64,000 bases of DNA. Origin: Vulcanimicrobiales bacterium (lineage in GTDB: Bacteria > Vulcanimicrobiota > Vulcanimicrobiia > Vulcanimicrobiales > Vulcanimicrobiaceae). The stretch spans positions 1 to 64,000 of the forward strand of contig JBBRLI010000002.1 in the NCBI GenBank assembly GCA_038231455.1, written 5' to 3'. A model generated the notes under the pieces. That model was given only the letters and a program-made list of their open reading frames with translations, had not been told where the DNA came from and did not search any database. This document shows positions 1 through 64,000 of the stretch, one piece after another (position 1 is the first letter of the stretch; each line of letters opens with the position of its first letter). Both the position numbers and the translations under genes were made by a program.

Positions 1-256
1 CGACGACCATTCGGCGCATTCGCACGAGGAATTCCAGATTTTCGTTACCTTGGCTGGAACGGGCCTTCGCGGCAATTGGCAAGGCTCATCCGGTATGCGT
101 CGACGTTTCTCGTTTGAGCCGGGCGAAATTCATGTCGTCAAACCAAGCGGCGATGGCGCGAGGGGATCGCAGCGCTGCAAGGGCGGTTTTTGCGGACGAC
201 GTCGTATTTGTCGTTTCCGGTCGTGGCACTTTTGCGGGACTCTACCGCGGCCCTGA
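1..256 (+). pseudogene. AraC-type cupin ligand-binding domain fragment (begins before window; no HTH seen)
   Basis: Frame 2 from the window edge reads DDHSAHSHEEFQIFVTLAGTG...FEPGEIHVVKP, like the AraC N-terminal cupin, then becomes non-protein-like and stops at 256. Confidence 0.4.
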
Positions 257-494
257 GGCGGTCATGGACTATCTCGGAGCGTTAATGGAGCGAACTGCCG
301 GCACGTATACGATTTCCCAAATGCGCTGGTCCACAACTGACGAGCATGTCGTGCTCGTGACGCGCAATCACGCGCGCATGGACAAACGCCAACTAGAATG
401 GGATGAGGTCATCGTATTCCGTTTCGTGGCCGGGAAAAAGAAACGGATCGATCTCTTTAGCGGCGCCCCGGATGCCGTAGCCGATTTCTTCTGA
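132..494 (+). CDS. SnoaL/NTF2-like protein
   Basis: AMARGD..A..VFADDVVF..SGRG..AG.YRG..AV pattern; VFRFVAGK at the C-terminus; N-terminus may be clipped. Confidence 0.75.
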   Translation: MSSNQAAMARGDRSAARAVFADDVVFVVSGRGTFAGLYRGPEAVMDYLGALMERTAGTYTISQMRWSTTDEHVVLVTRNHARMDKRQLEWDEVIVFRFVAGKKKRIDLFSGAPDAVADFF

Positions 495-505
495 TCGTAC
501 GCCGT

Positions 506-1534
506 TTATGGGACGACGCTTGCGGCTATCGCTGCTAGTTCCTTAATATCGAGGTCGCCGACTAAGGCGAATGCTAACCCGTGTTCGCGCCAGGAGAGGA
601 GCGTTGTTGGGCCGTCGCTGACGTAGCTTCCATCGTGATCTTCGAAGCGGATCTTGGTTGGCTTTTGCGCGCCGAAGTCGGCTGCTGCCGAACCCGCGTT
701 TTCGAAGAGTGAGAGGTCGCGTACGCCGTCGGAGTAGAGGAAGTGAAAGCTTTTGATCGTGCGGATCATCGAGACGTCGGCGCTTACGAGTGAGAAGCCC
801 TCGGGCAGACGCTTCGGATTCATCGGGGTGAATCCGGCTGTTTTGATCGTTGCCTCGAGGTCGGTCGATGGTTGGGCGTAGTTGCGCCCGGCGACGGAGA
901 TGAAGCCGGCGGTATCGCGGGTGAAGACGCCACTTGGGATGTCGTTGGTGAAGCGGATGTCATCGAATCGCACGCGTGAGATCAGCGAGCCGTCGGCGTG
1001 GTAGAGTTCTTTTGCGAGGACGATATGCGTTTGCGCGTCGATCCATAAGCGTACGGCACGTTCGCCCGTGAACTTGTTCACAAGCGAGATCGTATTGCTC
1101 GTGCGACCCGCGACGGATTCATCGGGACCCGAGACCGCGCGGTAGTTGGCCGTCAGCAGAATAATGTTGTCGTTTTCCGCTACGGGATTATCGCTTGCGG
1201 GGTTCTGCGAGGTCGTGACCGTTTTCTTTTGCGGGTCGAACTGGTAGCTCGACGTGCCGTGCGTGATGATGTACTGGCCATAGATCGACGGCGGTGCAAT
1301 AAACGTCTTGCGCGTATCGCCGGGCGCGCGGTGCTCGACCCGCGTGACCGTTGAGGTCGCGCGTATCGGGCCCCAGCTCGTCATCTGTAACTGGCCCACG
1401 TACGAAACGTGTTTCGGTGCGTCGATCGCCTCGCGCACGAGCGCGTCAGCCGTGTCCGCAAGTGCGGGAGCTCCAAGACACGAAACGAGCGCCGCCAGGG
1501 CGATGCTCGAGCGGGTGAGGTTAGTTCTTCGCAC
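506..1534 (-). CDS. MucB/RseB-like periplasmic sigma-E regulatory protein
   Basis: Signal peptide, LolA-like region (VAGR...LWIDAQTHIVL), LPEGF and YSDG..LSLFE motifs; third gene of the ECF operon; GTG 1534 chosen as start. Confidence 0.8.
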   Translation of the reverse strand: MRRTNLTRSSIALAALVSCLGAPALADTADALVREAIDAPKHVSYVGQLQMTSWGPIRATSTVTRVEHRAPGDTRKTFIAPPSIYGQYIITHGTSSYQFDPQKKTVTTSQNPASDNPVAENDNIILLTANYRAVSGPDESVAGRTSNTISLVNKFTGERAVRLWIDAQTHIVLAKELYHADGSLISRVRFDDIRFTNDIPSGVFTRDTAGFISVAGRNYAQPSTDLEATIKTAGFTPMNPKRLPEGFSLVSADVSMIRTIKSFHFLYSDGVRDLSLFENAGSAAADFGAQKPTKIRFEDHDGSYVSDGPTTLLSWREHGLAFALVGDLDIKELAAIAASVVP

Positions 1535-2042
1535 TGGCGAGGGTGTATGAGGCGGAGTTGATCGCGAGCGGCGTTGTTGCGCTTCGCTCGTCAGCATTGA
1601 TCACGCGCAGCGGTCGGTCGGCCAAGGGGTTGGCTTGCGACTCGGCGGCGTGTTCGTCGAGGTAATAGCTCGCCGAGACACCCGGCTGGTCTGCGGGCGT
1701 CAGGCTGTTGCGCGCGGCTGGGACGCCGAAGTAGCCGGCCACCAAGATCACGGCGAGTGCCGGGAGGGCGTAGGCCGGGCGGAAAAAGCTGCGCATCGCT
1801 TCGAGCGCCGACGGGCGTTCGGTTCGAACGGCTGCCCAGATTTGCGCTTTGAGCATCGGCGGGAGTTCGCGTTCTGCGGCCAGCGGCGAGCTGCGCAGCG
1901 CCTCGGTCAAGGCGACCTCCGCGTCGTAGGACGCGCGGCAGTCGACGCACGCCGTAAGGTGCGCGAAGAGGCTTGCGTCTTCGCCCGGAGCGAGTTCGCC
2001 GTGGATGTAGTCGATCAGCGTTTCGTTTAAGTAGTGCATCAC
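1521..2042 (-). CDS. zinc-finger (ZAS) anti-sigma factor
   Basis: HLTACVDC (HxxxCxxC), one TM helix, ATGA overlap with the sigma gene. Confidence 0.9.
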   Translation of the reverse strand: MMHYLNETLIDYIHGELAPGEDASLFAHLTACVDCRASYDAEVALTEALRSSPLAAERELPPMLKAQIWAAVRTERPSALEAMRSFFRPAYALPALAVILVAGYFGVPAARNSLTPADQPGVSASYYLDEHAAESQANPLADRPLRVINADERSATTPLAINSASYTLASAKN

Positions 2043-2641
2043 TTTTGTTCTTGTTGTGCCCGGAGGACAAGACGGCGGAGGAGTGCGCGAGCGCGGTGGA
2101 GTCGGGAGCGGACGGTTCCGATGGAGCAGCCCATCATGTCCGAGATTTCTTGGTAGCTATACTCTTCGATATCGGCAAGGACGATGACACTGCGTTGTTC
2201 GCTTGAGAGCTGTGCAAGCGCGAGGGACATCGGCTCGCTGAGCTGCTTTGAGACGTAGTCTTCGATGGGGTCGGTCGCGAGGGGTCGGCTTCCGCCATAT
2301 TCTTGGGGGGCGTTGTCCTCAGGTATCTCTTCTTGGAAACGTCCTTTCTTGCGCCGAAGTTCATCTCGGTGCAAATTCGTGACGATTCGATAGATCCACG
2401 AGAGGAACGAGGTGCCCGGTTGGAACGATCGCCAGGCCCGGAAGACGCGTAAAAAGGCGTCTTGCGTAAGATCGCGGGCGTCGGCCTCGTTGCCGGTGAG
2501 GCGGTAGGCAAAGTTATACGTCGCCTTGCCGTATTCACTGATCGCCTTTTCGAGAAAGGCCGATGCCTCCGGAGTCGGCGGCTCGGCTTGCTTGCGCGGC
2601 ACTCCCATCCAGTGAACGTCGTTTTCGCCCCGGTTCGACAC
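2039..2641 (-). CDS. ECF RNA polymerase sigma factor (RpoE/SigW-like)
   Basis: Region 2 DARDLTQDAFLRVFR..SFLSWIYRIVTN; region 4 YSYQEISDMMGCSIGTVRSRLHRAR. Confidence 0.95.
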   Translation of the reverse strand: MSNRGENDVHWMGVPRKQAEPPTPEASAFLEKAISEYGKATYNFAYRLTGNEADARDLTQDAFLRVFRAWRSFQPGTSFLSWIYRIVTNLHRDELRRKKGRFQEEIPEDNAPQEYGGSRPLATDPIEDYVSKQLSEPMSLALAQLSSEQRSVIVLADIEEYSYQEISDMMGCSIGTVRSRLHRARALLRRLVLRAQQEQK

Positions 2642-2683
2642 GGCCTCTCGGCGGGGACCTAAGACCGAAGAAGCAGGGTCGAA

Positions 2684-2719
2684 TTAGGGGTACCTACTAT
2701 ACTCAGTAGGCTCACCGAA
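2684..2719 (+). promoter_or_regulatory. -10 element TATACT flanked by two DtxR/MntR-type operator-like palindromes
   Basis: TTAGGggtaCCTAC (2684-2697), TATACT (2698-2703), GTAGGctcaCCGAA (2706-2719), just upstream of the Nramp gene. Confidence 0.6.
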
Positions 2720-2735
2720 CACCCGAGGAGACCCC

Positions 2736-4013
2736 GTGGCCGCGATCCCCGCCGAATCCGTTCGCCCGAAGCCCGCAAAGAAGTGGGCGTTGTGGCGTTA
2801 TCTGGCGGTTGCCGGTCCGGGCCTAATCGTCGCCTTCGCCGATACCGAAGCTGGCAGCGTGACAACGGCTGCCACTTCCGGCGCGCAATTCGGCATGAAG
2901 CTCGTGCTCTTACAGCTCTTACTGATCGTTCCGCTCTTCGTCGTACAAGAAATGACCGTCCGTCTGGGGACCGTCACGGGCAAAGGTCACGCGCAGCTCA
3001 TTCGAGACAACTACGGCCTGGGCTGGACGTGGGTATCGCTTGGCACCATGCTGGTGACGAATTTAGCGGCGCTCGTGACCGAGTTCATCGGGATCGCCGG
3101 CGTAGCGCTCATTTTTGGGCTGCCGGCGGCGCCCCTCGTTATCGGGGCAGCTGCGATTTTGATCGCGGTGAGTTTCTCCGGGAAATACAAGCGCGCTGAG
3201 TACATCGCAATGGCGCTCTGTTTTCTCGAGTTGCTCTTCATTCCGGCGGCGTTTGCCGCGCATCCGAGCGCGCACGATGTGGTGATGAACGGCCTCTTTG
3301 GTTCGCAGCCGCTCGGGAATACGACCTACTTGCTGTTGATCGCCGGCAACATTGGTGCCGTCATTATGCCTTGGATGATTTTCTATCAACAGTCGGCCGT
3401 GGTCGATAAGGGTCTCAAAGTAAAAGATCTGAATTTCGCGCGGGTCGATACGGCAATCGGCGCGGTCCTCACGCAAGTCATCATGATCGCAATCGTGGTG
3501 ACTACGGCGGCCACGCTGTTCGTCCATCATCAGAATGTCTCGGATGCCGCGCACGCGGCGCTCGCTCTCGTCCCGTTGACGGGCTCGAAACTCGCAGGAA
3601 TCGCCTTTGGTGCGGGTCTACTCGGTGCGTCGCTCATCGGTGCATTCGTGGTGTCGCTCGCGACGGCGTGGGCTTTTGGTGAAGCCTTTCGCTGGCCGTG
3701 CTCGCTCAATTTCCAGTGTACGCAAGCGAAGCGTTTTTACGGTTTGTATGCCGCAATCGTTGTTATTGCTGCCGGTGTCGTGCTCATTCCGAATCTGCCC
3801 CTGATCAAAATCACGCTTTATGTCGAAGCGTTCAACGCGTTCGTCTTACCGATTGTGCTTGGATTCTTGCTCATCATGGCCAACGACAAGAAAATCTTGG
3901 GCGACCGTGTGAATAGCGCGCTTGGCAATATCGTCACGATCGGTCTCTCCGTCGTCGTCGTCTCACTTGGCGTGTGGATGGCCTATATGACCTTCACCGG
4001 CCAGAACGGTTGA
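2736..4013 (+). CDS. Nramp-family divalent metal transporter (MntH-related)
   Basis: GPGLI..ADTEAG, QEMTVRLG.VTGKG, IGAVIMPWMIFYQQS; many TM helices; SD GAGGAG. Confidence 0.9.
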   Translation: MAAIPAESVRPKPAKKWALWRYLAVAGPGLIVAFADTEAGSVTTAATSGAQFGMKLVLLQLLLIVPLFVVQEMTVRLGTVTGKGHAQLIRDNYGLGWTWVSLGTMLVTNLAALVTEFIGIAGVALIFGLPAAPLVIGAAAILIAVSFSGKYKRAEYIAMALCFLELLFIPAAFAAHPSAHDVVMNGLFGSQPLGNTTYLLLIAGNIGAVIMPWMIFYQQSAVVDKGLKVKDLNFARVDTAIGAVLTQVIMIAIVVTTAATLFVHHQNVSDAAHAALALVPLTGSKLAGIAFGAGLLGASLIGAFVVSLATAWAFGEAFRWPCSLNFQCTQAKRFYGLYAAIVVIAAGVVLIPNLPLIKITLYVEAFNAFVLPIVLGFLLIMANDKKILGDRVNSALGNIVTIGLSVVVVSLGVWMAYMTFTGQNG

Positions 4014-4402
4014 TTCGCGCCGGCGCGCTTGCGTGCGCCATGATCGCCGTCGCGCTTCCCACTCAGGCTGCGACCGCGCCGTTCGAACGAACGTTTTCGG
4101 GGAGCGGCATGCGCGCGCGCGTTATCATCGTGCATCCGCTCATCGGGATATCGGTCTTACGGGTCGTCTTGCGCGACGATCGGGGTCGGCCGGTTCGCCG
4201 CGCGCGACTGAACGTCCATGTCGATATGGCGTCGATGGCGATGAACCCCCCGGGATCGGCACCCCTCGAGGAAATTCGCTCGGGCATCTACGAGCGCGTC
4301 GTAAAGCTCACGATGCCCGGCCACTGGAAAGCCGATCTAAGCATCGAGAGGCCCAGCGGCGTGACGTCGCTGAGCCTCCCGTTTTTCGTCGATCTGCCGT
4401 AG
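4010..4402 (+). CDS. YtkA/FixH-like exported protein (possible metal chaperone)
   Basis: Signal peptide; DMASMAM...E...GIYE...LTMPGHW pattern; TTGA overlap with the Nramp stop. Confidence 0.7.
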   Translation: MIRAGALACAMIAVALPTQAATAPFERTFSGSGMRARVIIVHPLIGISVLRVVLRDDRGRPVRRARLNVHVDMASMAMNPPGSAPLEEIRSGIYERVVKLTMPGHWKADLSIERPSGVTSLSLPFFVDLP

Positions 4403-6712
4403 CTATTTTCCGCTAAAGCGCACGCCGACTTCGACGCTGCGTGGCCGCGCATAATGGTTCCCTTGGGCATTGAGATACGTTACCCGGTAGCGGTCGTTCA
4501 ACAGATTGTGAACGGTCAGGGTCAACGCGCCGCCTTTTCCCGTCCCGAAGCCCTTCTGGAGATCGAACGTGGTATGCGGGGGTGATTTACAGTTATCGTT
4601 TGCCGGGTCGCAGCCGGCAGAAGTTAATCCCGAGCCGTATTCCCCGTTAACCGCAAGCCATCCGCCGCGTGTGTCGTTGAGGAGAATGCCGCCGTTGAAG
4701 TCGACACGCTGATCGTGATCGGCTGGGCTCCAATCGGTCGCCGGACCGCTAAAGCACGGTGCGAGGAGCTGCGTCTCACATTCTTTGACGACCGAGTATG
4801 TGTGCGTCGCCGATACATAGAAGCGGCCGCTGCGTGCGAGCGAGTGTTGGAAGAACGCGGTCTGCGTTCCGATACGACCAAGCTTATAGTTGATATCTTG
4901 GTGCAAATTTGTATTTAACACCGCCGTGTCGTCGATCACGTCAGTAGCGTTCTTCTGCATGATACGGATTCCGAGATCGCCGCCCGCGAGCGGAAGATGA
5001 CCGCCGATTTCATAAACGGAATCGCGCTGTGGGAGAAGGTCGAAATTTCCGCTCGCCGGATTGAGCGCCTGGCCCGTTGCCGGTGAGACGTTTTCAAACG
5101 AATACGGGGTGAAGAAGCGGCCATAATACGCATATAAACTCGCGCGCGGCCCAAGGAACCGCGTGAGCTTGACGCGTGGGCTGAGCATGAACGAGCCCGA
5201 GCGGAACTGCGTCGATGTGAGTTGGAACGCATCGGCACGGACGCCGTAATCCAGTTCGTAACCAGTGCCCATGCGCCAAGAATCTTGCAGGTACGCTTCT
5301 TCGGTGTGGCCGGTGTTCGGAGCGCGATCGCCAATCGTTGCGGGCGCAACGCCGAGCGGATTGTTCGATTGGAGTGTAACTGCGTAGTCTTTGCTTATCG
5401 TCGTCAGGTCGTAAAGCGTTCCGGCCTTGATCGCGTGACGGTCGCTGCGCAGTTCGTAGTCCACGTTGAAGCGATAATCGAGCGACGTACGATCGGCGCG
5501 AACGGCAAACGAACAGGTCGTTATGTCGGCCGAACAATTGGGCGTTCCGCCCGCGGCGATTCCGGCAGCGATATCGTTTGCGAAGTCCGGGGAATCTACG
5601 ATATGCGAGCGCTTGACGCTCGGTCCGAACGAGAGTGCACCGCGTTCTCCGATCGCATGGCGAAATTGTAGCGATCCGAAGAGGTCATCCTGACGTTCGT
5701 TGTCGTCTTGCTTCGAGGGTGCGCCGCTTTCGACGTCAGGTGGGATCTGATACGTTTGTAGCGAGTGCGTGAGCGTGAAATTCACAAAGTCCGTCGAACC
5801 GTGCGGAAGCGTCAGGCGAAGGAACTGGTTTGCGTTGCTGCCGCCGTTGTGCGGGGAGTTTTCGTTTGGCGGATCGAGTGCCCGGCCGTCGCGTTCGTTG
5901 CGTACCGCAAGGGAGATCGAGCCTGCACCGACGGGCGCGTGATAGCCAATCGTTCCGTCATACTTTGCATAGCTTCCGCCGAGCGCGTCAACCGTAAATC
6001 CCGGCGCGCCGCTTCCGCTACGCGTCGAGAGGTTGAGGACGGAGCCGAATTTCTCGCCGTATTGGGCGGGATACGCGCCTTCGAGCACTTCGGCGTATGC
6101 AAGGTTACTCGGATCGACTTCGCTGCCGATCACGCGATTGAGGGCCTGAGGTAAGGAGACGCCATCGACAACGTAGTTGATGTCGCCGTGATCGCCGTTG
6201 ATGTGCACGGTTCCGTTAGCACCGCGCGCGGCGCCGGGCAACTGGAGGAGGATCTCCGAGAAGTTGCCTGCTGCGGGCGAGCGCGAAAACGATTGGGCAT
6301 TGATCGTGACGTCGGTGCCGCCGCCGCGCACGATCGCACGCGATTGGGCGTTTGTGCGTCCGATCGTTTTGATTTCTTTCTGGACGTTAATCTCGAGATT
6401 TGCGCCAGCAGTATTGAGATCGACGCGGATGTCGTTATTTCCGAGGCTCGATGCGACAGCGATATCGTACGTTCCCACGGAGAGCGCGCTAAACGAGAAT
6501 TTGCCGCGCGCGTCCGTTTGCGTGCGCAAGGTGAGGTTGTTGCCGATCAAGCTGACGGATGCGGCGGGAACGGGTTGTCCATTGGAAACGACGGTGCCGG
6601 TGAGGAACGTCGTCGCGGCAAGCGCGGGCGTCGCCACCATGGCAATCAGGATGGCGAGCGTCGCCAGAAGTGCAGCACAGCGCCGCAACGGCTCGTGAAC
6701 GAGTGTAAACAC
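4403..6712 (-). CDS. TonB-dependent receptor with N-terminal carboxypeptidase-regulatory-like domain
   Basis: Signal peptide; GTV..GQPVPAASV...TDARGKFSF domain; plug (YVVDG, GAYPAQYG); barrel motifs (AYLQDSW, YGVRAD, SPRV, HNLLNDRY); SD AGGAG then GTG 6712 (TTG 6715 alternative). Confidence 0.92.
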   Translation of the reverse strand: MFTLVHEPLRRCAALLATLAILIAMVATPALAATTFLTGTVVSNGQPVPAASVSLIGNNLTLRTQTDARGKFSFSALSVGTYDIAVASSLGNNDIRVDLNTAGANLEINVQKEIKTIGRTNAQSRAIVRGGGTDVTINAQSFSRSPAAGNFSEILLQLPGAARGANGTVHINGDHGDINYVVDGVSLPQALNRVIGSEVDPSNLAYAEVLEGAYPAQYGEKFGSVLNLSTRSGSGAPGFTVDALGGSYAKYDGTIGYHAPVGAGSISLAVRNERDGRALDPPNENSPHNGGSNANQFLRLTLPHGSTDFVNFTLTHSLQTYQIPPDVESGAPSKQDDNERQDDLFGSLQFRHAIGERGALSFGPSVKRSHIVDSPDFANDIAAGIAAGGTPNCSADITTCSFAVRADRTSLDYRFNVDYELRSDRHAIKAGTLYDLTTISKDYAVTLQSNNPLGVAPATIGDRAPNTGHTEEAYLQDSWRMGTGYELDYGVRADAFQLTSTQFRSGSFMLSPRVKLTRFLGPRASLYAYYGRFFTPYSFENVSPATGQALNPASGNFDLLPQRDSVYEIGGHLPLAGGDLGIRIMQKNATDVIDDTAVLNTNLHQDINYKLGRIGTQTAFFQHSLARSGRFYVSATHTYSVVKECETQLLAPCFSGPATDWSPADHDQRVDFNGGILLNDTRGGWLAVNGEYGSGLTSAGCDPANDNCKSPPHTTFDLQKGFGTGKGGALTLTVHNLLNDRYRVTYLNAQGNHYARPRSVEVGVRFSGK

Positions 6713-6788
6713 CAAAAAACTCCTAGAAAATCGGGAGACCCGGCGCGCAGCGCGCGGGCGAAATTAGGCCGAAATCGGAGTGGTGTTC
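6707..6788 (-). promoter_or_regulatory. predicted SD/start-sequestering mRNA stem
   Basis: mRNA GAACACCA-CUCC (6788-6777) is complementary to GGAG...UGGUGUUU (6723-6707), which holds the SD and GUG; nested UCGG/CCGA pair and GC hairpin inside. Confidence 0.65.
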
Positions 6789-7363
6789 GGTGGCGGACGG
6801 TTGGGGACGAAAAGCGCGTAAATGCGGGCCCGCGGGAGATGCGGGATTGCAAAATAGCGACGTGCAACGCGGACCGCGCAGCGGGTCGAACGGTCGCGAT
6901 CGATATAGTGTGTGAGTGCCGAGGCGATTGCGACGAGCGGAGCTGCACCCGCGTCGAGAAGCAGCGCACCGAGGATTGCGGCCAAGACCGCAGACACGAG
7001 CGACCCAAGCGAGCCAAGCGGTGTGAGCGCCGTGCCCTCAAGCGTCAGCGTCAGAGCGGCAAAGCCGATTTGTAGTCCCACAGCCAGGGCCGCGAATTCG
7101 GGTCCGCGGCCGCGTCTTGGTAAGTCGGCGATGAGGAGCGTGAGGGTGCGCCTGCGGTCGTGCGTCGAGCCGCCTCGCGCGGCGAGCGCGATCAGAAGAA
7201 CGATCGATAAGGCGAGCAGACCCAGCAAATAGCTGTGCCGCGCGGCAAAATCGGCGGTCACGCCGACGCCGACGATTTCCCAAAACACGTGGACGGCCGC
7301 TCCAAGCGGCATCATGAGTGCAGCGAGGAGGCCGACGGCGCGCAAGCGACGAGTCGTCATCAT
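6764..7363 (-). CDS. multi-pass membrane leader protein with C-terminal RPPP arrest-like motif
   Basis: About 4 hydrophobic helices, AAVH..E and RHSY His motifs, basic tail ending VPNRPPPNTTPISA; about 50 nt upstream of the receptor. Confidence 0.8.
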   Translation of the reverse strand: MMTTRRLRAVGLLAALMMPLGAAVHVFWEIVGVGVTADFAARHSYLLGLLALSIVLLIALAARGGSTHDRRRTLTLLIADLPRRGRGPEFAALAVGLQIGFAALTLTLEGTALTPLGSLGSLVSAVLAAILGALLLDAGAAPLVAIASALTHYIDRDRSTRCAVRVARRYFAIPHLPRARIYALFVPNRPPPNTTPISA

Positions 7364-7407
7364 CGAGCTCTCAAACACGAAGCGGACGCGATTCTTTGCA
7401 CCAACGC

Positions 7408-7443
7408 AAAAAAAAAGCCCACCGCCGGACACGCGGTGGGCTT
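7408..7443 (-). terminator. intrinsic terminator
   Basis: AAGCCCACCGC/GCGGTGGGCTT stem followed by a 9-T run on the minus strand, after the lipoprotein gene. Confidence 0.9.
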
Positions 7444-7457
7444 GGAACGTGCCGCGG

Positions 7458-8438
7458 CTAGTGCGGTGTTGACGAGGGGTTTGCGCTCGGAGCCGGAGAG
7501 GGGCTCGCGCTCGGCGCGGCCGATTCGGAGGGTTCGACGCTGGGCGCTGCAGATGCGGTGGCACTTGGGGTTGCGCTCGGCGCGCTGCTGGGGCAAGGCG
7601 ATGCTGCGGTCCCGGTCGTGTTCGCCGTAATCGGCCCTTTGAGGTCGAGCGTCGGCTGACCGTTGGAACCAAAGATGCGGATGCGCAGACGGAACGTTCC
7701 ACTTGGAATCGGGATCGTCAGGGCTGAGGTGAGCGCCCCTTCGAATTTGAAACGGACGCCGGCGTCATCGTCGCCGTCTTGCGAGCGCAATTCAATTTTA
7801 ACGCGCGAGAGACTCGCGCCGTTCGGAGCGATCGTGAGCGATGTGCACGAAGCCGTCACCGTAACCGGCAGGTTCGACGGGAATGCATTTGTGGACGTGG
7901 TAACGGCGGTCGGATTGCCGTCTTTGTCTTCATCGATCGTCGAAGTTGCGGAGCCGGGCGAAGGTGACGCCGATGGTGATGCTCCGTTTCCGGCGTGTTC
8001 GGGTTGCGCGGAGACCCTCAAGGTTCCATCGGGTTTTACCATGACTGAGACGGCGGTTCCGTCGTCGGCGTCGGCGAGCACGACCGTTGCTTTTTGCGAA
8101 CCCGCGGTCACCACGACGGTCGCGCCGCGCGGCACATCGGCCGTGAATGTGATGGTCGCATGTCCGTTCGCATCGAGCGTCCCACTTGCAACGATTTTAT
8201 CGCGATACGTTACCGTGATTGGCGTACCGCTGAGTGCTTGCGTCTGCCGGCCGGCGCTAAGTGTGCTCGTTCCGGAAAAACCGATATCCATAACGCGCGT
8301 CGTTGTACGAAGCGCCGCCGCCGTTGCGAGGGAGGTCGGTACGCTAGCGTTCGGCACAGCGCTCGTTCCGCCGCCGCTGCAGCCGACAAACGCAATCGCG
8401 ACCGATGCGAGAAGACCGAAGCCGATCCGATAATTCAT
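7458..8438 (-). CDS. putative lipoprotein with Ser/Ala/Pro-rich tail
   Basis: Lipobox FVGC-SGGG; beta-rich body; SAxPS low-complexity C-terminus; SD GGGAG. Confidence 0.8.
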   Translation of the reverse strand: MNYRIGFGLLASVAIAFVGCSGGGTSAVPNASVPTSLATAAALRTTTRVMDIGFSGTSTLSAGRQTQALSGTPITVTYRDKIVASGTLDANGHATITFTADVPRGATVVVTAGSQKATVVLADADDGTAVSVMVKPDGTLRVSAQPEHAGNGASPSASPSPGSATSTIDEDKDGNPTAVTTSTNAFPSNLPVTVTASCTSLTIAPNGASLSRVKIELRSQDGDDDAGVRFKFEGALTSALTIPIPSGTFRLRIRIFGSNGQPTLDLKGPITANTTGTAASPCPSSAPSATPSATASAAPSVEPSESAAPSASPSPAPSANPSSTPH

Positions 8439-8479
8439 AGTTTCTCCCTAAGCTGGACTCCGTAGCGATGTTGCGGCTA

Positions 8480-8511
8480 ACACTACGAATCGATCGTGAA
8501 GAAACGATGAA
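8480..8511 (-). promoter_or_regulatory. possible OmpR/PhoB-type direct repeat plus -10 element
   Basis: Minus strand TTCAT-N6-TTCAC (11-bp period), 10 nt, then TAGTGT. Confidence 0.4.
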
Positions 8512-8615
8512 AAATTCCGCGTGGGCCGATCACTATGCGCTCGCTCACAACGATCGAGTCACGAAGCGTGCGTTCGGTTGACGCGGGTTTGCACGAAAAA
8601 CGTATTCGTCGTCGT

Positions 8616-10916
8616 TTACAAGGGAGCGATAATTCGAAACGTTAGCGATGTACCGGCGGCCCACTGCGAGGTATTGAATCCGTTATTGAACTTGAGTAGA
8701 TATTTGCGATTGGTAAGGTTGGTTATGTCGAGGCCCAGGCCGAGGCGATGCGCCGCGGGCTCGCGCCCAAGTGCGATATCAAACGTTACATGAGGGGGCA
8801 AGCGACCGCCGGTGCCATCGAGGAACTGGACGGGGTAGCCGGTGCCAAATTGCGGTTCGAGCGTCGCGTAGTAGCCCGACGATCCAAATCGCCGTGTGTA
8901 CGCGCCGTTGATCGAGAGCGTTTGATCGTGGTCTTCCGGCTGGAAGCCGCTCGCGTTGATCGCGGCCAGTTGGCTCGGTGGGATGATGAACGTGCCGCCC
9001 GAGATGCCGCTCGCCTCCGAGCTTGATAGGGTCGTCGAAAGGAAGAACGTGTCTCCGTTTACGCGACGACCGTCGAGCCGCGCTTCGACCCCTTCGTCTC
9101 GACCGAGCGTCGAATTATACACCGCGTATATCGGGGTGTTCGCGAGTTGCGTGGTATCGAGTACGTTTGCCACGTTCCGGCGGAAGTAATTTGCGTATCC
9201 GCGCAGGTTTGCACCGAACGTGTGCGCGATGCCCATCTCGTAGTACGAATCGCGTTGCGGTTGAAGATCGTAGACCGGTAAGACACCGGGGCTGTTCAAG
9301 ACGAGTGCGCTTGCATCGCGACGGGTATCTTCAAGCGCCGGCGCCGCGTAATTGCGGCCGTAGTAGAAGTGCACGACGTTGCGGCGGTCCGGCGCGAGGT
9401 TGATTTCGAACCGCGGGCTGATTTGATTGCCGCTGGTAAAGCCGGTCGAGCGGTCATAACGCACGCCCGCATTGAGAGTAAGGGCCGGCGAGGGCGACCA
9501 CTTATCTTGAATGTATGCACCGATCTGCGTCCCGTGTCGGCTTGCGTTGTCGAGAAGATCGGGGGGTGTTCCGTTCGTGATGCGGGAGTCAGAACGGAAG
9601 TTCTCACCCGAATAATCGAAGCCGATTTTGATAGCATGATGATCGCTTGCGCGGAAATTCGCCAGCCGCAGACCGGCGTAACTTGCGGATCGATCCTCGC
9701 GAAGTCCGGTAAGGTTTCCGGTCGGGGCGCCGGTCGCATCGACCGTTGTCGCAAGGACGTCTTGCGCCAGATCACCGGCGTAGACGATCCTGGAATTCCG
9801 AACCCACGGAATGATTTGAAAAAATCCTTGGCCGTCGGTCGCCGTGTGCGTCAATGCAAAGGAGGCCGTCCGATCGTACTCGCGCTGAACGTCATCTGTG
9901 CCCCGCGCACTGATGACCGGGTCGTTCGGACTAAACGTCGTGTTGGTCGGGATCTGAAATGCGGAAAAATTGTTCGAGTAGTTAAACGCAAGCGACGTGT
10001 TCTCGCCGATCGGTTTGAGGATACGCAGAAATTGATCGGCGAGATTCGAGCGATCGTGGTTGGGGACGAACGTCGGCGAATCGAGTCCGCGGCTTGAACG
10101 TGCGTCGCTTGCTCCGACGAACACCCGCGTTGCGCCGAGTGCGAACGATTGTGCAAGACGCATCTCGGCCTCGCCGTAGCTGCCAGCACCCAGCGTAAAT
10201 GTTCCGGACGCGCGCGCGCCAAGGTCGCTCGGACGTTTGGAGACGATATTGACGACTGCGCCCTGACGCGAGCCGCCGAACTCGGCGGGAAATGCTCCCG
10301 TGAAGACCTCGATCGAATCGACGTTGCGCGGATCGACGATCTCGGCAAAGTTGGAACTCGTCGACTGCGGCAGCGGGGCGCCGTCTAGTTCGTAGAGCAG
10401 GCCGTGGAAGCCATGCGCGACGGGTTCGTTATACGAGAATTTTACGACGCCCGGCGCGGTTTCAACGAGCGATGCGAGCGATTCGGGATTTGGCAACACG
10501 GCGATAAGCCCGGCTCCGATCGTATTTTGCGAGACCGGCGTTCCGCTCGCGCCGCGCGAGGTTGCGCTCACGCGGCCGATGACGCGTGCGTCGCTCGTGA
10601 CCGAGAGGGCCACATTGGCGACATCCCCGCTTCCAACGGAGATTTCCAGGGGCGGTGCCGTGCGTCCGTCCGGGATTTTTGCCGCAATGTGATAATCTCC
10701 AAACGGCACGCGGGCGAACGCAAAGCGGCCGTCGCCTTGCGAATCGGTCCCGAGGATGAGCGATCCCCCCGCAAGGGTGACATGTGCGGCGACAGGCCGA
10801 CCATCGAGCGTGACGGTGCCACGAACGAAGCCTACGGTATCAGCGAAGGCCGGCGACATGGTTCCAAGGGCAATGAGTACCGCGCAGGCTAGCTGCGCGA
10901 CAAAACGACGAGACAA
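8616..10916 (-). CDS. TonB-dependent receptor with N-terminal carboxypeptidase-regulatory-like domain
   Basis: Signal peptide; plug (YELDG, TGAFPAEFG, GAVVNIVSK); AYIQDKW, GVRYD, SPRF, NLTNRKY; SD GGAGGA then TTG 10916 (TTG 10928 alternative). Confidence 0.92.
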   Translation of the reverse strand: MSRRFVAQLACAVLIALGTMSPAFADTVGFVRGTVTLDGRPVAAHVTLAGGSLILGTDSQGDGRFAFARVPFGDYHIAAKIPDGRTAPPLEISVGSGDVANVALSVTSDARVIGRVSATSRGASGTPVSQNTIGAGLIAVLPNPESLASLVETAPGVVKFSYNEPVAHGFHGLLYELDGAPLPQSTSSNFAEIVDPRNVDSIEVFTGAFPAEFGGSRQGAVVNIVSKRPSDLGARASGTFTLGAGSYGEAEMRLAQSFALGATRVFVGASDARSSRGLDSPTFVPNHDRSNLADQFLRILKPIGENTSLAFNYSNNFSAFQIPTNTTFSPNDPVISARGTDDVQREYDRTASFALTHTATDGQGFFQIIPWVRNSRIVYAGDLAQDVLATTVDATGAPTGNLTGLREDRSASYAGLRLANFRASDHHAIKIGFDYSGENFRSDSRITNGTPPDLLDNASRHGTQIGAYIQDKWSPSPALTLNAGVRYDRSTGFTSGNQISPRFEINLAPDRRNVVHFYYGRNYAAPALEDTRRDASALVLNSPGVLPVYDLQPQRDSYYEMGIAHTFGANLRGYANYFRRNVANVLDTTQLANTPIYAVYNSTLGRDEGVEARLDGRRVNGDTFFLSTTLSSSEASGISGGTFIIPPSQLAAINASGFQPEDHDQTLSINGAYTRRFGSSGYYATLEPQFGTGYPVQFLDGTGGRLPPHVTFDIALGREPAAHRLGLGLDITNLTNRKYLLKFNNGFNTSQWAAGTSLTFRIIAPL

Positions 10917-10920
10917 ACGA

Positions 10921-10989
10921 TCCTCCAAAATAAAAGCGCAATCGAATCGGCAGTCAAAACTGCCGAGGAACGGTCAGCGCAGCGGAGGA
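10921..10989 (-). promoter_or_regulatory. predicted SD-sequestering structure
   Basis: UCCUCC within the Ala-Pro-Pro codons (10989-10984) is complementary to SD GGAGGA (10926-10921); perfect 8-bp hairpin TCGGCAGT/ACTGCCGA (10947-10966) lies between them. Confidence 0.6.
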
Positions 10990-11567
10990 GCGCGCCCAAG
11001 GCGCGATCCACGGCCGAGACGGCCCGTGTGGAGCGGACGGCGTGCCGCGATGGGAGCAATCTCAACAACTGGTCCGGAGGCCGACAGCAGAACGGCCAGG
11101 AGTCGGACAAAGGCCACGCCGAGGTCGGACATGGCTAGCGTGAGAGCACGGATGGCCAGCGCAAGCACGAGCGAGACGACAAGCATCAGCGCGACGGGAA
11201 GGACGAAATCGGCGAAAAGACCTTGGACCGGGCAACAGCTCTCGAGTCGCTCGACCCCAAAGTACACAGCGACCCCGCTCGTGGCGATCGCAGCGGTGGT
11301 CGCGCCGATCGAGCCGCGTCCAGGAAGTACGTCCAGCAAGCGCCGCGCCACGATCGACCCGGACGCACATGTCCGCGCCTCGCGGGCGATCAGCCACACG
11401 GCCCCGACCGCAAGCCCGATGAGCGCGACCACGGCAAAGCTGACCAGGGCCTCATTGCCCTCGCCGCCCATCGCGTGATCGTCTCCAAACCGGACCTGGT
11501 GTGCCAAAAGCGCGCTCAGGACGGCGAGGGGAACGACCGCAACCCCTCTGCGGATGCCCATGGTCAT
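10974..11567 (-). CDS. multi-pass membrane leader protein with C-terminal RAPP arrest-like motif
   Basis: About 4 TM helices, LLAH...DDH motif, ESCC, basic tail ending GRAPPLR*; directly upstream of the receptor. Confidence 0.8.
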   Translation of the reverse strand: MTMGIRRGVAVVPLAVLSALLAHQVRFGDDHAMGGEGNEALVSFAVVALIGLAVGAVWLIAREARTCASGSIVARRLLDVLPGRGSIGATTAAIATSGVAVYFGVERLESCCPVQGLFADFVLPVALMLVVSLVLALAIRALTLAMSDLGVAFVRLLAVLLSASGPVVEIAPIAARRPLHTGRLGRGSRLGRAPPLR

Positions 11568-11675
11568 TTGATTACTCGGCCCCGAATCTCGTCCCCGGTC
11601 CGCCAATGTCCTCGCAGGTGGGCGGCCCGCCCGGGTGCGAAGATTGCGCGCCCCCCAACCCGCTTCCGGAAAGAT

Positions 11676-12239
11676 GTGGCTCCCGTGCCGACCCCGCGCG
11701 CCCCGTTTGAGTCTGCCGACACGGTCAATTTGATCGTGGCACTCCTCGTGCGCTTTCCGGAGCTCTCGAGTTTACGCTCGCGACCGGCGCTCGGAGCGAT
11801 CACGCTCTCGTATGCCATCGCCGGTGCGCTCACACCGGAAGAACAAACCGCAACAACCGCCTCACTCGTCGACCATATCCGCGCGTTGCTCGACTTCGCT
11901 GATGAGCCGCTCCAGAAGTTGTCGGTCCGCTGCGAGGTCGACGAGACGCTTTCGTTCGTACACGTGACACGCGACGTAAATTCGTTCTCGCGCGAAGAGC
12001 TCTCCTTACATGTCTCGATTTTGACGGAACGGTTCGCCGAGCGGCTCGTCAAAAATGAGACACCCGACGAATCGATCGACGATGATCCGGCCGCACGCGA
12101 CGAGCTGGTGGAGTACGCGATCGACTCGATGCGCGACCCCGCGCAGCAGAAGTCCGTCGTCGGGTTTCGCGAAGAGAAGCGTGTGCTAGTGTACTTCCTC
12201 AAAGCCGGTAAGAACGGCAAGGCTCGGGCGCGATCGTAA
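11676..12239 (+). CDS. hypothetical protein (first gene of the ymdB-spoVS block)
   Basis: Protein-like composition (VNLIVALLVRFPE...VVGFREEKRVLVYF); start uncertain. Confidence 0.7.
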   Translation: MAPVPTPRAPFESADTVNLIVALLVRFPELSSLRSRPALGAITLSYAIAGALTPEEQTATTASLVDHIRALLDFADEPLQKLSVRCEVDETLSFVHVTRDVNSFSREELSLHVSILTERFAERLVKNETPDESIDDDPAARDELVEYAIDSMRDPAQQKSVVGFREEKRVLVYFLKAGKNGKARARS

Positions 12240-12247
12240 AATCCGCA

Positions 12248-13033
12248 ATCAACGTTCTGATCATCGGCGACGTCATGGGGTCGCCGGGACGGGACGTTCT
12301 CAAAACGCATCTTGCGCTCGTCCGCGAGCAGCATCACATTGACGCATGCCTTGCTAACGGCGAGAACGCTGCCGGCGGATTCGGACTGACCGTGCAAACA
12401 GCGGATGACATGTTTGCAGCGGGTGTCGACTTCATCACCAGCGGCAATCACATCTGGGACAAGAAAGAATTTCGCCCGCATTTAGATGAGACCGACCGCA
12501 TCGTGCGGCCCGCGAACTACCCGCCGGGCTCGCCCGGTCGCGGCAGCGGCATCTTCGAGGTCGAAGGCGTTCTCATCGGTGTGCTCAACCTGATGGGCCG
12601 CGTTTTCATGCCGACGGTGGACGATCCATTCCGCATCGGTAAGGAGCTCGTCGACGATTTGCGGGCAACGACCGACATCATCTTTGTCGATGTCCACGCG
12701 GAGGCTACGTCTGAAAAGATGGCCCTTGGGCGATTTTTCGACGGCAAAGTCTCGTGTGTATACGGAACTCACACCCACGTCCAAACTTCGGATGAGACAA
12801 TCTTGAGCGGAGGCACCGCCTACCTGACCGACGTCGGGATGACCGGTCCGTCCGACGGTGTCATCGGCATGGAGACCAAAGCCGTATTAGATCGCTTCAC
12901 AAGTGCGACCTCAGAACGGTTCAGTGTGGTCAAAGACGGCAATAAGCAATTGTGCGCGGCCGTCGTGTCGATCGATACGGCGAGCGGCCGGGCCCTCGAC
13001 ATCAAACGCATCAATCTCCGAGGCCTCGCATGA
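12248..13033 (+). CDS. ymdB: YmdB-family metallophosphoesterase (TIGR00282-like)
   Basis: IGDVMG.PGR, NGENAAGGFG, TSGNHIWD, RPANYP, DVHAEATSEK, GTHTHVQT, TDVGMTGP; the conserved N-terminus begins upstream of the first ATG. Confidence 0.93.
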   Translation: MNVLIIGDVMGSPGRDVLKTHLALVREQHHIDACLANGENAAGGFGLTVQTADDMFAAGVDFITSGNHIWDKKEFRPHLDETDRIVRPANYPPGSPGRGSGIFEVEGVLIGVLNLMGRVFMPTVDDPFRIGKELVDDLRATTDIIFVDVHAEATSEKMALGRFFDGKVSCVYGTHTHVQTSDETILSGGTAYLTDVGMTGPSDGVIGMETKAVLDRFTSATSERFSVVKDGNKQLCAAVVSIDTASGRALDIKRINLRGLA

Positions 13034-13353
13034 TCGATCCCCCGAGGACGCCCGCAACGAGCGTCCTCAAAGTGTCCGCTCATTCAAATCCGAATTCCGT
13101 CGCCGGCGCTCTCGCCGGCGTTTTGCGCGAACGGCCGGGGGCGGAGCTCCAAGCAATCGGCGCCGGGGCGACGAACCAAGCCGTGAAAGCCATTGCGATC
13201 GCGCGCAGCTATCTGCGGTCGAGCGGCGTGGATCTGGTTTGTATCCCGGAGTTTACCGACGTGGAAATTGAAGGCAACGTACGCACGGCGATTCGGCTGC
13301 TGGTCGAACGACGCGCTCTGCCGCCCGCGCCAGACCCGGTGGAACCGGTTTGA
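13030..13353 (+). CDS. spoVS: stage V sporulation protein S family
   Basis: VLKVSAHSNPNSVAGALAG...QAIGAGATNQAVKAIAIAR. Confidence 0.95.
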   Translation: MIDPPRTPATSVLKVSAHSNPNSVAGALAGVLRERPGAELQAIGAGATNQAVKAIAIARSYLRSSGVDLVCIPEFTDVEIEGNVRTAIRLLVERRALPPAPDPVEPV

Positions 13354-14153
13354 TCGTCGATTTTCATAGCCATACCTTCGAGAGCGATGGATCGCTCAGC
13401 CCCGCCGACTTGATCGCCGCGATGCGCAAGCGCGGGGTGAGCATGTTCTCGATCACCGATCACGACACGATCCAAGCCTACGCCTCGATTGGCGAAGTCG
13501 AAGGCGCGAAAATTATCCCCGGGATCGAGATCAATACAACGTGGCAGGGCAGCGAAGTCCACATCCTCGGCTACGGTTTGCCGCTCGATGAATCGCCCCT
13601 CACCGCGACATTGGAGAAGAACCGCGGCGAGCGCCGCACGCGTGTCGAGCGGATGGTCGCGGGTTTGACCAAGGCCGGCTACCCGATTACCTACGACGAT
13701 GTGGTCGCCGAATCCAAAGGCGGCGTATCGCTTGGACGGCCGCACGTCGCCAAAGCCCTTATGCGCAAGAAGTACATCAAAGATGTGGAGTCGGCGTTCC
13801 GGTCGCTGCTCGCGCGCGGCGGTCCGGGTTACCAGCCCTCTCTTTATATAACGCCATATGAGGCGATCGACGTGATCGCGCGCAGCGGTGGTGTGCCGGT
13901 GCTCGCGCACCCGGGACGCCTCAAAGACGATGCCATCATCGATGACCTCGTGATGCGCGGCCTCCAAGGCATCGAAGTCTTTTACGGCACGCACACGCCA
14001 TCGCAGGTGTCGCGCTACCGCGGGATCGCGGCGCGCCACGGACTCGTCATGACCGCGGGGTCCGATTTTCACGACATTCGCTACAATGCGAAGGGTGTGG
14101 GAATGGATGTCGACGAGGACGACCTGCGCCCATTCCTCGAACTTGTCGCTTAG
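13350..14153 (+). CDS. PHP-domain metal-dependent phosphoesterase
   Basis: DFHSHT..SDG, ITDHDT, GIEIN, EVHILGY, GRPHVA, LAHPG, GSDFH. Confidence 0.93.
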   Translation: MIVDFHSHTFESDGSLSPADLIAAMRKRGVSMFSITDHDTIQAYASIGEVEGAKIIPGIEINTTWQGSEVHILGYGLPLDESPLTATLEKNRGERRTRVERMVAGLTKAGYPITYDDVVAESKGGVSLGRPHVAKALMRKKYIKDVESAFRSLLARGGPGYQPSLYITPYEAIDVIARSGGVPVLAHPGRLKDDAIIDDLVMRGLQGIEVFYGTHTPSQVSRYRGIAARHGLVMTAGSDFHDIRYNAKGVGMDVDEDDLRPFLELVA

Positions 14154-14181
14154 CACATCTCTTTTAAGGAAGCAGCACACC

Positions 14182-14421
14182 ATGACCGATCAAGAAGTTC
14201 AGCCCTACATCGGAAAAGCGGTGCGCGTCACCCTCGCCGATGGCCGCATTCTCGCGGGCACCCTGCATCTCGATGATGGCCATGGCCACGGCCACGCGCA
14301 CTACGCCGTCGTCTCCGACCCGATCCAAAAGGGCGGCGAAAAAGTCATGGAGATGATTCACGGCGCGGCACCGATCGCCCAAATCGAAGACGCCTCGAAC
14401 GATCCGGCCGCGGTTGAGTAG
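14182..14421 (+). CDS. small Sm/LSm-fold-like protein with His-rich loop
   Basis: YIGKAVRVTLADGRILAGTL resembles the Sm1 motif; loop DGHGHGHAH; SD AAGGA. Confidence 0.6.
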   Translation: MTDQEVQPYIGKAVRVTLADGRILAGTLHLDDGHGHGHAHYAVVSDPIQKGGEKVMEMIHGAAPIAQIEDASNDPAAVE

Positions 14422-16402
14422 ACAATTCTCTTGGATGGTGGCCGCGGCGTTTGCCGCGGTCGCCGCCCTTCCGGCTAGCGCCGCTCCGCCGGCGATCGAC
14501 GAAACGCAAGTCGCGCTTGCAAAGATTCACCAGTTCAGTAACGTCGCGATCAGCCCCGACGGCAAACGCGTCGCCTACCACGAGAGCTACGACACGATCG
14601 GTCCCGACGGCAAACCGCAAAAACGCTCGGCACTCTTTATCAGAGATGCCGATGTTTCCACGCCCTCGGTTCGCGTGACCGCGTGCGTCGGCGTCGACGT
14701 TGTCTGTACCGAGACGGGATTCGTCTGGGCGCCCGATGGCGTGCGCTACGCGTTTCTTTCAACCGAACCCAAAGGCGAACAAGCGCAAATCTACATTGGC
14801 GGCGATGGTGCGGCACCGCATAAAGTCACCGATGTCAAAGGCGATCTGCACGACGTCCGCTTTTCACCGGACGGTAAGTCGCTGGCGTTTCTCTTTATTC
14901 CCGATGCAAAGAAACCGGCGGGCGCGCTTGCTGCTTACGCGCGCGATGCCGGTGTCGTGGGAGAAAAGATCGACGAACAGCGCATTGCGCTTCTCACGAT
15001 CGACGCTGGTACGCTGCGGTTAGTCTCACCCGGCGATCGCTTCATCTATGAATATGACTGGTCGCCCGACGGCACGAAGTTTGCTGCGACCGCCGCCAAA
15101 GGCGATGGCGATGCGAACTGGTGGGTCGCGGATCTCGAATCGATCGACGCGCGTACGGGTACGGCGCGTTCGATCCACCATCCGGCGCTGCAGATCGCAT
15201 CACCGCGTTTCTCGGCCGACGGCAAATCCATCGCGTACATCGGCGGCATCATGTCGGACTTCGGTTCGACGGGCGGCGATTTGTTCGTCGTGCCCGCGAG
15301 CGGCGGTCCCGCCATTAATATCACGCCACGCATCAAAGCATCGATCACGTCCTTTACATGGAATCACCGCTCCGACCGCATCACGCTGACAGAACTCATC
15401 GGCGGCAATATGGCGATCGCGGATCTCGACGTCGCGGCGAAATCCGCAACGACGCGCTGGACGGCGGCCGAAAACATCGCTGCAAACGCGGATAGTGCGG
15501 TGAGTCTCGCGCGCGACGGTTCCGCATCGGCGCTCGTACGCCAGTCATACGATATGGCCCCCGAAGTTTACGCGGGTCCGGTCGGGACGTGGCGTGCGCT
15601 TACCAATTCGAATCTTACCGTGCGCCCCGTTTGGGGCGTTGCCAAGAACGTCGAGTGGAAGAGCGATGCGCTTAACGTTCAAGGTTGGCTGCTCTATCCC
15701 AAAGACTACAACGCTGCGCAGCGCTATCCGATGATCACGCTCGTGCACGGCGGTCCCTCTGCTGCGACACGTGCGAGTTTCCCGGCCGGTGTCTCAGGTC
15801 TGCTTGCATCGCAAGGCTACTTCGTATTCATGCCCAACCCGCGCGGAAGTTACGGCCAAGGCGAAGCGTTCACGCGCGGCAACGTGCGCGACTTCGGCGG
15901 CGGCGATCTGCGCGATATTCTTGCCGGTGTGAAAGCCGCCGAGAAGATCGTCCCGATCGACGATGCGCGTGTCGGCATTTATGGCTGGAGTTACGGCGGC
16001 TACATGACGATGTTTGCAATCACGCAAACACAGCGCTTCAAAGCCGCCGTCGCTGGCGCCGGTATCGCAAATTGGCAAAGCTACTACGGACAAAATCGGA
16101 TCGACACGTGGATGCTGCCGTTCTTCGGCTCATCCGTCTACATCGATCCGCCGGTGTATGCAAAGAGTTCGCCGATCACGTTCATCAAGAACGTGAAGAC
16201 GCCGACGCTCGTGCTCCACGGCGAACGCGACTCCGAGGTTCCGGCACCGCAAGGCTACGAATTTTGGCGCGCCCTCAAAGCCTTCGACGTGCCGACGCAG
16301 CTCGTGATCTACCCGGATGAAGGCCACGGCTTCCGGAAAATCGAGGATCAACGCGACCGCGACAAGCGGATCGTCGGTTGGTTCGACCAGTACCTCAAGT
16401 AA
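14414..16402 (+). CDS. S9 family peptidase (acylaminoacyl/dipeptidyl aminopeptidase-like)
   Basis: Signal peptide, SPDG propeller repeats, VHGGP, NPRGS.G.G, GWSYGG, HGERD, EGHG. Confidence 0.95.
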   Translation: MSRQFSWMVAAAFAAVAALPASAAPPAIDETQVALAKIHQFSNVAISPDGKRVAYHESYDTIGPDGKPQKRSALFIRDADVSTPSVRVTACVGVDVVCTETGFVWAPDGVRYAFLSTEPKGEQAQIYIGGDGAAPHKVTDVKGDLHDVRFSPDGKSLAFLFIPDAKKPAGALAAYARDAGVVGEKIDEQRIALLTIDAGTLRLVSPGDRFIYEYDWSPDGTKFAATAAKGDGDANWWVADLESIDARTGTARSIHHPALQIASPRFSADGKSIAYIGGIMSDFGSTGGDLFVVPASGGPAINITPRIKASITSFTWNHRSDRITLTELIGGNMAIADLDVAAKSATTRWTAAENIAANADSAVSLARDGSASALVRQSYDMAPEVYAGPVGTWRALTNSNLTVRPVWGVAKNVEWKSDALNVQGWLLYPKDYNAAQRYPMITLVHGGPSAATRASFPAGVSGLLASQGYFVFMPNPRGSYGQGEAFTRGNVRDFGGGDLRDILAGVKAAEKIVPIDDARVGIYGWSYGGYMTMFAITQTQRFKAAVAGAGIANWQSYYGQNRIDTWMLPFFGSSVYIDPPVYAKSSPITFIKNVKTPTLVLHGERDSEVPAPQGYEFWRALKAFDVPTQLVIYPDEGHGFRKIEDQRDRDKRIVGWFDQYLK

Positions 16403-16419
16403 CCGAGAAGTGTAAAGAG

Positions 16420-16464
16420 ATGACAGAGACCGCGCGGATGTGCGCCCGGTCTCTGTCGTTTTTT
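16420..16464 (+). terminator. intrinsic terminator
   Basis: GACAGAGACCG/CGGTCTCTGTC stem followed by a T-run. Confidence 0.85.
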
Positions 16465-16489
16465 CTTACAAAGGTGTTACCTTTGTGGC

Positions 16490-16867
16490 ATGATTCGCAC
16501 TGCTGCGTTGACCCTGGCGCTTTTTCTGGGGATTTGCGCGTCGGTCCAAGCCGCACAGAAGAACTACCTGAGCCTCGACTCGGGCGGCTCGTTCTACGTG
16601 ACGGCAGCCTCGATCGCCGGTGGATCGCCGGCGAGCATCATCACGATTCGCTGCGAACCGAAGGTCTGCGGCGCGCCCTTTTCCGGTTGGTTCGAGAAGA
16701 ACCGCGTGTTCGCGCATGGCAAACTCGTGTACGGCGGGCAGTCACTTTCGCTTGAGGACGTGCGGTTTTTCGAATTGCACCGCACGCCCGGCTCGATCGA
16801 AGTCGTCTTGCACGTTACGCGCGTCAATCAGACCGGCGTCCAGAACGGCGTCGACGCGCAGTTTTAG
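16490..16867 (+). CDS. hypothetical exported protein
   Basis: Signal peptide ending VQA-A; no family recognised. Confidence 0.6.
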   Translation: MIRTAALTLALFLGICASVQAAQKNYLSLDSGGSFYVTAASIAGGSPASIITIRCEPKVCGAPFSGWFEKNRVFAHGKLVYGGQSLSLEDVRFFELHRTPGSIEVVLHVTRVNQTGVQNGVDAQF

Positions 16868-16870
16868 CGG

Positions 16871-17488
16871 CTATCGAATTGCTGCGCTGACGCGCTCGCG
16901 GACGCGCGCGGCAATCGCGGGCGCATCGCGTTCGGCATCGTCGAGAACGCGCGCGTGCTGCGCGACGAGTTCGCCATTCTTGAGGTATTTGTGGTTCACG
17001 CGCACGTTGAGCGCGCTTGCGTCGATTGCGGCGATCGCGAAGTCTGAGGCGCAGCCAAGGTCGCTTGCGAGGTTCACGTTCTCGAGATCCAGCGCGCGTT
17101 CGCTCAGTGCAAGAAGCTGCACGCCAAGATGGACGGCCGCGAGCGGCGCAGCCGCAGCTTGAGCGAGCGAGTCTTGCAGGCGCGCCGTGCGGACGGCTTT
17201 TTCTTCGTCGGTCGCGCGCGGGAGTGCCATCGCCGTGACGACTGCACCGTATGCGTTTTCATCGAGCGTCCGTGCTTCGAGGAATCGTGCGCGCAACGTC
17301 TCCGCCTCGGCAATACAGGCATCGGCCAGGGCATGTCGCTCACTTTGCTTTGGACTCTCGCGGGTGATCCGAGCCACCATTGCCACGAGGGCTGCTCCCA
17401 TCGCCCCGCAGAGGGCTGCGGCGCTGCCGCCGCCGGGTGTTGGAGCGGCGGATGCCAGCCGATTGAGGTAATCATCGAAGTCGAGCAC
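16871..17488 (-). CDS. cyclodeaminase/cyclohydrolase (FTCD C-terminal) family protein
   Basis: LASAAPTPGGGSAAA..GA.GAALV.MV, NLASD, A.LNV.VN. Confidence 0.9.
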   Translation of the reverse strand: MLDFDDYLNRLASAAPTPGGGSAAALCGAMGAALVAMVARITRESPKQSERHALADACIAEAETLRARFLEARTLDENAYGAVVTAMALPRATDEEKAVRTARLQDSLAQAAAAPLAAVHLGVQLLALSERALDLENVNLASDLGCASDFAIAAIDASALNVRVNHKYLKNGELVAQHARVLDDAERDAPAIAARVRERVSAAIR

Positions 17489-17562
17489 GAGCCGCGCTTC
17501 AGCCAGCTGAAACCGGAAGCCTGGCTCAAGGCGTCGAAGAATACTGGTGCGGCCGTTTATAG

Positions 17563-18918
<1,356 letters not shown>

Positions 18919-18921
18919 ATC

Positions 18922-20157
18922 TTGGCAATGCGCCGCTTATTCACATCGGAATCGGTGACCGAAGGCCATCCCGACAAAGTCGCGGATCAGATTTCGGATG
19001 CCGTTCTCGATGCTATTCTCAAAGACGATCCGATGGGTCGTGTAGCGGTCGAGACGTTCGCGATTACCGGTCAGGTTCACATCGCCGGTGAAGTGACGAC
19101 CTCGACGTACATCGATATCCCCAAACTCGTGCGCGCCACGGTTGCGGAAATCGGTTACGACCGCTCGGACGTTGGGTTCGACGCGCACACCTGCGGCGTC
19201 AACGTGTCGATCGACGAACAGTCGGCCGACATCGCGATGGGCGTGGATGCCTCGTACGAAACGCAGCACAAACAGCACGACGGCCAAAAGGGTGACATCT
19301 ACGATCTCACCGGCGCCGGCGATCAGGGGATGATGTTTGGCTACGCGTGCCGCGAGACAAGCTCGCTCATGCCAATGCCGATCACGCTTGCTCACGACCT
19401 CACACGTTCGCTTGCAAAGGTGCGCAAGTCGGGTCAGCTCAAGTACCTGCGTCCCGACGGCAAGTCGCAAGTTACTGTCGAGTACGAAAACGATAAACCC
19501 GTTCGTGTCGATGCGGTCGTCATTTCGACGCAGCACGATCCCGATGTCTCGCTCGAACAGATCCGCAAGGATGTAACCGAGCAAATTATCGACCAAATCA
19601 TCCCGCGCTCTTTGCGCGATGACAAGTTGCGCGTCTACGTCAACCCGACGGGCCGCTTCGTTATCGGCGGACCGATGGGTGATGCGGGCCTCACCGGCCG
19701 CAAGATCATCGCCGACACGTACGGCGGGATGGCGCGTCACGGCGGCGGAGCGTTCTCGGGCAAGGATCCGACCAAGGTCGATCGCTCGGCAGCGTATGCG
19801 GCGCGCTATGTTGCTAAGAACGTCGTTGCTGCTGGCTTAGCCGACCGCTGCGAAGTGCAGGTAGCGTATGCAATCGGCGTCGCGCATCCGGTCAGCGTCC
19901 TCGTAGAGACCTTCGGCACCGCCAAAATCGACGAAGAGAAGATCGCCGAACTCGTCAAAGCGCACTTCGACCTGCGTCCGGCCGCGATCATCGCGAATCT
20001 CGATCTCCGTCGTCCGATCTACAAACAGACCGCATCGTACGGCCACTTCGGCCGCCCCGATCTCGATCTGCCGTGGGAGAAGACGGACAAAGCCGAGGCG
20101 CTTCGCAGCGCCGCCGGTCTCAAAGGTACCGCGGAACGCGAACTCACGACCGTCTAG
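18922..20157 (+). CDS. metK: S-adenosylmethionine synthetase
   Basis: [35 protein letters not shown]; start TTG 18922 or ATG 18928. Confidence 0.98.
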
Positions 20158-20174
20158 GTCCGGTTCAGCCTCGC

Positions 20175-20209
20175 AAAAAAAACGGCTCGCTCGCGCGGGC
20201 CGTTTTTTT
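20175..20209. terminator. bidirectional intrinsic terminator
   Basis: A8-CGGCTCGC...GCGGGCCG-T7 between convergent genes. Confidence 0.9.
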
Positions 20210-20220
20210 GTCGAGTGCAT

Positions 20221-20742
20221 GTACGCGTCGATGATCTCGTCGAAATTCAGTTGTAATCCCGGGGGCGGTGTTCCACGTTCGATGACTGCACGTGTTTGCG
20301 GATCGATCGCGACGGCGTAGGTCGAGCCACGCGCGATAAAAATGTCGACTTTTGCGACCGTCCTCGCAAACGTGTCGGTGTCCGAGCGAACTTCAATCGC
20401 GACATCCGGACTAATCGGCCAAAACCCGGCTGCCTCACCTTCGGAGAGTGAGTCGATACGCGGTTGACTCACCCATGACGCATCGGGAGCATAGACGCGA
20501 AGACCGGGTCCGATTGCGAAGCCCGCGTTTGAATCGAAGATGTTGCCACCGACTTGCTTCTTGTAGTCGCGAAGCTGACCGAGTGCTTCGGCGCTTTTCG
20601 CGCCGCCTTTCGTGTGCGCTCGGCTCGCGACGATGGTTCCATCAGGATCGCGCTCGATCTGATAGCCCGGATTCTCGCGAGCGACGCGAGCCAAGTCGTC
20701 GTCCGAAATCAGGACGAGCGGGGTCTTGAGGTGGATCGGCAT
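20221..20742 (-). CDS. Uma2 (DUF820) family endonuclease-like protein, apparently lacking its stop codon
   Basis: ER..DG.I, FDSNAGF, PDASWV, PDVAIEVRS..D, IDP; the domain ends at FDEIIDA followed by in-frame TAC (20223-20221), and the ORF runs on to 19837. Confidence 0.8.
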
Positions 20743-20866
20743 CGGCATCACCTCGGAAGTCGCAAGGGAAGAAAATCGTTTGGGAGCGATCGAGCACATT
20801 CCTCGATCACGCGCATCGCACGTCGGACTCGGTGCCGCGAACGGTCACGCCGACGGGGACAAGGTC

Positions 20867-22644
20867 TTAGCGCGAAAAAATTCGGCTAGTGACGCTGGCT
20901 TCGCCCACGGCCGTGCGGTCTGCGCGCGGTGTCTCTGAGATCCAGTCGGTCGTGGCTATGCGATTGCGGCCGCTGAATTTCGCACGATAGAGCGCGGCGT
21001 CGGCCGTTTGCAACAGCGCCTCGATTCCGCCCTCGGCATCGGTCGGCGTGATCGCGGCGACGCCGATGCACACCGAGACGTGTCCGAGTGTCGAACCGCG
21101 GTGCTCGTAATGGAGTGCCGCGATCACGCGCGCGATCGCTTCGGCGACGGCGACGCCGCCGGCGAGTTCCGTATCGCTGAGAATTGCCGCAAATTCTTCG
21201 CCTCCGATGCGCGCGAAGAGGTCCGAGGATCGCTGGACACAGGTCGAACCCGCTCGGGCGACCGTCCGCAGGCACTCATCGCCGCCGCCGTGGCCGTAGA
21301 TATCGTTGAACGGTTTGAACATGTCGATGTCGAGCATCAGCACGCAAATCGACCCCTGCTGGCGCAGCGCGCGCTTCCATTCGTTCTCGAAGCGATCGCT
21401 AAATGCGCGACGATTCGGAATGCCGGTCAATGCATCGGTCGTTGCGAGCGTTTCCAGTCGATTTTTCGCACTGACCACGTCTTGCAGTTCGAGCGTTAAT
21501 GAAACCGAGAGCAAGAGTGATTCAAGCGTAAGTCCGATGTACGGCCCGTGCGCCAAGAGGTTCTGGATGAAGAAGTTGCCGCGACCGACGCCCAAATTTT
21601 TGAGATCGAGTCCGATCATTCCGAGCAGATACGCCGACCATGCGGCCAGAACAGCTTGGCGCGGCCATCTCCGTGACGCCACGCAACGATGCCGATCACG
21701 ATCCACAGGGGGACGTACACGAATGCAAAGCGCCAGGCGATCACGGTCGGAATCTCGACTCCGCCGAGCGCCAGCACCGCATAGCCCGCGGCGATTGCCG
21801 CAACCACAAGATTGAGGCGATCGAGGACAAGCGAGAACGTGCTCACGCGCAAGAATGCGCGCACGAAAAACGCGGCCATCGCGACGGTCACGCCATCGAG
21901 TACGACGTTGGCCGTGTTCCACGGAATGGCAAGGTGCGTCCAGAGGAGCGCCGCCCCCCCACCTGTGTCGTTTGCCCGATACAGAAACTGAGCGACGAGG
22001 TATCCGCCGTAGATCAGCAACTCGCTGCGGCGCATGATGCCGAAGAGCACGAGCGTTGTGAAGATAAGTGAGATCAGAATCCCGGCAAGGCCCGCAAACA
22101 CAACCGTGTTCTGCAAGTTGGTCCGCCAGAAAAAGTCGTTGCCGTCGATTGCGAGTGCCACTTGGGGTTCGCGCGTGATGATGCGGAGGTAGGCCGTGAC
22201 GGGCGTGCGCTGCGGCGTCGGCAAATCGAATGCGACCCAGCCTTGCACGCGAAGCGGGCGATCGATAAATCAAACGGAGTTGCCCGAGTGCTGATGCGAG
22301 AACTCGCGCGTTCCGCGTAGCAAATACGTATCGACGAGCGTCGGTTTGTAGCCGAGGAAGAGATAGTACGCATCGGGCGGCAGATCGCTTGTGTAATCGA
22401 ATCGCACCCAGTACGCTGGTGCCGGATGCCCGAAGCCGCGCTCGCCCATGGGCGTAAACGATCCGCGCGCACGGACCTCGTCTAGCGTGAGCTTTTGTGT
22501 GGTGTCTTCGAAGAATTCGAGATGCGGCGGGAGCCAGTAGATCTCGTGACCGGCTTCCAGATGCACCAAATCAGCGCGAGCGGGAACCGCAGACGTAAAA
22601 AAGACGCCGAGTATCAAACAAACCAGGGCGAAGAATCGCACCAT
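20867..22644 (-). pseudogene. 7TMR-DISM sensor diguanylate cyclase, disrupted
   Basis: Signal peptide and DISMED2-like region (YWVRF), in-frame TGA at 22272-22270, 7TM region, frameshift near 21648, then intact GGDEF (DALTGIPNRR, DIDMFK.FND.YGH, RIGGEEF). Confidence 0.85.
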
Positions 22645-22700
22645 GTTCCCTCTCGCGGATGCACTTCTTTGGATTTTCCAAGAAAGCCTCGGTGGGCGCG

Positions 22701-23036
22701 TTAGCCCCCGGCGCGCTTGACGCGCAGACCCGTTCCCTCCAGATATGCCACGACAGCATCGCGGTGGTCGCCTTGAATTTCGACAATGCCGTTTTTGGTC
22801 GTCCCGCCGCTGCCGCAACGGCGCCTGAGTTCTTTGCCGATCGCCTGGACGTCATTTGCCGCCAAACCCGTCACGATTGTTACGCTGCTCGCGCGCCGCT
22901 TTTCGCGCGCCACGCGCACCACGCCGTCGTCGGGGTGTTTTGATGGCGCTTGCGGCGGAAGCTTGCGCTTCTCGGCCTTCGGCAGGGGCGTATTGCCGTC
23001 AGTCGAGTAGACGAGCCGCTTGTTGGGATCGTTCAT
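22701..23036 (-). CDS. yciH: SUI1-family translation initiation factor (YciH-like)
   Basis: RLVYSTD, VTIVTGL, LRRRCGSGGT.K.G.VEIQGDHR. Confidence 0.9.
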   Translation of the reverse strand: MNDPNKRLVYSTDGNTPLPKAEKRKLPPQAPSKHPDDGVVRVAREKRRASSVTIVTGLAANDVQAIGKELRRRCGSGGTTKNGIVEIQGDHRDAVVAYLEGTGLRVKRAGG

Positions 23037-23057
23037 CGACGGTGCATTCGCGATCGC

Positions 23058-24266
23058 TTAGCGACGATCTTCGCGGAGAGCACGTGAAGAAACCATCCAG
23101 ATCGTGGTGATGACGTAACCGATCGACGAGATGATAAAGGCCATGCGCGCTCCGTAGGCATCGGCAATGACTCCGCCCAGAATTGAACCCGGCACAACGC
23201 CAATCAGGACGAGCATGCGGATCACGCCGAAGACGCGGCCGACCATTTCTTCCGGAACGACCCGCATACGCCAGGCGATGATGTTGGCGATCTGATAAAT
23301 ACTGAACATGCTGGCGATCGTGAAGGCGGCAATCGCAATGCGCAGATCATGCGTAAAGATTAGCGGCAGACCTGCAAAGACGCCGACGATGTTGGTAACA
23401 ATTAAGACGCGCCCAAACGATGGATGCCATTTCCCCGCGGCGATCGATCCGATCACGGAGCCGAGCGCGAAGATCCCAAATGCGATTCCAACTTGTTGAT
23501 CGGTTGCCAGAAAGTCACGTTTGAAATACGGAATGAGCGTCGTATAACCGAGCATCAAAAAGAAATTGTAGACGAGCTGGATCCAGGTGAGCATGCGCAT
23601 CGCGGGATCGCGCATGATGAAGCGCCAGCCCGCAACGATGTCACCGCCGATGACGCGCGGTGATGGCAGCCCGCTCGGCTCGTCGGGGCCGAAATCTTTC
23701 ACCGTCGCAAGCGACGCGGTCGATGCGAAGTACGTGCCCGCATTGAAGAGCAGCGCCGGCAAGGCGCCTTTGAGTGCGAAGATGGCACCGCCGACCGGCG
23801 GCGCGATGAGGTTCATTCCTTGCTCTGTTGCAACGAGCGCTGCGACGGCGGCCTTCGCGCGGTCCTTGCCGAGCAGAAATGGAATGCTCGACGCCTGTCC
23901 GCCGAGGAACATCGCCGCCATGATCGAGAGGAGCACGACGCCAAGGTAGAGCAGCGGCAGGGTGAGTTGGCGTGTGAAGAAGAGGAACGCAAACGCGAGC
24001 ATGATCGCGAGGCGCACGATGTCTGTGATGAGCATCAGACGCCGACGATCGACGCGATCGGAAAACGACCCGGCGATGAGGCTGAAGAGCGCAAACGGCA
24101 AGAACTCGAGCGCGTACGTGATGCCGAGCGACATCGCCGAACCCGTGAGTTGGAAGACGAGTAGCGGAATGGCGATCGCGCGCAGTCCATCGCCAAGATA
24201 GCTGCACGCTTGGCCGATGAAAAACGATCGAAAGCTTCCGACCCGGAAAATACTGGTAGATGCCAT
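23058..24266 (-). CDS. MFS transporter (DHA3/EntS-like)
   Basis: AGSFSDRVDRRRLM motif A; about 12 TM helices; VPEEMVGRVFG. Confidence 0.9.
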   Translation of the reverse strand: MASTSIFRVGSFRSFFIGQACSYLGDGLRAIAIPLLVFQLTGSAMSLGITYALEFLPFALFSLIAGSFSDRVDRRRLMLITDIVRLAIMLAFAFLFFTRQLTLPLLYLGVVLLSIMAAMFLGGQASSIPFLLGKDRAKAAVAALVATEQGMNLIAPPVGGAIFALKGALPALLFNAGTYFASTASLATVKDFGPDEPSGLPSPRVIGGDIVAGWRFIMRDPAMRMLTWIQLVYNFFLMLGYTTLIPYFKRDFLATDQQVGIAFGIFALGSVIGSIAAGKWHPSFGRVLIVTNIVGVFAGLPLIFTHDLRIAIAAFTIASMFSIYQIANIIAWRMRVVPEEMVGRVFGVIRMLVLIGVVPGSILGGVIADAYGARMAFIISSIGYVITTIWMVSSRALREDRR

Positions 24267-24464
24267 GGACGACGGGGCTCCCGAATGGCTGAACGAGCAG
24301 AACGCGCAAGTGGCGCGTGGGGAGTCGACGGTCGTGCTAAATCATGGTAAAGTCGCAGCTTAGCGCCGATTGCGGTCGCGACCTTCGCGCGCCTTATTGA
24401 AGGGTGGCGAGCGCGGTCGTTGAATCGTCGGAAGTCGCCATCGGGCACCGGCCCGAGGAAACGA

Positions 24465-24540
24465 TCCCGAGTAGCTCAGCTGGTAGAGCAATTGACTGTT
24501 AATCAATGGGTCCTTGGTTCGAGTCCAAGCTCGGGAGCCA
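24465..24540 (+). tRNA. tRNA-Asn (GTT)
   Basis: TCCCGAG/CTCGGGA acceptor stem, TAGCTCAGCTGGTAGAGC D-arm, ATTGA-CTGTTAA-TCAAT anticodon arm, GGTTCGAGTCC T-arm, CCA end. Confidence 0.97.
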
Positions 24541-24545
24541 AATCG

Positions 24546-24582
24546 ATAAAGGCCTAGATCATTCTAGGCCTTTATTCTTTTT
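24546..24582 (+). terminator. terminator after tRNA
   Basis: 13-bp stem ATAAAGGCCTAGA/TCTAGGCCTTTAT followed by a T-rich tail. Confidence 0.8.
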
Positions 24583-24600
24583 CGCGGGAAGAAGCGGCTC

Positions 24601-25725
24601 GTGATTGTGTTTGGAGCGCGCAGCATCGTGTTGCTGCTCGGCGTCGTTCAAGGCGTCGTTGTTGCGGGGCTCTTGCTTGCAAACGTGCGCGTGAATCGAG
24701 CTGCTAATGCGTTCCTCGCCGCGTTGCTTGTCGCGCTCTCGTTGCGTATGTTGCCCTACGTTCTCGGTTTCGCCGGCGCCTACGGCGTCTGGCCGTGGCT
24801 GAGCTTCGCGCCGTTCGACATCGCGCTCGTCTACGGCCCATTGCTTTGGGTGTTCGTCGTCGCGCTGACCACGGGTCGCACTCCGGCAACCTGGCGCGTG
24901 CACCTCATCCCGGCGCTCGTGCAGTTCGCTTACTACGCGTTGGTTTTCGTTCAGCCTCTCGCGTTCAAGAACGGTTGGGATGCACGCGTCCAAGTGCCGT
25001 TTGTCGTGCCATTCGAGACGCTGGCCGATGCCGTCTCGATGACGGCGTACTGGATTGCAACGTGGCAAACGTATCGCGCCTATCAGCGCGCTTTGGATGC
25101 CCAGATGAGCAATCGCGATGCCTTTCGGTTGATCTGGCTGCGCGACGTGCTCATCGCACTTGCCGTTGCAATCGCGGTGTTCTGGCTGCTCGCGCTTACC
25201 GGTGCCGTCCATCCGCTCTCGTATGCTCAGCGATTCCCTGGATATGTGTATCTTGCGATCGTCGTCTATGTGCTCGGCTTGCAAGGCTGGCGACACGCGG
25301 CAGTCGCGTACCCTAGCGTCGTACCGCCTGTCGAGGTCGTGCTGGCGGCGCCCGACTCGTCGGCGGCGGTCGATTTCGCGGCGGAGATCGAACGTCGTGG
25401 TCTCTGGCGCGACCCGGACATGACGCTAGCTTCGGCCGCAACTGCGCTCGGCGTCGGCACGGCGACGCTCTCTCGCGCGCTCAATGCCGGTCTCGGCCAA
25501 AACTTCAATGCCGCGATCAATCGCATGCGCGTCGTGGGCGTCCAATCAGAACTCGCGGCGGGTGCGACGGCATCGTTGCTGGACCTTGCCTTTGCGGCCG
25601 GCTTCGCTTCCAAAGCGAGCTTCAACCGTGCATTCAAGACCTACGCGGGCGTCACACCTACCGAATACCGACGCAGCGTGGGCGCGCAGCGTCTCATCAT
25701 CGCGCCGCACGACGCAATATCGTGA
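24601..25725 (+). CDS. membrane-anchored AraC-family regulator
   Basis: N-terminal multi-TM region; C-terminal LWRDPDMTL...LSRALN...NF...INRMRV, AFAAGFASKASFNRAFK..GVTPTEYR. Confidence 0.9.
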   Translation: MIVFGARSIVLLLGVVQGVVVAGLLLANVRVNRAANAFLAALLVALSLRMLPYVLGFAGAYGVWPWLSFAPFDIALVYGPLLWVFVVALTTGRTPATWRVHLIPALVQFAYYALVFVQPLAFKNGWDARVQVPFVVPFETLADAVSMTAYWIATWQTYRAYQRALDAQMSNRDAFRLIWLRDVLIALAVAIAVFWLLALTGAVHPLSYAQRFPGYVYLAIVVYVLGLQGWRHAAVAYPSVVPPVEVVLAAPDSSAAVDFAAEIERRGLWRDPDMTLASAATALGVGTATLSRALNAGLGQNFNAAINRMRVVGVQSELAAGATASLLDLAFAAGFASKASFNRAFKTYAGVTPTEYRRSVGAQRLIIAPHDAIS

Positions 25726-25766
25726 TCTGAGGCGCACGGCGCCGCGCGATCGGGTAGTCTCGGCGC

Positions 25767-27272
25767 ATGGTTATGCGTTTCATGGTCTCGACTCTCGCGC
25801 TGCTCCTCGCAGCGCTCCCCACGGCGGCCCGTCCCGATGGACCCGCATCACCGGCGCTTGCTTTAACCGCGACACAAGCCACCGCCGACGTAGCGCTCGT
25901 GCGCCGCGCCTACGAGACCGTCCATCCGGGTCTCTATCGCTATACCGACAAGCCCACGATGGATGCGGCATTCGACCGGCTCGCGGCATTTGCCACGACG
26001 GCCCCAACCAATGTCCAACTGTACGGCGAAATCGCACGGATGCTCGCCACGATGCACTGCGATCATACGAAGCCCGAGTATCCGGCGTCGATCGACGGCT
26101 ATCTTGCCACCCATGCAACGCACATGCCAGTGCGCTTTCGGTTTTTCAAGGGCCGCATGATCGTCGCATCGAGCGACCCCGACCAAGCGCGGCTCGCGCG
26201 CGGTACCGAGATTGTCGCGATCAATGGCGTGAGCGTCGCCGAGATCGTCCGCGCGCTGACGCCGTTTGTCTCCTACGACGGTGGCACGAGCGCCGTGGTG
26301 CCCGCGAAGCTCGAAGCCGATGCCGACTTGACGGGCTCCGACTTCGAGCAATTCTATCCGATCGTGTACGGCTTCCCGAGCTCGTTCGTGCTCGACGTGC
26401 GAGATCGAGCAGCTGAGAAGCTGCGCCGCGTATCGTTCGCCCCGGTCTCGTTCAAAGCGTGGACCAAGCTCGCGTGGCCCGCTATTGCCTATCATTCCGA
26501 TCTTGCAAACGGAACGTCATGGAGAATGCTGCCCGGCAAGGTTGCCTATCTGCGCGTCGACTCGTTCGTCAATTATCGCAGTCCGGTCGATGCAATGCTC
26601 TTCTATCAGTCGTATTTCAAATCGATCAATGAAAGCGGTGCAACAAAGCTGATTGTCGACCTGCGTTGGAACGGTGGGGGGTCCACGGATGCAACGATCG
26701 CCCTTGCGCGTTTTCTTTCAAACGAACGCTTTGTATGGAATGCGCCGATTCGGGTGAAGACGCTCGACTTCGGCGATCTGCCGCAGTATGCGCAAACCTG
26801 GGGCGATGCATCCGCAATCTTTCATCCCAATTCGCGCAGCTATCGCGCGCTCGCCGGCGGCGGCTACGAGATGATTCCGGGCCGCATGCGTTCGGACCAA
26901 GACGCAGAGATGCTGCCAATGGACGTGGCACCGGATCGCTTCCGAGGACCGGTCACGATCCTCACGAGTCTCCGCAACGCATCCGGTTCGACGATGGTCA
27001 TCTCGAAACTCCACGACATCGGCCGCGTGCGCCTGGTCGGCGAACCGACGGGCGGAAGCGCGACGGGCCCGACTGCCGGCTACATCTTGTTCTTGAAGCT
27101 CCCGAACAGCGGCATTACCGTGCGCGTCCCAGACATGTGGAATCGCATGGCCGTCACGCACGCAACCGAAGGCGCATCGATCGTGCCTGACGTCCCGGTC
27201 GCCGAGACGTTCGATGATTTCCTCAGCGGACGCGATGCGGCGTTGGAGGCGGCGCGGTCCGGGGCAAATTGA
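25767..27272 (+). CDS. S41 family peptidase
   Basis: Signal peptide, HPGLYRY, PDZ-like EIVAING, LIVDLRWNGGG, ASGS, LVGEPTGG. Confidence 0.9.
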   Translation: MVMRFMVSTLALLLAALPTAARPDGPASPALALTATQATADVALVRRAYETVHPGLYRYTDKPTMDAAFDRLAAFATTAPTNVQLYGEIARMLATMHCDHTKPEYPASIDGYLATHATHMPVRFRFFKGRMIVASSDPDQARLARGTEIVAINGVSVAEIVRALTPFVSYDGGTSAVVPAKLEADADLTGSDFEQFYPIVYGFPSSFVLDVRDRAAEKLRRVSFAPVSFKAWTKLAWPAIAYHSDLANGTSWRMLPGKVAYLRVDSFVNYRSPVDAMLFYQSYFKSINESGATKLIVDLRWNGGGSTDATIALARFLSNERFVWNAPIRVKTLDFGDLPQYAQTWGDASAIFHPNSRSYRALAGGGYEMIPGRMRSDQDAEMLPMDVAPDRFRGPVTILTSLRNASGSTMVISKLHDIGRVRLVGEPTGGSATGPTAGYILFLKLPNSGITVRVPDMWNRMAVTHATEGASIVPDVPVAETFDDFLSGRDAALEAARSGAN

Positions 27273-27346
27273 CCTGGGAATAGTGCTGGTCAAGAGAAGG
27301 GCATAGCGGCGTTACTTTCTTTTGAGCCGCGGGGTGAACCGGACGT

Positions 27347-27865
27347 ATGACTGAGCCGCAACCCGCGTCCATTGGGCCTTTCGAGGAGTATTTCCAAGCG
27401 CACTACGCGCGCGCGGTGACGGTTGCTACGCGTGTCCTCGGGTCACGCGGGGAAGCCGAGGATGTCGCGCGAGATGTCTTCGCCGTCCTCATGCGCGATG
27501 GGGTCGACCTGATTCCCGGCCCGCTGCTGTATGCCCGGGTCGTTCGGCGCGCTCTCAATGCGCAACGATCGACCATCCGGCGCGCGGCGCGCGAGTTGCG
27601 CCACACCGTGTTGCGCCGGCCGCTCCTCTACGACCGCGACGAACCGGCCGTAAGTCTCGAGACGCGGGAGCAGCGAGCGTCGCTTGCAAGCGCGCTTCGC
27701 CGACTCAATCGGCGCGACGCCGCCGCCCTCGTCCTCCGCTATAGCGCCGATTGCACGTATCGCGACATTGGCGACGCCCTCGGGATTCCGCTTGCGCACG
27801 TTGGCATGATCCTGGCCCGCGCGGAACGCGCTCTTTTTAAGGAAATCCACCATGACAACTTCTGA
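27347..27865 (+). CDS. ECF sigma factor
   Basis: AEDVARDVF region 2; LVLRY...TYRDIGDALGIP..VG.ILARA region 4. Confidence 0.85.
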   Translation: MTEPQPASIGPFEEYFQAHYARAVTVATRVLGSRGEAEDVARDVFAVLMRDGVDLIPGPLLYARVVRRALNAQRSTIRRAARELRHTVLRRPLLYDRDEPAVSLETREQRASLASALRRLNRRDAAALVLRYSADCTYRDIGDALGIPLAHVGMILARAERALFKEIHHDNF

Positions 27866-28799
27866 TCGAGATTTTGCGGCCCGCATTCTCGGCGGATCAG
27901 AGACGCCCGATGTCGATGCGGCACTTGCTCGGGTCACCGTGCGTCTTGCAAAGACGCCGCGACGCACGGTGTCGCCTGCGTTCCGCATCCTCGCAATTGC
28001 AGCGATGCTCGCGCTTGCCATCGCGCTTGCCGGTCCAGCCGCGGCGGTCGTTCGCAATGTCATTAACGCAGTCGCTTTTAGCGGCGCGCGGATCACGACC
28101 CAACCCGAGTCAATGGGCGGCGTCCTTCGCTCATTTGCCGTATACAAACGCTTCAATTTCGAGTTCAAATCGCCGCCGCAACGATGTATTTCGAGCGGAG
28201 TTGAAGCGCGCCGCCTTACGGGGCTTCGTTTACCCGTCGTGGCATACGTGCCGTCGGGCTTGCGCGCCGACCGTTGTGCGTATGAAGGCGTGTTAGGCGG
28301 GACGCAGACGTGGGTGTTCGATCCGCTCGTCGCCAGATCGCATGGCCTGACTCTCCCGGAGGATCTTGCGAAGGCGAGTATCGTATTCGTCAACGGGCGC
28401 GGGCTTCTGCAGGCCTATGTTGATACAAAGGATCCGAATCATCGATTTGTGCTTGAAACAGTGCCCGAGCGAACGTTCAGTGTGCATGGCGCATCGCTTG
28501 AACGACTGGTCGCGTGGTATATTCACGAATCAAACACAACGCCCGGGCAGCGGCGAACGATTTCCGATCTCCTCACGCCGCATCCGTCGATCGCGGTGTA
28601 TCCCGAAAATCGCGGAATATGGCAAGGAGGCCACATCGCAGAGGTCAGCGTCAACGGATCGGCCGCAATCGCATTCACCGGTCCGCGTATGGCTGCGCTT
28701 ACGTGGTACGCACCAGGACGTTCCTACTTGTTGTACGGCCCGTCTGGCTCGCTCGAGCAACTGCATGCAATGGCCGAAAGCGTCACGACGCCGTATTGA
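27852..28799 (+). CDS. putative anti-sigma membrane protein
   Basis: Overlaps the sigma gene; single TM then extracytoplasmic domain (P..VPSG, V.VNG..A, LTW). Confidence 0.6.
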   Translation: MTTSDRDFAARILGGSETPDVDAALARVTVRLAKTPRRTVSPAFRILAIAAMLALAIALAGPAAAVVRNVINAVAFSGARITTQPESMGGVLRSFAVYKRFNFEFKSPPQRCISSGVEARRLTGLRLPVVAYVPSGLRADRCAYEGVLGGTQTWVFDPLVARSHGLTLPEDLAKASIVFVNGRGLLQAYVDTKDPNHRFVLETVPERTFSVHGASLERLVAWYIHESNTTPGQRRTISDLLTPHPSIAVYPENRGIWQGGHIAEVSVNGSAAIAFTGPRMAALTWYAPGRSYLLYGPSGSLEQLHAMAESVTTPY

Positions 28800-28871
28800 T
28801 TCTCGAATCACGACAGGGCACCGAAGCGTTAATGTGGCGAAGCCAGCACGCAGCGCGACGTCTTTAGGACA

Positions 28872-29273
28872 CTAAATCGCGACGATTTCGAGAAGACCGT
28901 CGAGGTCTGCGAAGTCGTCGGGGTTGCGCGTGTAAAGCGGCAGGTTCGATGCGATAGCGGTCGCAGCGATCAGATGATCGGCAAGTCTACTGCGTGAGCG
29001 TCTGCCGGCGGCAAGCGTCGCTGCATAGACGCGGCCGTAAGCGCGCGCCGCATCGCGATCGATCGGAATCGTACGAATGTTTGCCTCCGTGCGTTGGAGT
29101 CGGTCCTGGCGAACGGCGCGAGTTGCGAGATCATCTGTCGCAAGTGGTCCGGCGGCAAGTTCGGCGAGCGTCATTGTAGATATCGCGAATTCGTCGGGAA
29201 GCTCTGAGGCGTCGAGCACGTCGAGGTCGATTATTACGGATGTGTCCAGCAGAGCGCGGGCATGTTTAGGCAC
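28872..29273 (-). CDS. vapC: VapC-family PIN toxin
   Basis: LLDTSVII, STMTLAEL, D.LIAATA....LYTRNPDDF. Confidence 0.93.
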   Translation of the reverse strand: MPKHARALLDTSVIIDLDVLDASELPDEFAISTMTLAELAAGPLATDDLATRAVRQDRLQRTEANIRTIPIDRDAARAYGRVYAATLAAGRRSRSRLADHLIAATAIASNLPLYTRNPDDFADLDGLLEIVAI

Positions 29274-29526
29274 GTGGTACGGCGTCTTGATCGACGTATC
29301 TGTCGACGTCGGAGCGGAAGCTGGCGTAGTCCACTCTGGGGGCGCTACGGAATGCTTCGAGAACGGCTGCCTTTTTACTGAACGTCTGCTCGCTTAGGGG
29401 CGTTAGCACAGCTACCGGGACGCCATTCCGCGTCACGACAAACGAGTCACCCGCATCGAGTGCGCGCATGACCTTGCCGCTATCGTTGCGCAGCTCACGT
29501 TGGGTAATTTCGCGAGGCAAACTCAT
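29266..29526 (-). CDS. Phd/YefM-family antitoxin
   Basis: ITQRELRNDSG.VMR...G..FVVTRNGVPVA.L.P; overlaps the toxin start. Confidence 0.92.
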   Translation of the reverse strand: MSLPREITQRELRNDSGKVMRALDAGDSFVVTRNGVPVAVLTPLSEQTFSKKAAVLEAFRSAPRVDYASFRSDVDRYVDQDAVPRA

Positions 29527-29532
29527 GTTTCT

Positions 29533-29552
29533 ATTGTAGCACGTCGTGCTAC
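29533..29552 (-). promoter_or_regulatory. TA operator palindrome overlapping an extended -10
   Basis: GTAGCACG-t-CGTGCTAC (29536-29552); minus strand TGcTACAAT ends 6 nt before the ATG. Confidence 0.75.
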
Positions 29553-29751
29553 GCCTTTCCAGGGAGCAGTCGAGTCGCGCGATCATCTCATCCGCATCGC
29601 AAAGCGGAGTCGTTCGAGGACCGGTGGCGTTGCGTCTGTGGATGAGCGTCCCAGCGGGGCATTTTTAGGGCATTTGGAGAAAATAATCCGCGACTGAGGT
29701 CTTCCAGAACTGGGAGACCTCGTTACTTTTCCCTCACGTCCAGGATGGTTT

Positions 29752-31416
29752 ATGGCTTACGTCTACTCGATGCACCGCGTCTCGAAACTGATTCCCCCCA
29801 AGCGACAGATTATCAAAGATATCTCGCTGAGCTTCTTGCCCGGTGCGAAGATCGGCATCTTGGGAATCAACGGCGCCGGGAAATCGACCGTCCTGCGCAT
29901 TATGGCGGGCGTTGATACCGAGTACGACGGTGAGGCCAAAGCGGCGCCGAATTTGCAAATCGGCTATCTGGAACAAGAGCCCAAACTCGACCCCGATAAG
30001 ACTGTGCGCGAGACCGTTGAGGAATCACTCGGCGAGCTGATCGCCGCACGGAAACGCCTCAACGAAATTTACGAAGCGTACGGTGCCGAAAATGCGGATT
30101 TCGACCAGCTTGCCAAAGAGCAAGAGCGCATCGAGGCGGTCATTTTCGCTGCGGGCGACGATCTGGATCAGCAGTTAGAGATTGCCGCGGATGCGCTGCG
30201 TCTGCCGCCGTGGGATGCGAAGATCGGTCCACTCTCGGGCGGTGAGAAACGTCGCGTCGCACTGTGCCGCCTGTTGCTCTCCAAGCCCGACATGCTGCTG
30301 CTCGATGAACCAACCAACCATCTTGATGCCGAGAGCGTCGACTGGCTGGAAAATTATCTCGTGCGCTTTACCGGTACTGTCGTCGCTGTCACCCACGATC
30401 GATACTTCCTCGATAACGCGGCCGAGTGGATTCTCGAGCTGGATCGCGGCCACGGAATTCCGTGGAAGGGTAATTACAGCACTTGGCTCGAGCAGAAAAC
30501 GGCGCGTCTCGCGCAAGAAGAAAAAGAAGAGTCGGCTCGTCAGAAGGCTCTCAAACGCGAACTCGAATGGTCGCGCAAAGGCACCAAGGGTCAGCAGGTC
30601 AAGAGCAAGAGCCGCATGGCGCGCTTTGAAGAACTCTCGAGTTTCGAGTACCAGCAACGCAACGAAACGCAAGAAATGTTTATCCCCGTCGCCGAGCGGC
30701 TTGGCGACCAGGTCATTGATTTTCAAAACGTGAGCAAAGCTTACGGCGATCGTTTGCTCATGGAAAACGTGAACTTTTCAATTCCCGCTGGCGCAATCGT
30801 CGGGATCATCGGCCCAAACGGCGCCGGTAAGTCGACGCTCTTCCGCATGATTGCGGGCAAAGAGCAACCCGACAGCGGCACGATCAAGATCGGCAAAACC
30901 GTGAAGCTCGCGGTCGTCGATCAATCGCGCGAAGAACTCGGCAGCGACAAGACCGTCTTCAACGAAGTCAGCGGCGGTCTCGATATTATGATGGTCGGCA
31001 AATTCGAAATGCCCGCGCGTGCGTACCTTGGGCGATTCAACTTCAAAGGTGCAGACCAGCAAAAACCCGTTGGCCAACTCTCGGGTGGTGAACGCGGGCG
31101 CTTGCATCTCGCAAAGACGCTCGTCACCGGTGCCAACGTCTTGCTCCTCGACGAGCCTTCAAACGATCTCGATGTCGAGACGCTGCGCGCGCTCGAAGAT
31201 GCACTCGGGGAATTCGCCGGCACCGTGCTCTGTATTAGCCACGATCGCTGGTTCCTCAACCGTATTGCCACGCACATCATCGCCTTCGAAGGCGACTCGA
31301 GCGTGTTCTTTTACGAAGGCAACTATGCCGAATACGAAGAGAATAAAATCCAGCGTCTCGGGTCGGAAGCAGCCAAACCCCATCGCATTCGCTATCGGCC
31401 GCTGACGATCAAGTAG
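29752..31416 (+). CDS. ettA: energy-dependent translational throttle protein (ABC-F)
   Basis: KDISLSFLPGAKIG, two ABC domains, ELDRG.GIPWKGNYSTWLEQK, RYRPL C-terminus. Confidence 0.97.
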   Translation: MAYVYSMHRVSKLIPPKRQIIKDISLSFLPGAKIGILGINGAGKSTVLRIMAGVDTEYDGEAKAAPNLQIGYLEQEPKLDPDKTVRETVEESLGELIAARKRLNEIYEAYGAENADFDQLAKEQERIEAVIFAAGDDLDQQLEIAADALRLPPWDAKIGPLSGGEKRRVALCRLLLSKPDMLLLDEPTNHLDAESVDWLENYLVRFTGTVVAVTHDRYFLDNAAEWILELDRGHGIPWKGNYSTWLEQKTARLAQEEKEESARQKALKRELEWSRKGTKGQQVKSKSRMARFEELSSFEYQQRNETQEMFIPVAERLGDQVIDFQNVSKAYGDRLLMENVNFSIPAGAIVGIIGPNGAGKSTLFRMIAGKEQPDSGTIKIGKTVKLAVVDQSREELGSDKTVFNEVSGGLDIMMVGKFEMPARAYLGRFNFKGADQQKPVGQLSGGERGRLHLAKTLVTGANVLLLDEPSNDLDVETLRALEDALGEFAGTVLCISHDRWFLNRIATHIIAFEGDSSVFFYEGNYAEYEENKIQRLGSEAAKPHRIRYRPLTIK

Positions 31417-31431
31417 AGCACTCCGAGCAAA

Positions 31432-31466
31432 GAAAAAGCTCCCTCGCAGGCGAGAGAGCTTTTTTC
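31432..31466. terminator. bidirectional intrinsic terminator
   Basis: AAAAAGCTCcCTCG...CGAGaGAGCTTTTTT between convergent genes. Confidence 0.85.
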
Positions 31467-31481
31467 ATTTCCGGACGATGG

Positions 31482-32276
31482 TTACTTCCAGGCGGTCTGT
31501 GCCGAGTCGTTTCCGCGCACGGTCGACGCCGTTGACTTCGCTTTTGCCGTTGTCGGCGAAGGTGATGATGAACTGAGCTGCTTGGTCGTTGATTCGAGTT
31601 GTCCGGTCCACTTTTCGGTCAAGCGCGCCGCGGTGTCGCGACCGCCAAGCCCGAAGGCGAGCCCCAGTGCGAGCGCGAGCGCCGAGACGAGTCCGATGTA
31701 GAGCGTGTTGACAACGACTGGGGCAATATTGAGTTCGTTGATCGCCGCGATGATCGCAAAGGCCATGACGGCACCTTGCGTGAGTTTCGCAAGCAGCGGA
31801 GCGTTGCCAAGTCCCGCTTCGACGGCACTGCCGCGGACGATTCCGGAGAGAAGTTGTCCGAGGAACGCCCCCACGGTGAGGATGATCATCGCGACGAGGA
31901 TGTTCGGGATGAAGCCCAAGATTTGATTGATGATCTGCGAGACTTGCGGCATCCCGAGCTGCTCGGCGGCCATTTCCACAAACACCAGTCGAATGACCCA
32001 TTTGATCACTTCGCCGATGATGTCACTTGCGCGCAGCTGCGTGCCCGCGTTTTTTAGAAATCCATTGACGCCGGCGCGATCGCCAACAACGTCGACTTTC
32101 ACGGCCTTAGCGAGTTTGATGACGAGAGCGCCGATGATGCCAGCGATGATCCAGCCGATGACCAGCAGTAAGATCGCACCGATGATGTTCGGTATCGCGC
32201 TGAAGAGATGGGAAAGTCCGAAGGTAATTCCGGTAATCAGTCCGGCGGTCCAGTCGGTCACGGTTGATACGTTCAC
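31482..32276 (-). CDS. TM-helix-repeat (CmpX/MscS-associated) membrane protein
   Basis: Repeated IPNIIGA.LLL.IGW / IPNILVA.IIL, ALALGLAFGLGGRD; SD AGGAG before GTG 32276. Confidence 0.85.
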   Translation of the reverse strand: MNVSTVTDWTAGLITGITFGLSHLFSAIPNIIGAILLLVIGWIIAGIIGALVIKLAKAVKVDVVGDRAGVNGFLKNAGTQLRASDIIGEVIKWVIRLVFVEMAAEQLGMPQVSQIINQILGFIPNILVAMIILTVGAFLGQLLSGIVRGSAVEAGLGNAPLLAKLTQGAVMAFAIIAAINELNIAPVVVNTLYIGLVSALALALGLAFGLGGRDTAARLTEKWTGQLESTTKQLSSSSPSPTTAKAKSTASTVRGNDSAQTAWK

Positions 32277-32396
32277 AAAAGCTCCTAACGTGCGCATTCC
32301 GACCGAACCCGGTTCGTGCGGTTAGGAGCGCCTATACCCCAGAGCGATCAACTCAACGCAAGCAAGCGTTGGCGATAGTACGAGCCCAGGTTTCGA

Positions 32397-33386
32397 CTAG
32401 ACGGTGCGTGCCTCGATGTGGCCAAACGTCGCACTTCGCGTTGCAAGATCGCTGCGAGCTTCAGCGTACTCGCTTCGCAAACGAGCGACGAGATCTGGCA
32501 CCGTCAGCACCGCATCGACCGCACCGATCCCCTGGCCGCTCCCCCAAATGTCGCGCCACGCTTTCGCTGCTGTGTTTCCGCCGAAGTCCATCTTTGAGGG
32601 ATCGCTTTCGGGAAGATTCGCCGGATCGAGCCCGGCGCGCTCGATCGACGAGCGCAAATAGTTGCCATGCACGCCCGTGAACAGATTCGTGTAGATGATG
32701 TCATTTGCGCTTGAATCGACGATCGAGGCTTTGTAGTCGTCGCTTGCGTTTGCTTCTTGTGTTGCGATAAAAGCCGAACCGAGGTAGGCAAGATCAGCGC
32801 CGATCGCTTGCGCGGCAAGGATCGAGCGTCCCGTGGCAATCGAACCCGAGAGCACGAGCGGACCGTCGAACCATTGCCGAATTTCTTGCACGAGCGCAAA
32901 CGGCGAGAGCGTGCCGGCATGCCCGCCGGCGCCCGCGGCAACGGCGATTAGGCCATCCGCGCCTTTATCGATTGCCTTATGCGCGTGGACGATGTTGGTG
33001 ATGTCGTGCAGAACGATTCCGCCATACGAATGAACGGCTGCATTGACATCTTCGCGCGCGCCAAGCGACGTGATGACGATCGGCACTTTGTATTTGACGC
33101 ACATGCCCAAATCGTGTTCGAGGCGATCGTTCGACTTATGCACGATTTGGTTCACGGCAAACGGCGCGTCGCTTGGTGTGAGTGATGAGGTCAGTTCGGC
33201 GAGCCATTCATCGAGCTGCGCGGCCGGCCGCGCATTGAGCGCGGGGAACGAACCGACGATGCCTGCGCGGCACTGCGCGAGTACTAGGCGCGGTTGCGAA
33301 ATGATGAACAGTGGCGCGCCGATCGCGGGAAGCGTGAGACGAGCGGCAAGTCCCGTTGGCATACTCATCGGGGGCAGATTCCGCAT
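32397..33386 (-). CDS. nitronate monooxygenase family flavoprotein
   Basis: GAPLFIIS, GSFPALNAR, GAGGHAG, KAWRDIWGSGQG; start may be ATG 33368. Confidence 0.92.
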   Translation of the reverse strand: MRNLPPMSMPTGLAARLTLPAIGAPLFIISQPRLVLAQCRAGIVGSFPALNARPAAQLDEWLAELTSSLTPSDAPFAVNQIVHKSNDRLEHDLGMCVKYKVPIVITSLGAREDVNAAVHSYGGIVLHDITNIVHAHKAIDKGADGLIAVAAGAGGHAGTLSPFALVQEIRQWFDGPLVLSGSIATGRSILAAQAIGADLAYLGSAFIATQEANASDDYKASIVDSSANDIIYTNLFTGVHGNYLRSSIERAGLDPANLPESDPSKMDFGGNTAAKAWRDIWGSGQGIGAVDAVLTVPDLVARLRSEYAEARSDLATRSATFGHIEARTV

Positions 33387-33417
33387 CGCCTCCAGGCTTC
33401 CGGCTTCGCGCTAGCGC

Positions 33418-34407
33418 ATGGCTCGAGCGATGGATATTCTGATCATCGGGGGGAGCCGTTTTCTTGGACTGGCCACGGTCGAATCGGCGCATGCACGCGG
33501 ACATCGCGTCGCCACGTTCAATCGCGGCACGCGCCCGATGCCGGAGTTCGTCGAGTCGATCCTCGGCGATCGGTACGGCGATCTTGCGCCGCTGCGCGGA
33601 CGGCGGTTCGATGCGGTGATCGATGTTTGCGGCTATACACCACGTTCCGTCGGAGCGGCTGCAACGCTTCTCGGAGCCCATGCGAAGCACTACGTCTTCG
33701 TGTCGAGCGTGAGTGTCTATCCCTGGCCGATTGCGCCTGACATGACCGAAGACGGTGCTACCCAGGAGATGCCCACTGGCGCGGATCCAGACGTGGACGC
33801 CGTCGATGAAGCTTACGGCGCGCGCAAAGCGCTCTGCGAGGCGGCCGCAGATGCGGCGATGCCCGGTCGTACGTCGAGCGTGCGCGCGGGGATGATCGTC
33901 GGGCCGCACGATTATTTGGACCGGTTAACGTACTGGATCGAGCGCGCTCCCGCCGGAGGAAGGATGATCGCCCCCGGTGCCCCCGATCGGCCGCTCCAAC
34001 TCATCGACGTTGCGGATCTGGGCCACTTTCTTGTCTTGCTGGCCGAATCGGATGCCGCGGGCACGGTGAATGCGACCTCGCCCAACGGCGTCCTGACGAT
34101 GGGCGATCTCATTCTGGCCTGTTGCGCGAGCGCTCAGACGCCCGCGCAGCCGGTGTGGATCGATGATGCAGAACTCAACATGCTGGGGGTGGATGCGAGC
34201 ATCGAGGAACTCCCGTACTGGGTCGAGCGCCAGGAAAACGGCATTTTTCGGATCGACACGAGGAAGGCGATCGAACTCGGCCTGCAAACGCGCCCGCTCG
34301 CCGATTCCATCGCGCGAACCCGGGCCTGGATTGCAACGCGTACCGATCCCGCCCGCGATCGCGGCCTCGACCGCATCCGCGAGCAGACGATGCTCGCGGC
34401 GCGTTAA
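33418..34407 (+). CDS. NAD-dependent epimerase/dehydratase (isoflavone reductase-like)
   Basis: ILIIGGSRFLG, FNRG, FVSSVSVY, YGARKALCE. Confidence 0.88.
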   Translation: MARAMDILIIGGSRFLGLATVESAHARGHRVATFNRGTRPMPEFVESILGDRYGDLAPLRGRRFDAVIDVCGYTPRSVGAAATLLGAHAKHYVFVSSVSVYPWPIAPDMTEDGATQEMPTGADPDVDAVDEAYGARKALCEAAADAAMPGRTSSVRAGMIVGPHDYLDRLTYWIERAPAGGRMIAPGAPDRPLQLIDVADLGHFLVLLAESDAAGTVNATSPNGVLTMGDLILACCASAQTPAQPVWIDDAELNMLGVDASIEELPYWVERQENGIFRIDTRKAIELGLQTRPLADSIARTRAWIATRTDPARDRGLDRIREQTMLAAR

Positions 34408-34452
34408 GATGAGCCGCAACCGCTCCTATATCGTGGGGGTCAAAGGCCTGTT

Positions 34453-35076
34453 ATGATTTCGGCTTCGCGCGAACCGTCCGCTGCCGTCGTCGCCCAATTG
34501 GCGGCGATCGGGCGGTTCGCCGCATCGCGCGGCTGGGTTCCCGCGACCAGCGGCAATTTTTCCGCGCGTGTCGATTCGACGCACGCCGCTGTGACGCGCT
34601 CGGGCGTCGACAAAGGTGCACTCACGGCCGCGGATATCGCCGTGCTCGGCATCGACGATGCAATCCCCGCGGGCATGTCGGCGGAGACGCCGCTGCATCT
34701 GGCGCGCTATCGCTCCGACGCGCGAGTCGGTGCCGTCGTTCACGTGCACACCATCGCCTCGACCGTGCTCTCGCGTCTGGACGCTGCACGCGGCTCGATT
34801 TGGCTCTCGGGCTTTGAAATGCATAAGTCGCTGGCCGGATTTACAACCCACGAAAGCGTCGTCGACCTGCCGATTATCGATAACGCGCAAGATACCGTGC
34901 AACTCGCGGACATCATCGAATCGCGTCTCGGAGCGACACCGCTCGTGCCCGCGTATCTGCTCGCCGGCCACGGCCTCTACACATGGGGTGAAACGATGGA
35001 GGATGCTCGCCGCCACCTCGAAGGCCTCGAATTTCTCTTAGCCTGCACCCTCGAAGAACGGAGACTCTCCCGATGA
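34453..35076 (+). CDS. mtnB: methylthioribulose-1-phosphate dehydratase
   Basis: GWVPATSGNFS, SG.DKG, SAETPLH, HVH, GHGLYTWG, EGLEFL. Confidence 0.93.
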   Translation: MISASREPSAAVVAQLAAIGRFAASRGWVPATSGNFSARVDSTHAAVTRSGVDKGALTAADIAVLGIDDAIPAGMSAETPLHLARYRSDARVGAVVHVHTIASTVLSRLDAARGSIWLSGFEMHKSLAGFTTHESVVDLPIIDNAQDTVQLADIIESRLGATPLVPAYLLAGHGLYTWGETMEDARRHLEGLEFLLACTLEERRLSR

Positions 35077-35636
35077 CGACCGCAACGTTGCCCGCAACGA
35101 TCTTACGCGTGTTCGATGACACCGATCCGAGCGCACCGCGCATCGACACCACCGATCGCTCGGCAATTGCGCGTGAACTAGCCGCAATCGGTTGCCGGTT
35201 CGAGCGCTGGGAAGCGACGGTCCAATTGCCGGGCGATGCCGATCAGGCAGCGATTCTCGCTGCCTACGCGGGCGACGTGAAACGTTTGATGGATGAATCG
35301 GGCTATCAGAGCGCCGATGTGCTTACGATGAAGAAGGGCACGCCGAACACGCAGCCGATCCGCGCGAAATTCCTAAACGAACACACGCACGATGAAGACG
35401 AAATCCGTTTCTTCGTCGAGGGTTCGGCGTCGTTCTATCTGCGCAAGGGCGGCAAAGTTTATCAAACGATCTGCGTGCGCGGCGATCTCTTAGGCGTTCC
35501 CGCGCAGACGACGCACTGGTTTGACATGGGTTCGGATCCCGAATTCACCGCGATCCGTTTCTTCATGACGCAAGAAGGCTGGGTCGCGAAATTCACCGGC
35601 GATCCCATCGCCGAGCGCTTCCCAAAACTCCCGTGA
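35073..35636 (+). CDS. mtnD: acireductone dioxygenase
   Basis: RAKFLNEHTHDEDEIRFFVEG, GDLLGVPA.T.HWFDMG, GWVA.FTG. Confidence 0.95.
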   Translation: MTTATLPATILRVFDDTDPSAPRIDTTDRSAIARELAAIGCRFERWEATVQLPGDADQAAILAAYAGDVKRLMDESGYQSADVLTMKKGTPNTQPIRAKFLNEHTHDEDEIRFFVEGSASFYLRKGGKVYQTICVRGDLLGVPAQTTHWFDMGSDPEFTAIRFFMTQEGWVAKFTGDPIAERFPKLP

Positions 35637-36322
35637 TCGCCGCGCGCGTGCGCGCCGTCCTCACCGACATCGAAGGCACAACCGGCTCGATCGCCTTCGT
35701 GCGCGACGTGCTCTTTCCGTACGCGGACACGCACCTACGCGCATTCGTCGCAACCGAAGGCGGCCGACCCGAGGTGCGGGCGCTACTCGATGAGGCAGCA
35801 GCGATCGCCGAAGTCGACCCGCATGATGACGACGCGATCGTCGGCGCACTCCGCGCGTGGATTGCGGCCGATAAAAAAATCACTCCGCTCAAGGCGCTAC
35901 AGGGCCTGATTTGGGAAAACGGCTATAAGCGCGGTGAATTGCGAGGTCACGTCTATCACGATGCGGCGAACGCGTTAAAACGCTGGTTTGAAAGCGGCAT
36001 TATCCTTGCTGTCTATTCGTCCGGCTCCGTGGCCGCCCAGAAGTTGCTCTTCGGGCACAGTATTGACGGTGATCTCACGCCGCTGTTTTCCGCGTACTTC
36101 GATACGACAATCGGAGCGAAGTCTGATTCGTCATCGTACGAGCGAATCGCGGAGGCGCTTGGGCTCGATCCGGGTGATGGGATCTTTCTCAGCGACGTGG
36201 GTGCCGAGCTTGATGCCGCGCATTTCGCCGGCTGGAAAACAGCGCAGATCGTTCGCCCCGGGACGATCGGCTGCGCACATCATCACCGCGCGGTTGACTT
36301 CGATCAGCTCGATCTGAGCTGA
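35633..36322 (+). CDS. mtnC: enolase-phosphatase E1 (acireductone synthase)
   Basis: TDIEGTT.SI.FV.DVLFPY, LKALQGLIW, YSSGSV.AQKLLF, FLSD. Confidence 0.95.
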   Translation: MIAARVRAVLTDIEGTTGSIAFVRDVLFPYADTHLRAFVATEGGRPEVRALLDEAAAIAEVDPHDDDAIVGALRAWIAADKKITPLKALQGLIWENGYKRGELRGHVYHDAANALKRWFESGIILAVYSSGSVAAQKLLFGHSIDGDLTPLFSAYFDTTIGAKSDSSSYERIAEALGLDPGDGIFLSDVGAELDAAHFAGWKTAQIVRPGTIGCAHHHRAVDFDQLDLS

Positions 36323-36358
36323 AGCGGGATCGGCGTCCGGTTTGCCGATGATTACGAA

Positions 36359-37825
36359 GTGGATATGCTTCAACAATCTGAGGAGAAACGCCGCGGCATT
36401 GCTGCTGTGAGCGCGGGGCAGTACGGCGATGCGATTGTGATCTTGACCGGTTGCGTCCAATCCGGGCACGGCGATGCTGAGGTTTGCAATGCGCTCGGAA
36501 TCGCTCTGCGCGCGGTCGGCCGGGTTGATGAGGCCATCGCCCAGTTCCGGGCCGGGCTGGGGTACGGCGACGATGCCGCGCTCCTGACGAACCTTGGGAT
36601 CGCTCTTCAGGAACAGGGCGATCACGCCGGAGCGCTCGCGATTATGGATCGAGCCCTCGGCATCGATGCGACCGCGGCCGAACTTTGGCACGCTCGGGGC
36701 AATACGCTAACGCGTTTGGAACGGCTCCCCGATGCGCTTGCGTCGTACCAGAATGCCGTAGAGCGCAATCCGAACCTTGCAGCGGCGCATCTCGGCATGT
36801 ACGAAGTCGGACAGTTGCTCGGGCAGATCCCGCTTGCGCTCGAACATCAGGCTGCTGCACTTGCGATCTCGCGCGTCGTGAGCATTCCCGCGCAGCAGCA
36901 TCCTCCGAAGCGCTCGATTCTTCGGCTCTGTGCACCCGGAACGTGGCAAACGAATGCGCCGACCGAATTTATCGTCGATCCGCGCACGACGACGGTGCAC
37001 TCGTATTATCTCGCCCAAGACGGGCCGACGCCCGCCCTCCCCACATACGATCTGGTCTATAACGCAATCGCCGAAGGTGAGGATGTGCTGGTCTACCTTC
37101 AGCGCGCGGATGCATTCGTACGCTCGCAATCGCAGCCCGTGCTCAATACGCCCGAACGCGTGATCCGCATGACGCGTACCTGGGGCGCGAAAACGTTTGG
37201 CGCAATTCCCGGAGTGAGCGCGCCGACCACCCAGCGCGTTACGCGCGCCGGACTATCACATGTCAGCCTTCCGTTTCCTTGGATCGTCCGTCCGCTGGCC
37301 TCACATGCGGGGCACGGGCTCGAACGAGTCGATGATGCCGCCGGCATCACGGCGTACCTCACGCGCAATCCCGAAGAAGATTTCTACGTCGGAAAATTTG
37401 TCGACTACGCGAGCGCGGACGGCTACTACCGTAAGTATCGCGTGATCTTTATCGCGGGCCTCCCCTACGCGTATCACCTCGCGATCTCGCGGAAGTGGAT
37501 GATCCACTACTACAATGCCGAGATGGCCGAACAACAGTGGATGCGGGATGAAGAAGGCCGCTTCTTAGCCGATCTCTCCTCGGTGTTCGATGGACCGCGG
37601 ATGGATGCGCTGCACGCGATTGCGGCGGCCGTCGATATCGATTACTTCGGAATCGATTGCGGGATCGCGCCGGATGGTCGCGTGCTTGTGTTCGAGGCGG
37701 ATGCAGCGATGCTCGTGCACTGCAACGATCCAATTGAGGTCTATCCCTACAAGCACGAATATATTCCGCGCGTGATCGCGGCGTTCGATGCGCTCATTGG
37801 GGCGAAGATCGCGGGCCGCGCGTGA
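36359..37825 (+). CDS. TPR-repeat protein with C-terminal ATP-grasp-like domain
   Basis: TPRs (NALGIAL..GR.DEA, NLG.AL, RGNTL); FPWIVRP..SHAG.GL, DGYYRKYRV, DYFGIDC, LVFEAD. Confidence 0.8.
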   Translation: MDMLQQSEEKRRGIAAVSAGQYGDAIVILTGCVQSGHGDAEVCNALGIALRAVGRVDEAIAQFRAGLGYGDDAALLTNLGIALQEQGDHAGALAIMDRALGIDATAAELWHARGNTLTRLERLPDALASYQNAVERNPNLAAAHLGMYEVGQLLGQIPLALEHQAAALAISRVVSIPAQQHPPKRSILRLCAPGTWQTNAPTEFIVDPRTTTVHSYYLAQDGPTPALPTYDLVYNAIAEGEDVLVYLQRADAFVRSQSQPVLNTPERVIRMTRTWGAKTFGAIPGVSAPTTQRVTRAGLSHVSLPFPWIVRPLASHAGHGLERVDDAAGITAYLTRNPEEDFYVGKFVDYASADGYYRKYRVIFIAGLPYAYHLAISRKWMIHYYNAEMAEQQWMRDEEGRFLADLSSVFDGPRMDALHAIAAAVDIDYFGIDCGIAPDGRVLVFEADAAMLVHCNDPIEVYPYKHEYIPRVIAAFDALIGAKIAGRA

Positions 37826-39237
37826 GCCTCGACCCGCGCGATTGGCCGGCGTTCCGTAAACTCGCGCACGAGGCACTCGACGAGGCCATCGATTACGTCG
37901 AAAACATTCGCGAGCGTCCGGTATGGCAAGCGATACCCGACGATCTGCGCGCCACGTTTCGCTCGGCACCGATGCCGACTGAACCCACACCGCTTGCGGA
38001 TGTCTATGCGGAATTTCGCGACACGATTCTCCCGTATGCAACGGGCAACGTTCATCCGCGGTTTTACGGCTGGGTACATGGCGGCGGAACAGCAAGTGGC
38101 ATCGTCGCCGACCTGCTGACCTCGGCGATGAATGCGAACGTCGGCGGACGCGACCATGCCGCTGTCGAGATCGAGCGCGAAGTGCTGCGCTGGTGCTACG
38201 GACTCTTCGGCTTCCCCACTGAGGCGAGCGGTTTGCTCGTTACGGGGACCTCGCTTGCCAATGCGCTTGGGATCGCCGTTGCGCGTGGGGCGACGGGTGG
38301 GACGGAACGTCGTGCGGTGTATGCCGCCGAGACGGCACATAATTCCATTGACAAAGCACTACGACTCTGTGGCTATCCGCCGGGAACGCTGCGCCGCATC
38401 CCGGTCGATGCGAACGACCGCATCAATCTCGACGCGCTCGACGCGCAAATCGCAATCGATCGCGCAGCCGGCGTCGTGCCGGCCGTGATTGTGGCCTCGG
38501 CCGGTACCGTCGATGCTGGGGCGTTCGATGATTTGAACGCGCTAGCCGACCGGCGCGACCAACACAACATGTGGCTACACGTCGACGGTGCCTTCGGGGC
38601 TCTCGTCATTCTCGCGCCGACGCTGCGCGATCGACTCGCGGGAATCGAACGCGTCGATTCGCTCGCGTTTGATTTTCATAAATGGCTGCACGTGTCGTAC
38701 GATGCGGGTGCACTGCTCGTTCGGGACGGTGTCAAACACCGCGCCGCCTTTGCGACGGCGGCATCGTATCTCAAATCGACCGCGCGCGGGATCGCCGGTG
38801 GTGCGCCGTGGTTCACGGATTTCGGGATCGATCTTTCGCGCGGCTTCCGCGCGCTCAAAGTGTGGTTTGCGCTCAAAGAATTCGGGACCCAACGCATCGG
38901 CGAGCTCATCGCCGAGAATTGCGCGCAGGCCGCGCGCCTAGGCGATCGCATCGCGGCAAGCGTGAACTGCGAGCTCTCACTTCCCGTGCAACTGAACATC
39001 GTGTGTTTCCGCTACCGTCCCGCCGGGCTCTCTGGAACGCAGCTCGATGAACTCAACGAAGAGATCGCTCTCGACCTAGCGGAAAGCGGGTTCGCCGTCG
39101 TTTCCACGACCAGTGTTGGCGGGCGGCGCGTCTTGCGCATCAACCTCACCAACCATCGCACGACCGACGCTGACCTCAATCAAACGTTCGATGCGATCTG
39201 CGCGGCCGGAGCGCGGCTTAGTGGAGCGCTTCTCTAA
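37822..39237 (+). CDS. group II PLP-dependent amino acid decarboxylase
   Basis: HPRFYGWV, AHNSIDKA, AGTVD.GAFD, WLHVDGAFG, DFHKW, LSRGFRALKVW. Confidence 0.93.
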   Translation: MSLDPRDWPAFRKLAHEALDEAIDYVENIRERPVWQAIPDDLRATFRSAPMPTEPTPLADVYAEFRDTILPYATGNVHPRFYGWVHGGGTASGIVADLLTSAMNANVGGRDHAAVEIEREVLRWCYGLFGFPTEASGLLVTGTSLANALGIAVARGATGGTERRAVYAAETAHNSIDKALRLCGYPPGTLRRIPVDANDRINLDALDAQIAIDRAAGVVPAVIVASAGTVDAGAFDDLNALADRRDQHNMWLHVDGAFGALVILAPTLRDRLAGIERVDSLAFDFHKWLHVSYDAGALLVRDGVKHRAAFATAASYLKSTARGIAGGAPWFTDFGIDLSRGFRALKVWFALKEFGTQRIGELIAENCAQAARLGDRIAASVNCELSLPVQLNIVCFRYRPAGLSGTQLDELNEEIALDLAESGFAVVSTTSVGGRRVLRINLTNHRTTDADLNQTFDAICAAGARLSGALL

Positions 39238-39955
39238 AAAATCCGACCGCCTCGGCGTACGCACGATCGGTCTCCGAGGCATTCCAGCGCGGACCCGCAT
39301 CGCGCATGAAGGCATGCTCGCCCTCGTACTCCGAGATGCGCGCGCTTACATTGGCCGCGCGTAAGGCGGCGACGACGCGCGCGCGTCCGTCGACCGGAAT
39401 ATGCGGATCGTCGGTCCCGAAGGCCACGAGCAATTTGCCGGTAATCTCGTTTACCCGCGCAAGCGTATCGACGCCGCGCGATCCGCCGAGCGAATCCTCA
39501 TGCAGACCCGTCGGATAAAATGCCACGCCCGCTCGGACGTCGGGCTGGAGCGCCGCGCGCACCGTTAGGTGGCCGCCGATGCAGAAGCCGCTCACGCCGA
39601 TTTGACCTTTGCGGACTTGCGGATGTGCGTGGAGATAATCGAGTACCGTTCGCGTGTCCGCATCGAAATGATGGACGAGCGTCTTCTGCGCGTCAGCGAG
39701 TGCCGTATCGCGATCGGTGTCGAAGTCGAGCACGCGGCCCGGCGGCTCGATCCGGTGATAAATTTCGGGTGAACAAACGATAAAGCCGTAGCTCGCGAAG
39801 CGGACGACGGCCCGAAACGTGGGTTCCGTCAGTTGAAAAATATCAGAGTAGACGAGCAGCCCGGGATACGTTCCCTCGGCCTTCGGCCGCGCCACGAGCG
39901 TACGCATGGGGCCATCAGAGGTCGGTAAGTCGACAAAATCCGTCGTGACGATCAT
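39218..39955 (-). CDS. dienelactone hydrolase family protein
   Basis: SDIFQL, GFCIGG, D.HIP, EHAFMRD. Confidence 0.92.
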   Translation of the reverse strand: MIVTTDFVDLPTSDGPMRTLVARPKAEGTYPGLLVYSDIFQLTEPTFRAVVRFASYGFIVCSPEIYHRIEPPGRVLDFDTDRDTALADAQKTLVHHFDADTRTVLDYLHAHPQVRKGQIGVSGFCIGGHLTVRAALQPDVRAGVAFYPTGLHEDSLGGSRGVDTLARVNEITGKLLVAFGTDDPHIPVDGRARVVAALRAANVSARISEYEGEHAFMRDAGPRWNASETDRAYAEAVGFFREALH

Positions 39956-40090
39956 GCGCCGCTCTTCGCCCGGCTCGCGGCGGCTCCCCGGGGCGCTCGA
40001 CTAGGGGACGAGCGAGTAACGGTCCTCACCAAAGATGCCGATAGGAATTATAGCTGACCGTCCGCATTTATGCGGCGAGGAGTTTTGCAT

Positions 40091-40354
40091 ATGGACATCC
40101 CTGAGAACTTCGATACGTTCTTGCAGGGCTTGCTCAAGGACGACGAGATCATCCAGCTCGACGATGAAGATCGGGCTTTTATCGACCGTATTCTCAAATC
40201 GATCACGACCGGAAGCAAGGGCATTTTCGTCGTACTGCACCCCAACGACCGCATGCAGTACATGTTGCTCAACACGAATCGTGCCGGCGCGCTCGCTTTG
40301 CTTGCGAAAGTGATGCAGCGCACTGCCGAAGCGCTCGAGGCTGACGCCGACTGA
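40091..40354 (+). CDS. small hypothetical protein
   Basis: SD GAGGAG, protein-like composition, coupled to cidA. Confidence 0.7.
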   Translation: MDIPENFDTFLQGLLKDDEIIQLDDEDRAFIDRILKSITTGSKGIFVVLHPNDRMQYMLLNTNRAGALALLAKVMQRTAEALEADAD

Positions 40355-40704
40355 TCGCCGCCCTTGCCGCACTCCTCACCGCTCAATTGATCGGTGAGGT
40401 GATCAGCCGCGCGCTGAACCTGCCGATCCCCGGTCCCGTGATCGGTATGGCTCTGCTCTTTATCGTCTTCCTCGTGCGTCGCGACATTCCGGAGCCCCTC
40501 GAGCGCACGGGAAGCGGCCTGCTTGGTGTCCTCTCCTTGCTCTTCGTCCCGGCCGGCGTCGGGGTGATGCAGCATCTGGATTTGATCGCCGCGTCATGGC
40601 TTCCGATCGTCGTGACGATCGTCGCCTCGACTGCGATCACGATGCTCGTGACGGCTGCGGTCATGCACGGCGTCCAGCGGCTCGTCGATTTACGGCCGCG
40701 ATGA
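40351..40704 (+). CDS. cidA: CidA/LrgA holin-like protein (probable CTG start)
   Basis: LL..QLIGE...LP.PGPVIGM.LL, LLFVPAGVGVM. Confidence 0.88.
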   Translation: MIAALAALLTAQLIGEVISRALNLPIPGPVIGMALLFIVFLVRRDIPEPLERTGSGLLGVLSLLFVPAGVGVMQHLDLIAASWLPIVVTIVASTAITMLVTAAVMHGVQRLVDLRPR

Positions 40705-41420
40705 GTCACCCGGTCTCGATTTGGGTGTATCTGAGCGCGTCACCGCTTCTGGGTCTCGCGCTTACGCTCGTGGTCTACGCTGCAGCCGACGTCCTTGCGA
40801 AACGGTTCGGCTCACCCGCCCTGCTCAATCCGGTGCTGCTTGCAATCGTCACGATCGTCATCGTCCTCAAACTTACAAATACGCCGTACGAGCGCTACTT
40901 TGAGGGCGGTCAATTCGTCCATTTCTTGCTCGGACCGGCGACCGTGGCGCTTGCGATCCCGCTCTACCGGAATCTTGCGCTGATCCGAAAATCCGCGCTT
41001 GCGATCATCGTCGCGATCGTTATCGGCTCGGTGACGGCGGCGGTGAGCGGTGCGCTCATCGCGCGCGCTCTTGGCGCACCGCCGATCGTCGTGCATTCGC
41101 TCATTCCAAAAGCGGTCACAACGCCGATCGCGATGGGAATGAGCCAACAGATGGGCGGTCTGCCTTCGCTCACCGCTGCGCTCGTTATCCTCAGCGGCAT
41201 CACGGGTGCGATCTTTGCAACCGTACTCTGGCCGACGGGCGGGCAACCCGACTACGCTTCGCGCGGAGTTGCGATCGGCACCGCAGCGCATGGAATCGGC
41301 ACGGCTCGCGCTTTGATCATCGATCCGACCATGGGAGCATTCGCGGGCCTGGCGATGGGGCTCAATGCGCTGGTTTCATCGCTCCTGGTCCCGATCGTCG
41401 TTGCGCTTTTACGGCTGTAA
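40701..41420 (+). CDS. lrgB: LrgB/CidB family protein
   Basis: NPVL, YFEGGQFVHFLLGPATVALAIPLY, PKAVTTPIAM, AHGIGTARA. Confidence 0.93.
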   Translation: MSHPVSIWVYLSASPLLGLALTLVVYAAADVLAKRFGSPALLNPVLLAIVTIVIVLKLTNTPYERYFEGGQFVHFLLGPATVALAIPLYRNLALIRKSALAIIVAIVIGSVTAAVSGALIARALGAPPIVVHSLIPKAVTTPIAMGMSQQMGGLPSLTAALVILSGITGAIFATVLWPTGGQPDYASRGVAIGTAAHGIGTARALIIDPTMGAFAGLAMGLNALVSSLLVPIVVALLRL

Positions 41421-43158
41421 TATAGGCGTTGACATTGCGCTCGAGGATGTCGAGCGGTACGGCGCCTTGCGCGAGTACGACGTCGTGGAAGTCGCGGATA
41501 TCGTACTGACTGCCGAGTTCGTCCTGCGCCTTTTTGCGTAAGCGCAGAATCGTCAGTTGGCCGATCTTGTAGGCAAGCGCCTGACCGGGTCCGCCGATGT
41601 AGCGGTCGATTTCATTTGTGACATCGAGTTTGGTCTTGGGCGCGTTATCGAGGAAATAGTCGATTGCTTCTTGGCGCGACATCCCGAAGGCGTGCATGCC
41701 GGTATCGACGACCAGACGTACCGCACGCCACATTTCATATGTCAGTGCGCCGAACTTGTCGTACGGATCATCATACATGCCCATGTCGTTGCCGAGCGAC
41801 TCGGCATAAAGACCCCAGCCTTCGGTGTATGCGGTATACGCAAGCGAGGCACGGCGAAAATCGGGAATCGCGCCGAGTTCATGCGCGTATGCAATTTGCA
41901 AGTGGTGGCCCGGCACCGACTCGTGCAGCGTGAGGGGTACCATCTCCCAGATCGGGCGTAGCTCGGGCTTATAGAGGTTCACGTAATAGGTGCCCGCCCG
42001 CGTGCCGTCTTGGGCGCCCGGCTGATAGTAGGCAGTGGTTGTATCGGGGGCGACGGAATCGGGGATCGGCAGTACGCCATACGGCTCGCGCGGCAGCTTC
42101 TTGAAAACTTTGACCAAGTTTGGATCGACGCGCTTGGCCAGCGCCCGGTACGCCGTGAGCAGCTGCTGCGGATCGGTGTAGTGGAATTTGGGATCCTCGC
42201 GCAGATAGGTAAAGAACTCGTGCAGCGTTCCGCGGTAGCCGATCTGCACGAGCAGCGCTTCCATCGCGGTGCGAATGCGCTTGACTTCGCGCAGGCCGAG
42301 GTCGTGAATCTCCTGGGGACTCATGTTCGTTGTCGTGTGCTTGCGCACGAGCGAGGCGTACCACGCCGCGCCGTCGGGTTGGGCGCTCGCCGCAATGGTC
42401 GGCGGGCACGCCGGGAGATACGTGTCGATGAAGAACGCGCGAAACGTTTTGTAACGCGGGATGACATGTTGTGCGATCAGGTCGCGCGCGGTCGTCTGCA
42501 AACGCGTGCGGTTTGCGGCGTCGATCGCCGCCGGGACGTGCAAGAACGGCTTATAAAACGCACTCGCGGTCGGATCGTCAACGATCGCGCGGTCGAGTTG
42601 CGCCGGAACGCGTTCCATGAGGATGTGGGGCGGCAGCACGTGGGCCGCCATGCCCGCGCGCATCAGGGTCGTCGTTTGATCGGCGCGCGTCTCGAAGGCA
42701 CGGATACGTGCCAGCCAATCCTCATAATTTTTGAGCGTCGTGAACGGGAGCAGTTCGGCGATATCGGCCGCCGATTGTAGACCGCCGCTCGAAGCGATCG
42801 GCGTTAGCCAGCGGCGGAAGCGGTATTCGTCGACCGATGTTTCGTAGTCGCGTTGGAAGAGTTCGTAATTGAGTTTGTCCGCAACAGAAAGCTGAGCGAG
42901 CGGAATCGCTTGAAGCTCGGCGAGCACGCCGAGATCGTAGCGATGGCCTTTCTCGATCCCCGCAAGAGAACGGTCGTCCCAGCGGTCCTGGTAGCGCGAA
43001 TCGCCGAGGAACGCCGCGAGCTCCGGACTTTGCTCTTTGCGGGCTTCCCGGTCGCGCGCGAGCAGCGCGTTGAGCCGAGCTCCGGGACTCAGCGGAGCAG
43101 CGGAAGCGATGCTTCCGCAGGCAAGAACGAACGCAAAAAAAGCGGCCACGATACGCAT
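41362..43158 (-). CDS. DUF885 family protein (exported metallopeptidase-like)
   Basis: EIH.LGL.EV.RI, LHESVPGHHLQ, EGWGLYAE, RAVRLVVDTGMH, EIDRY...PGQALAYKIG. Confidence 0.93.
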   Translation of the reverse strand: MRIVAAFFAFVLACGSIASAAPLSPGARLNALLARDREARKEQSPELAAFLGDSRYQDRWDDRSLAGIEKGHRYDLGVLAELQAIPLAQLSVADKLNYELFQRDYETSVDEYRFRRWLTPIASSGGLQSAADIAELLPFTTLKNYEDWLARIRAFETRADQTTTLMRAGMAAHVLPPHILMERVPAQLDRAIVDDPTASAFYKPFLHVPAAIDAANRTRLQTTARDLIAQHVIPRYKTFRAFFIDTYLPACPPTIAASAQPDGAAWYASLVRKHTTTNMSPQEIHDLGLREVKRIRTAMEALLVQIGYRGTLHEFFTYLREDPKFHYTDPQQLLTAYRALAKRVDPNLVKVFKKLPREPYGVLPIPDSVAPDTTTAYYQPGAQDGTRAGTYYVNLYKPELRPIWEMVPLTLHESVPGHHLQIAYAHELGAIPDFRRASLAYTAYTEGWGLYAESLGNDMGMYDDPYDKFGALTYEMWRAVRLVVDTGMHAFGMSRQEAIDYFLDNAPKTKLDVTNEIDRYIGGPGQALAYKIGQLTILRLRKKAQDELGSQYDIRDFHDVVLAQGAVPLDILERNVNAYITAVKAQRRSGPGAMKPAH

Positions 43159-43194
43159 CGTGGCCGCTTCAACGAGGAGGGTCGCTTGCCTCTG

Positions 43195-44061
43195 CTACGC
43201 AGCCGGCTCTTGGCGCTGCGGCGTGAGCGTCAGTCGCGCGATCATCGCGGGGGTGGGCAGCTTGACGTCTTTTGCGAGCTTCATCCATGCGAGCACGCGA
43301 ATCATCGCGTAGGTTACGTCGATCTCGAACCACTGCATGCCGTGCTTGGCCGAGAACGGGAAGGCGTGGTGGTTATTGTGCCAGCCTTCGCCCCACGCGA
43401 GTAGCGCGACCCACCAATTGTTGGTCGACCGATCGCCCGTGCGGAACGATTGGTAACCGACGTGGTGCGCCGCCGAGTTAACGAGCCACGTGATGTGGTA
43501 CGTCGCAACGATGCGCACGAAGATGCCCCAGATGACCCAGGACCAGCCGCCGAAGTAAAAGAGCACCGCGCCAAGGACGATCGTCCAGAGCAGGTACGTC
43601 TTTTCGATGAAACGATAGAACGGATCTGCCGCAAGATCCGGCGCGTAGCGTTCTTGCTCGGCGGGCGAGAGGCGTGATTCATTGAAGCGGTAGAGCCAAT
43701 CCATGTGGCTCCAGCGCAGGCCGCGATGCACGTCATGCGGATCGCCTTCGCGGTCGGTATGCGCGTGATGCGCGCGGTGCGTGCCGATCCATTCGATCGG
43801 GCCGCCCTGCAGCGCCAGCGTTCCAAGAATCGCGGCGAAATATTCGACCGGTTTGACGACTTTGAGGCTGCGATGCGTCAGCAGGCGGTGAAAGCCAAAG
43901 GTGATACCGATGGCGCCCGTCGCGTAATAAAGCGCGAAGGCGACTGCAACACCCGACCAGGAGAACATCGCGGGCCAGAATGCGAGGAGTGCGACGAGAT
44001 GGATTGCGGCGAGCGCGATGCCCGTTACGATTCCGCTCGTACGTTTGGAGAGTGCCGTCAT
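43195..44061 (-). CDS. delta-9 fatty acid desaturase
   Basis: His boxes GFHRLLTH, HRAHH, GEGWHNNHH. Confidence 0.95.
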   Translation of the reverse strand: MTALSKRTSGIVTGIALAAIHLVALLAFWPAMFSWSGVAVAFALYYATGAIGITFGFHRLLTHRSLKVVKPVEYFAAILGTLALQGGPIEWIGTHRAHHAHTDREGDPHDVHRGLRWSHMDWLYRFNESRLSPAEQERYAPDLAADPFYRFIEKTYLLWTIVLGAVLFYFGGWSWVIWGIFVRIVATYHITWLVNSAAHHVGYQSFRTGDRSTNNWWVALLAWGEGWHNNHHAFPFSAKHGMQWFEIDVTYAMIRVLAWMKLAKDVKLPTPAMIARLTLTPQRQEPAA

Positions 44062-44135
44062 AACTTTCCGAGAATGCGACCGGCTCGCCTCAATACCTCC
44101 TGCAGGAATGCAAAACTTCGGGTCGGTCTTGGCTG

Positions 44136-45575
44136 TTACTTGAGGGGGAACCCGACCGCATCGGGCCGCGGAGCAAGCTCCACCCGCTCGTGGGCGTAGT
44201 CGAGATAGACGGTAAAGCGCTCGAGGAGTTTTGCCCCCAAATGACCGCGCTCTCGGAGCGTGCGCGTAACGACCGCCGCCACGCTCTCAAAATGAAACGG
44301 ACCCACTTCGACGCCGTGCAGCGTCCCGGAGAAGCGGTCGGTCGCTGCGCCGATTCCCTGGGTCATTCCACGAGATTCGACGGTGAACAGATTTGGACGC
44401 GTGCGAAAGTATGCGTAGCCAAGGTCGATCGCGGCATCATCGCCCGTATCGAGTTCGAGCGACGTGCGCTCGCCCGCTAATTCCACTTCGACGTACGGTC
44501 GCAAATTGCGGAACGCGATTGGAATCGTCTTTTTCACCGGACCTTGCGCGGGTGCAAAGGCGATCGTGCGACGGCCATAGTCGATCGTCGCGCCTAACGC
44601 GGCAAGAGCATCGCCGCCGACGATGATGTCCGCCGCGCGAAAGTCCGGCAGCACGATGAAGCGCGCATCGCGGATTCGCGCGCCGGGAAGCACGAGCGGG
44701 CCGGAGTGGACAAGACCGCTTACGTAGAGTCCGAGGCCCGCGACATCGATCTCGCCTTCGGGTTCGAGATGCAGACGCTCGGCGGCCGCAAGGCTGATCG
44801 CCATGCCGACGGTCCCCGTATCGAGGATGCAACTGAAATCGATTCCGGCCAGGCTACAACGAAACGTCGGCGTCGGCGTCGACGCCGAAAGCGCGGCGGC
44901 CGCAGCCGGTGCCTCCTCAAGTGTGAGTCCCCGCGGCGCTTCCAGCGGCGCGCTGGCGCGCGTCACGCGGTCGTAGGTGATCCGTTCGGGCCCAATCGCG
45001 CGCTCGAATGCAAACGCGATTCCGTCGACGGGGCGATAATCGTGGTACGAAACGAGCCGCCCTTCGCCGTCGTCGATGTGTGTAAGCCGCCCGCTGCGCG
45101 TGTCGATCTCGGCGATGAGCGTACGACCGCCGGACGCGGTCACGCGATAGCGCGTGACCGGTTCTTCGGATGTCGGTTCGAGGGCGACAGTTCCGCCGGA
45201 GCGCGCGAACGCCGGTTCGGCGAACGCGAGCGAATCGATCGCGCGCAACGTGCGCGTCGTTGCGTTGTCGGCCTCATCCTCGGGGAACGCAGCATCGTTA
45301 TAGCTGAGCGAAAACGTGCGCGAGCCATCAAAATAGCTGCCGCGACAGACGTGATGCTGACAGCGATGCGCGAGTCGATGCATCCCTTGCGTGTCCACGG
45401 TGTCGACGTAGGTGCGGCGCTCGATTGTTTGCGTGCGCTGCGCGATGAAATGTTCGCGCGCGGGATGTCCCGCTTGCGCTGCGAGTTGGGCAAGGCGCGC
45501 CTCAAGACCGGCGGGTGCGACGCCGAGTAAAGTGAGGAGCAGGGGGCCAACGATAAGGCGGGACGCGAATCCCAT
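44136..45575 (-). CDS. exported protein with tandem retropepsin-like aspartyl protease domains
   Basis: ILDTGT and ELDTGD motifs, IVGGD / GHLG..LL....VYLDY; signal-like N-terminus. Confidence 0.8.
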   Translation of the reverse strand: MGFASRLIVGPLLLTLLGVAPAGLEARLAQLAAQAGHPAREHFIAQRTQTIERRTYVDTVDTQGMHRLAHRCQHHVCRGSYFDGSRTFSLSYNDAAFPEDEADNATTRTLRAIDSLAFAEPAFARSGGTVALEPTSEEPVTRYRVTASGGRTLIAEIDTRSGRLTHIDDGEGRLVSYHDYRPVDGIAFAFERAIGPERITYDRVTRASAPLEAPRGLTLEEAPAAAAALSASTPTPTFRCSLAGIDFSCILDTGTVGMAISLAAAERLHLEPEGEIDVAGLGLYVSGLVHSGPLVLPGARIRDARFIVLPDFRAADIIVGGDALAALGATIDYGRRTIAFAPAQGPVKKTIPIAFRNLRPYVEVELAGERTSLELDTGDDAAIDLGYAYFRTRPNLFTVESRGMTQGIGAATDRFSGTLHGVEVGPFHFESVAAVVTRTLRERGHLGAKLLERFTVYLDYAHERVELAPRPDAVGFPLK

Positions 45576-45579
45576 CGAT

Positions 45580-45966
45580 ATGGAGTTCCATGCAATCGAC
45601 ACGTACCTTCTCGACGGCACGCCGGCAAAAGCCGCGGCGATCGATGCTGCGCTCGCAAAACCCATCGACGATCCGCGCGCCGCACCATTTTATCGTGCGC
45701 TCCATGCCGTCGGCGCACGCGCGGCCGACGAGGCCTTAGTCGCCTTGCGGCTCGTACTCGCGGGCAAAGATCCGCACGACGATGCGATCCGGCGTATGCG
45801 GGCGCTCGCGGCACTCGTACGCGCTGCGCACGCCGGCGACACACGTGCAATCGCGGCGACATTTACCAAAGACGGCGAAGCGATTGGGGATTTGGCCGCG
45901 CTCAAAGACGACTCCCAGGTGCTGCTCGGTGCCGCCCGCGAGGCGTACGTCGCCGGCCTGAGTTAG
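45580..45966 (+). CDS. hypothetical protein
   Basis: Helical protein-like ORF MEFHAIDTYLLDG...; no family recognised. Confidence 0.65.
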   Translation: MEFHAIDTYLLDGTPAKAAAIDAALAKPIDDPRAAPFYRALHAVGARAADEALVALRLVLAGKDPHDDAIRRMRALAALVRAAHAGDTRAIAATFTKDGEAIGDLAALKDDSQVLLGAAREAYVAGLS

Positions 45967-46814
45967 CCCACGCCTCGATAATAGGCCAGGCGGCGCGCTC
46001 CCGGCGCAACCCGCGCCTCGAGCGCGCGACGCTGGGTCTCACCCATCGCGACGTTGGCTCGGGCAATCGCGGCGTTTTGCGCTACGTGTTCGGGCGAATC
46101 TGCTCCGACGACGAGTGTGTCGACGTCGGCTGCGAGGGCGTAACGAAGCGCCTCGTCGGCCGTGATATCCGTCGCTTGAAAAAGCAGGCCATGTGCGTAG
46201 ACTTTCATCCCGATTACGGCCATGCCGCGCGCTCGCGCCGCCGGAACTACGCTGTGCTCGAAGCCGTCGCGCAGTGCGCCGTCGGCCGGGTTGATCGGAA
46301 GGAGAACCGCATCGAAGGCGACGCGCTCGAGCGCGGCCCGCAGCACGGCGGGATCGTGGTGCCCGGTGACGCCGATAAAGCGCACGAGTCCGCGCGCTTT
46401 GGCATCGACCAGTGCTGCGTAGGCGCCGCCGGGATCGTCGAGACCCTCGACATCGCCCGGTTCGCGGATGTCGTGGAATTGCCACAAATCCAAGTAGTCA
46501 AGCCGCATCGTCCGCAGGCTGGTTTCGAGCATCGCACGGGCGCCGGCGTAACTGCGATCGTGGACTTTGGTCGCAACGAACACGTCGGCGCGGGGGCCAA
46601 GCCGAGCGCCACCGTAGTATCCCTCACTGCCGTTATAAGCTCGCGCCGACTCCACATAGGTAATACCCGCGTCGCGCGCCGCTTCGATGACGGCGTGCGC
46701 CTCGGTTTCTCGACCGAACGTTCGAAGAACACCCTCACCGCCAAGACCCAGCGCCGAGACGCGCGGACCGCCGTTTCCAAAGGATCTTGTCGGCAGCGCC
46801 GTTTTATGGAACAC
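45963..46814 (-). CDS. aldo/keto reductase
   Basis: VSALGLGG, SAR.Y..SE, FVATK, SL..M.LDYLDLWQFH, RFIGVTGH. Confidence 0.92.
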   Translation of the reverse strand: MFHKTALPTRSFGNGGPRVSALGLGGEGVLRTFGRETEAHAVIEAARDAGITYVESARAYNGSEGYYGGARLGPRADVFVATKVHDRSYAGARAMLETSLRTMRLDYLDLWQFHDIREPGDVEGLDDPGGAYAALVDAKARGLVRFIGVTGHHDPAVLRAALERVAFDAVLLPINPADGALRDGFEHSVVPAARARGMAVIGMKVYAHGLLFQATDITADEALRYALAADVDTLVVGADSPEHVAQNAAIARANVAMGETQRRALEARVAPGARRLAYYRGVG

Positions 46815-46845
46815 CGGTCTTCACTCCATGCGTTATAGAGTAGGT

Positions 46846-47205
46846 ATGTTGCGCCGTACGACGATCCTCGCCATCACGCTTGCTCTGGCCGCCTTCGGGC
46901 CGGTCGCGGTCTTTGCCGCGCCCTCCTCTCCCTCTCCTGCGCCAAGTGCCAGCGCCGAGGCGGCGCATCACGACGCGGGTCGCGTGAGCGGCACGATCAC
47001 GGGCGTCGATTACCAAAACGCGGTCATCACGGTGAATACGGCCGGGCGCGGGAAAATCGATATCGCCGTGCTTCCCTCGACCCAGATTCAAGGGAAAGAT
47101 AGCGGTTATCACGCGATCAGCGACCTGAAGCCCGGCACGCGCGTCGATGTCGACATGAGCGAGTCCGGCGGCCGCTACACCGCCCAGATCATCAAAATCA
47201 AATAA
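46846..47205 (+). CDS. small exported OB-fold-like (DUF5666-like) protein
   Basis: Signal peptide; G.ITGVD....ITV, T.I....SDLKPG.RV.V, A..IKI. Confidence 0.65.
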   Translation: MLRRTTILAITLALAAFGPVAVFAAPSSPSPAPSASAEAAHHDAGRVSGTITGVDYQNAVITVNTAGRGKIDIAVLPSTQIQGKDSGYHAISDLKPGTRVDVDMSESGGRYTAQIIKIK

Positions 47206-47240
47206 CGTAACTCCGACCGCGCGCGCGGGTAGGTGGGCTT

Positions 47241-48209
47241 ATGAAACACGTTCTTGGTCTGGCGATCGGGGCTCTGCTTGTTGTCGCTGCAGCAACTCCC
47301 GCTTTGGCTGCGACGAGCGAAGTCAGCATTGCTACTCCGACCGGCACGGTCTACGGTTCGCTGAATATTCCCGACGGCGCGAAAGGTCCGATGCCCGTAG
47401 CGCTGATCATCGCCGGATCAGGCCCAACCGATCGCGACGGGAATAGCCGGTTAGGCGTCACGGCCGCGACGTATCGACTCCTTGCCGAAGCGCTCGCCGC
47501 TCGCGGTATCGCCACGCTTCGCTATGACAAACGCGGTATTGCCGCGAGCGCCGCGTCGTTGCCAAAGCCCGCAAGCGACCTCGCGTTCACCGATTACGTC
47601 GATGATGCCGTCGCGTTTGCGAAACAATTACATGGTGACAAGCGCTTCTCGCGCGTGGCGCTCGTCGGCCACAGCGAAGGCTCACTCATCGCGCTCCTCG
47701 CTGCGAACCGCACGAATGTCGACGCCGTCGTCTCCATTGCGGGTTCGGGGCGCCCGCTTGGAGATGTGATCGTCGCGCAGATCGCCGCTTCCGGCGCCGC
47801 CGCACAACCGCTTATCGTGTCGGCCGAAGCGGCTATCGCCTCCCTTAAAGCGGGCAAGGCGCCGACCGATGTGCCGCCTGCGCTTCAACCACTCTTCCCG
47901 GCGTATCTCACCAAGTTTTACACGCAGTTCTTGAATGCGGATCCGGTCGCCGCCGCGCACGCGCTCACCGTCCCCCTCGCGATCGTCCAGGGTCAACGAG
48001 ACTTCCAGGTCTCCGAACAAGATGCACGCCTACTCAAAGCTGCCGATCTTAAAGCCGTTCTTACGCTCGTCCCGAACATGACGCACATCCTCAAGGATGC
48101 CGTCGACGACACGCGCGGGTCGAGCTTCGCGACGTATGCCGATTCGGCGTCGCCGATCGATCCGCTCGCGGTCGACGCTATCGCAAGCGGGATCGTCGCA
48201 AAGCGCTAG
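47241..48209 (+). CDS. exported alpha/beta hydrolase
   Basis: IAGSGPTDRDGN, RYDKRG, GHSEG, QG.RD.QV, HILK. Confidence 0.92.
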   Translation: MKHVLGLAIGALLVVAAATPALAATSEVSIATPTGTVYGSLNIPDGAKGPMPVALIIAGSGPTDRDGNSRLGVTAATYRLLAEALAARGIATLRYDKRGIAASAASLPKPASDLAFTDYVDDAVAFAKQLHGDKRFSRVALVGHSEGSLIALLAANRTNVDAVVSIAGSGRPLGDVIVAQIAASGAAAQPLIVSAEAAIASLKAGKAPTDVPPALQPLFPAYLTKFYTQFLNADPVAAAHALTVPLAIVQGQRDFQVSEQDARLLKAADLKAVLTLVPNMTHILKDAVDDTRGSSFATYADSASPIDPLAVDAIASGIVAKR

Positions 48210-48246
48210 CGCGGGACTGCTCTTGGCGCGTAGCCAAGAGCCCAGG

Positions 48247-49302
48247 ATGACTCGTCTTGCGCTCGTCGGCGTCACGAAGACGTTCGGGCGCACGGTCGCC
48301 TTACGCGACGTCGATCTCGCTGTTGCGGCGGGCGAACTCGTCGCCGTTCTTGGTCCGTCCGGCTCGGGAAAGACGACTTTGCTGCGCGCAATCGCCGGCC
48401 TGGACGTGCTCGATGCCGGAACCGTCGCCTTCGACGGTGATGACGTCACGCGGCGCGATGCTCGTGCGCGCAACGTCGGCATGGTCTTTCAAGACTTCGC
48501 CCTTTTTCCGCACTTGAGCGTGCGCGAGAATATCGCGTTTGGACTGCGCGCGCGACACGTGGCCGGGCGTGATGCGCTCGTCCTCGCTGCCGCGCGGCAA
48601 GCCCGCATCGAACCGTTGCTCGATCGCAAGCCGGCGACGCTCTCGGGCGGTGAGAAACAGCGCGTCGCGATCGCCCGCGCGCTTGCATGCGCGCCGGTTG
48701 CCTATCTCTTCGATGAGCCGTTCGCCTCACTCGATACGCCGCTGCGCGCGACGCTGCGCGTCGAGTTTGCCGAACTGCGCGCACAGCTCGATGCGGCAAT
48801 GCTTTTCGTCACCCACGATCAAAGCGAAGCGCTCGCACTTGGCGACCGCATCGCCGTCATGCGCGGGGGGGCGATCGAGCAAATCGGCACCGCGGATGAG
48901 TTGCTCGCCGCACCCGCCACGCGTTTTGTTGCCGAGTTCGTCGGTTTGCCGCCGCGCTCCGTGATCGACGGCGTCATGGTGCGCGGCGCGTTTTTCGCGC
49001 ACGACTGCGAACTCGCGCGGGTCGACGTGTCCGACGGTCCGGCCGCACTTGCGATTCCGCCGGAAGCCTTCGAACTGCGCGCGGGGGGACGTCTCAGCGG
49101 GACGGTGCGGTTGATCGAAACGATCGGTGCGGGAAAGTACGCTAGCATACTGATCGGGAGCCAGACACTCGTCGTCGCGCTCGGCGAGCATATCCCGCGC
49201 GCCGGAGAACGCGTGGGCGTCGATGTACGTGCGGCGTTTTCCAACGCCTGGCTCTTCGATGCTGCCGGGCGCCGCATTGCGGAGGCCTCGCGTGCCGCCT
49301 GA
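48247..49302 (+). CDS. sugar ABC transporter ATPase (MalK/MsmX-like)
   Basis: GPSGSGKTT, GMVFQDFALFPHLSV, LSGGEKQRVAIAR, FDEP, VTHDQ; C-terminal TOBE-like region. Confidence 0.92.
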   Translation: MTRLALVGVTKTFGRTVALRDVDLAVAAGELVAVLGPSGSGKTTLLRAIAGLDVLDAGTVAFDGDDVTRRDARARNVGMVFQDFALFPHLSVRENIAFGLRARHVAGRDALVLAAARQARIEPLLDRKPATLSGGEKQRVAIARALACAPVAYLFDEPFASLDTPLRATLRVEFAELRAQLDAAMLFVTHDQSEALALGDRIAVMRGGAIEQIGTADELLAAPATRFVAEFVGLPPRSVIDGVMVRGAFFAHDCELARVDVSDGPAALAIPPEAFELRAGGRLSGTVRLIETIGAGKYASILIGSQTLVVALGEHIPRAGERVGVDVRAAFSNAWLFDAAGRRIAEASRAA

Positions 49303-50854
49303 TCTTGCAGCCCTCGCGAGTAGCGTTCTTTGTGTCGGTTTCGAAGGCACGACGCCCGAGACTGCACCGCTCGCCGAACTGCGGCAACTCAAACCCGGTG
49401 CGGTGATTCTCTTTGCGCGCAACGTCGGTACGGCCGAGGAGCTACGCGCACTCGTGGCCGCGCTCCGCGCGATCGACGAAGTTCCACCACTGATCGCGAT
49501 CGATCAGGAGGGCGGCCGCGTCGCGCGGATCCGCGTGGACGTCGCAGAGATACCCGCGATGATGGCACTCGGTGCCACGCACGACCCGGAACTTGCCGAG
49601 CGCGCGGGCGCGCTCGTTGGTGCGGATTTGCGTTCGTTTGGAATCACGCTTGATTTTGCCCCCTGCGGCGATCTTGCGCGCGAGGCGCAGAATACCGTGA
49701 TCGGCGCGCGTTCGTTTGGCGAACGGCCCGCAGCGGTTGCCGCGATGGCAAGCGCCTTTGCGCGCGGGCTCGAATCACAGGGCGTCGCGGCCACGATCAA
49801 GCATTTCCCCGGCCACGGTGCGACGGTCACCGATTCGCATCTCGATTTGCCGCGCATCACGCTCGATGCAGCGACGTTACGCGCAAACGATCTCGTTCCG
49901 TTCGCGGCAGCGATTCGCTCGCGCGCCGTGTCGTGCGTGATGAGCGCTCATATCGTCGTTGAGGCCTTCGATGCGACTCGCCCCGCGACGCTCTCACGAG
50001 TCGTGCTCACGGATCTTCTGCGGCACGAACTCGCCTTTACCGGCGTGGCCTTTACCGATTGTCTCGAGATGGATGCGATCGCCCGCGGCGTTGGTACCGT
50101 AAGCGGTGTCGTCGCGGCGCTCGCGGCGGGAGCCGATTGTGCGGTCGTATCGCATCATCTCGCGCTCGCGCAAGAAAGCGCCGCGGCAATCGTGGCAGCC
50201 ATTGAAGACGGTCGATTGACGGAGCAACGCTTACACGAAGCCGCTGCGCGCATCGCTGCCTTGCGCGCAAAACTCGCGGTAGCCGGTGATTCGTACCCGG
50301 CGGTCGATCGCGAAGCCGGCCTCGCGGTCGCGCGTGCGGCGGTCACGGTCGAGGGGACGATCTCACTCGATCCGGCGCATTCGGTCACCGTCATTTCTTT
50401 TGAAGGCGAAACCTACGAAGGCGCCGCGGGCAAACATCACGACCACGCTTCGCTCAACGCAGCGCTGCGCGCGCGCCGAATATCCGCGGAAATCATGCGC
50501 GTACCGCTCGCGCCGGATGCCGATGATATCGACCTCTTACTGTCGCTCATCGATGCACAGCGTCGTCTTGCGCCACGGGCATTTGTTGTGATGATGCGGC
50601 GCGCGCATCTTCATCCGTTACAGGCCGCGGCCGTGCGCGCGATTCTCGCGCGGGTGCCGGAGTCGATCGTCGTCTCTGCGCGCGAACCGTACGACCTCGC
50701 CGTTGCGTGGTCGGCGAAGGCAAAGAACACGGCCTGTATTTATGGGGACGAGCGCGTGAGCATCGAGGGGCTTGCCGATGTGATGACGGGCCGTGCCGTC
50801 GCTTGCGGTCGCCTACCGGTGAGCGTACGCGCGGAGGAGTCGATTGTTCGCTGA
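49292..50854 (+). CDS. nagZ: GH3 beta-N-acetylhexosaminidase
   Basis: ILFARN, IDQEGGRV.R, IGARSFG, KHFPGHG...DSH, TDCLEM. Confidence 0.92.
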   Translation: MPPDLAALASSVLCVGFEGTTPETAPLAELRQLKPGAVILFARNVGTAEELRALVAALRAIDEVPPLIAIDQEGGRVARIRVDVAEIPAMMALGATHDPELAERAGALVGADLRSFGITLDFAPCGDLAREAQNTVIGARSFGERPAAVAAMASAFARGLESQGVAATIKHFPGHGATVTDSHLDLPRITLDAATLRANDLVPFAAAIRSRAVSCVMSAHIVVEAFDATRPATLSRVVLTDLLRHELAFTGVAFTDCLEMDAIARGVGTVSGVVAALAAGADCAVVSHHLALAQESAAAIVAAIEDGRLTEQRLHEAAARIAALRAKLAVAGDSYPAVDREAGLAVARAAVTVEGTISLDPAHSVTVISFEGETYEGAAGKHHDHASLNAALRARRISAEIMRVPLAPDADDIDLLLSLIDAQRRLAPRAFVVMMRRAHLHPLQAAAVRAILARVPESIVVSAREPYDLAVAWSAKAKNTACIYGDERVSIEGLADVMTGRAVACGRLPVSVRAEESIVR

Positions 50855-51872
50855 TGTCCGCGCAGCCGTGGAAGCTTCGCTTGGCACGCGCTATAGCGCT
50901 GCCGTCGTGCGTATCGAACGCGGCGGCTCCTGCGTCTATGAGGAAACCTTCGGCGCGACGACGGGCTCCGCAGGTGCGGTGCCGATCGCGTGCGATACGG
51001 TCTTCGACCTTGCCTCGCTGACGAAAGTATTCGTCTCGACGGCGGCTCTTGCGTGCGTGGCACGCGGTGATCTCACACTCGATGGACCGCTTCTCGGTGC
51101 CTTTCCCGATTGGGATGGTACGGCGCACGCCACGATCAGCTTGCGTATGCTGCTGGCGCACACGGCCGGTTTTCAATCCGGAGCAGACTATCGAACCTTA
51201 CTCGATACCAACGTCGAGACGTTCGCGCGCACGCAACCACTCGCGGCAGCGCCGGGAGAACGGGTGATCTACAGCGACCTTGGCTTCATCGTGCTCGGTA
51301 TCTTGCTAGAGCGCGTATCGCGTGCATCACTTGCAACGATCGTCGCCGAGCTGTGCACGCGCTGCGGAATTGCCGATGTACTCTATCGAGCGCCTGCTCG
51401 CATCCGCGGCTCCATTCCGGCAACAGAATCTGACGATTGGCGGGGAAGCGTTCAAGGCTTCGTCCACGACGAGAAAGCGTATTTGATGAACGGTGTCTCC
51501 GGCCACGCGGGCCTGTTCGGTCCGGCAAATGCCATCGCGCGGCTGACGGAGTGCTACCTTGCCGTTCTGTGCGGTCGAACAAGTCCGCTCGATCCTGCGC
51601 TTGCACGCGCAGCGACGGCGCTCGTCGCCGCCGACCCCGTTTTGCGTCGGGGTCTCGGTTGGGCGCTCAAAACGAGCGATCAGAATTCGTGCGGTGCGCG
51701 CATGTCAACGGGGACCTTCGGACATACGGGCTTTACCGGGACCTCGGTGTGGGCCGACCCGACGCGCGACTGTTCGGTGACGTTGCTGACGAATGCCGTT
51801 CATTTCGGGCGCGTCGATATTCGCGATGTCCGCGCCGCCGTCTGCGATGCGGCGATCGAGGCAATCGGATGA
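50844..51872 (+). CDS. beta-lactamase-family serine hydrolase (AmiE-like muropeptide amidase candidate)
   Basis: FDLASLTK (SxxK), LLAHTAG, YSDLGF, G.VHDE.A, GHAGLF, FGHTGFTGTS. Confidence 0.85.
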   Translation: MFADVRAAVEASLGTRYSAAVVRIERGGSCVYEETFGATTGSAGAVPIACDTVFDLASLTKVFVSTAALACVARGDLTLDGPLLGAFPDWDGTAHATISLRMLLAHTAGFQSGADYRTLLDTNVETFARTQPLAAAPGERVIYSDLGFIVLGILLERVSRASLATIVAELCTRCGIADVLYRAPARIRGSIPATESDDWRGSVQGFVHDEKAYLMNGVSGHAGLFGPANAIARLTECYLAVLCGRTSPLDPALARAATALVAADPVLRRGLGWALKTSDQNSCGARMSTGTFGHTGFTGTSVWADPTRDCSVTLLTNAVHFGRVDIRDVRAAVCDAAIEAIG

Positions 51873-53014
51873 TCGCGATCGGACTCATGTCGGGCACGTC
51901 GCTCGATGGAATCGACGCGGTTCGCGTGCGTATCGTGCCTCGCGGCGAACACTATGATATTGCCGTCGAAGCATTCCAGACGGTGCCTTTCGAACCGCAA
52001 CTGCGCGAACGAATCGTCGCAGCACTTCCACCGAGTGCGACCACGGCACTCGAAATCGCGCATTTGCACGCGCTGCTTGGTGAGGCGTTCGCCGATGCCG
52101 CGGCGCGCGTCGCCGGGCGGAACGTCGACTACATCGCATCGCACGGGCTCACGCTCGCGCACGATGGCGATTCCCACGTGACGATGCAGATCGGCGATCC
52201 CTTTCGCATCCGCGAGCGTTTCGATACGACGGTGATCAGCGATTTTCGTAGCGCCGACACGGCGGCTGGCGGACACGGTGCGCCGCTGGTGCCGCACGTC
52301 GACGCGCTGCTTTTCGGCAGCGACGGAGAACCGCGCGTCGCGCTCAATTTGGGCGGTATCGCCAACCTCACGGTGCTGCAGATTGGCGCCCCGCTCGTCG
52401 CGTTCGACACGGGACCCGGGAACATGGCGCTGGATGCGTTCGTGTTGGACCGCACCGCCGGCGCGGAGGCGTTCGACCGCGACGGCAATTATGCACGCGC
52501 CGGTCGCGTCGATGAAGCGCTGCTTGCAAACATGCTGGCCGAGCGGTACTTTGCCGAAGCTCCGCCTAAATCGACCGGACGCGAACGATTTGGTCCGGTA
52601 TTCTTCGAGCGCTATCGCACGGAGTTAGAAAAACTCAGCCTCCCCGATGGCGCCGCGACGCTTACGGCGCTGACGATCCGCACGATTTCGGATGCGATTC
52701 GCATTTACGCACGTTCGACGGCGCGCTTGATCGTCGGCGGCGGTGGATCGCACAACTTCGCGCTCCTGGACGGATTGCGCCGGGCGCTGCCGCGGATCGC
52801 GGTCGTAACGAGCGATGCATTCGGCATCGATCCGGACGCGCGCGAAGCGATCGCGTTTGCCGTGCTGGGCTACGAGTGCCTGCGCGGACGCGCGGCGGGG
52901 ATCCCGAAGGTCACCGGAGCCCGTGGGCCGCGCCTTTTGGGAGCGATTGCGCCGCACGAGCTGGAATCATTGCTTGCGCGCATCGCGCGCGAGATCGAAA
53001 GGGGACCGCGATGA
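51869..53014 (+). CDS. anmK: anhydro-N-acetylmuramic acid kinase
   Basis: GLMSGTSLDGID, DFR..D.AAGG.GAPLVP, LNLGGIAN, FDTGPGN, PKSTGRE.F. Confidence 0.95.
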   Translation: MIAIGLMSGTSLDGIDAVRVRIVPRGEHYDIAVEAFQTVPFEPQLRERIVAALPPSATTALEIAHLHALLGEAFADAAARVAGRNVDYIASHGLTLAHDGDSHVTMQIGDPFRIRERFDTTVISDFRSADTAAGGHGAPLVPHVDALLFGSDGEPRVALNLGGIANLTVLQIGAPLVAFDTGPGNMALDAFVLDRTAGAEAFDRDGNYARAGRVDEALLANMLAERYFAEAPPKSTGRERFGPVFFERYRTELEKLSLPDGAATLTALTIRTISDAIRIYARSTARLIVGGGGSHNFALLDGLRRALPRIAVVTSDAFGIDPDAREAIAFAVLGYECLRGRAAGIPKVTGARGPRLLGAIAPHELESLLARIAREIERGPR

Positions 53015-53907
53015 CCCATCTCTACGTCGGCGTCGATGCCGGCGGGACGTCGACCGTTGCCGTCGCCGCTCGCCCAGGTGAGGCCCCGCGTCGCGAGCTT
53101 GGTGGTCCGGCAAACGCAAGCTCGATCGGCGTCGACGATGCCGCAAATGAGATCGTAACGGTCATTCGGAGAGTCTGCGGGCACGACAAACCGCAGGCGA
53201 TCGCAATCGGCGCTGCAGGAACGGGCCGCTCGGAGGTCGCGCGCACGATCGAAGAACTCGTCAGCAGCGCATTCGCCGGTGCGACGGTTGCCGTCGGCGA
53301 TGATGCCGAAATCGCTCTACGCGCCGCGATCCCGGAAGGCCCGGGAATCGTCCTCATCGCCGGGACGGGTTCGATTGCGTTCGCACGCACGGCCAGCGCG
53401 AGCGCGCGCGTCGGCGGTCTGGGCTATCTGCTTGGCGACGAAGGCTCCGCGTTTGCGATCGGATTTGCCGCTGCGAAACTCTACGGCCGCGTCCTCGATG
53501 GCCGAGCCGCACGCGACGAGACGACCGATCTTGTGGGGCGCACGCTGAATGCACCGGATCGCGCCGCTCTCGTCGATTCCATCTACGGACCGCGGCTCGA
53601 CGTCGCCGGCATCGCTGCGATGGCGCCGAGTATCATCGCGTTTGCGAGCAAAGGCAATCGTGTCTCGACGAAAATCGTTCAAGAGGCATCGAAAGAACTT
53701 GGCGAGCTCGTCAAAAGTGTCGCGCGGCAATGTGGACTTATCGAAGCTTCCCCGACCGTTGCGCTCGCGGGCGGTCTGTTGCGCGAGAATAGTCTGCTGA
53801 CATTCTTGCTCGAACAGCGCATCGTCGGCGATTTGCCGGGAGCCGCGATCGTCCGTAGCGCCGATGAAGCTGCGGTCGGAGCGCTCCGACTCGCAATGTT
53901 GCTATGA
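53011..53907 (+). CDS. BadF/BadG/BcrA/BcrD-family sugar kinase (GlcNAc/MurNAc kinase, MurK-like)
   Basis: GVDAGGTST, GPAN, IAGTGSI, VGGLGYLLGDEGS. Confidence 0.88.
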   Translation: MTHLYVGVDAGGTSTVAVAARPGEAPRRELGGPANASSIGVDDAANEIVTVIRRVCGHDKPQAIAIGAAGTGRSEVARTIEELVSSAFAGATVAVGDDAEIALRAAIPEGPGIVLIAGTGSIAFARTASASARVGGLGYLLGDEGSAFAIGFAAAKLYGRVLDGRAARDETTDLVGRTLNAPDRAALVDSIYGPRLDVAGIAAMAPSIIAFASKGNRVSTKIVQEASKELGELVKSVARQCGLIEASPTVALAGGLLRENSLLTFLLEQRIVGDLPGAAIVRSADEAAVGALRLAMLL

Positions 53908-54785
53908 GCGACGAACTTCCGGCAACCGAGGGCATCGACGCGGCGACCGCGCAGCTCGATTCGCTCGGAAGTCGGGACCTCGTCCGTACGTTGATCGCGG
54001 CGAACCATGGCGCCGTCGATGCAGCCGAACGCAGTTCGACGGCGATTGCTGCGGCCGTCGATGCCGTCGTTCGAGCGCTCCGCGCGCATCGTCACGTGCA
54101 CTACGTCGGCGCCGGAACGAGCGGCCGGCTTGCGATACTCGATGCGGCCGAGTTACCGCCGACGTTCGGCGTCTCGCCAAATCTCGTGCGGGCGCACATT
54201 GCGGGCGGCATCCCGGCGATCACGCGTGCGGTCGAAGGAGCTGAAGATGATTCGCACGCGGGTGCGGCGCTCGGCGCGGCCTTCGCGCGCGGCGACGTCG
54301 TGATCGGCATCTCCGCTAGCGGTGGCGCACCCTACGTGCTCGGGGCTCTCGCCGCCGCGCGCGTCGCCGGGGCAACGACGGTCGGGATCGCCAATGCTCC
54401 GGGCTCGCCGCTGGTGCGCGATGCCGCGATCGCGATCGTCCTCGATACCGGCGCAGAACCGATCGCCGGTTCGACCCGCCTCAAAGCCGGGACCGCTCAA
54501 AAAATCGTGCTCAACGCAATCTCGAGTGCCGCCATGATTCAGCTCGGCAAAGTGTACGGCAATCTCATGGTCGATGTCGTTGCGACCAATGTCAAGCTCA
54601 AGCGTCGCGCCGAACGACTCGTGCGCACGATCTTGGGCGAGCACGTTGACGCACCCGCGGTCCTCGCCGCGGCGGGCGGAAACGTCAAACGTGCCGTCGT
54701 GATGCAACGCCTGGGCGTCGATGCAGAAGAAGCGGACCGCCGCCTCGCCGCGCACGGCGAACGCCTCGGCGAAACGATCGCTTAG
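53904..54785 (+). CDS. murQ: N-acetylmuramic acid 6-phosphate etherase
   Basis: YVGAGTSGRL..LDAAE.PPTFG, EGAED, GSTRLKAGTAQK, GKVYGNLMVD. Confidence 0.96.
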   Translation: MSDELPATEGIDAATAQLDSLGSRDLVRTLIAANHGAVDAAERSSTAIAAAVDAVVRALRAHRHVHYVGAGTSGRLAILDAAELPPTFGVSPNLVRAHIAGGIPAITRAVEGAEDDSHAGAALGAAFARGDVVIGISASGGAPYVLGALAAARVAGATTVGIANAPGSPLVRDAAIAIVLDTGAEPIAGSTRLKAGTAQKIVLNAISSAAMIQLGKVYGNLMVDVVATNVKLKRRAERLVRTILGEHVDAPAVLAAAGGNVKRAVVMQRLGVDAEEADRRLAAHGERLGETIA

Positions 54786-55207
54786 ATCGCGCGCGAAAAG
54801 CCTTCGTCATCGCGGTGCACGAAACCGCAGGCTTTAAAAAAGCGCGCGAGATGTCGCGTACGTGCGACGTTCACGTGCATGCGCACGATATCCATCTTGC
54901 GCAAGTGGTCGGCGAGCGCGTCGAGCATCGCAGTCCCGACTCCCGCGCCGCGCGCGCCGGCTTCGACGAGGATGTCATCGAGCATCGCCACCAGTCCCCC
55001 GGCTTCGGTCGATATCGCGTAGCTGACGAGCGCACAGCTCACGACGCGTTCGTTTTGATCGAATGCGACCCAGACGAAGCCGTAGTCTTCACGCTCGACA
55101 AAGAGCGTGAGCGCCCGGCCGAGCGCGACGTCATCGGTCAGGACCAGGGAGAGCAGCGCGAAGACGTCCAATCGCTCGGTGGCGCTCATACGACGGCAGG
55201 TAATCAT
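54782..55207 (-). CDS. GNAT N-acetyltransferase
   Basis: LDDILV...ARGAGVGTAML, ARFFKACGF. Confidence 0.85.
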   Translation of the reverse strand: MITCRRMSATERLDVFALLSLVLTDDVALGRALTLFVEREDYGFVWVAFDQNERVVSCALVSYAISTEAGGLVAMLDDILVEAGARGAGVGTAMLDALADHLRKMDIVRMHVNVARTRHLARFFKACGFVHRDDEGFSRAI

Positions 55208-55285
55208 GCGTCCCGATTGCCGTTGAAGCATCGTGGGTACCGTTTCACCCGAATCGATTCGGATCGTTTCATAGGAGTTTCGCAC

Positions 55286-55669
55286 ATGATCGCTCACCTT
55301 CGCTTCGCACGTGCCGCCTTCTTCGCATCGGCGCTCGTGGCGATCGGCGCAACCTCGATCGCCTCGGCGACCGAGATGAAAGGCGCACTGCCGGCCGGCG
55401 GCAAGTACAAAGATTGCCACGGCTACATCTTGCACGTCAGTGATGCAAACATCCGCGTTCACTGCGTCGACGGCACACCGGCCGACCTCTCGTTTCTCCA
55501 GTTTCCGAAATACAGCAATGTCAAGGACGGCAAGAGCGTGCAAGTCCGAGATTTGGAGCCGAATACGCCCGTGCACGTCATTTTCACGCAGTCTCTCGGC
55601 ATACGGCACGCCTACAAAATCTATGTTGCCGATCCGAACGGTCACGGTCTGTACGGCTTTAAGAGTTAA
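55286..55669 (+). CDS. small exported protein (OB-fold-like)
   Basis: SD AGGAG, signal peptide, G.ILHVS, DL.P.T.V.V pattern, two Cys. Confidence 0.7.
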   Translation: MIAHLRFARAAFFASALVAIGATSIASATEMKGALPAGGKYKDCHGYILHVSDANIRVHCVDGTPADLSFLQFPKYSNVKDGKSVQVRDLEPNTPVHVIFTQSLGIRHAYKIYVADPNGHGLYGFKS

Positions 55670-55699
55670 GCCCGAGCTTCGTCGCGAACGAGCGCCGCG

Positions 55700-57265
55700 G
55701 TGAGGATCGCGGCGTTCGTGTGTTGTTTGCTCGCTTTGCTTGGGCCAATTCGTGCGCAGTCGAGTACGATCGTTGTCGTTCCGCTCGACGATCGGCCGGT
55801 CACAGCGCAACTCCCGCGCATGCTCGGTGCGATCGCCGGCGATCGCGTGATCACCCCGCCGCGCGCGTTGCTCGGCACGTATCTCCAGTTCGGCGCTCCG
55901 GCCGGTCTGCTTGCGTGGCTGCGCGATCCGCTGCGGGCCGACGCCGAAGCGTTTGTGATCTCTGCGGATATGATCGCGTACGGTGGACTCGTTGCATCAC
56001 GAACCCCATCAACGCCACTCTTTCTTGCGCGTTCGCGCTTGAACGAACTCGCCGACATTCGCGCCGCACATGCAAAGTCGTCGTTCGCGGTGTTTGGAAC
56101 GGTGATGCGTTTAGCCCCGACCGGCCTTGCGCCCGTCGGTGATGCCGCGTCGTTCTTCGCCGCAGGCGCGCCGACTGAGGCGATCCAGCAGTATGCGAAT
56201 CTTCCCGACCCGCCGCAAACGGCAGAAGACGTTCGGAAAGCTGCGGCGCTGCGCGAGCGAGCGGGCCCTGCCGTGCTCGCAACGTATCTTGCTACGCGCG
56301 CGCGTAATCTCGATCTCGATCGCTGGCTGCTCCGTCAAACGGCCGAAGGTGCGTTCGATCGTGTCGTCCTCGGTCAAGACGATGCGGGGCCTGTTGGCCT
56401 CCACCTCAAGGATCTTGCCGCCTTGCGCGGGGACGTCGCGCGACTCGGCATCGCGCGCCGCGCGTCGATCGAACCGGGCGCTGACGAACTTGGAATGGTT
56501 CTCGTCGCCGCGCAGCTCGCGCGCGAAGGCGGCATCGTTCCGACGGTCTCCGTTACGTATTCACGCGCGGATGGCGGTGCGTACAACGATCCGCTCGAGT
56601 TCGCGCCCTTCGCAACGACCGTTGCAAACATCATCCGTGCGAGCGGTGCACGCGCCGTTTCCGGCCCCGCCGATATTCCGCTCTTCGTCCGCGTCGCCGA
56701 TACATCGAGCGCCGATGAGGCAGCGTTTGAAGCGGCGATTCGTGCGAGGGTCGGCGATGGCAAACCGGTCGCTATCGCCGATCTTACCTTCTTGCAAAAT
56801 GACGAGGCTCAGCGCCGCACGCTCGCAGAGCGTCTCATCGACGGCGGCCTTGCTGGGAAGATCGCCTCGTTTGCGTCGTGGAACACGGTTGCAAACACCA
56901 TCGGAACGGCGCTTCCGGAAGCGATCGCGGTGCTGGTCGGTCAGCGCCGAGGGACGTACGATGCGCGGGCCCACGCGCAGTTCCAACTCGACCGGTACAT
57001 CGACGACTATGCCTTCCACAGTTTTGCTCGCCCGGACATCAATGCGACCCTCGAACGAGCCGGAACGAGCGACCACACGTATCTTTTGCCGGACGTCGGG
57101 GCGGCTACCGACCGTCGTAATCGTCATTTGCTCTGGCCGTACGCCGTCGATCTCTTGGCGCGAATCTATCCACAGTATCGCGACGCCGGATTGACGATCA
57201 CGCTCCCATGGCGGCGCACGTTCGAGACCGAGATCGACGTTCGCCTCGACCAGCGCTCCCCTTAG
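55700..57265 (+). CDS. DUF4127 family protein
   Basis: VPLDDRP, S.DM.AYGGLVASR, VMRL, GQDDA, PGADE, FASWNT.ANTIGT, LPW.R.FE. Confidence 0.85.
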   Translation: MRIAAFVCCLLALLGPIRAQSSTIVVVPLDDRPVTAQLPRMLGAIAGDRVITPPRALLGTYLQFGAPAGLLAWLRDPLRADAEAFVISADMIAYGGLVASRTPSTPLFLARSRLNELADIRAAHAKSSFAVFGTVMRLAPTGLAPVGDAASFFAAGAPTEAIQQYANLPDPPQTAEDVRKAAALRERAGPAVLATYLATRARNLDLDRWLLRQTAEGAFDRVVLGQDDAGPVGLHLKDLAALRGDVARLGIARRASIEPGADELGMVLVAAQLAREGGIVPTVSVTYSRADGGAYNDPLEFAPFATTVANIIRASGARAVSGPADIPLFVRVADTSSADEAAFEAAIRARVGDGKPVAIADLTFLQNDEAQRRTLAERLIDGGLAGKIASFASWNTVANTIGTALPEAIAVLVGQRRGTYDARAHAQFQLDRYIDDYAFHSFARPDINATLERAGTSDHTYLLPDVGAATDRRNRHLLWPYAVDLLARIYPQYRDAGLTITLPWRRTFETEIDVRLDQRSP

Positions 57266-59922
57266 TGCGTGCTAAGCACCGCATGATCGTACGTCAAGCG
57301 TAGTTCGCTACTCGGAACCGAGCGCGCGTACAGAAAACCCTGACCGTAACGGCAGCCAAGCCGACGAACGTGCTGCTGCTGCTCGGTCGTCTCGATGCCC
57401 TCGGCGACGATCGTGACCTCGAGCGCGCGACCGAGATCCACGATGAACTTCACGATCGTATCGATCTTTGCGATGTCGCGCGTAAACGCGCGATCGATCT
57501 TGACCGTATCGAACGGGAATTCTTGCAGATACCGCAGTGAAGAATACCCCGTTCCGAAGTCATCGATGACGATGCGGAATCCCGCACTTTTGAGCAGAGC
57601 CAGTTGCGCGAGCGCGATCGAATTGGAATCGAGAAACAGCGACTCGGTGATCTCAAGCGCTAACAGACGCGGGTCGGCGCCGGTTTGGCCGATCAACTCC
57701 ATGACCTCAGCTGCGTACGTTTCACTCAGGATTTCACGAACGGAGACGTTGACGTTGATGACGATATTCGCAAGCGGACTGCACCCCACGCGCCAGGTGA
57801 CTTGCTGTTCGCAGGCACGGCGTAAGACCCAGCGGCCGATTTCGACGATCGCGCCGGTTTCCTCGGCGACGGGGATGAATTCCGCCGGCGAGACCGCACC
57901 GTCGCGCCCGTGCTGCCAACGCACGAGCGATTCGACGGTCGTGAGTTTGCCGCTATCGATATCGACGATCGGCTGATATTCCACGAAGAGTTCGCCGCGT
58001 TCGATTGCCAGCGGCAGGTCGGTTCCGTACCGCAGACGATGGATCGCCGCTTCGCGCATGTCGTCGCTGAAGACACTATGTCGCCCGCGGCCGTTCGATT
58101 TGGCGTAGTACATGGCGGTATCGGACTCACGGATCAGTTCGTGTTCGCGCCCGCGATGTTCGCGGCCGCCGCTGGTGATCCCGATGCTGCATTCGAGTCG
58201 GATGCTGCCGGCTGCCGTTTCGAAAGGGACGCGAAAGGCGCCGAGAATGAGTTCCATCGTACGCTCGATGTCGAGGGTTGCTTCATCATCGACCAGCATT
58301 AAGACGAACTCATCGCCGCCGAAACGCGCGACGGTATGGACGGGTGCCGCATATGTCGATAGGCGGCGTGCCGCGAGGACCAGCACTTCATCGCCGAGCG
58401 CGTGACCGAAACTGTCGTTCACGTACTTGAAGTGGTCGAGGTCGATGAACGCGATGTGCACGAGCGATCGGGCGCTCGGAAGCGCCTCGAGCGTTTCGTG
58501 CAAGAGTGCGAGAAAGCGCGCGCGATTCGGCAGCTTGGTTAGCGAGTCGTGCGTCGCCTCGAATTCCAGTTGCTCGAGCGCCTTGCGTCGTTCGGTTACG
58601 TCGCGCACGATCGCAAGTGCGTAGGCGGGGTCTTCCGTACGTTTGCCGCTTCGAACGATCGAATAACTCGCCTCGATCGAGATCGCCGTGCCGTCTGCGC
58701 GCACGATCGGAGCGGGGGCGATTTCGGCCGGTTTCCCGCGAAAGAGATCGTCGAACGACGGACAGAGCGTCCGAATCGTCTGCGCGCCGTCGGTGCCGAG
58801 CATGCGCGTGAGTTCGCCGTTCGTGCGGAAAATTGCGCCGGAGCGGTCGTAGATCGCAATGCCGACCGACGTTTCATCGAAGATCGCGTCGAACTGCGCT
58901 TCCGTGACGGCGCGGCTTCGTTCGGCTTCGACGAAGAGCGCCCGCCGTACGGCGATGCGTTCGATAATGCGTCCGATCGCAAGTGCCACAAACGGAATGG
59001 CCACAAGGGTGGCCAGCAGTCCGATCAGATCGAGGATCGTACGCCGTCGCTGGGCCTCAAGCCGGCTATGCAATTCGTTCGAGAGAAGATCGGCGACCGT
59101 ATGGATCGTGTTTTCGAGGCTCGCGCGCAATTCATCGGAACGTGCCTGGACAAGGGCAATCGCCGTGGCGCTGACGATTCCATGCGTGATTGGCTGGTCG
59201 ATTGCGCGCCCGAACCGTTCGTTTGTCGCCATGTGTTCGTGTTGGAGGACGTCAAGTGTTTCGGCATCCGCCGGATGCGCCGCACCCGCAGCGATGAGAT
59301 CGCTATCGATGAACGAGAGGGCCGTCGCACCGCGGGCTGCCGCTGCAGCTGCAATCACAAGCGGCTCCGGGCGTTTGCAGCCGCCGTGAAAAGCGAGTCG
59401 CGCGTCTTCGAAGGCGCTCGTTGCAAAGGCGACGCGGTAATCGAGCGCGTCGCTGAGCGGGCCTTCGTATTGCAGACCACCGCGGTCGGCGGTGAGTGCG
59501 ATCTCGGCAAGTAGTTCCGGCACGGCGCGATCGAACGGCTGCGTACGCAGGATCGGCGCGCGCAGCGCGCCTTCAATCGCTTCACGGGTTCGGACGGCAC
59601 TTGGTCCGAGGACGCTGCCTGCCTGCGGCAACGTCTCGATCGTCCGGAGTACGCCGAGGGCTGCGCTAACACGGTGGCGTGCGTCGTTGACGGCAAAATC
59701 CGCCGTACATTCGACGAGTGCTTCACGCATCGACTGAATTGCCGAGAGCGCGTTATGCTGAGCGACAATGATATTCGTCGCGGCCGCCTCGCGGGTGAGG
59801 GCAACTTGCCGGCCGAGCGTATCGCGGAGGTCGCCTCCGAGTACGAGCAGCAGAGGCGCTAGCAAGAGTGCCGCGACGAGCAGGAGCGGAACGGAGACGA
59901 ATTTTGCGTTGCGAGAGTGCAT
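57262..59922 (-). CDS. membrane sensor PAS-GGDEF-EAL protein
   Basis: Two TMs, PAS (RDVTERR), HDSLTKLPNR, RFGGDEF, ESLVRW, DDFGTGYSS, AEGIE. Confidence 0.93.
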   Translation of the reverse strand: MHSRNAKFVSVPLLLVAALLLAPLLLVLGGDLRDTLGRQVALTREAAATNIIVAQHNALSAIQSMREALVECTADFAVNDARHRVSAALGVLRTIETLPQAGSVLGPSAVRTREAIEGALRAPILRTQPFDRAVPELLAEIALTADRGGLQYEGPLSDALDYRVAFATSAFEDARLAFHGGCKRPEPLVIAAAAAARGATALSFIDSDLIAAGAAHPADAETLDVLQHEHMATNERFGRAIDQPITHGIVSATAIALVQARSDELRASLENTIHTVADLLSNELHSRLEAQRRRTILDLIGLLATLVAIPFVALAIGRIIERIAVRRALFVEAERSRAVTEAQFDAIFDETSVGIAIYDRSGAIFRTNGELTRMLGTDGAQTIRTLCPSFDDLFRGKPAEIAPAPIVRADGTAISIEASYSIVRSGKRTEDPAYALAIVRDVTERRKALEQLEFEATHDSLTKLPNRARFLALLHETLEALPSARSLVHIAFIDLDHFKYVNDSFGHALGDEVLVLAARRLSTYAAPVHTVARFGGDEFVLMLVDDEATLDIERTMELILGAFRVPFETAAGSIRLECSIGITSGGREHRGREHELIRESDTAMYYAKSNGRGRHSVFSDDMREAAIHRLRYGTDLPLAIERGELFVEYQPIVDIDSGKLTTVESLVRWQHGRDGAVSPAEFIPVAEETGAIVEIGRWVLRRACEQQVTWRVGCSPLANIVINVNVSVREILSETYAAEVMELIGQTGADPRLLALEITESLFLDSNSIALAQLALLKSAGFRIVIDDFGTGYSSLRYLQEFPFDTVKIDRAFTRDIAKIDTIVKFIVDLGRALEVTIVAEGIETTEQQQHVRRLGCRYGQGFLYARSVPSSELRLTYDHAVLSTH

Positions 59923-59999
59923 GCAACCTTAAATTTTACTTAAGCCATGTTCGTAAATACCCGCATGGTATGGCACGAACGCGCTCGAGCGCGAGATGG

Positions 60000-60407
60000 T
60001 CAAACGCTTGGTTGGCAGAGTTCGATCAAGACGCCTGCGGTCGACTTCGGATGCAGGAAGGCGATCGTATTGCCGTGTGCGCCGCGTCGCGGTTCCTCGT
60101 CGATCAGACGCACGCCGAGCGATTTGAGCCGCGCGAGCTCTGCGAATATGTCATCAACGCGGTATGCGGTATGATGTAATTTTGTCTCGGCGTCGCCGCG
60201 AAATTTGGCGATCGGTGAGGCTTCGTCCAAAGGCCGCAGCAATTCGATGATCGCATCGCCCGCGCGCAGGCCGACCGCTTCGATTCCCTGATCGGCAACG
60301 ATCTCGCGGTAGATCTGCGTGAAGCCGAGCGTCTGCGTGTAGAGTGCGATCGTCGCTTCGAGATCGCGAACCACGATTGCGACGTGATCGATCGGTGCAT
60401 CGATCAT
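60000..60407 (-). CDS. mce: methylmalonyl-CoA epimerase
   Basis: [42 protein letters not shown]. Confidence 0.93.
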
Positions 60408-61975
60408 ACGAAGCTCGCGCGTGCGACGTGCGTCCCGAAGACGCTGCGCAACACGTCGCAAATCTCGCCGAGCGTCGCCCCCGCATCGACGGCCTCGATG
60501 AACGGCGGCATCAGATTAGCGGTACCCTCGGCAGCTCGCCGCACGTCGGCAAGTCGTGCTTCCACTCGCGCGGCATCGCGCGCCGCCTTGAATGCTGCTA
60601 GACGCGCGACCTGGTCGCGTTCGACGCGTGCGTCGACGCGCTGAATGGGGATTTGCACGCCGCCTTCGGCTTCGGTAAATTTGTTGACGCCCACGACGAC
60701 GGCATCCCCTCGCTCGATCGCTTGCTGGGCGCGGTACGAGGATTCGGAAATCTGATCTTGCATCCAGCCGCTCTCGATGACGGCGACCGCCCCGCCGCGT
60801 TCGTCGATCTCGGCAATCAGCGCTTGTGCATCGCGGATGAGGGCATCGGTGAGGGACTCGACATAGTACGATCCCGCGAGCGGATCCACCACGTCGACGA
60901 CGCCGCTCTCGTAGGCAATGATCTGCTGCGTTCGCAGGGCCACGCGGGCCGCCGCGGCCGTTGGCAGTCCCAGCGCTTCGTCGGCACCGTTGGTGTGAAG
61001 GGACTGTGTTCCGCCCAGCACCGCCGCGAGCGCCTGCAACGTCACGCGCACGACGTTGTTGGTCGGCTCTTGCGCCGTCAGCGTCGAGCCGCCGGTTTGG
61101 GTGTGGAACCGCAGCATTTCGGACTTGGGATCGCGCGCGTTGAATTCGACGCGAACGATCTGTGCCCAGAGTGCGCGAGCCGCGCGGAATTTCGCGACTT
61201 CTTCAAAGAGATCGTTGTGCGCATTCCAAAAGAATGAGATCCGCGGCGCGACGACATCGACATCCATCCCGGCCCGGGCGGCCGCATGGAGGTATGCTTT
61301 GGCATTCGCTAGCGTGAAGGCGATCTCTTGAAGCGCCGTCGACCCGGCTTCGCGAATGTGATAACCCGAGATCGAGATCGTGTTCCACTGCGGCACCGAT
61401 TCGGCGCAATACGCCATCACGTCGGTAACCAGGCGCATCGATGGCGTCGGCGGGTAAATGTAGGTGCCGCGGGCGACGTATTCTTTGAGTACGTCGTTTT
61501 GGATCGTACCGCCCAGCTTTGCGAAGTCGATTCCACGCCGGCGGGCGACGGCCAGCACGAAGGCGAGCAGGATCGAGGCCGGAGCGTTAATCGTCATCGA
61601 GACGGTCACGGAGTCGAGGGGGATGTCCGCAAAGAGCGTTTCGACATCGTCGATGGTGTCGATGGCGACGCCGACTTTGCCGACTTCGCCTCGGGCGGCG
61701 GTGGCATCCGAATCGTAACCGAGCTGGGTCGGTAGATCGAAAGCCACCGAGAGTCCGGTCGTTCCGGCGGCGAGTAAATACCGGTATCGTTCGTTCGATT
61801 CAGCCGCGGTGCCAAAGCCCGCGTACTGTCGCATCGTCCACAAACGTCCCCGATACATGTCGCGCCGAATACCACGTGTATATGGGTAGTTTCCGGGCAG
61901 GGGTCGAGTGGGCGCGGGCGTATCGTAGACTGATTCGATAGCGATTCCGCTGGAGTTCGTCGTGCGTGGTCTCAC
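60404..61975 (-). CDS. methylmalonyl-CoA mutase, substrate-binding (N-terminal) subunit
   Basis: [49 protein letters not shown]; no B12-binding DxH domain in this ORF. Confidence 0.93.
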
Positions 61976-62038
61976 GATGGGCTCTTCGCTCTATGCGATC
62001 TTCCCACCGTGTGGAATCGCGGTCTTGACGGAGGTTGG

Positions 62039-63817
62039 ATGATCGAGGGTGGTCCGAAGCCCGAACGGCCGGCGCGTGCAAACCGCCGCTTAGCTGCGCT
62101 ATGGACGCTCTCGCTGCAGCCGGGCGTCGACCTGACGGAATTCGGTCACGCCGTTGTCGCCGAGGCGTGCGATCTGCTCGGTTTCAATCGCGGCAGCCTG
62201 GTCGAGGTCGATACCGACGGCGCCGTCATCGCGACACATCCCGGCGACATCACGCTGCCGGATCGAATCCCGGCTCTGATCGTACGTACCGTGACCGTGA
62301 ATCACCCCCTCGTCGCTCCGCAGGATGACGGCGATCTGGCGCTTTGCGCGCCTGGGAAACTCGGCGAGCGCGGGTACGTGCTCGCACTCTGGGGCGCGAT
62401 TGGTGCCACGCAGTGGCTCGATGAATCGGCGCTCGACGAAGCAACGTTCTTAGCGACGATTTTTGCCGAATTCGCCGAGCGCCGCCGCGACGTCGGCGAC
62501 TTTGCGAACCTTGCATTCCACGACGCGCTCACCGGGTTACCAAACCGTCTGGCGCTCCTGAACCGGATCGAACAGACGATCGCCTCGGCCAAACGCAACG
62601 GCCATAACGCGGCGGTGCTCTTCGTTGACATCGACGGCTTCAAACACGTCAACGATACGCTCGGGCATAGCGCCGGCGACCGGGTTCTCTCCGAACTTGG
62701 CGCCCGCTTTCGCAAGGCGCTGCGCCGCGAGGAGTTCATCGGGCGGCTCGGCGGTGACGAATTCACCGCGATCATCCCCGAGACCAAATCGTTTGAAGAA
62801 ACCTATGAGGTCGGCCAACGCCTGCGCGAACTCGCGCGGAAACCGTTCGATGTCGACGGCCATATTTTCGGACTCTCCGCATCCATCGGCGTCGCGCAGT
62901 ATCCGGCTGACGGAAGCACGGCAGAAGAACTGCTCGGCAACGGCGATATTGCCATGTACCGCGCAAAAGAATCCGGCGGCGATGCGGTTTTCTTGTTCGA
63001 TTCGGGCGTACGCCAGCGAATCGAGACGCGCCGCCGGCTAACGCAAGATCTCCAAGGCGCGATGATGAGCCGCGAGTTCCTCGTGTGCTATCAGCCGGTG
63101 ATCGACGCGTTGACCGAGGAGATCGTCGGCGCCGAAGCGCTCGCGCGCTGGCTGCATCCGACGGACGGGTTACTCTCGGCCGAATCGTTTCTGGGCTCTC
63201 TTGGGAGTTCGAACCTCGTCTCGCTTGTCGATGCGTGGGTGCTCGCGGAAACCGCACAGCAGAATGCGCGTTGGACCGCGGAAGGGAACGCCGTCGATAT
63301 CTTCGTCAATATCGCCGTCCCCGATGAAATTGCGCTTGGCGAGCTCGATCGATTGGTGGCCGACCCGCGCTACTCGAGCGCCCGTCTCCACGTTGAAGTG
63401 GGCGAAACAGCCGTCATGAAAGATGTTGACGCGGCGATTGGGTTTTTCGAAGCCGCCAGAGAACGAGGGATAGCAACTGGGCTCGATCGGTTCGGTGGCG
63501 GCGCCTCGTCGCTCAAAGTGCTCGATCGGATGCCGCTGGATTTTGTGAAGCTCGATCACTCGTTGATCGTGGGTGTGGAGCGTCGTGTAAGTTCGAGCGG
63601 CGCGGCCTTAGCTGCGATCGCGATTGCGCGCGCGTTCGAATGGAAGATGATCGCGCAAGGCGTCGCCAACGCGTTCCAAAAGCGTTGGCTCTTGGACAAT
63701 GGAGTGCACTTGATGCAAGGTTACGGTGTCGGTCAGCCGATGACTGCGGCAGATTTCGGACATTGGCGAAAAATCACGGCGGAGCATACGGCTGCGCAGG
63801 CGGCTGACCGGTTGTGA
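62039..63817 (+). CDS. GGDEF-EAL protein with degenerate EAL domain
   Basis: HDALTGLPNR, RLGGDEF; EAL present but DRFGGGASS and AQGV; SD GGAGG before ATG 62039. Confidence 0.9.
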   Translation: MIEGGPKPERPARANRRLAALWTLSLQPGVDLTEFGHAVVAEACDLLGFNRGSLVEVDTDGAVIATHPGDITLPDRIPALIVRTVTVNHPLVAPQDDGDLALCAPGKLGERGYVLALWGAIGATQWLDESALDEATFLATIFAEFAERRRDVGDFANLAFHDALTGLPNRLALLNRIEQTIASAKRNGHNAAVLFVDIDGFKHVNDTLGHSAGDRVLSELGARFRKALRREEFIGRLGGDEFTAIIPETKSFEETYEVGQRLRELARKPFDVDGHIFGLSASIGVAQYPADGSTAEELLGNGDIAMYRAKESGGDAVFLFDSGVRQRIETRRRLTQDLQGAMMSREFLVCYQPVIDALTEEIVGAEALARWLHPTDGLLSAESFLGSLGSSNLVSLVDAWVLAETAQQNARWTAEGNAVDIFVNIAVPDEIALGELDRLVADPRYSSARLHVEVGETAVMKDVDAAIGFFEAARERGIATGLDRFGGGASSLKVLDRMPLDFVKLDHSLIVGVERRVSSSGAALAAIAIARAFEWKMIAQGVANAFQKRWLLDNGVHLMQGYGVGQPMTAADFGHWRKITAEHTAAQAADRL

Positions 63818-64000
63818 TCGATCAACGCGAGAGCGCGCGTCACGGCGAAGTCGTCGGCGCGTTGTTAACCATGCTATCCGCGCGCGATGCCGCGACGTGT
63901 GACCACTCCATCGCTGCCGGTGAGTGGGCGCGACGGTTGGCACTTGCGATTGGCTTGAGCGAAGAAGAGGCCGATGCCATTGAAGTTGCGGCCATGTTGC
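63814..64000 (+). CDS. HD-GYP domain protein (5' part, truncated by window)
   Basis: GTGA overlap; ...LSARDAATCDHS..AGEWARRLALAIGLSEEE...IEVAAML, the helix pattern that precedes the HD motif. Confidence 0.75.
   Translation, partial: MIDQRESARHGEVVGALLTMLSARDAATCDHSIAAGEWARRLALAIGLSEEEADAIEVAAML

Follow-up and report, generated by a model that had tools for sequence, protein, structure and literature searches.

The 64,000-nt window (the whole stretch of DNA analyzed here) carries two units on the minus strand, each consisting of a ~198-aa four-helix membrane ORF followed 48–57 nt downstream by a 770-aa TonB-dependent receptor, as an earlier note on this DNA had claimed. We propose, with a probability of roughly 70%, that each unit is a sensor-leader and receptor cassette for co-translational metal sensing, in which a ribosome arrested at a C-terminal Arg-x-Pro-Pro (RxPP) motif of the leader would unmask the Shine-Dalgarno (SD) sequence of the receptor.

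All features described in the following lie on the minus strand. Leader 2 (10974–11567), a four-helix membrane protein of 197 aa, ends in ...RLGRAPPLR*, and its Arg-Ala-Pro-Pro codons CGC GCU CCU CCG occupy positions 10983–10994. The ORF of the receptor TBDR2 was listed at 8616–10928 (770 aa); the likelier start is the TTG at 10914–10916, 4 nt past the SD sequence GGAGGA (10921–10926), which places the gene at 8616–10916 and gives a gap of 57 nt to the leader and the N-terminus MSRRF..., in agreement with the MSRF... of orthologues. The final gene of this unit encodes a Ser/Ala/Pro-rich putative lipoprotein of 326 aa (7458–8438), for which only sub-threshold Pfam matches (Big_6 and CopC) and no NCBIfam family were found. 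An intrinsic terminator with an 11-bp stem (8 GC pairs) and a subsequent T run (7415–7443) separates the two units. Leader 1 (6764–7360), also a four-helix membrane protein, of 198 aa, ends in ...FVPNRPPPNTTPISA* with the Arg-Pro-Pro-Pro codons CGU CCG CCA CCG at 6788–6799. The receptor TBDR1 (4403–6712; ORF listed as 4403–6715) has the SD sequence AGGAG at 6720–6724 and starts at GTG 6710–6712 or TTG 6713–6715, which leaves a gap of 48–51 nt to leader 1.

The Plug and TonB_dep_Rec_b-barrel domains score above the Pfam cut-offs in both receptors (barrel 4.8e-18 and Plug 2.1e-6 in TBDR2; 8.6e-13 and 1.4e-6 in TBDR1), accompanied by CarboxypepD_reg (1.2e-5 and 6.6e-11, respectively). Among the NCBIfam models only generic subfamilies matched, far below their cut-offs, and none of the matches was copper-specific. 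In a sequence search of the PDB, TBDR2 had no match, and TBDR1 matched only YncD and PqqU (about 2e-4).

Neither leader belongs to a Pfam or NCBIfam family: at E ≤ 0.1, Pfam yielded only weak AzlD and DUF3382 noise and no match to DUF2946 (PF11162). The two leaders show no similarity by BLASTP (best E 0.82) or with shallow profiles (hhalign 0.6%). Deeper profiles, built from 27 leader-1 relatives and 133 leader-2 relatives, revealed their homology (hhalign 96.1%, E 3.5e-9, 140 columns), and among the columns that align are the two His (the first at the end of TM1), the LP and (L)E(G) motifs and RxPP, in line with the shared architecture recognized in the earlier note. At 50% identity, the leader-2 family falls into at least 192 clusters. 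In a set of 133 full-length representatives with 19–47% identity to leader 2, solely His31, Glu109, Arg192, Pro194 and Pro195 are invariant (133/133), while His23, Gly28, Gly34, Gly35, Pro82 and Glu106 are conserved in at least 90%; all relatives are of one bacterial family, so that counts across them are not independent. Cys is absent from the invariant and the ≥70% conserved columns of these 133 sequences, and neither CxxC nor CxxxC is conserved. The sequence comparisons thus support the proposal that the leaders are a distinct multi-pass family without CxxC, with complete or near-complete conservation of His23, His31, Glu106 and Glu109. As a side observation and a lead only, the proteins that a language model places closest to leader 2 are mostly hypothetical proteins of actinomycetes with 201–220 aa.

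An AF2 model of leader 2 (pLDDT 88.9, pTM 0.78) predicts helices at residues 5–27, 35–64, 87–108 and 117–162 and a coil tail at 163–197, and four hydrophobic helices were also identified by hydropathy. According to the distribution of Lys and Arg, the loops bearing His and Glu are on the outside and the tail is on the inside. The leader would accordingly be a folded inner-membrane protein of four helices whose N- and C-termini both lie in the cytoplasm; helices 1 and 3 would carry two His and two Glu at their periplasmic ends, and it would have an Arg-rich, poorly conserved cytoplasmic tail that closes with R-[A/P]-P-P a few codons ahead of the stop. Being confidently folded and co-evolving, it may also be functional as a mature protein.

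The motif lies 2 aa (RAPP, leader 2) and 7 aa (RPPP, leader 1) from the stop. R[AP]PP followed by 1–10 residues forms the C-terminus of all 90 leader-2 relatives examined, and RPPP is invariant across the 27 aligned leader-1 relatives; among the 150 representatives listed of 192 matches, 140 carry the motif within 25 aa of the C-terminus, as RPPP in 93 and as RAPP in 47. The spacing from Glu109 to Arg192 is held at 75.0 ± 1.6 residues (range 72–83), while the tail sequence itself is not conserved. The leaders share with RxPP arrest peptides, whose second motif position is Ala or Gly and less favorably Ser or Pro, the motif near the C-terminus, transmembrane segments in the N-terminal part and a maskable downstream gene on the same strand. 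EF-P normally relieves polyproline stalls such as RPPP, and arrest at RPPP may therefore be weaker than at RAPP. RAPP arrest has been demonstrated for ApdA, ApdP, seven Streptomyces lividans proteins and, in vitro, CruR (PMC12992588). According to the same source, the Ala-to-Pro exchange that yields RPPP preserved part of the arrest of ApdA and nearly all of that of ApdP in B. subtilis, and for E. coli, RPPP has been described as a 'strong pauser' (PMC8129111). By analogy, we infer that ribosomes arrest at RxPP in these leaders as well.

In the leader-2 family, the motif codons themselves are the anti-SD sequence. In leader 2, UCCUCCG (10983–10989), which lies in the Ala-Pro-Pro codons, is base-paired to UGGAGGA in both the MFE and the centroid structure; the junction fold has z = -2.75, with equally good folds in 3 of 200 shuffles, and the duplex (locus L003) reaches -11.3 kcal/mol against a control mean of -5.7 (rank 0.027). 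In leader 1, the segment GAACACCACUCCGA (6775–6788), whose codons come directly past RPPP, is paired in both structures with the SD and GUG start codon of TBDR1 (z = -1.94; equally good folds in 6 of 200 shuffles), with a GC-rich hairpin inside the helix (6738–6759) that has an equivalent in the same-genus relative L097; there, GCUCC/GGAGC replaces ACUCC/GGAGU, both sides being changed. The values from single-sequence folding are only moderate, and the strong evidence for the complementarity noticed earlier between leader end and receptor SD comes from the relatives.

At 86 loci, we determined the duplex energy of the 21 nt from the Arg codon with the 18-nt SD region, using the other windows of the same ORF as controls. 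The motif window averaged -16.6 kcal/mol compared with -8.0 for the other windows, was the best of all windows in 60/86 loci and ranked ≤0.05 in 74/86, and the MFE fold paired the SD with it in 76–77/86. Much of this complementarity is a necessary consequence of C-rich Pro-Pro codons facing a G-rich SD; own anti-SD/SD pairs scored -16.7 against -14.3 for cross-locus pairs, a value reached in 0 of 5000 permutations. CCU accounts for 55% of the Pro codons in the motif (145/266) but only 7% elsewhere in the same loci (229/3247), a bias that could partly serve slow decoding (PMC8129111) instead of pairing. Covariation points to the helix as well: across 85 junctions, 81.6% of the cells of a named 11-pair helix are paired, as opposed to 38–54% when the helix is slid, and 7 of the 11 pairs have changed on both sides, one of them occurring as AU (47), GC (9), GU (3) and UA (2). 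RNAalifold, run on a gappy alignment, returned no consensus structure. For the leader-1 subfamily the support for SD masking is modest, as the motif window was best in 4/23 loci (mean -11.6 versus -9.9), and 70% of the SD bases are paired compared with 48% with shuffled tails.

Since the stop codon follows the helix strand by merely 1–10 codons, any terminating ribosome would melt the helix too, and the leaders might be ordinary membrane proteins, for example the inner-membrane metal-handling partner of the receptor, with RxPP as a protein-level motif and plain translational coupling in place of programmed arrest. The confident and stable AF2 fold, the His and Glu conserved inside the membrane domain and the length of 180–200 aa, which is large for a leader, would suit such a role. 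However, coupling needs neither the invariant Arg-x-Pro-Pro (133/133) nor the fixed 75-residue spacing to the sensor Glu, and, apart from the motif, the surrounding tail lacks conservation and is predicted to be coil. Moreover, proteomes are reported to be depleted of RxPP motifs, and translation was arrested in every RxPP tested (PMC12992588). We consider it unlikely that coupling is the whole explanation, and the two readings are compatible rather than exclusive.

The arrest might also act chiefly on transcription, the stalled ribosome blocking Rho or an attenuator and SD masking being secondary. CruR, the sole RAPP leader known to have been characterized upstream of a gene for a TonB-dependent transporter, acts via Rho (PMC9426467), and some relatives, such as L012 and L097, have a GC hairpin and a U run past the leader stop. 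However, the intergenic regions measure 27–68 nt in most loci compared with 162 bp in CruR, a terminator-like site above chance is absent from both junctions in the window, and it is the SD helix that is conserved and covaries, all of which makes this explanation quite improbable.

The genes downstream of the leaders bear on the signal that is sensed. A TBDR2-like receptor follows directly in 75 of 90 leader-2 family loci and a TBDR1-like receptor in 24 of 25 leader-1 loci. The remaining 15 of the 90 leaders precede CopC-CopD-signal-peptidase fusions (scanned at L054 and L057), a multicopper oxidase (L058), ResA/TlpA-like redoxins (scanned at L011 and L013) or a ~304-aa secreted protein without family, and these paralogue neighborhoods point to copper as the probable ligand. 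Metal sensing or sensing of membrane-insertion force had been envisaged; the former is favored, because paralogous leaders precede copper genes. That the leaders monitor Sec/YidC capacity by pulling force, like MifM, ApcA and CliM, and sense no metal is very improbable: four transmembrane helices precede RxPP, the last of them outside the tunnel at the arrest point, and RAPP peptides of the insertion-monitoring type are reportedly known, but the downstream genes identified at the 115 loci examined encode receptors, copper or redox proteins and never sec or yidC, and the invariant residues are predicted periplasmic His and Glu, typical of a ligand site.

In the proposed sensor-leader and receptor cassette, the ribosome would arrest on reaching RxPP, as judged from the published RAPP/RxPP biochemistry. 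As about 53 residues separate the end of TM4 from the motif, all four helices would then be outside the exit tunnel. The arrested ribosome would cover the motif codons and with them the anti-SD strand of the helix that, in free mRNA, would mask the receptor SD and, in the window, the receptor start codon as well. As long as the arrest is on, the SD would be open and the receptor translated; upon release, termination would follow 2–10 codons later, the helix would re-form and the receptor would be switched off. Occupancy of the periplasmic His/Glu site would most likely set the duration of the arrest by either prolonging or relieving it, which would give the sign of the response.

Somewhat short of even odds, a broader joint reading is that a lineage-wide four-helix superfamily, chiefly as nascent chains, is the main copper regulator of the Baltobacteraceae and replaces a transcription factor. 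A periplasmic 2-His/2-Glu metal site exactly ~75 residues from the peptidyl-transferase center would tune the arrest, the same ~12 nucleotides would encode the arrest peptide and the anti-SD strand, and one sensor would be wired in the same genomes to receptors, CopCD, multicopper oxidase and TlpA-like redoxins. Because two-thirds of the members carry RPPP, such polyproline-type arrest may be EF-P-sensitive.

If correct, the cassette extends metal sensing by nascent-chain arrest, as in CruR and CutF, to an uncultured phylum, with a sensor domain lacking detectable similarity to theirs. Since RPPP and RAPP alternate at one position of this natural family, it offers a ready-made comparison of polyproline and RAPP arrest, including EF-P dependence. 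The design would be economical, the arrest codons doubling as an RNA switch, and a strong bias among synonymous codons speaks for it. This large family has no name in either Pfam or NCBIfam and is easily annotated by H..FG..H..GG / LP / E..E / R[AP]PP, which would also mark its receptors as probably copper-regulated.

The view that nothing of this form had been described was too strong, as Fujiwara et al. 2025 (PMC12992588) and the work on CutF (PMC9973294) precede it. In SecM, MifM, ApdA and ApdP, arrest near the C-terminus of a localized nascent chain, with a RAPP or RAGP core whose third codon occupies the P site and whose fourth occupies the A site (PMC12992588), likewise opens an SD-masking structure; unlike the leaders, they are monitors of Sec or YidC with the corresponding genes as regulatory targets, and they sense through a signal peptide or just one TM segment instead of a ligand-site domain. 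The survey by Fujiwara et al. found an enrichment of small membrane or secreted ORFs with RAPP/RGPP upstream of TonB-dependent-receptor and copper genes; it did not include RPPP, and 'RPPP' is absent from its text (PMC12992588). Compared by description only, four of its S. lividans peptides (SLIV_18480 and SLIV_27375 as well as SLIV_33595 and SLIV_33605) resemble the leaders in having four predicted TM segments, His residues, RAPP/RGPP near the C-terminus and a next gene on the same strand, and they show Arg-dependent arrest in vitro and in B. subtilis; in SLIV_18480, conserved His (and Met) are predicted to bind copper, and the gene downstream is metal-related (PMC12992588). They differ in being actinomycete proteins whose downstream genes are YcnI-like, thioredoxin or ECF sigma genes and not receptors.

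CruR (Bordetella pertussis Bp2923, DUF2946), which responds to copper and regulates the TonB-dependent transporter BfrG from upstream, is likewise the first gene of its operon, with a C-terminal RAPP needed for regulation, a conserved spacing from sensor motif to RAPP and the transporter gene next to it (PMC9426467). Its homologues precede the same gene repertoire as these leaders, namely genes for TonB-dependent transporters, CopC, AhpC_TSA-type redoxins and cuproenzymes (PMC9426467). In contrast to the leaders, CruR is about 140 aa long and predicted to be poorly structured, has a signal peptide, senses through CXXC and acts by Rho-dependent termination over a 162-bp spacer (PMC9426467), whereas the leaders lack a DUF2946 match and conserved Cys, are predicted to be folded four-helix membrane proteins with His/Glu, have a 45–57-nt spacer with an SD-masking helix and carry RPPP in most family members. 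Homology to CutF of Rhodobacter capsulatus (DUF2946-like) was not detected either, and CutF is a rapidly degraded secreted Sec-signal protein with CxxxC, whose Pro-rich motif alone gave no arrest in E. coli (PMC9973294). It is similar in mechanism: its nascent chain senses periplasmic copper, its Pro-rich C-terminus resembles a stalling motif, and an mRNA stem-loop shielding the SD of the next gene unfolds during the pause (PMC9973294). That gene encodes the multicopper oxidase CutO, and in the present family the paralogue L058 likewise lies ahead of a multicopper oxidase gene. Taken together, the regulatory principle has been published already for CruR, CutF and the four-TM Streptomyces RAPP peptides, and the new part would be the leader family.

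The two leader-receptor units of the window lie on the minus strand, where a strong intrinsic terminator (7415-7443, minus) divides unit 2 from unit 1. Unit 2 contains leader 2 (10974-11567), a membrane ORF that ends in ...RLGRAPPLR and a stop codon, the TonB-dependent receptor TBDR2 (8616-10916/10928) and, as its third gene, a putative lipoprotein of 326 aa that is rich in Ser, Ala and Pro (7458-8438). Unit 1 consists of leader 1 (6764-7360), which ends in ...FVPNRPPPNTTPISA and a stop codon, and the receptor TBDR1 (4403-6712/6715). CarboxypepD_reg, Plug and TonB-barrel domains were identified in both receptors, in agreement with the two leader-plus-receptor units described in the earlier note. 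The listed start of TBDR2, TTG at 10928, is that of the longest ORF and overlaps its own GGAGGA, while TTG at 10916 yields an N-terminus (MSRRF...) resembling those of orthologues and is, on this comparison, the likelier start. The spacer is therefore taken as 57 nt, and automatic annotation would probably mis-start TBDR2. The spacer between leader 1 and TBDR1 measures 48-51 nt. No Pfam or NCBIfam family matched either leader, no Rfam family was found in the leader-receptor region, and PDB sequence searches with TBDR1 and TBDR2 returned nothing informative. A search of this genome for other R[AGP]PP-ended membrane ORFs with a downstream gene found none, with a length filter that left out the long frame of leader 1 too. 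At the gathering threshold, Rfam matches a single feature of the window, a tRNA gene (24465-24537, plus). Next to the cassette, an Nramp transporter (2736-4013, plus) shares 40 nt with a 142-aa YtkA-like/FixH-like ORF (3974-4402, plus), whose end abuts that of the convergent TBDR1; these two ORFs form a second metal-related pair.

Leader 1 and leader 2 showed no similarity in a direct BLASTP comparison (E 0.82), neither recovered the other when used to search its own genome, and their shallow profiles did not match. Deep profiles were then compared, built from 133 full-length leader-2 representatives (taken from the matches listed when 1.84 billion proteins were searched with a profile) and from 27 leader-1 sequences, which were found in 25 of 121 genomes belonging to the same bacterial family. 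With hhalign these gave a probability of 96.1% and an E-value of 3.5e-9 over 140 columns, and the leader-2 HMM was matched by 5 of the 25 leader-1-type ORFs (1e-4 to 7e-10). On the evidence of these profiles, both leaders belong to one superfamily, as diverged paralogues. The shared architecture proposed earlier was recovered in the same alignment, in which the His at the end of TM1, the second His, the LP after TM2, the E(G) after TM3, the Arg-rich tail and RxPP all align.

The leader-2 family is large, with at least 192 proteins at E <= 0.001, one per 50%-identity cluster. Among the 150 listed, R[AP]PP is located within 25 residues of the C-terminus in 140 (93 RPPP and 47 RAPP), two have RAPP 59-65 residues before the end, and the eight that lack the motif appear to be fragments or truncated. 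Although the 133 aligned representatives are only 19-47% identical to leader 2, His31, Glu109, Arg192, Pro194 and Pro195 (leader-2 numbering) are invariant in all of them; no other position is. His23, Gly28, Gly34, Gly35, Pro82 and Glu106 are conserved in at least 90%, and the alignment contains no conserved Cys. The distance from Glu109 to Arg192 is 75.0 +/- 1.6 residues (72-83), with a poorly conserved intervening tail. R-R-F-[A/G] is favoured immediately ahead of the motif, and the tail behind it is most commonly 3 or 6 residues long. The expected conservation of a C-terminal RxPP was found at the locus level as well: all 90 leader-2-type loci examined (30 from genome sampling and 60 fetched) encode a leader ending in R[AP]PP plus 1-10 residues, and 24 of 25 leader-1-type loci keep [N/Y/S/C]RPPP. 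The exception, L113 (G207:C147), has a frame problem: its ORF contains an X and lacks an in-frame motif, while another frame of its DNA reads ...CGC TAT CGT CCT CCG CCG..., that is, R-Y-R-P-P-P, which suggests an assembly error or a frameshift.

Within the phylum, the leader-2 family was detected in 79 of 201 sampled genomes (a tally that takes in one unpublished genome, G177), all from one family: 78 of the 113 genomes within that family carry it, compared with 0 of 87 in 20 other families. A search with a 13-sequence alignment gave only three loci, each from Vulcanimicrobiota or Ca. Velthaea, and the few named sources of the family are Candidatus Velthaea, Vulcanimicrobiota and Candidatus Baltobacteraceae. 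A tblastn search of plasmids gave zero matches. Language-model look-alikes in the protein Atlas (P0002 and P0001) were, for leader 2, clusters of hypothetical proteins 201-220 aa long, the majority from Actinomycetota, and, for leader 1, Vulcanimicrobiota clusters; the nearest named family to both was DUF6412, with a weak score of 0.76-0.81.

The genes downstream of the relatives confirm the adjacency to receptors and point to a likely ligand. A same-strand receptor resembling TBDR2 lies directly downstream in 75 of the 90 leader-2-type loci (L038 and L047 have shortened frames), and one resembling TBDR1 follows in 24 of the 25 leader-1-type loci; L120 stops at the contig end. Among the other 15 leader-2-type loci, a CopC-CopD-signal-peptidase-I fusion is found downstream in L054 and L057, where it was scanned, and in L078, L086 and L090, as judged by near-identical N-termini and lengths. 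This combination of CopC, CopD and signal peptidase I (S26) in a single ORF of ~675 aa (L054, 2424-4448, minus; L057, 1592-3628, plus) is unusual. The leader is followed by a multicopper oxidase in L058 and by a ResA/TlpA-like thiol-disulfide oxidoreductase in L011 and L013 (scanned) and L014 (judged by similarity). A secreted protein of ~304 aa follows in L031 (526-1437, minus), L043 (3490-4443, minus) and L049 (1597-2508, plus), all scanned, and in L065, L079 and L082, judged by similarity. The mature protein begins HVVCG(D/N)RVFPTTLT; searches of Pfam, NCBIfam and PDB sequences found no match to it, and it may be an uncharacterised copper-related protein. No conserved partner gene was found 3' of the receptors. 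Genes after homologues of the copper-responsive leader CruR include those for TonB-dependent transporters, CopC, AhpC_TSA and cuproenzyme assembly (PMC9426467). Because the downstream genes match this repertoire, the ligand of the leader family is, by analogy, probably copper. The family precedes a likely uptake receptor as well as likely detoxification genes.

Most relatives have the motif sequence CGU CCU CCU CCG AUC G, and their spacer end immediately before the start codon, CGAUCGGAGGA, is near-perfectly complementary to it. For 86 loci we computed the duplex formed by the SD region (18 nt) and the 21 nt that begin at the Arg codon, after dropping four loci whose start lay more than 90 nt off. 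The mean duplex energy was -16.6 kcal/mol, compared with -8.0 for ~150 windows elsewhere in the same leader ORF; the motif window was the best of all windows in 60 loci and ranked at <=0.05 in 74. In minimum free energy folds the SD was paired with the motif window in 76-77 of the 86 loci. CCU accounts for 145 of 266 Pro codons in the motif compared with 229 of 3247 elsewhere in the leaders and in the receptor genes. Each locus's own pair was more stable than cross-locus pairs (-16.7 versus -14.3; 0/5000 permutations as stable).

The proposed covariation analysis of the leader end and the SD was carried out. RNAalifold predicted no pairs for 85 distinct junctions because the alignment centre is gappy, and an 11-pair helix was therefore named by hand. 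In this helix 81.6% of cells are paired, a value biased upward since the helix was picked from these same sequences, which share ancestry, versus 38-54% when slid by 1-3 columns; at most 1 in 500 shuffles matched the observed values. Two-sided changes occur in 7 of the 11 pairs (23 cells), one pair being AU in 47, GC in 9, GU in 3 and UA in 2 cases, and differing variants keep the pairing (GUC with GAC, CCCCC with GGGGG, CCUACGAUCG with CGAUCGUAGG). Complementarity to the receptor SD was also present for both leaders of the window. In leader 2, UCCUCCG (10983-10989) pairs with UGGAGGA (z -2.75), and the bases immediately 5' of the Arg codon pair with the TBDR2 start region. In leader 1, the pairing strands are GAACACCACUCCGA (6775-6788) on one side and AGGAGU plus the GUG start on the other, and they enclose a nested GC hairpin (z -1.94); in a same-genus relative ACUCC/GGAGU has become GCUCC/GGAGC, with both sides altered. 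The leader-1 family as a whole gives a modest signal: of 21 loci, 16 have the SD paired with the leader tail, the paired share of SD bases is 70% versus 48% with shuffled tails, and the duplex statistic is weak. In many leader-2-type relatives (L006-L032 and others, e.g. L007, 2017-2101, and L012, 2017-2111) the anti-SD:SD helix encloses a small GC hairpin, GCGCG-UAA-N-CGCGC, with the stop codon in or beside its loop, which accounts for the recurrent C-termini ...(R/C)A followed by the stop. In a subgroup (L012, L015, L019, L020, L026, L028 and L040) this hairpin is longer and followed by a U run, resembling a terminator.

AlphaFold2, run with the 133-sequence alignment, predicted for leader 2 (pLDDT 88.9, pTM 0.78) with confidence helices at 5-27, 35-64, 87-108 and 117-162, a further two short helices on the cytoplasmic side and a coil tail from 163. 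The Lys/Arg distribution predicts both termini and the 61-85 loop to be cytoplasmic, and places His23/His31 and Glu106/Glu109 at the periplasmic face. Foldseek found no PDB match to the model at E <= 0.001. FtsX/MacB/BceB-type four-helix domains, the best in a wide VIA-align comparison (Z 6-7.2), fell inside the helical-bundle background, so no fold was assigned.

In RAPP arrest the third codon of the motif occupies the P site and the fourth the A site (PMC12992588). A ribosome arrested at RxPP would cover the whole anti-SD strand and leave the SD, 35-60 nt downstream, unmasked, the same logic as in SecM, MifM and CutF. Published work shows RPPP to be arrest-competent: Ala-to-Pro variants of ApdA and ApdP kept arrest partly to nearly fully, random screens yielded RxPP with x = G, A, S or P (PMC12992588), and RPPP is a strong pauser in E. 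coli (PMC8129111). At arrest the P site would be ~53 residues past the end of TM4, which would allow the four-helix bundle to insert and fold, and the fixed distance of 75 residues to Glu109 is reminiscent of the spacing that CruR requires (PMC9426467). We therefore read the proteins as putative co-translational sensors, in which binding of a ligand, probably copper, at the periplasmic His/Glu site would alter the duration of arrest and in turn receptor translation. As to direction, copper relieves CruR (PMC9426467), and CutF stalling is enhanced by copper (PMC9973294).

That the leader-receptor arrangement is a real feature is well supported. The earlier note knew of no description of it in this form, a claim that, in the literature searched, stands for the family and falls for the principle, which is already known. 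CruR is a copper-responsive RAPP leader of a TonB-dependent transporter (PMC9426467), CutF has a nascent chain that senses copper in the periplasm and a stem-loop that shields the SD (PMC9973294), and Fujiwara et al. (2025) report that, in several phyla, RAPP/RGPP ORFs of <300 aa are enriched ahead of copper genes and of genes for TonB-dependent receptors (PMC12992588). Literature searches gave no account of this leader family, although the supplements of the two latter papers may list its RAPP-type members. The survey also demonstrated arrest for four-TM proteins of S. lividans, one with a conserved His (PMC12992588); these may be distant homologues of the leaders, for which the mostly actinomycete look-alikes of leader 2 are a lead only. 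Compared with these systems, what is new is a large unnamed family with a predicted folded four-helix His/Glu sensor, distinct from DUF2946 and without Cys; the presence of this family in Vulcanimicrobiota (Baltobacteraceae); the predominance of RPPP as its natural core, a motif that the survey did not extract (PMC12992588); and candidate arrest codons that also make up the anti-SD strand, marked by covariation and by a strong signal in synonymous codon choice.

Follow-up and report, generated by a model that had tools for sequence, protein, structure and literature searches.

Within the analysed window (the whole stretch of 64,000 nucleotides, contig JBBRLI010000002.1 of a Vulcanimicrobiales bacterium), an open reading frame on the minus strand (7363-6764, leader 1) directly precedes a gene for a TonB-dependent receptor (6715-4403), and the two probably form a two-gene module in which the 3' end of the first gene gates the second, that is, a RAPP-like arrest or pause module gating translation of the receptor. 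By analogy, the logic of the proposed module resembles that of CruR-BfrG and its RNA layout that of SecM/MifM. The evidence consists of a predicted long-range pairing between the codons around a C-terminal RPPP motif and the Shine-Dalgarno sequence (SD) of the receptor, of the conservation of this pairing through locus-specific complementarity, of the invariance of the RxPP motif and of a fixed synteny.

Organisation of the unit and its leader protein

The features of this unit and of a parallel unit located upstream are as follows:

4403-6715, minus strand: putatively regulated gene, a 770-aa TonB-dependent receptor (N-terminal CarboxypepD_reg, Plug, beta-barrel)
6707-6723, minus strand: receptor translation-initiation region, with the SD GGAG at 6723-6720; 3' strand of the long-range helix
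6731-6772, minus strand: intergenic insert, closed by UCGG/CCGA (6772-6769 with 6734-6731) and holding a GC hairpin (6759-6738)
6775-6788, minus strand: anti-SD strand GAACACCACUCCGA, i.e. the last base of Pro192 and the next 4-5 codons, in the minimum free energy (MFE) and centroid structures
6788-6820, minus strand: C-terminal module Y-A-L-F-V-P-N-R-P-P-P (residues 182-192), putative arrest or pause sequence
6764-7363, minus strand: leader gene (leader 1), 199 codons and UAA; predicted four-helix inner-membrane protein of an unnamed family
7406-7443, minus strand: intrinsic-terminator-like hairpin and T run; stem 7443-7415 with 11 pairs (8 GC), then TTTTTTTGCG
8616-10928/10916, minus strand: receptor 2, 770 aa, 3' of leader 2, in the parallel unit
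10974-11567, minus strand: leader 2, 197 aa, ending in GRAPPLR before the stop codon; RAPP codons at 10994-10983

The coordinates of leader 1 were verified base by base, and its product (199 aa) has the C-terminal end LFVPNRPPPNTTPISA, followed by the stop codon. The R-P-P-P codons (CGT CCG CCA CCG) lie at 6799-6788, exactly where the sequence-only reading had placed them, and are directly followed by G AAC ACC ACU CC (6788-6777). The receptor gene, located on the same strand after a gap of 48 nt, could start at UUG (6715-6713) or GUG (6712-6710), UGGUGUUU being found at 6714-6707, and its product matches PF00593 (8.6e-13), PF13620 (6.6e-11) and PF07715 (1.4e-6) in Pfam. The strong terminator that had been proposed upstream is indeed present; it closes a unit composed of leader 2, receptor 2 and a gene for a 326-aa lipoprotein-like protein, and is the 5' boundary of the leader 1/receptor unit. 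No sigma-70-like promoter was found between this terminator and the leader 1 ORF, nor in 6500-8700, and an Rfam scan of 6500-7600 (E <= 1) returned two sub-threshold chance matches only, neither over the intergenic element.

In all 29 related loci, the ORF downstream of the leader codes for a CarboxypepD_reg and/or Plug receptor (gaps 12-121 nt), an arrangement in keeping with RAPP-like arrest peptides, whose genes immediately precede the regulated gene in the same orientation. Around 16 of the loci, the flanking genes vary (PGI, YmdB, HbpS-like, MFS and others), and no conserved neighbour naming a substrate was found among them. The source genome as a whole has 13 Plug-domain matches. In the MFE structure of the parallel unit, CUCCUCC from the Ala-Pro-Pro codons of leader 2 is base-paired with the SD GGAGGA (10926-10921). 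The two related families occur in 40/201 and 115/201 genomes, the latter being that of leader 2, whose members have the C-termini RRFARPPP or GRAPP(P). A direct homology between leader 1 and leader 2 was not retained (BLASTP not significant; hhalign against leader 2, probability 0.3); a leader 2 query nevertheless matches two genes of the leader 1 family (E 6e-5 and 2e-4), which tentatively makes the two families distant relatives. Further copies were sought among the 59 ORFs of the source genome with a C-terminal R[APG]PP, and only the two units of the window look real.

The designation of the first gene as a leader holds for its position before the receptor but not for its size, since it is not a short leader peptide but a 199-aa membrane protein. 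Hydropathy analysis predicts hydrophobic segments at residues 9-31, 44-62, 90-108 and 118-136; the N-terminus, the 63-89 loop and the C-tail are basic, which under the positive-inside rule suggests an N-in/C-in topology. These four segments would provide the N-terminal localisation signal typical of RAPP-like arrest peptides. The AF2 model is all-helical (mean pLDDT 83.4), and leader 1 is, according to this model, a confidently folded, conserved four-helix bundle; the protein probably has a function of its own, which RxPP could serve. No family was found in Pfam and NCBIfam at E <= 0.01, and no DUF2946 match among 27 family members at E <= 0.1. The 30 nearest clusters in the ESM Atlas are all annotated 'hypothetical protein' and are commonest in Vulcanimicrobiota, and Foldseek of the AF2 model against the PDB gave generic helical bundles only (best E-value 0.38). 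The family is found mainly in Vulcanimicrobiota (Eremiobacterota). About half of its members carry a CruR-like CxxC (EGCPLC), separated from RxPP by ~74 residues that include a membrane helix; the member in the window has EGTALT, without CxxC.

The C-terminal RxPP motif

Residues R189, P191 and P192 of the C-terminal RxPP are the sole invariant columns in an alignment of 27 diverse members sharing 20-76% identity with the protein of the window. Among eight close homologues, Y182, L184, F185, P187, N188, R189 and P190-192 are invariant and the residues after RPPP are not conserved; F185-P192 is also invariant in a 16-sequence subfamily alignment. Indeed, the 7-10 residues before the Arg are conserved within subfamilies, and residues ~150-175 are not. 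RxPP is present within 45 residues of the C-terminus in 129 of the best 150 profile matches, as RPPP (109), RAPP (15), RGPP (3), RRPP (1) or RSPP (1), with a tail of 2-13 residues in 124 of these 129 proteins; RPPP in the window stands 7 residues before the stop. Two members of the leader 1 family have LPPP instead. The Arg codons (CGT 11, CGG 10, CGC 7, CGA 2) and the Pro codons (all four used) vary synonymously, which argues that selection acts on the peptide.

A C-terminal R-x-P-P kept among divergent homologues is also the mark of the RAPP-like arrest peptides, as reported for ApdA, ApdP, ApcA and the RQH family (Sakiyama 2021; Fujiwara 2024, PMC10987492; Fujiwara 2025, PMC12992588), and the interchange of RPPP, RAPP and RGPP is expected of this published class (PMC10987492, PMC12992588). 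These peptides, the RAPP/RGPP uORFs of TonB-dependent receptors and leader 1 all have an N-terminal localisation signal, are shorter than 300 aa and are encoded ahead of the regulated gene. The motifs sought in the 2025 survey were RAPP and RGPP, and 'RPPP' is absent from its main text (PMC12992588); the dominant motif of the leader 1 family, RPPP, also has the form of a classical EF-P-dependent polyproline (PPP with Arg at -1). Furthermore, the TonB-related uORF products described there mostly have signal peptides (PMC12992588), whereas the leader 1 family is polytopic. The uA_LPPP peptides of Planctomycetota likewise have X-P-P-P within their last 15 residues, but they are reported to have signal-peptide leaders and to be encoded upstream of secA, in a different phylum from the leader 1 family (Fujiwara 2024, PMC10987492); their arrest was efficient with B. 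subtilis ribosomes and not with E. coli ribosomes in vivo (PMC10987492). Among XPPP motifs in E. coli, RPPP was reported to stall most strongly (PMC4176338).

We infer from its sequence that RPPP would pause or arrest the ribosomes of the source organism. In a crude ORF-based proteome of the source genome, RAPP (3 observed, 24 expected) and RGPP (2 observed, 15.6 expected) are strongly depleted, as they are with the RAPP-like arrest class. RPPP is not depleted (9 observed, 9.8 expected), and this count, as far as such a proteome tells, speaks against a stall at RPPP. The presence of EF-P, which normally relieves PPP pauses and is encoded in the source genome, also counts against it.

Predicted pairing of the receptor start with the end of the leader gene

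In the RNAfold structure of 6830-6690, 6788-6782 (GAACACC) is paired with 6713-6707 (GGUGUUU), 6781-6777 (ACUCC) with 6723-6719 (GGAGU) and 6776-6775 with 6728-6727. The long-range pairing claimed by the sequence-only reading is thus recovered by both the MFE and the centroid structure, with its register slightly displaced, together with the nested UCGG/CCGA pairs and the GC hairpin, and in this predicted fold the intergenic insert brings both long-range strands together. The energy of the whole region is not unusual (z = -0.99; 34/200 shuffles fold as well). When the anti-SD segment is shuffled, none of 30 shuffles reaches the native opening cost at the locus of the window (12.2-12.3 vs mean 8.0 kcal/mol), and at most one of 30 does so in 20 of the 29 related loci. 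The SD could have been freely accessible, or the homologues could have lacked the complementarity, and neither is the case by computation: (i) the SD has a P(paired) of 0.80 in the locus of the window, where the probability of a partner in the 'tail' region is 0.79, and of at least 0.8 in 24/29 loci, in 22 of which its dominant partner is the post-RPPP codons (15 loci) or the RPPP codons (7 loci); (ii) native strand duplexes have a mean of -20.2 kcal/mol against -14.4 kcal/mol for swapped ones, 0/10000 permutations reaching the native mean; and (iii) the complementarity persists, via locus-specific sequence, in homologues of 30-40% protein identity.

The position of the anti-SD strand follows the RPPP codons and not the stop codon. 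The strand is centred at +21 nt from the Arg codon in the locus of the window, and its centre falls within -9 to +21 nt of the Arg, the footprint of a stalled ribosome, in 19/26 loci, and within the footprint of a terminating ribosome in 15/26; in leaders with 10-11-codon tails, it stays ~17 nt from the Arg and 25-28 nt before the stop. A ribosome paused with its P site at Pro191 would cover the strand at 6775-6788; in the toeprint reported for the LPPP arrest peptide, the P site is occupied by the second Pro (PMC10987492).

According to the sequence-only reading, a stalled ribosome would free the receptor start. A stalled ribosome would indeed cover the anti-SD strand, and blocking its footprint lowers the opening cost of positions -15 to +5 from 12.2 to 5.7 kcal/mol here (mean 12.3 to 8.1), but the SD is not fully freed: its P(unpaired) passes from 0.20 to 0.23 here (mean 0.14 to 0.23), the SD remaining mostly paired with alternative partners at equilibrium, and exceeds 0.5 in only one of the 25 loci with a paired SD in the free RNA (P(unpaired) < 0.25). 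The opening cost drops by at least 3 kcal/mol in 19/29 loci for a ribosome at the stalled position, in 3/29 for a ribosome 10 codons upstream and in 18/29 for a ribosome at the stop codon (mean 8.8 kcal/mol). Since the stop-codon ribosome is about equivalent to the stalled one, folding cannot distinguish between stalling and plain translational coupling, and the latter explains the RNA data almost equally. Between 5 and 9 of the 29 loci fail one RNA test or another: the SD is weakly paired in L028 and L029, and the pairing is independent of the 3' end of the ORF in L014, L022 and L026. Without L015 and L020, which come from unpublished genomes (G146, G189), the SD is paired in 22/27 loci, the shuffling result holds in 19/27, the blocking result in 18/27 and the anti-SD lies in the footprint in 17/24.

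In SecM and MifM, the downstream SD is base-paired in a stem with a strand that the stalled ribosome covers. Leader 1 follows the same RNA logic by computation, its SD being sequestered by a strand in the stalled footprint, so the likeness to secM-secA and mifM-yidC2 that had been proposed applies to the RNA layout. It does not extend to the regulated gene, which codes for Sec or YidC machinery handling the leader in those systems and for an outer-membrane receptor here; nothing here therefore implies that a pulling force feeds back on the regulated product, and CruR-BfrG is the closer functional precedent.

Plain translational coupling, in which any ribosome translating the last codons would open the SD helix so that both proteins are co-made, and in which RxPP would serve the mature protein, for example as a docking site in the cytoplasm, without a programmed pause, is considered unlikely. 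It agrees with the nearly equal effects of the stop-codon and stalled ribosomes, with loci with 3-codon tails where the UAG stop itself is part of the anti-SD strand (CUCCUAG with CUAGGAG), with a leader protein that is well folded and conserved, and with the presence of EF-P. However, it leaves unexplained the sole invariance of RxPP at 2-13 residues from the end and the interchange of RPPP, RAPP and RGPP, precisely the arrest motifs that have been published; moreover, conservation does not extend past the motif, and the 10-11-codon tails put the anti-SD outside the footprint of a terminating ribosome.

A CruR-type transcriptional attenuation, in which a ribosome paused at RPPP would shield the mRNA from Rho (or alter the pausing of RNA polymerase at the GC hairpin) and the SD helix would be secondary, appears improbable, although it can coexist with SD gating. 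CruR (DUF2946) of Bordetella pertussis, reported to carry a C-terminal RAPP that is required for expression of the downstream TonB-dependent receptor BfrG, which it controls (Roy et al. 2022, PMC9426467), is the one experimentally studied RAPP protein with this genetic position and acts via Rho-dependent termination (PMC9426467), and GC-rich hairpins comparable to 6759-6738 follow the stop codon in most related loci. Both CruR and leader 1 are encoded by upstream ORFs with an export or membrane signal and have RxPP a few residues before the stop, directly 5' of a TonB-dependent receptor. They differ in motif (RAPP in CruR, RPPP in leader 1), in size and fold (145 aa and poorly structured for CruR, 190-200 aa with four membrane helices for the leader 1 family), and in CxxC, which is reported as invariant and ~45 residues upstream of RAPP in CruR (PMC9426467), a spacing not shared by the leader 1 family. 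Against attenuation, the gap is 48 nt here and 162 bp in cruR-bfrG, whose authors stress long intergenic regions (PMC9426467); no U tract adjoins the hairpin, which was not called as an intrinsic terminator; DUF2946 is not matched; and the model has no need of a locus-specific anti-SD/SD complementarity, which for leader 1 predicts control at the SD, i.e. at translation. Finally, that RPPP is an ordinary EF-P-dependent pause reporting EF-P activity or Pro-tRNA supply, with an irrelevant membrane domain, is very improbable: RPPP is reported as the strongest EF-P-dependent XPPP in E. coli (PMC4176338; bioRxiv 10.1101/2024.08.03.606492) and the source genome encodes EF-P, but EF-P and an outer-membrane receptor have no evident physiological connection, the RAPP/RGPP members (18/129) carry motifs reported as EF-P-refractory (PMC12992588), and the conserved membrane domain is left unexplained.

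Proposed mechanism and significance

In the favoured arrest or pause module, the SD and start of the receptor would be locked in the free mRNA by the codons just after RPPP (within RPPP in some relatives). Peptide-bond formation would be slow at RPPP, taken as a RAPP-like motif of the polyproline type, and the ribosome would pause with Pro-Pro-tRNA in the P site and Pro-tRNA in the A site. It would then cover the anti-SD strand, the receptor start would be much easier to open during the pause, and a 30S subunit could initiate. Once the pause is resolved, termination 7 codons later would let the helix re-form.

A further, more speculative proposal is that the already inserted four-helix domain reads a signal that sets how long the pause lasts. 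The 56 residues between the end of helix 4 (136) and Pro192 would place the four helices outside the exit tunnel during the pause, and candidate signals could be a metal or ligand at H25, H43 and E109 on the periplasmic face (with CxxC in about half of the family) or the force of membrane insertion. A pause set in this way would give feedback control as in CruR. In a more specific version, which is possible but doubtful, the four-helix protein would be a co-translational receptor: with the ribosome held at RPPP and all four helices already in the membrane, a metal or metallophore brought in by the TonB-dependent receptor would bind at H25, H43 and E109 on the periplasmic face (and CxxC in many members), and binding of this imported substrate would release the arrest and let the helix re-close over the receptor start.

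RAPP-like arrest peptides have long been associated with Sec and YidC. To our knowledge, CruR is the only dissected RAPP-like case upstream of a TonB-dependent receptor, and it is Rho-based. Judged from its sequences, the leader 1 family is separate, lineage-restricted and polytopic (~195 aa), has no Pfam family and mostly carries the polyproline form RPPP. Within a phylum that has received little study, the module is probably a translational switch whose general type is known, and the comparative RNA evidence points to direct unmasking of the SD, which would suggest that stalling-based control of outer-membrane importers arose more than once, with different read-outs.

In summary, the analysis provides a rule by which hundreds of 'hypothetical' genes of Vulcanimicrobiota (Eremiobacterota) could be annotated, and a compact module (the last ~50 codons, the 48-nt spacer and the start site) that bears on regulated RPPP arrest despite EF-P. 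If the four-helix protein were indeed a co-translational receptor, it would act as a nascent-chain sensor by which the product feeds back directly on a TonB-dependent importer, at the level of translation and not via Rho, and this device would be phylum-wide in Vulcanimicrobiota.

Predicted pairing between leader 1 and the receptor 1 start site

Leader 1, whose product ends in ...RIYALFVPNRPPPNTTPISA and carries RPPP near its C-terminus (R189-P192; codons 6799-6788), precedes the gene of receptor 1, which is 770 aa long and combines a CarboxypepD_reg domain with a Plug and a TonB-dependent beta-barrel. The coordinates of the sequence-only reading were all correct on re-checking, including the terminator upstream of leader 1, which was detected again as an intrinsic-terminator-like hairpin. 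The unit is composed as follows:

Features of the leader 1 - receptor 1 unit
7443-7415 (-), intrinsic-terminator-like hairpin followed by a T run, closing the unit upstream of leader 1
ATG 7363 to UAA 6766-6764 (-), leader 1 ORF, 199 codons, starting about 45 nt past the terminator
6788-6782 with 6713-6707 (-), helix arm (RNAfold of 6830-6690)
6781-6777 with 6723-6719 (-), helix arm (RNAfold of 6830-6690)
48 nt (-), spacer between leader 1 and receptor 1
6723-6720 (-), receptor 1 SD, GGAG
UUG 6715 / GUG 6712 (-), receptor 1 start

The long-range helix proposed earlier between the RPPP-proximal codons (hereafter the anti-SD strand) and the SD and start of receptor 1 is present in both the MFE and the centroid structures predicted by RNAfold for 6830-6690, with the nested UCGG/CCGA pair and the GC hairpin (6759-6738) lying inside it. 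The total folding energy of this segment is ordinary (z = -0.99), so the argument for the helix draws on its specificity and conservation instead of its stability.

Related leader-receptor loci (n = 29) were folded individually, each segment beginning 45 nt ahead of the Arg codon and ending 18 nt beyond the start of the receptor gene. Contrary to a possibility raised beforehand, that the SD is accessible regardless, it is predicted to be masked in the free RNA: it is paired with P of at least 0.8 in 24/29 loci, and weakly paired in L028 and L029. Its main partner is supplied by the codons that follow RPPP in 15 loci, by the RPPP codons themselves in seven (the FRYRPPP group, in which CGUCCUCC pairs with GAGGACG), by the codons just before in three and by the intergenic region in one or two. 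Complementarity is kept in the homologues with locus-specific paired flanks (GUCUAGGAG, GCUAGGAGU, UUAGGAGCG, CUGGAUUGGAACAUC and AGGGAUAGAAAC, each with its own upstream strand); an A-U pair of the window (ACUCC/GGAGU) is replaced by G-C (GCUCC/GGAGC) in the 77%-identical relative.

The mean energy of the anti-SD/SD duplex was -20.2 kcal/mol for native combinations versus -14.4 kcal/mol for all swapped combinations, and 0/10000 permutations reached the native mean. When the ORF 3' segment was shuffled, the native start-site opening cost was reached by at most 1/30 shuffles in 20/29 loci (mean cost 12.8 native versus 8.9 shuffled). In 23-24/28 loci the GGA core of the SD is paired, and the flanking positions show 4-6 pair types, which are canonical by construction since they were taken from per-sequence MFE predictions. 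These swap, shuffle and pair-type controls support the specificity of the anti-SD pairing.

Modelled effect of a ribosome on the start site

In LPPP toeprints the P site is occupied by the second Pro (PMC10987492), and the stalled footprint was modelled on this basis by blocking -12 to +14 nt around the Pro191 codon. The proposal that a stalled ribosome frees the start site held in part: the opening cost of -15 to +5 fell from 12.2 to 5.7 kcal/mol in the window, but P(SD unpaired) rose only from 0.20 to 0.23. Across loci, the mean cost dropped from 12.3 to 8.1 kcal/mol while the mean equilibrium P(SD unpaired) changed just from 0.14 to 0.23, a small rise because weaker alternative partners take over. 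A drop of at least 3 kcal/mol was obtained in 19/29 loci with the stalled footprint versus 3/29 when, as a control, the ribosome was set 10 codons upstream; with the ribosome at the stop codon, nearly as many loci responded as with the stalled one (18/29). The anti-SD centre falls inside the stalled footprint in 19/26 loci versus 15/26 for the terminating footprint, and where tails measure 10-11 codons it is still about 17 nt from Arg and 25-28 nt before the stop. The position of the anti-SD strand is a modest discriminator between stalled and terminating ribosomes. The 29-locus statistics include two loci from unpublished genomes, L015 (G146) and L020 (G189), without which the main counts are 22/27, 19/27, 18/27 and 17/24.

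The leader 1 family and its RxPP motif

Judging from the alignments, the C-terminal RxPP motif is the defining feature of the leader 1 family. Indeed, R189, P191 and P192 are the sole invariant columns among 27 diverse members, in which H25, H43, R70, L81, E109 and G110 are nearly invariant; in eight close homologues Y182, L184, F185, P187, N188 and RPPP are invariant and the seven residues that follow vary. RxPP occurs within 45 residues of the end in 129 of the 150 best profile hits (RPPP 109, RAPP 15, RGPP 3, RRPP 1, RSPP 1, although the query alignment included leader 2 and may have pulled in some RAPP members), with a tail of 2-13 residues in 124 of these 129. The 21 others comprise 14 fragments whose profile match ends before position 175, two proteins with LPPP and five longer proteins. 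Across 30 loci, R and each of the three P are encoded by varying synonymous codons, so the constraint acts on the peptide. The 7-10 residues preceding R are kept within subfamilies (LFVPN-, TLGN-, FSFRY-, IAS-), and the approximately 30 before those are not. In L021 / L040, P0039, P0042, P0051 and P0123, 36-38 residues extend beyond RPPP, apparently into the intergenic region, which could reflect stop codon loss or a sequencing frameshift.

RPPP is the strongest-stalling XPPP context among those measured in E. coli (PMC4176338; bioRxiv 10.1101/2024.08.03.606492). Three observations count against a programmed arrest. First, in a crude ORF-based proteome of the window's genome (G000), RPPP is not depleted (9 versus 9.8 expected), although xPPP is about 2-fold enriched overall; SPPP, TPPP and EPPP are more than 3-fold enriched, and RAPP (3 versus 24 expected) and RGPP (2 versus 15.6) are about 8-fold depleted, in line with the avoidance of RAPP-like sequences reported in the literature. 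Second, this genome encodes EF-P. Third, leader 1 seems to be a stable membrane protein with a function rather than a disposable peptide. It has four hydrophobic segments (9-31, 44-62, 90-108, 118-136), and its basic N-terminus, 63-89 loop and C-tail suggest an N-in/C-in topology; the AlphaFold2 model (27-sequence alignment) is all-helical with a mean pLDDT of 83.4.

No family match was found for leader 1 in Pfam and NCBIfam, and the best Foldseek match of its model in the PDB had E = 0.38. All of the 30 nearest ESM-Atlas clusters are annotated 'hypothetical protein' and are commonest in Vulcanimicrobiota. A word-indexed search gave only eight close relatives; the family profile retrieved 203 clusters at E <= 1e-3 from 1.84 billion representatives. 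Of 16 loci, 15 are labelled with Vulcanimicrobiota / Eremiobacteraeota / WPS-2 genera and one as a Limnocylindria bin.

Leader 2, genomic context and known systems

A parallel unit is encoded in the same window:

Features of the leader 2 - receptor 2 unit
11567-10974 (-), leader 2, 197-aa membrane protein ending GRAPPLR*, RAPP codons 10994-10983
10928-8616 (-), receptor 2, second 770-aa TonB-dependent receptor

Here the SD GGAGGA (10926-10921) pairs with the Ala-Pro-Pro codons themselves. The probable start of receptor 2 is TTG 10916-10914, where the same-genus relative L050 has ATG, and not the TTG of the longest ORF (10928-10926), which overlaps the SD by one base (G at 10926). In L050 the leader 2 orthologue lacks RAPP: following 167 matched residues it terminates as ...GLLPPRGVK*. 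This copy may have suffered a frameshift or decayed, although the SD and ATG of its receptor are intact. The leader 2 family, ending RRFARPPP or GRAPP(P), is more widespread than that of leader 1 (115/201 versus 40/201 genomes of the order, unpublished genomes included in both tallies). Direct comparisons of leaders 1 and 2 gave no significant match; the leader 2 query matches two leader 1 family genes (E 6e-5 and 2e-4).

The ORF following the leader carries CarboxypepD_reg and/or Plug in 29/29 related loci, after a gap of 12-121 nt. The other flanking genes vary, so leader and receptor form a self-contained module. G000 has 13 Plug-domain matches, and a plausible RxPP gene lies before only two receptors, both of them in the window. 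Convergent with receptor 1 are an Nramp (MntH-like) metal transporter gene (2736-4013, +) and a gene for a YtkA-like 142-aa protein (3974-4402, +), the start of which is overlapped by the transporter gene. In L032, the 77%-identical relative, a YtkA-like gene is likewise convergent with the receptor. An envelope-stress-type cluster (506-2641, -) lies near the receptor units, with a 159-aa ORF without family that is probably an anti-sigma factor, and:

2039-2641 (-), ECF sigma factor
506-1597 (-), MucB/RseB-like protein

Concerning a candidate signal, H25, H43 and E109 sit on helices 1, 2 and 3, respectively, at their periplasmic ends, and helix 3 ends in EGCPLC in about half of the family (EGTALT in the window's member). 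With 56 residues from helix 4 to Pro192, the modelled four-helix bundle could be wholly membrane-inserted while a ribosome paused at RPPP; we infer from this that an arrest release dependent on ligand or metal would be plausible. A 7-1-7 palindrome near TGCGAAT-C-ATTCGCA, which we take to recall a Fur-family box, lies 4-30 nt before the leader start in L005, L006, L008, L009, L010, L014, L016 and L017. These loci belong to the subfamily that carries EGCPLC, and the palindrome was not clearly present in the window or near the G000 leaders. Such a Fur-like palindrome would point to transcriptional metal control atop the translational gate, possibly with very short 5' leaders.

RAPP-like arrest peptides are described with the layout of the leader 1 family, namely a variable linker, a conserved tunnel-length segment, RxPP and a short free tail (PMC10987492, PMC12992588). 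A TonB-related class is mentioned in a 2025 survey of uORFs with RAPP or RGPP, from whose main text 'RPPP' is absent (PMC12992588); no account of the leader 1 family was found among the papers searched on RPPP stalling and on Eremiobacterota TonB-dependent receptors. The biological logic, in which a TonB-dependent receptor is gated by a protein with RxPP, would be that of Bordetella pertussis CruR, for which copper has been proposed as arrest-release signal (PMC9426467), but leader 1 is not a DUF2946 member and is without that family's CxxC spacing. The RNA layout, in which the SD would be unmasked by a putative stalled ribosome, resembles SecM/MifM, except that the regulated gene does not encode localisation machinery. 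In summary, there is good support for leader 1 - receptor 1 being a conserved module of RxPP plus anti-SD strand. The regulated arrest at RPPP is putative, and the module would work, by analogy, like a hybrid of CruR and SecM/MifM logic.

Follow-up and report, generated by a model that had tools for sequence, protein, structure and literature searches.

We suggest that leader 2, an open reading frame on the minus strand of the 64,000-nucleotide window (the whole stretch of DNA that was analysed), is probably an RxPP arrest switch: the codons at which its ribosome would stall mask the following TonB-dependent receptor gene's Shine-Dalgarno (SD) sequence, and the stalled ribosome would unmask it. 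A more specific reading, to which we give a little less than an even chance, is a dual-coding occupancy switch in which the same 9-12 nt specify the stalling tripeptide and the anti-SD, the mask being lifted exactly and only while a ribosome occupies the arrest site. Such a switch would belong to a family of four-helix sensors that has not been described before and that controls TonB-dependent receptors in Eremiobacterota; their His/His/Glu/Glu site would face the periplasm and probably bind copper, with an EF-P-resistant RAPP form and possibly an EF-P-sensitive RPPP form.

The leader 2 ORF (11567-10974, minus strand, as are all features below) has 197 codons followed by TGA, and its product ends in GRAPPLR. 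The RAPP motif is encoded by CGC GCT CCT CCG (10983-10994), whose Ala-Pro-Pro codons contain the string UCCUCCG (10983-10989), and the frame is completed by two tail codons, CTG CGC (Leu-Arg), and the stop codon (10974-10982). After a spacer of 57 nt, a co-directional gene (8616-10916) encodes a TonB-dependent receptor of 766 codons from TTG 10916, with a signal peptide and CarboxypepD_reg, Plug (PF07715, 2.2e-6) and barrel (PF00593, 4.7e-18) domains. The ATG of a same-genus homolog aligned to this TTG, and the SD, UGGAGGA (10921-10927), places GGAGGA (10926-10921) four bases before it. No relative of the receptor with a solved structure was found by sequence. A perfect 8-bp hairpin, TCGGCAGT-TTTG-ACTGCCGA (10947-10966), is located in the spacer, and its foot overlaps UUCCUC (10965-10970), which is also complementary to the SD and follows closely on the 3' side of the stop codon. 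Two GCGC sequences (10977-10980 and 10936-10939) could form the 5' and 3' arms of a short helix. The RAPP codons, UCCUCC, the SD, the hairpin and the GCGC pair were all present, as the initial annotation had stated. A terminator scan at the hairpin gave only a weaker, overlapping 5-pair site, and the number of such sites was not above that in shuffles.

Like RxPP arrest peptides, leader 2 carries the motif near its stop codon and is followed by a co-directional gene after a short spacer. RxPP with G, A, S or P as x was described to support arrest, RAPP arrest to resist EF-P, and RAPP upstream ORFs to be enriched before TonB-dependent receptors (PMC12992588); earlier publications already contain such ORFs before these receptors (CruR; Fujiwara 2025). 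If leader 2 behaves like the RAPP peptides of the literature (P-site and A-site assignment as given in PMC12992588 and PMC10951233), a stalled ribosome would have CCT (10988-10986), the first Pro codon, in its P site and CCG (10985-10983) in its A site.

Leader 2 is a genuine gene, and its product is an inner-membrane protein of roughly 190 residues that has four helices and a His/His/Glu/Glu set on one face and matched no Pfam or NCBIfam family. Its AlphaFold2 model (pLDDT 73.9) has helices at residues 3-27, 39-63, 87-109 and 117-162; these are long and hydrophobic, consistent with the transmembrane segments of RxPP arrest peptides. Residues 170-197 are below pLDDT 50, and the disordered basic tail of ~33 residues ends in the RxPP motif. 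A search found 18 homologs. Of 296 genomes from a single Eremiobacterota family, 164 contained a match to the leader 2 family, compared with none of 104 genomes from 20 other families of the same phylum (6 unpublished genomes being included in this tally), all Eremiobacterota in this analysis being metagenome-assembled genome records. Among 1.84 billion representatives, 188 matched at E <= 0.001, and 140 of the best 150 of these have R[A/P]PP within 22 residues of the C-terminal end; full-length members all terminate in RAPP or RPPP, followed by a tail of 1-10 codons in 123 distinct loci (two here). In all 123 loci, R192, P194, P195, H23, H31, E106 and E109 are invariant, and the R-F/L-G/A residues preceding the motif are also conserved. 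E109 and the Arg of the motif are 73-76 residues apart in 119 of these loci and 83 apart in this one. Together, the invariant Arg and Pro-Pro, the invariant His/His/Glu/Glu set and the fixed spacing suggest that a sensor is mechanically coupled to the arrest site. However, a same-genus genome and two metagenome clusters have a shortened leader without the motif, and the switch is therefore dispensable there.

In the model, His23 (codon 11499-11501, the H of LLAH) is at the outer end of helix 1, on a side that would be periplasmic, His31 (11475-11477, the H of GDDH) is in the loop between helices 1 and 2, and Glu106 and Glu109 are encoded within E-R-L-E (11241-11252); we infer that this face of the protein is periplasmic. 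The initial annotation had drawn attention to LLAH...DDH and to ESCC. The histidines and E109 of these stretches proved invariant, but the Cys-Cys pair, which had been offered as candidate ligands, is not conserved: ESCC is limited to the nearest relatives, and others have EGNG, EHGF and similar sequences. Cys-Cys was thus rejected as the family ligand, the invariant residues being two His and two Glu. Conserved cysteines are altogether absent from the family, including the CXXC/CxxxC that is found ~45 residues before the proline motif in DUF2946 proteins; DUF2946 itself gave no match to leader 2 at E <= 0.01 and none to 14 family members at E <= 10.

The gene downstream of the leader resembles the receptors of the window in 105 of 118 loci. 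Exceptions include a CopC gene in L111 (E = 5e-17) and CusF-like genes in L044 and L003, the latter followed by a receptor, and these neighbors point to copper, which is our best guess for the ligand of the leader 2 family. The receptors and the CopC and CusF-like genes also give the family the putative downstream metal-homeostasis operon that is typical of DUF2946-type leaders. The other leader of the window, leader 1, shows no detectable homology to leader 2, and the receptor behind leader 2 is 29% identical over its full length to that behind leader 1. The suggestion that the two receptors answer to different metals, which had been based on different candidate ligands, was not borne out, copper being indicated for the leader 2 family. 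That leader 1 follows the same logic with a different sequence did hold: in its predicted fold, the codons just after RPPP (6788-6777) pair with the SD and GUG start of its own receptor gene.

We folded the leader 2-receptor junction with ViennaRNA. In both minimum-energy and centroid folds of two folding windows (10905-11003 and 10880-11060), UCCUCCG (10989-10983) paired with UGGAGGA (10927-10921), and this pairing enclosed the GCGC (10980-10977):GCGC (10939-10936) helix and the 8-bp hairpin, in agreement with the proposal that these two elements bring the partners together. The total fold energies were not unusual (z = -1.6 and -1.2, respectively), and the predicted probability that the SD pairs with the motif depended on the stretch folded, from ~0.9 in 11060-10885 to 0.45 in another. 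The duplex between the motif segment and the 18 nt before the start had a predicted energy of -11.3 kcal/mol against a mean of -6.9 for synonymous recodings, and only 0.5% of 200 recodings equaled it. The codons involved are uncommon: CCT accounts for 5.1% of 46,347 Pro codons in the long ORFs of this genome, and GCT CCT CCx encodes 3 of their 319 Ala-Pro-Pro tripeptides. It should be noted that the leader 2 ORF contains a rival CCUCC ~89 nt upstream (near 11083-11072), which as a 12-mer would pair marginally better with the SD (-11.7 kcal/mol).

Homologs supported the view that the arrest codons contain an anti-SD, as had been proposed for this locus, and showed codon-level selection for SD complementarity. 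Related loci have a strong SD before the downstream start. Among 123 loci, 97 use CCT as the Pro codon in the P site (background 5.1-6%). Likewise, the preceding Pro codon is CCT in 64 of 92 loci of the RPPP subfamily, and the Ala codon is GCT in 13 of 30 loci of the RAPP subfamily (background 8%), whereas the motif Arg codon, which lies outside the helix, varies freely (CGT, CGG, CGC, CGA, AGG). Of the 123 loci, 105 have CCTCC within the motif, as do most members of 55 of 63 clusters at 70% identity. The duplex between the motif segment and the 18 nt that precede the start has a mean energy of -15.4 kcal/mol, whereas synonymous recodings average -9.35 and other stretches of the same ORF -7.9 kcal/mol, and in 93 of 118 loci the pairing exceeds 95% of recodings. 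When positions were scanned without bias, the 12-mer that paired best with the SD segment started between -6 and +10 nt from the Arg codon in 85 of 117 loci, against 10.3 expected.

Covariation was seen in the RPPP subfamily. In an alignment of 86 sequences with 12 pairs, 79.5% of cells were paired (31-51% when the partner was slid), and 37 cells, distributed over 10 of the 12 pairs, had changed on both sides, compared with 11.8 in shuffles that do not correct for relatedness between sequences; none of 500 shuffles reached this value. The RAPP subfamily alone (30 sequences, including this locus) had 69.5% of cells paired, a level matched by 114 of 500 shuffles, and its compensatory changes were not enriched above shuffles. 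The complementarity extends into the first tail codon, where CCG AUC faces GAUCGG and changes occur in step (GUC with GACC). In loci whose motif has no CCUCC, the tail instead contains an SD complement, e.g., CUUCCUUAA against UUAAGGAAG in L076, L118 and L133. Clades that use CCG CCG CCG or CCG CCC CCG still encode RPPP, and in the CCG CCG CCG clade motif-SD pairing was absent; the peptide is therefore selected in its own right.

We then modeled the effect of a ribosome on the motif, assuming a footprint that extends from -12 to +16 nt relative to the P site and that at this locus would cover the tail codons and the stop codon. Across the family, the predicted cost of opening the ribosome-binding site fell from 12.1 to 8.9 kcal/mol (mean drop 3.2), compared with 11.6 kcal/mol for a control ribosome placed 36 nt upstream of the motif; the gain was below 1 kcal/mol in 27 of 117 loci. 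As would be expected of an SD-sequestering switch, the downstream SD was predicted to be paired in free mRNA, both at this locus and across the family (mean probability 0.87). This probability was still 0.81 with the motif masked, because the intergenic regions (median length 45 nt) are pyrimidine-rich and the SD can re-pair elsewhere; at this locus, UUCCUC (10970-10965), just beyond the assumed footprint, is a nearby alternative candidate partner. Here the modeled gain ranged from 0.3 to 5.6 kcal/mol over five folding windows (0.4 in the family-wide set-up), and in the model a terminating ribosome had about the same opening effect as a stalled one. For this locus alone, the predicted unmasking by a stalled ribosome is modest and varies with the stretch that is folded.

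Translational coupling commonly takes the form of an upstream ORF whose end masks the downstream SD. It is conceivable, though we regard it as unlikely, that leader 2 is no more than this, its 3' end masking the SD and RxPP slightly slowing every ribosome without conveying any signal. Such coupling would fit the near equivalence of terminating and stalled ribosomes here, as well as the existence of natural variants that lack the motif. However, Arg and Pro-Pro are invariant in 123 of 123 loci, including those whose anti-SD is no longer within the motif, the His/His/Glu/Glu set is invariant and the E109-to-Arg spacing fixed, and RAPP is described as a strong, EF-P-resistant arrest core in tested peptides (PMC12992588).

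Quite unlikely, in our view, is a transcriptional mechanism in which the stalled ribosome blocks Rho or otherwise keeps RNA polymerase going, such that the receptor gene is transcribed only during arrest and the CCUCC-SD pairing is secondary. Such control is described for CruR-BfrG, in which RAPP also precedes a TonB transporter (PMC9426467); in addition, the pyrimidine-rich intergenic regions might suit Rho, and its RNA-binding domain was detected in 41 of 61 genomes of the family (including 2 unpublished genomes). However, this domain was not found in the present genome (93.7% complete) nor in the one same-genus genome searched. The intergenic regions are also short compared with the 162 nt of cruR-bfrG, and the spacer at this locus contains a stable hairpin, unlike an unstructured Rho-binding site. 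Moreover, Rho leaves the codon-level SD complementarity and the compensatory changes unexplained.

We consider it improbable that CCU serves decoding, i.e., that tRNA-Pro(GGG) reads this rare codon by wobble, which strengthens or times the stall, and that SD complementarity is coincidental to any CCU-CCN pair. CCT is indeed rare, and the tRNA-Pro anticodons of the genome (CGG, GGG and UGG) imply that CCU and CCG are read by different tRNAs. However, the bias extends to the codon before the P site in RPPP loci and to GCT for Ala, the complementarity continues into the first tail codon in step with the SD, the SD complement moves to the tail in L076, L118 and L133, and the RAPP of CruR is described to use frequent codons (PMC9426467). 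Finally, that there is no arrest at all, the prolines arising only incidentally because the string CCUCCUCC is selected as an RNA mask, and the tail being inert on the ribosome, appears highly improbable: CCU CCU CCG necessarily gives Pro-Pro-Pro and the tail is disordered in the model, but the Arg is invariant despite a varying codon outside the helix, the preceding R-F/L-G/A residues are conserved, and clades with CCG CCG CCG or CCG CCC CCG retain RPPP.

The arrest switch that we favor might operate as follows. In free mRNA, UCCUCCG would pair with the receptor SD UGGAGGA ~60 nt downstream, aided by the 8-bp hairpin and the GCGC helix, and the start would be masked. A ribosome held at RAPP would keep the anti-SD codons in its decoding center and block this pairing; the ribosome-binding site could then open more easily and the receptor be translated, arrest thus presumably turning the receptor on. 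Once the arrest was released, termination would follow two codons later and the mask would re-form. Release would most likely come from force generated by insertion or folding of the membrane domain, possibly modified by metal at the His/Glu site.

RAPP-type arrest peptides precede many genes outside protein export, including those for TonB-dependent receptors, and the route from stall to next gene is known for only two DUF2946 cases, via Rho (CruR) and via an intergenic stem-loop (CutF). The leader 2 family offers a compact and testable answer, namely that the stall codons themselves are the mask, and natural evidence for it: a rare codon kept in about four-fifths of loci, and paired changes in the RPPP subfamily. 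If true, the dual-coding switch would supply the missing link from RAPP arrest to downstream translation; for ApdA and ApdP, no such link had been found. The family also adds a new, unnamed putative sensor protein in which a His/His/Glu/Glu set is invariant, and provides a first handle on how metal uptake is regulated in Eremiobacterota.

In the SecM-secA and MifM-yidC2 systems, a stalled ribosome prevents formation of an SD-sequestering stem, and the arrest is released by a pulling force on the nascent chain. The switch proposed for leader 2 would resemble them in SD unmasking and force release; however, their targets are the export and insertion machines themselves and their arrest sequences differ, whereas the proposed target of leader 2 is a TonB-dependent receptor. 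ApdA, ApdP, ApcA and the peptides of the RAPP survey, as described, share with leader 2 a C-terminal RxPP near the stop codon, an N-terminal membrane or export signal and a co-directional next gene (PMC7897499; PMC10951233; PMC12992588). An SD-sequestering hairpin was predicted for leader 2, whereas the account of ApcA, ApdA and ApdP in PMC7897499 has none predicted. The upstream ORFs that the survey places before TonB receptors encode almost exclusively signal-peptide proteins (PMC12992588), whereas leader 2 is multi-pass and the RPPP form dominates its family.

CutF, upstream of cutO in Rhodobacter capsulatus, is described to stall at a C-terminal proline sequence, GPPPRL, which melts a stem-loop shielding the next SD (PMC9973294; 10.1101/2025.02.05.636593). 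Its PPP parallels the RPPP subfamily, and its sensing of metal on the periplasmic side during co-translational export parallels our proposal. However, its anti-SD is in the intergenic stem-loop and not, as in leader 2, in the stall codons, and as reported it is a DUF2946-like protein with CxxxC and a cleaved signal peptide whose target is a multicopper oxidase. The closest counterpart in arrangement is CruR (Bp2923, DUF2946) of Bordetella pertussis, which precedes the TonB-dependent copper transporter BfrG/CrtA (PMC9426467; PMC12914433) and is described to control it through RAPP (PMC9426467). Both are upstream ORFs for exported proteins with a TonB-dependent transporter as the next gene, and RAPP is three residues from the C terminus in CruR and two in leader 2. 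A metal-binding motif at a fixed distance from RAPP has its likeness in the His/Glu site of leader 2, which is putative, and the need for arrest in downstream expression is, by analogy, proposed for leader 2 as well. They differ in that CruR is a 145-residue DUF2946 protein with a signal peptide and CXXC that is described to act via Rho over a 162-nt spacer with frequent RAPP codons, whereas leader 2, which did not match DUF2946, has four helices, His/His/Glu/Glu, a 57-nt spacer and rare, SD-complementary codons in a genome in which Rho was not found. Leader 2 thus appears to be a novel version of the stalling switches that sense metal in Bordetella and Rhodobacter. It departs from the published RAPP switches in its sensor protein and in that its arrest codons also serve as the anti-SD.

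Leader 2 is an ORF on the minus strand that starts at ATG 11567 and stops at TGA 10976-10974; its 197-residue product ends in ...RLGRAPPLR. Its RAPP codons, CGC GCT CCT CCG, lie at 10994-10983 on that strand, as the initial annotation had read them, and the other elements it had listed were also confirmed: a perfect 8-bp hairpin (TCGGCAGT-TTTG-ACTGCCGA, 10966-10947) 3' of the stop, and the Shine-Dalgarno (SD) sequence GGAGGA at 10926-10921. On the same strand are UUCCUC just past the stop (10970-10965), a second CCUCC within the leader (codons GCC UCC, about 11072-11083), and the receptor start TTG (10916-10914), which aligns with an ATG in a same-genus homologue. The receptor gene has 766 codons and encodes a signal peptide followed by CarboxypepD_reg, Plug and TonB-dependent barrel domains; a sequence search against solved structures gave no match. 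Leader 2 itself matched no Pfam or NCBIfam family. An Rfam scan of 6500-11900 returned a single snoRNA match at chance level, and thus no known RNA family. No promoter-like site was detected in 10700-11900, and the one weak terminator-like site found there does not exceed what shuffled sequences give. No RNA run was listed among the sequencing data that contain this stretch.

Minimum-energy and centroid folds of windows 10905-11003 and 10880-11060 pair UCCUCCG (10989-10983), within the RAPP codons, with UGGAGGA (10927-10921). The 8-bp hairpin and a GCGC/GCGC helix (10980-10977 with 10939-10936) both nest inside this predicted pairing, in keeping with the earlier proposal that they could bring the two segments together. 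The total fold energies do not stand out (z = -1.6 and -1.2, respectively). The codons involved are rare ones: CCT makes up 5.1% of 46,347 Pro codons in the long ORFs of this genome, and 3 of the 319 Ala-Pro-Pro tripeptides in these ORFs are written GCT CCT CCx. The motif-SD duplex reaches -11.3 kcal/mol, versus a mean of -6.9 over 200 synonymous recodings. At this locus, however, the motif is slightly surpassed as a 12-mer partner of the SD by a CCUCC lying 89 nt upstream within the ORF (-11.7 kcal/mol, the best value in the scan), and the probability of SD-motif pairing depends on the window folded (0.45 in one, about 0.9 in another).

A protein search yielded 18 homologous proteins, one labelled Candidatus Velthaea (Eremiobacterota), and in every full-length one the C-terminus consists of RRF-GRAPP and a short tail that varies. 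When 400 genomes of the phylum, six of them unpublished, were searched with a profile, the leader family was found in 164 of 296 genomes of one family and in 0 of 104 from 20 other families. Among 1.84 billion representative proteins there were 188 matches at E <= 0.001; 140 of the best 150 have RPPP (95) or RAPP (45) at their end, and the remaining 10 are fragments or end aberrantly. In the leader's own GC-rich genome, 73 stop-to-stop frames end in R[AGP]PP and, judged by eye only, all but the two leaders look spurious.

We gathered 133 loci, of which 123 distinct ones form the analysis set; left out were L025, from an unpublished genome, L010, which lacks the motif, and L052, which is truncated by a contig end. 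Five loci without a called downstream start were excluded from pairing counts, and one or two more fell outside length or flank limits, so that some of these counts refer to 117 or 116 loci. Two subfamilies are present, ...RRFGRAPP, to which leader 2 belongs, and a larger one with ...RRRFARPPP. Residues H23, H31, P82, E106, E109, R192, P194 and P195 are invariant in 123/123 loci, and the spacing from E109 to the motif Arg is 73-76 residues in 119/123 (83 at leader 2). In the AlphaFold2 model of leader 2 (pLDDT 73.9), four long helices precede a disordered tail that begins at about residue 163; this tail would correspond to approximately one exit-tunnel length. Foldseek found nothing for this model in the PDB at E <= 0.001; a lead from the ESM Atlas (score 0.95) consists of unnamed clusters of proteins of about 200 residues, which are commonest in Actinomycetota. 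The Cys-Cys pair of leader 2, earlier suggested as a candidate metal ligand, was rejected because these residues vary among relatives, and the suggestion that the two receptors answer to different metals was not supported.

The initial annotation had held that the arrest codons double as the anti-SD. This is supported at the family level by codon bias, recodings, a 12-mer scan and, in the RPPP subfamily, compensatory changes, and more weakly at leader 2 taken alone. Codon usage in homologues, which had been proposed as a check, is biased at the motif: CCT encodes the P-site Pro in 97/123 loci, against a background of 6.0% of 2,492 Pro codons in the family loci, and also the Pro before it in 64/92 loci of the RPPP subfamily. 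The Ala codon is GCT in 13/30 RAPP loci, and the codons of the motif Arg vary freely. CCTCC occurs inside the motif in 105/123 loci; it is present in most members of 55/63 clusters at 70% identity and of 12/17 at 50%. Against the 18 nt before the downstream start, the motif pairs with a mean of -15.4 kcal/mol, compared with -9.35 for recodings and -7.9 for other windows of the same ORF, and in 93/118 loci it is better than 95% of its own recodings. We also scored every 12-mer from 150 nt upstream through the spacer against the SD segment. Relative to the Arg codon, the best partner starts between -6 and +10 nt in 85/117 loci (10.3 expected) and between +11 and +22 in 7 others; in the remaining 25 it lies far upstream.

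The complementarity extends into the tail. In the RPPP subfamily, CCU CCU CCG AUC is exactly complementary to GAUCGGAGGA, and tails starting with GUC occur with GACCGGAGG. In the RPPP alignment (86 sequences), 79.5% of cells are paired, compared with 31-51% for slid partners. There are 37 both-side changes, present in 10/12 pairs, versus 11.8 in shuffles (0/500 reach this value, a control that still contains relatedness). In the 30 sequences of the RAPP subfamily, 69.5% of cells are paired versus 30-50% when slid. Neither this share (114/500 shuffles reach it) nor covariation exceeds shuffles, because the columns hardly vary.

Besides the codons, the peptide itself is also under selection. The motif Arg is invariant although its codon, which lies outside the paired helix, varies, and RPPP is still encoded in clades that use CCG CCG CCG or CCG CCC CCG. 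In L076, L118 and L133 the SD complement is found in the tail and stop, where CUUCCUUAA is exactly complementary to UUAAGGAAG at the downstream start. SD-motif pairing is absent from a second group within these clades (L078, L081, L085, L114, L122 and L126; tail G.MLLPV before the stop); here a GAUGCUA...UAGCAUC stem with CUCC in its loop was read by eye. A separate observation is a conserved palindrome in RPPP loci such as L019, L021 and L033 of alignment A4, GCGCG-UAA-(N)CGCGC, which places the leader stop in a hairpin loop and would sit just 3' of the edge of a ribosome stalled on RPPP.

A ribosome stalled on the motif was modelled on the assumption that it covers -12 to +16 nt around the P site. 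The mean opening cost of the ribosome-binding site fell from 12.1 to 8.9 kcal/mol, compared with 11.6 for a control ribosome 36 nt upstream. For the RPPP subfamily the modelled gain was 3.7 kcal/mol and for the RAPP subfamily 1.6; it was at least 3 kcal/mol in 57/117 loci and below 1 in 27/117. At leader 2 it ranged from 0.3 to 5.6 kcal/mol across five windows. In the model, the specific pairing there (p about 0.9) is replaced by weak, diffuse pairs. Even with the ribosome on the motif, the SD stays mostly paired in the model (0.81), since the spacers are pyrimidine-rich. As the SD re-pairs with tracts of pyrimidines, the probability of its being unpaired proved uninformative as a read-out, and opening free energy was used instead.

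It is possible that leader and receptor are joined by plain translational coupling, with no sensing. A natural shortened leader (locus L010, in the same-genus genome, and proteins P0004 and P0005) ends in ...LLPPRGVK before its stop and has neither the RAPP motif nor the 8-bp hairpin, and GGAGGA and the receptor gene are retained behind it; this form may be a deregulated variant. Rho-type control of receptor expression is another candidate, and the Rho RNA-binding domain was found in 41/61 genomes of the family (two unpublished ones included). However, searches of leader 2's own genome (G000, 93.7% complete) and of one same-genus genome (G283) did not find it, and Rho cannot explain complementarity at the codon level. 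Choice of CCU for a decoding reason, in a genome with tRNA-Pro anticodons CGG, GGG and UGG, does not account for the enrichment of GCU, for CCU in the codon preceding the P site or for the paired changes in tail codons.

In 105/118 loci with a called start, the downstream gene is similar to the window's receptors. In 8 loci the next gene encodes a secreted protein, about 300 residues long and without a Pfam family, whose mature end starts HVVCGDRVFPT. Loci with non-receptor next genes include L016 (533-1438), L111, where it encodes CopC (E = 5e-17), and L044 and L003 (3606-3974 and 3629-6346), where it is CusF-like, with a receptor following in L003. The CopC and CusF-like genes point to copper as the putative ligand of the leader family.

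Leader 1 (6764-7363, minus strand), the window's other upstream ORF, encodes a 199-residue membrane protein ending in NRPPPNTTPISA and precedes a receptor gene at 4403-6712 (minus strand; spacer to about 6712). It was rejected as a member of the leader 2 family (BLASTP E = 0.81; E = 0.21 with both subfamily HMMs in a two-sequence search), and the two receptors share 29% identity over their full length. Its RPPP codons, CGT CCG CCA CCG, contain no CCUCC; in minimum-energy and centroid folds, GAACACC ACUCC (6788-6777), just after RPPP, pairs with the SD GGAGU and the GUG start region. Between the two cassettes is a lipoprotein-like ORF of 326 residues (7458-8438, minus strand) with sub-threshold Big_6 and CopC matches only. 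Neighbours of the cassettes are genes for an Nramp metal transporter on the plus strand (2736-4013) and, on the minus strand, for a MucB/RseB-like protein (506-1597) and an ECF-type sigma factor (2039-2641).

Arrest is reported for RxPP sequences in which x is G, A, S or P, and RAPP arrest resists EF-P (PMC12992588; PMC10951233). EF-P is present here, which may make the RPPP forms EF-P-sensitive. In a published survey, TonB-dependent receptors are among the gene classes enriched behind RAPP upstream ORFs, and almost all such ORFs before these receptors encode signal-peptide proteins (PMC12992588). In another study, CruR, a DUF2946 protein with CXXC, places the TonB transporter BfrG under copper control through RAPP and Rho, and its RAPP is written in frequent codons (PMC9426467). 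For ApcA, ApdA and ApdP, the published account predicts no SD-sequestering hairpin (PMC7897499). Searches of article text on Eremiobacterota, TonB and RAPP and on arrest peptides with an anti-SD found neither the leader family nor arrest codons acting as an anti-SD described. Our analyses suggest a varied form of a published kind of switch, with a different sensor protein and with arrest codons that double as the anti-SD, a reading supported for the family and more weakly for leader 2.
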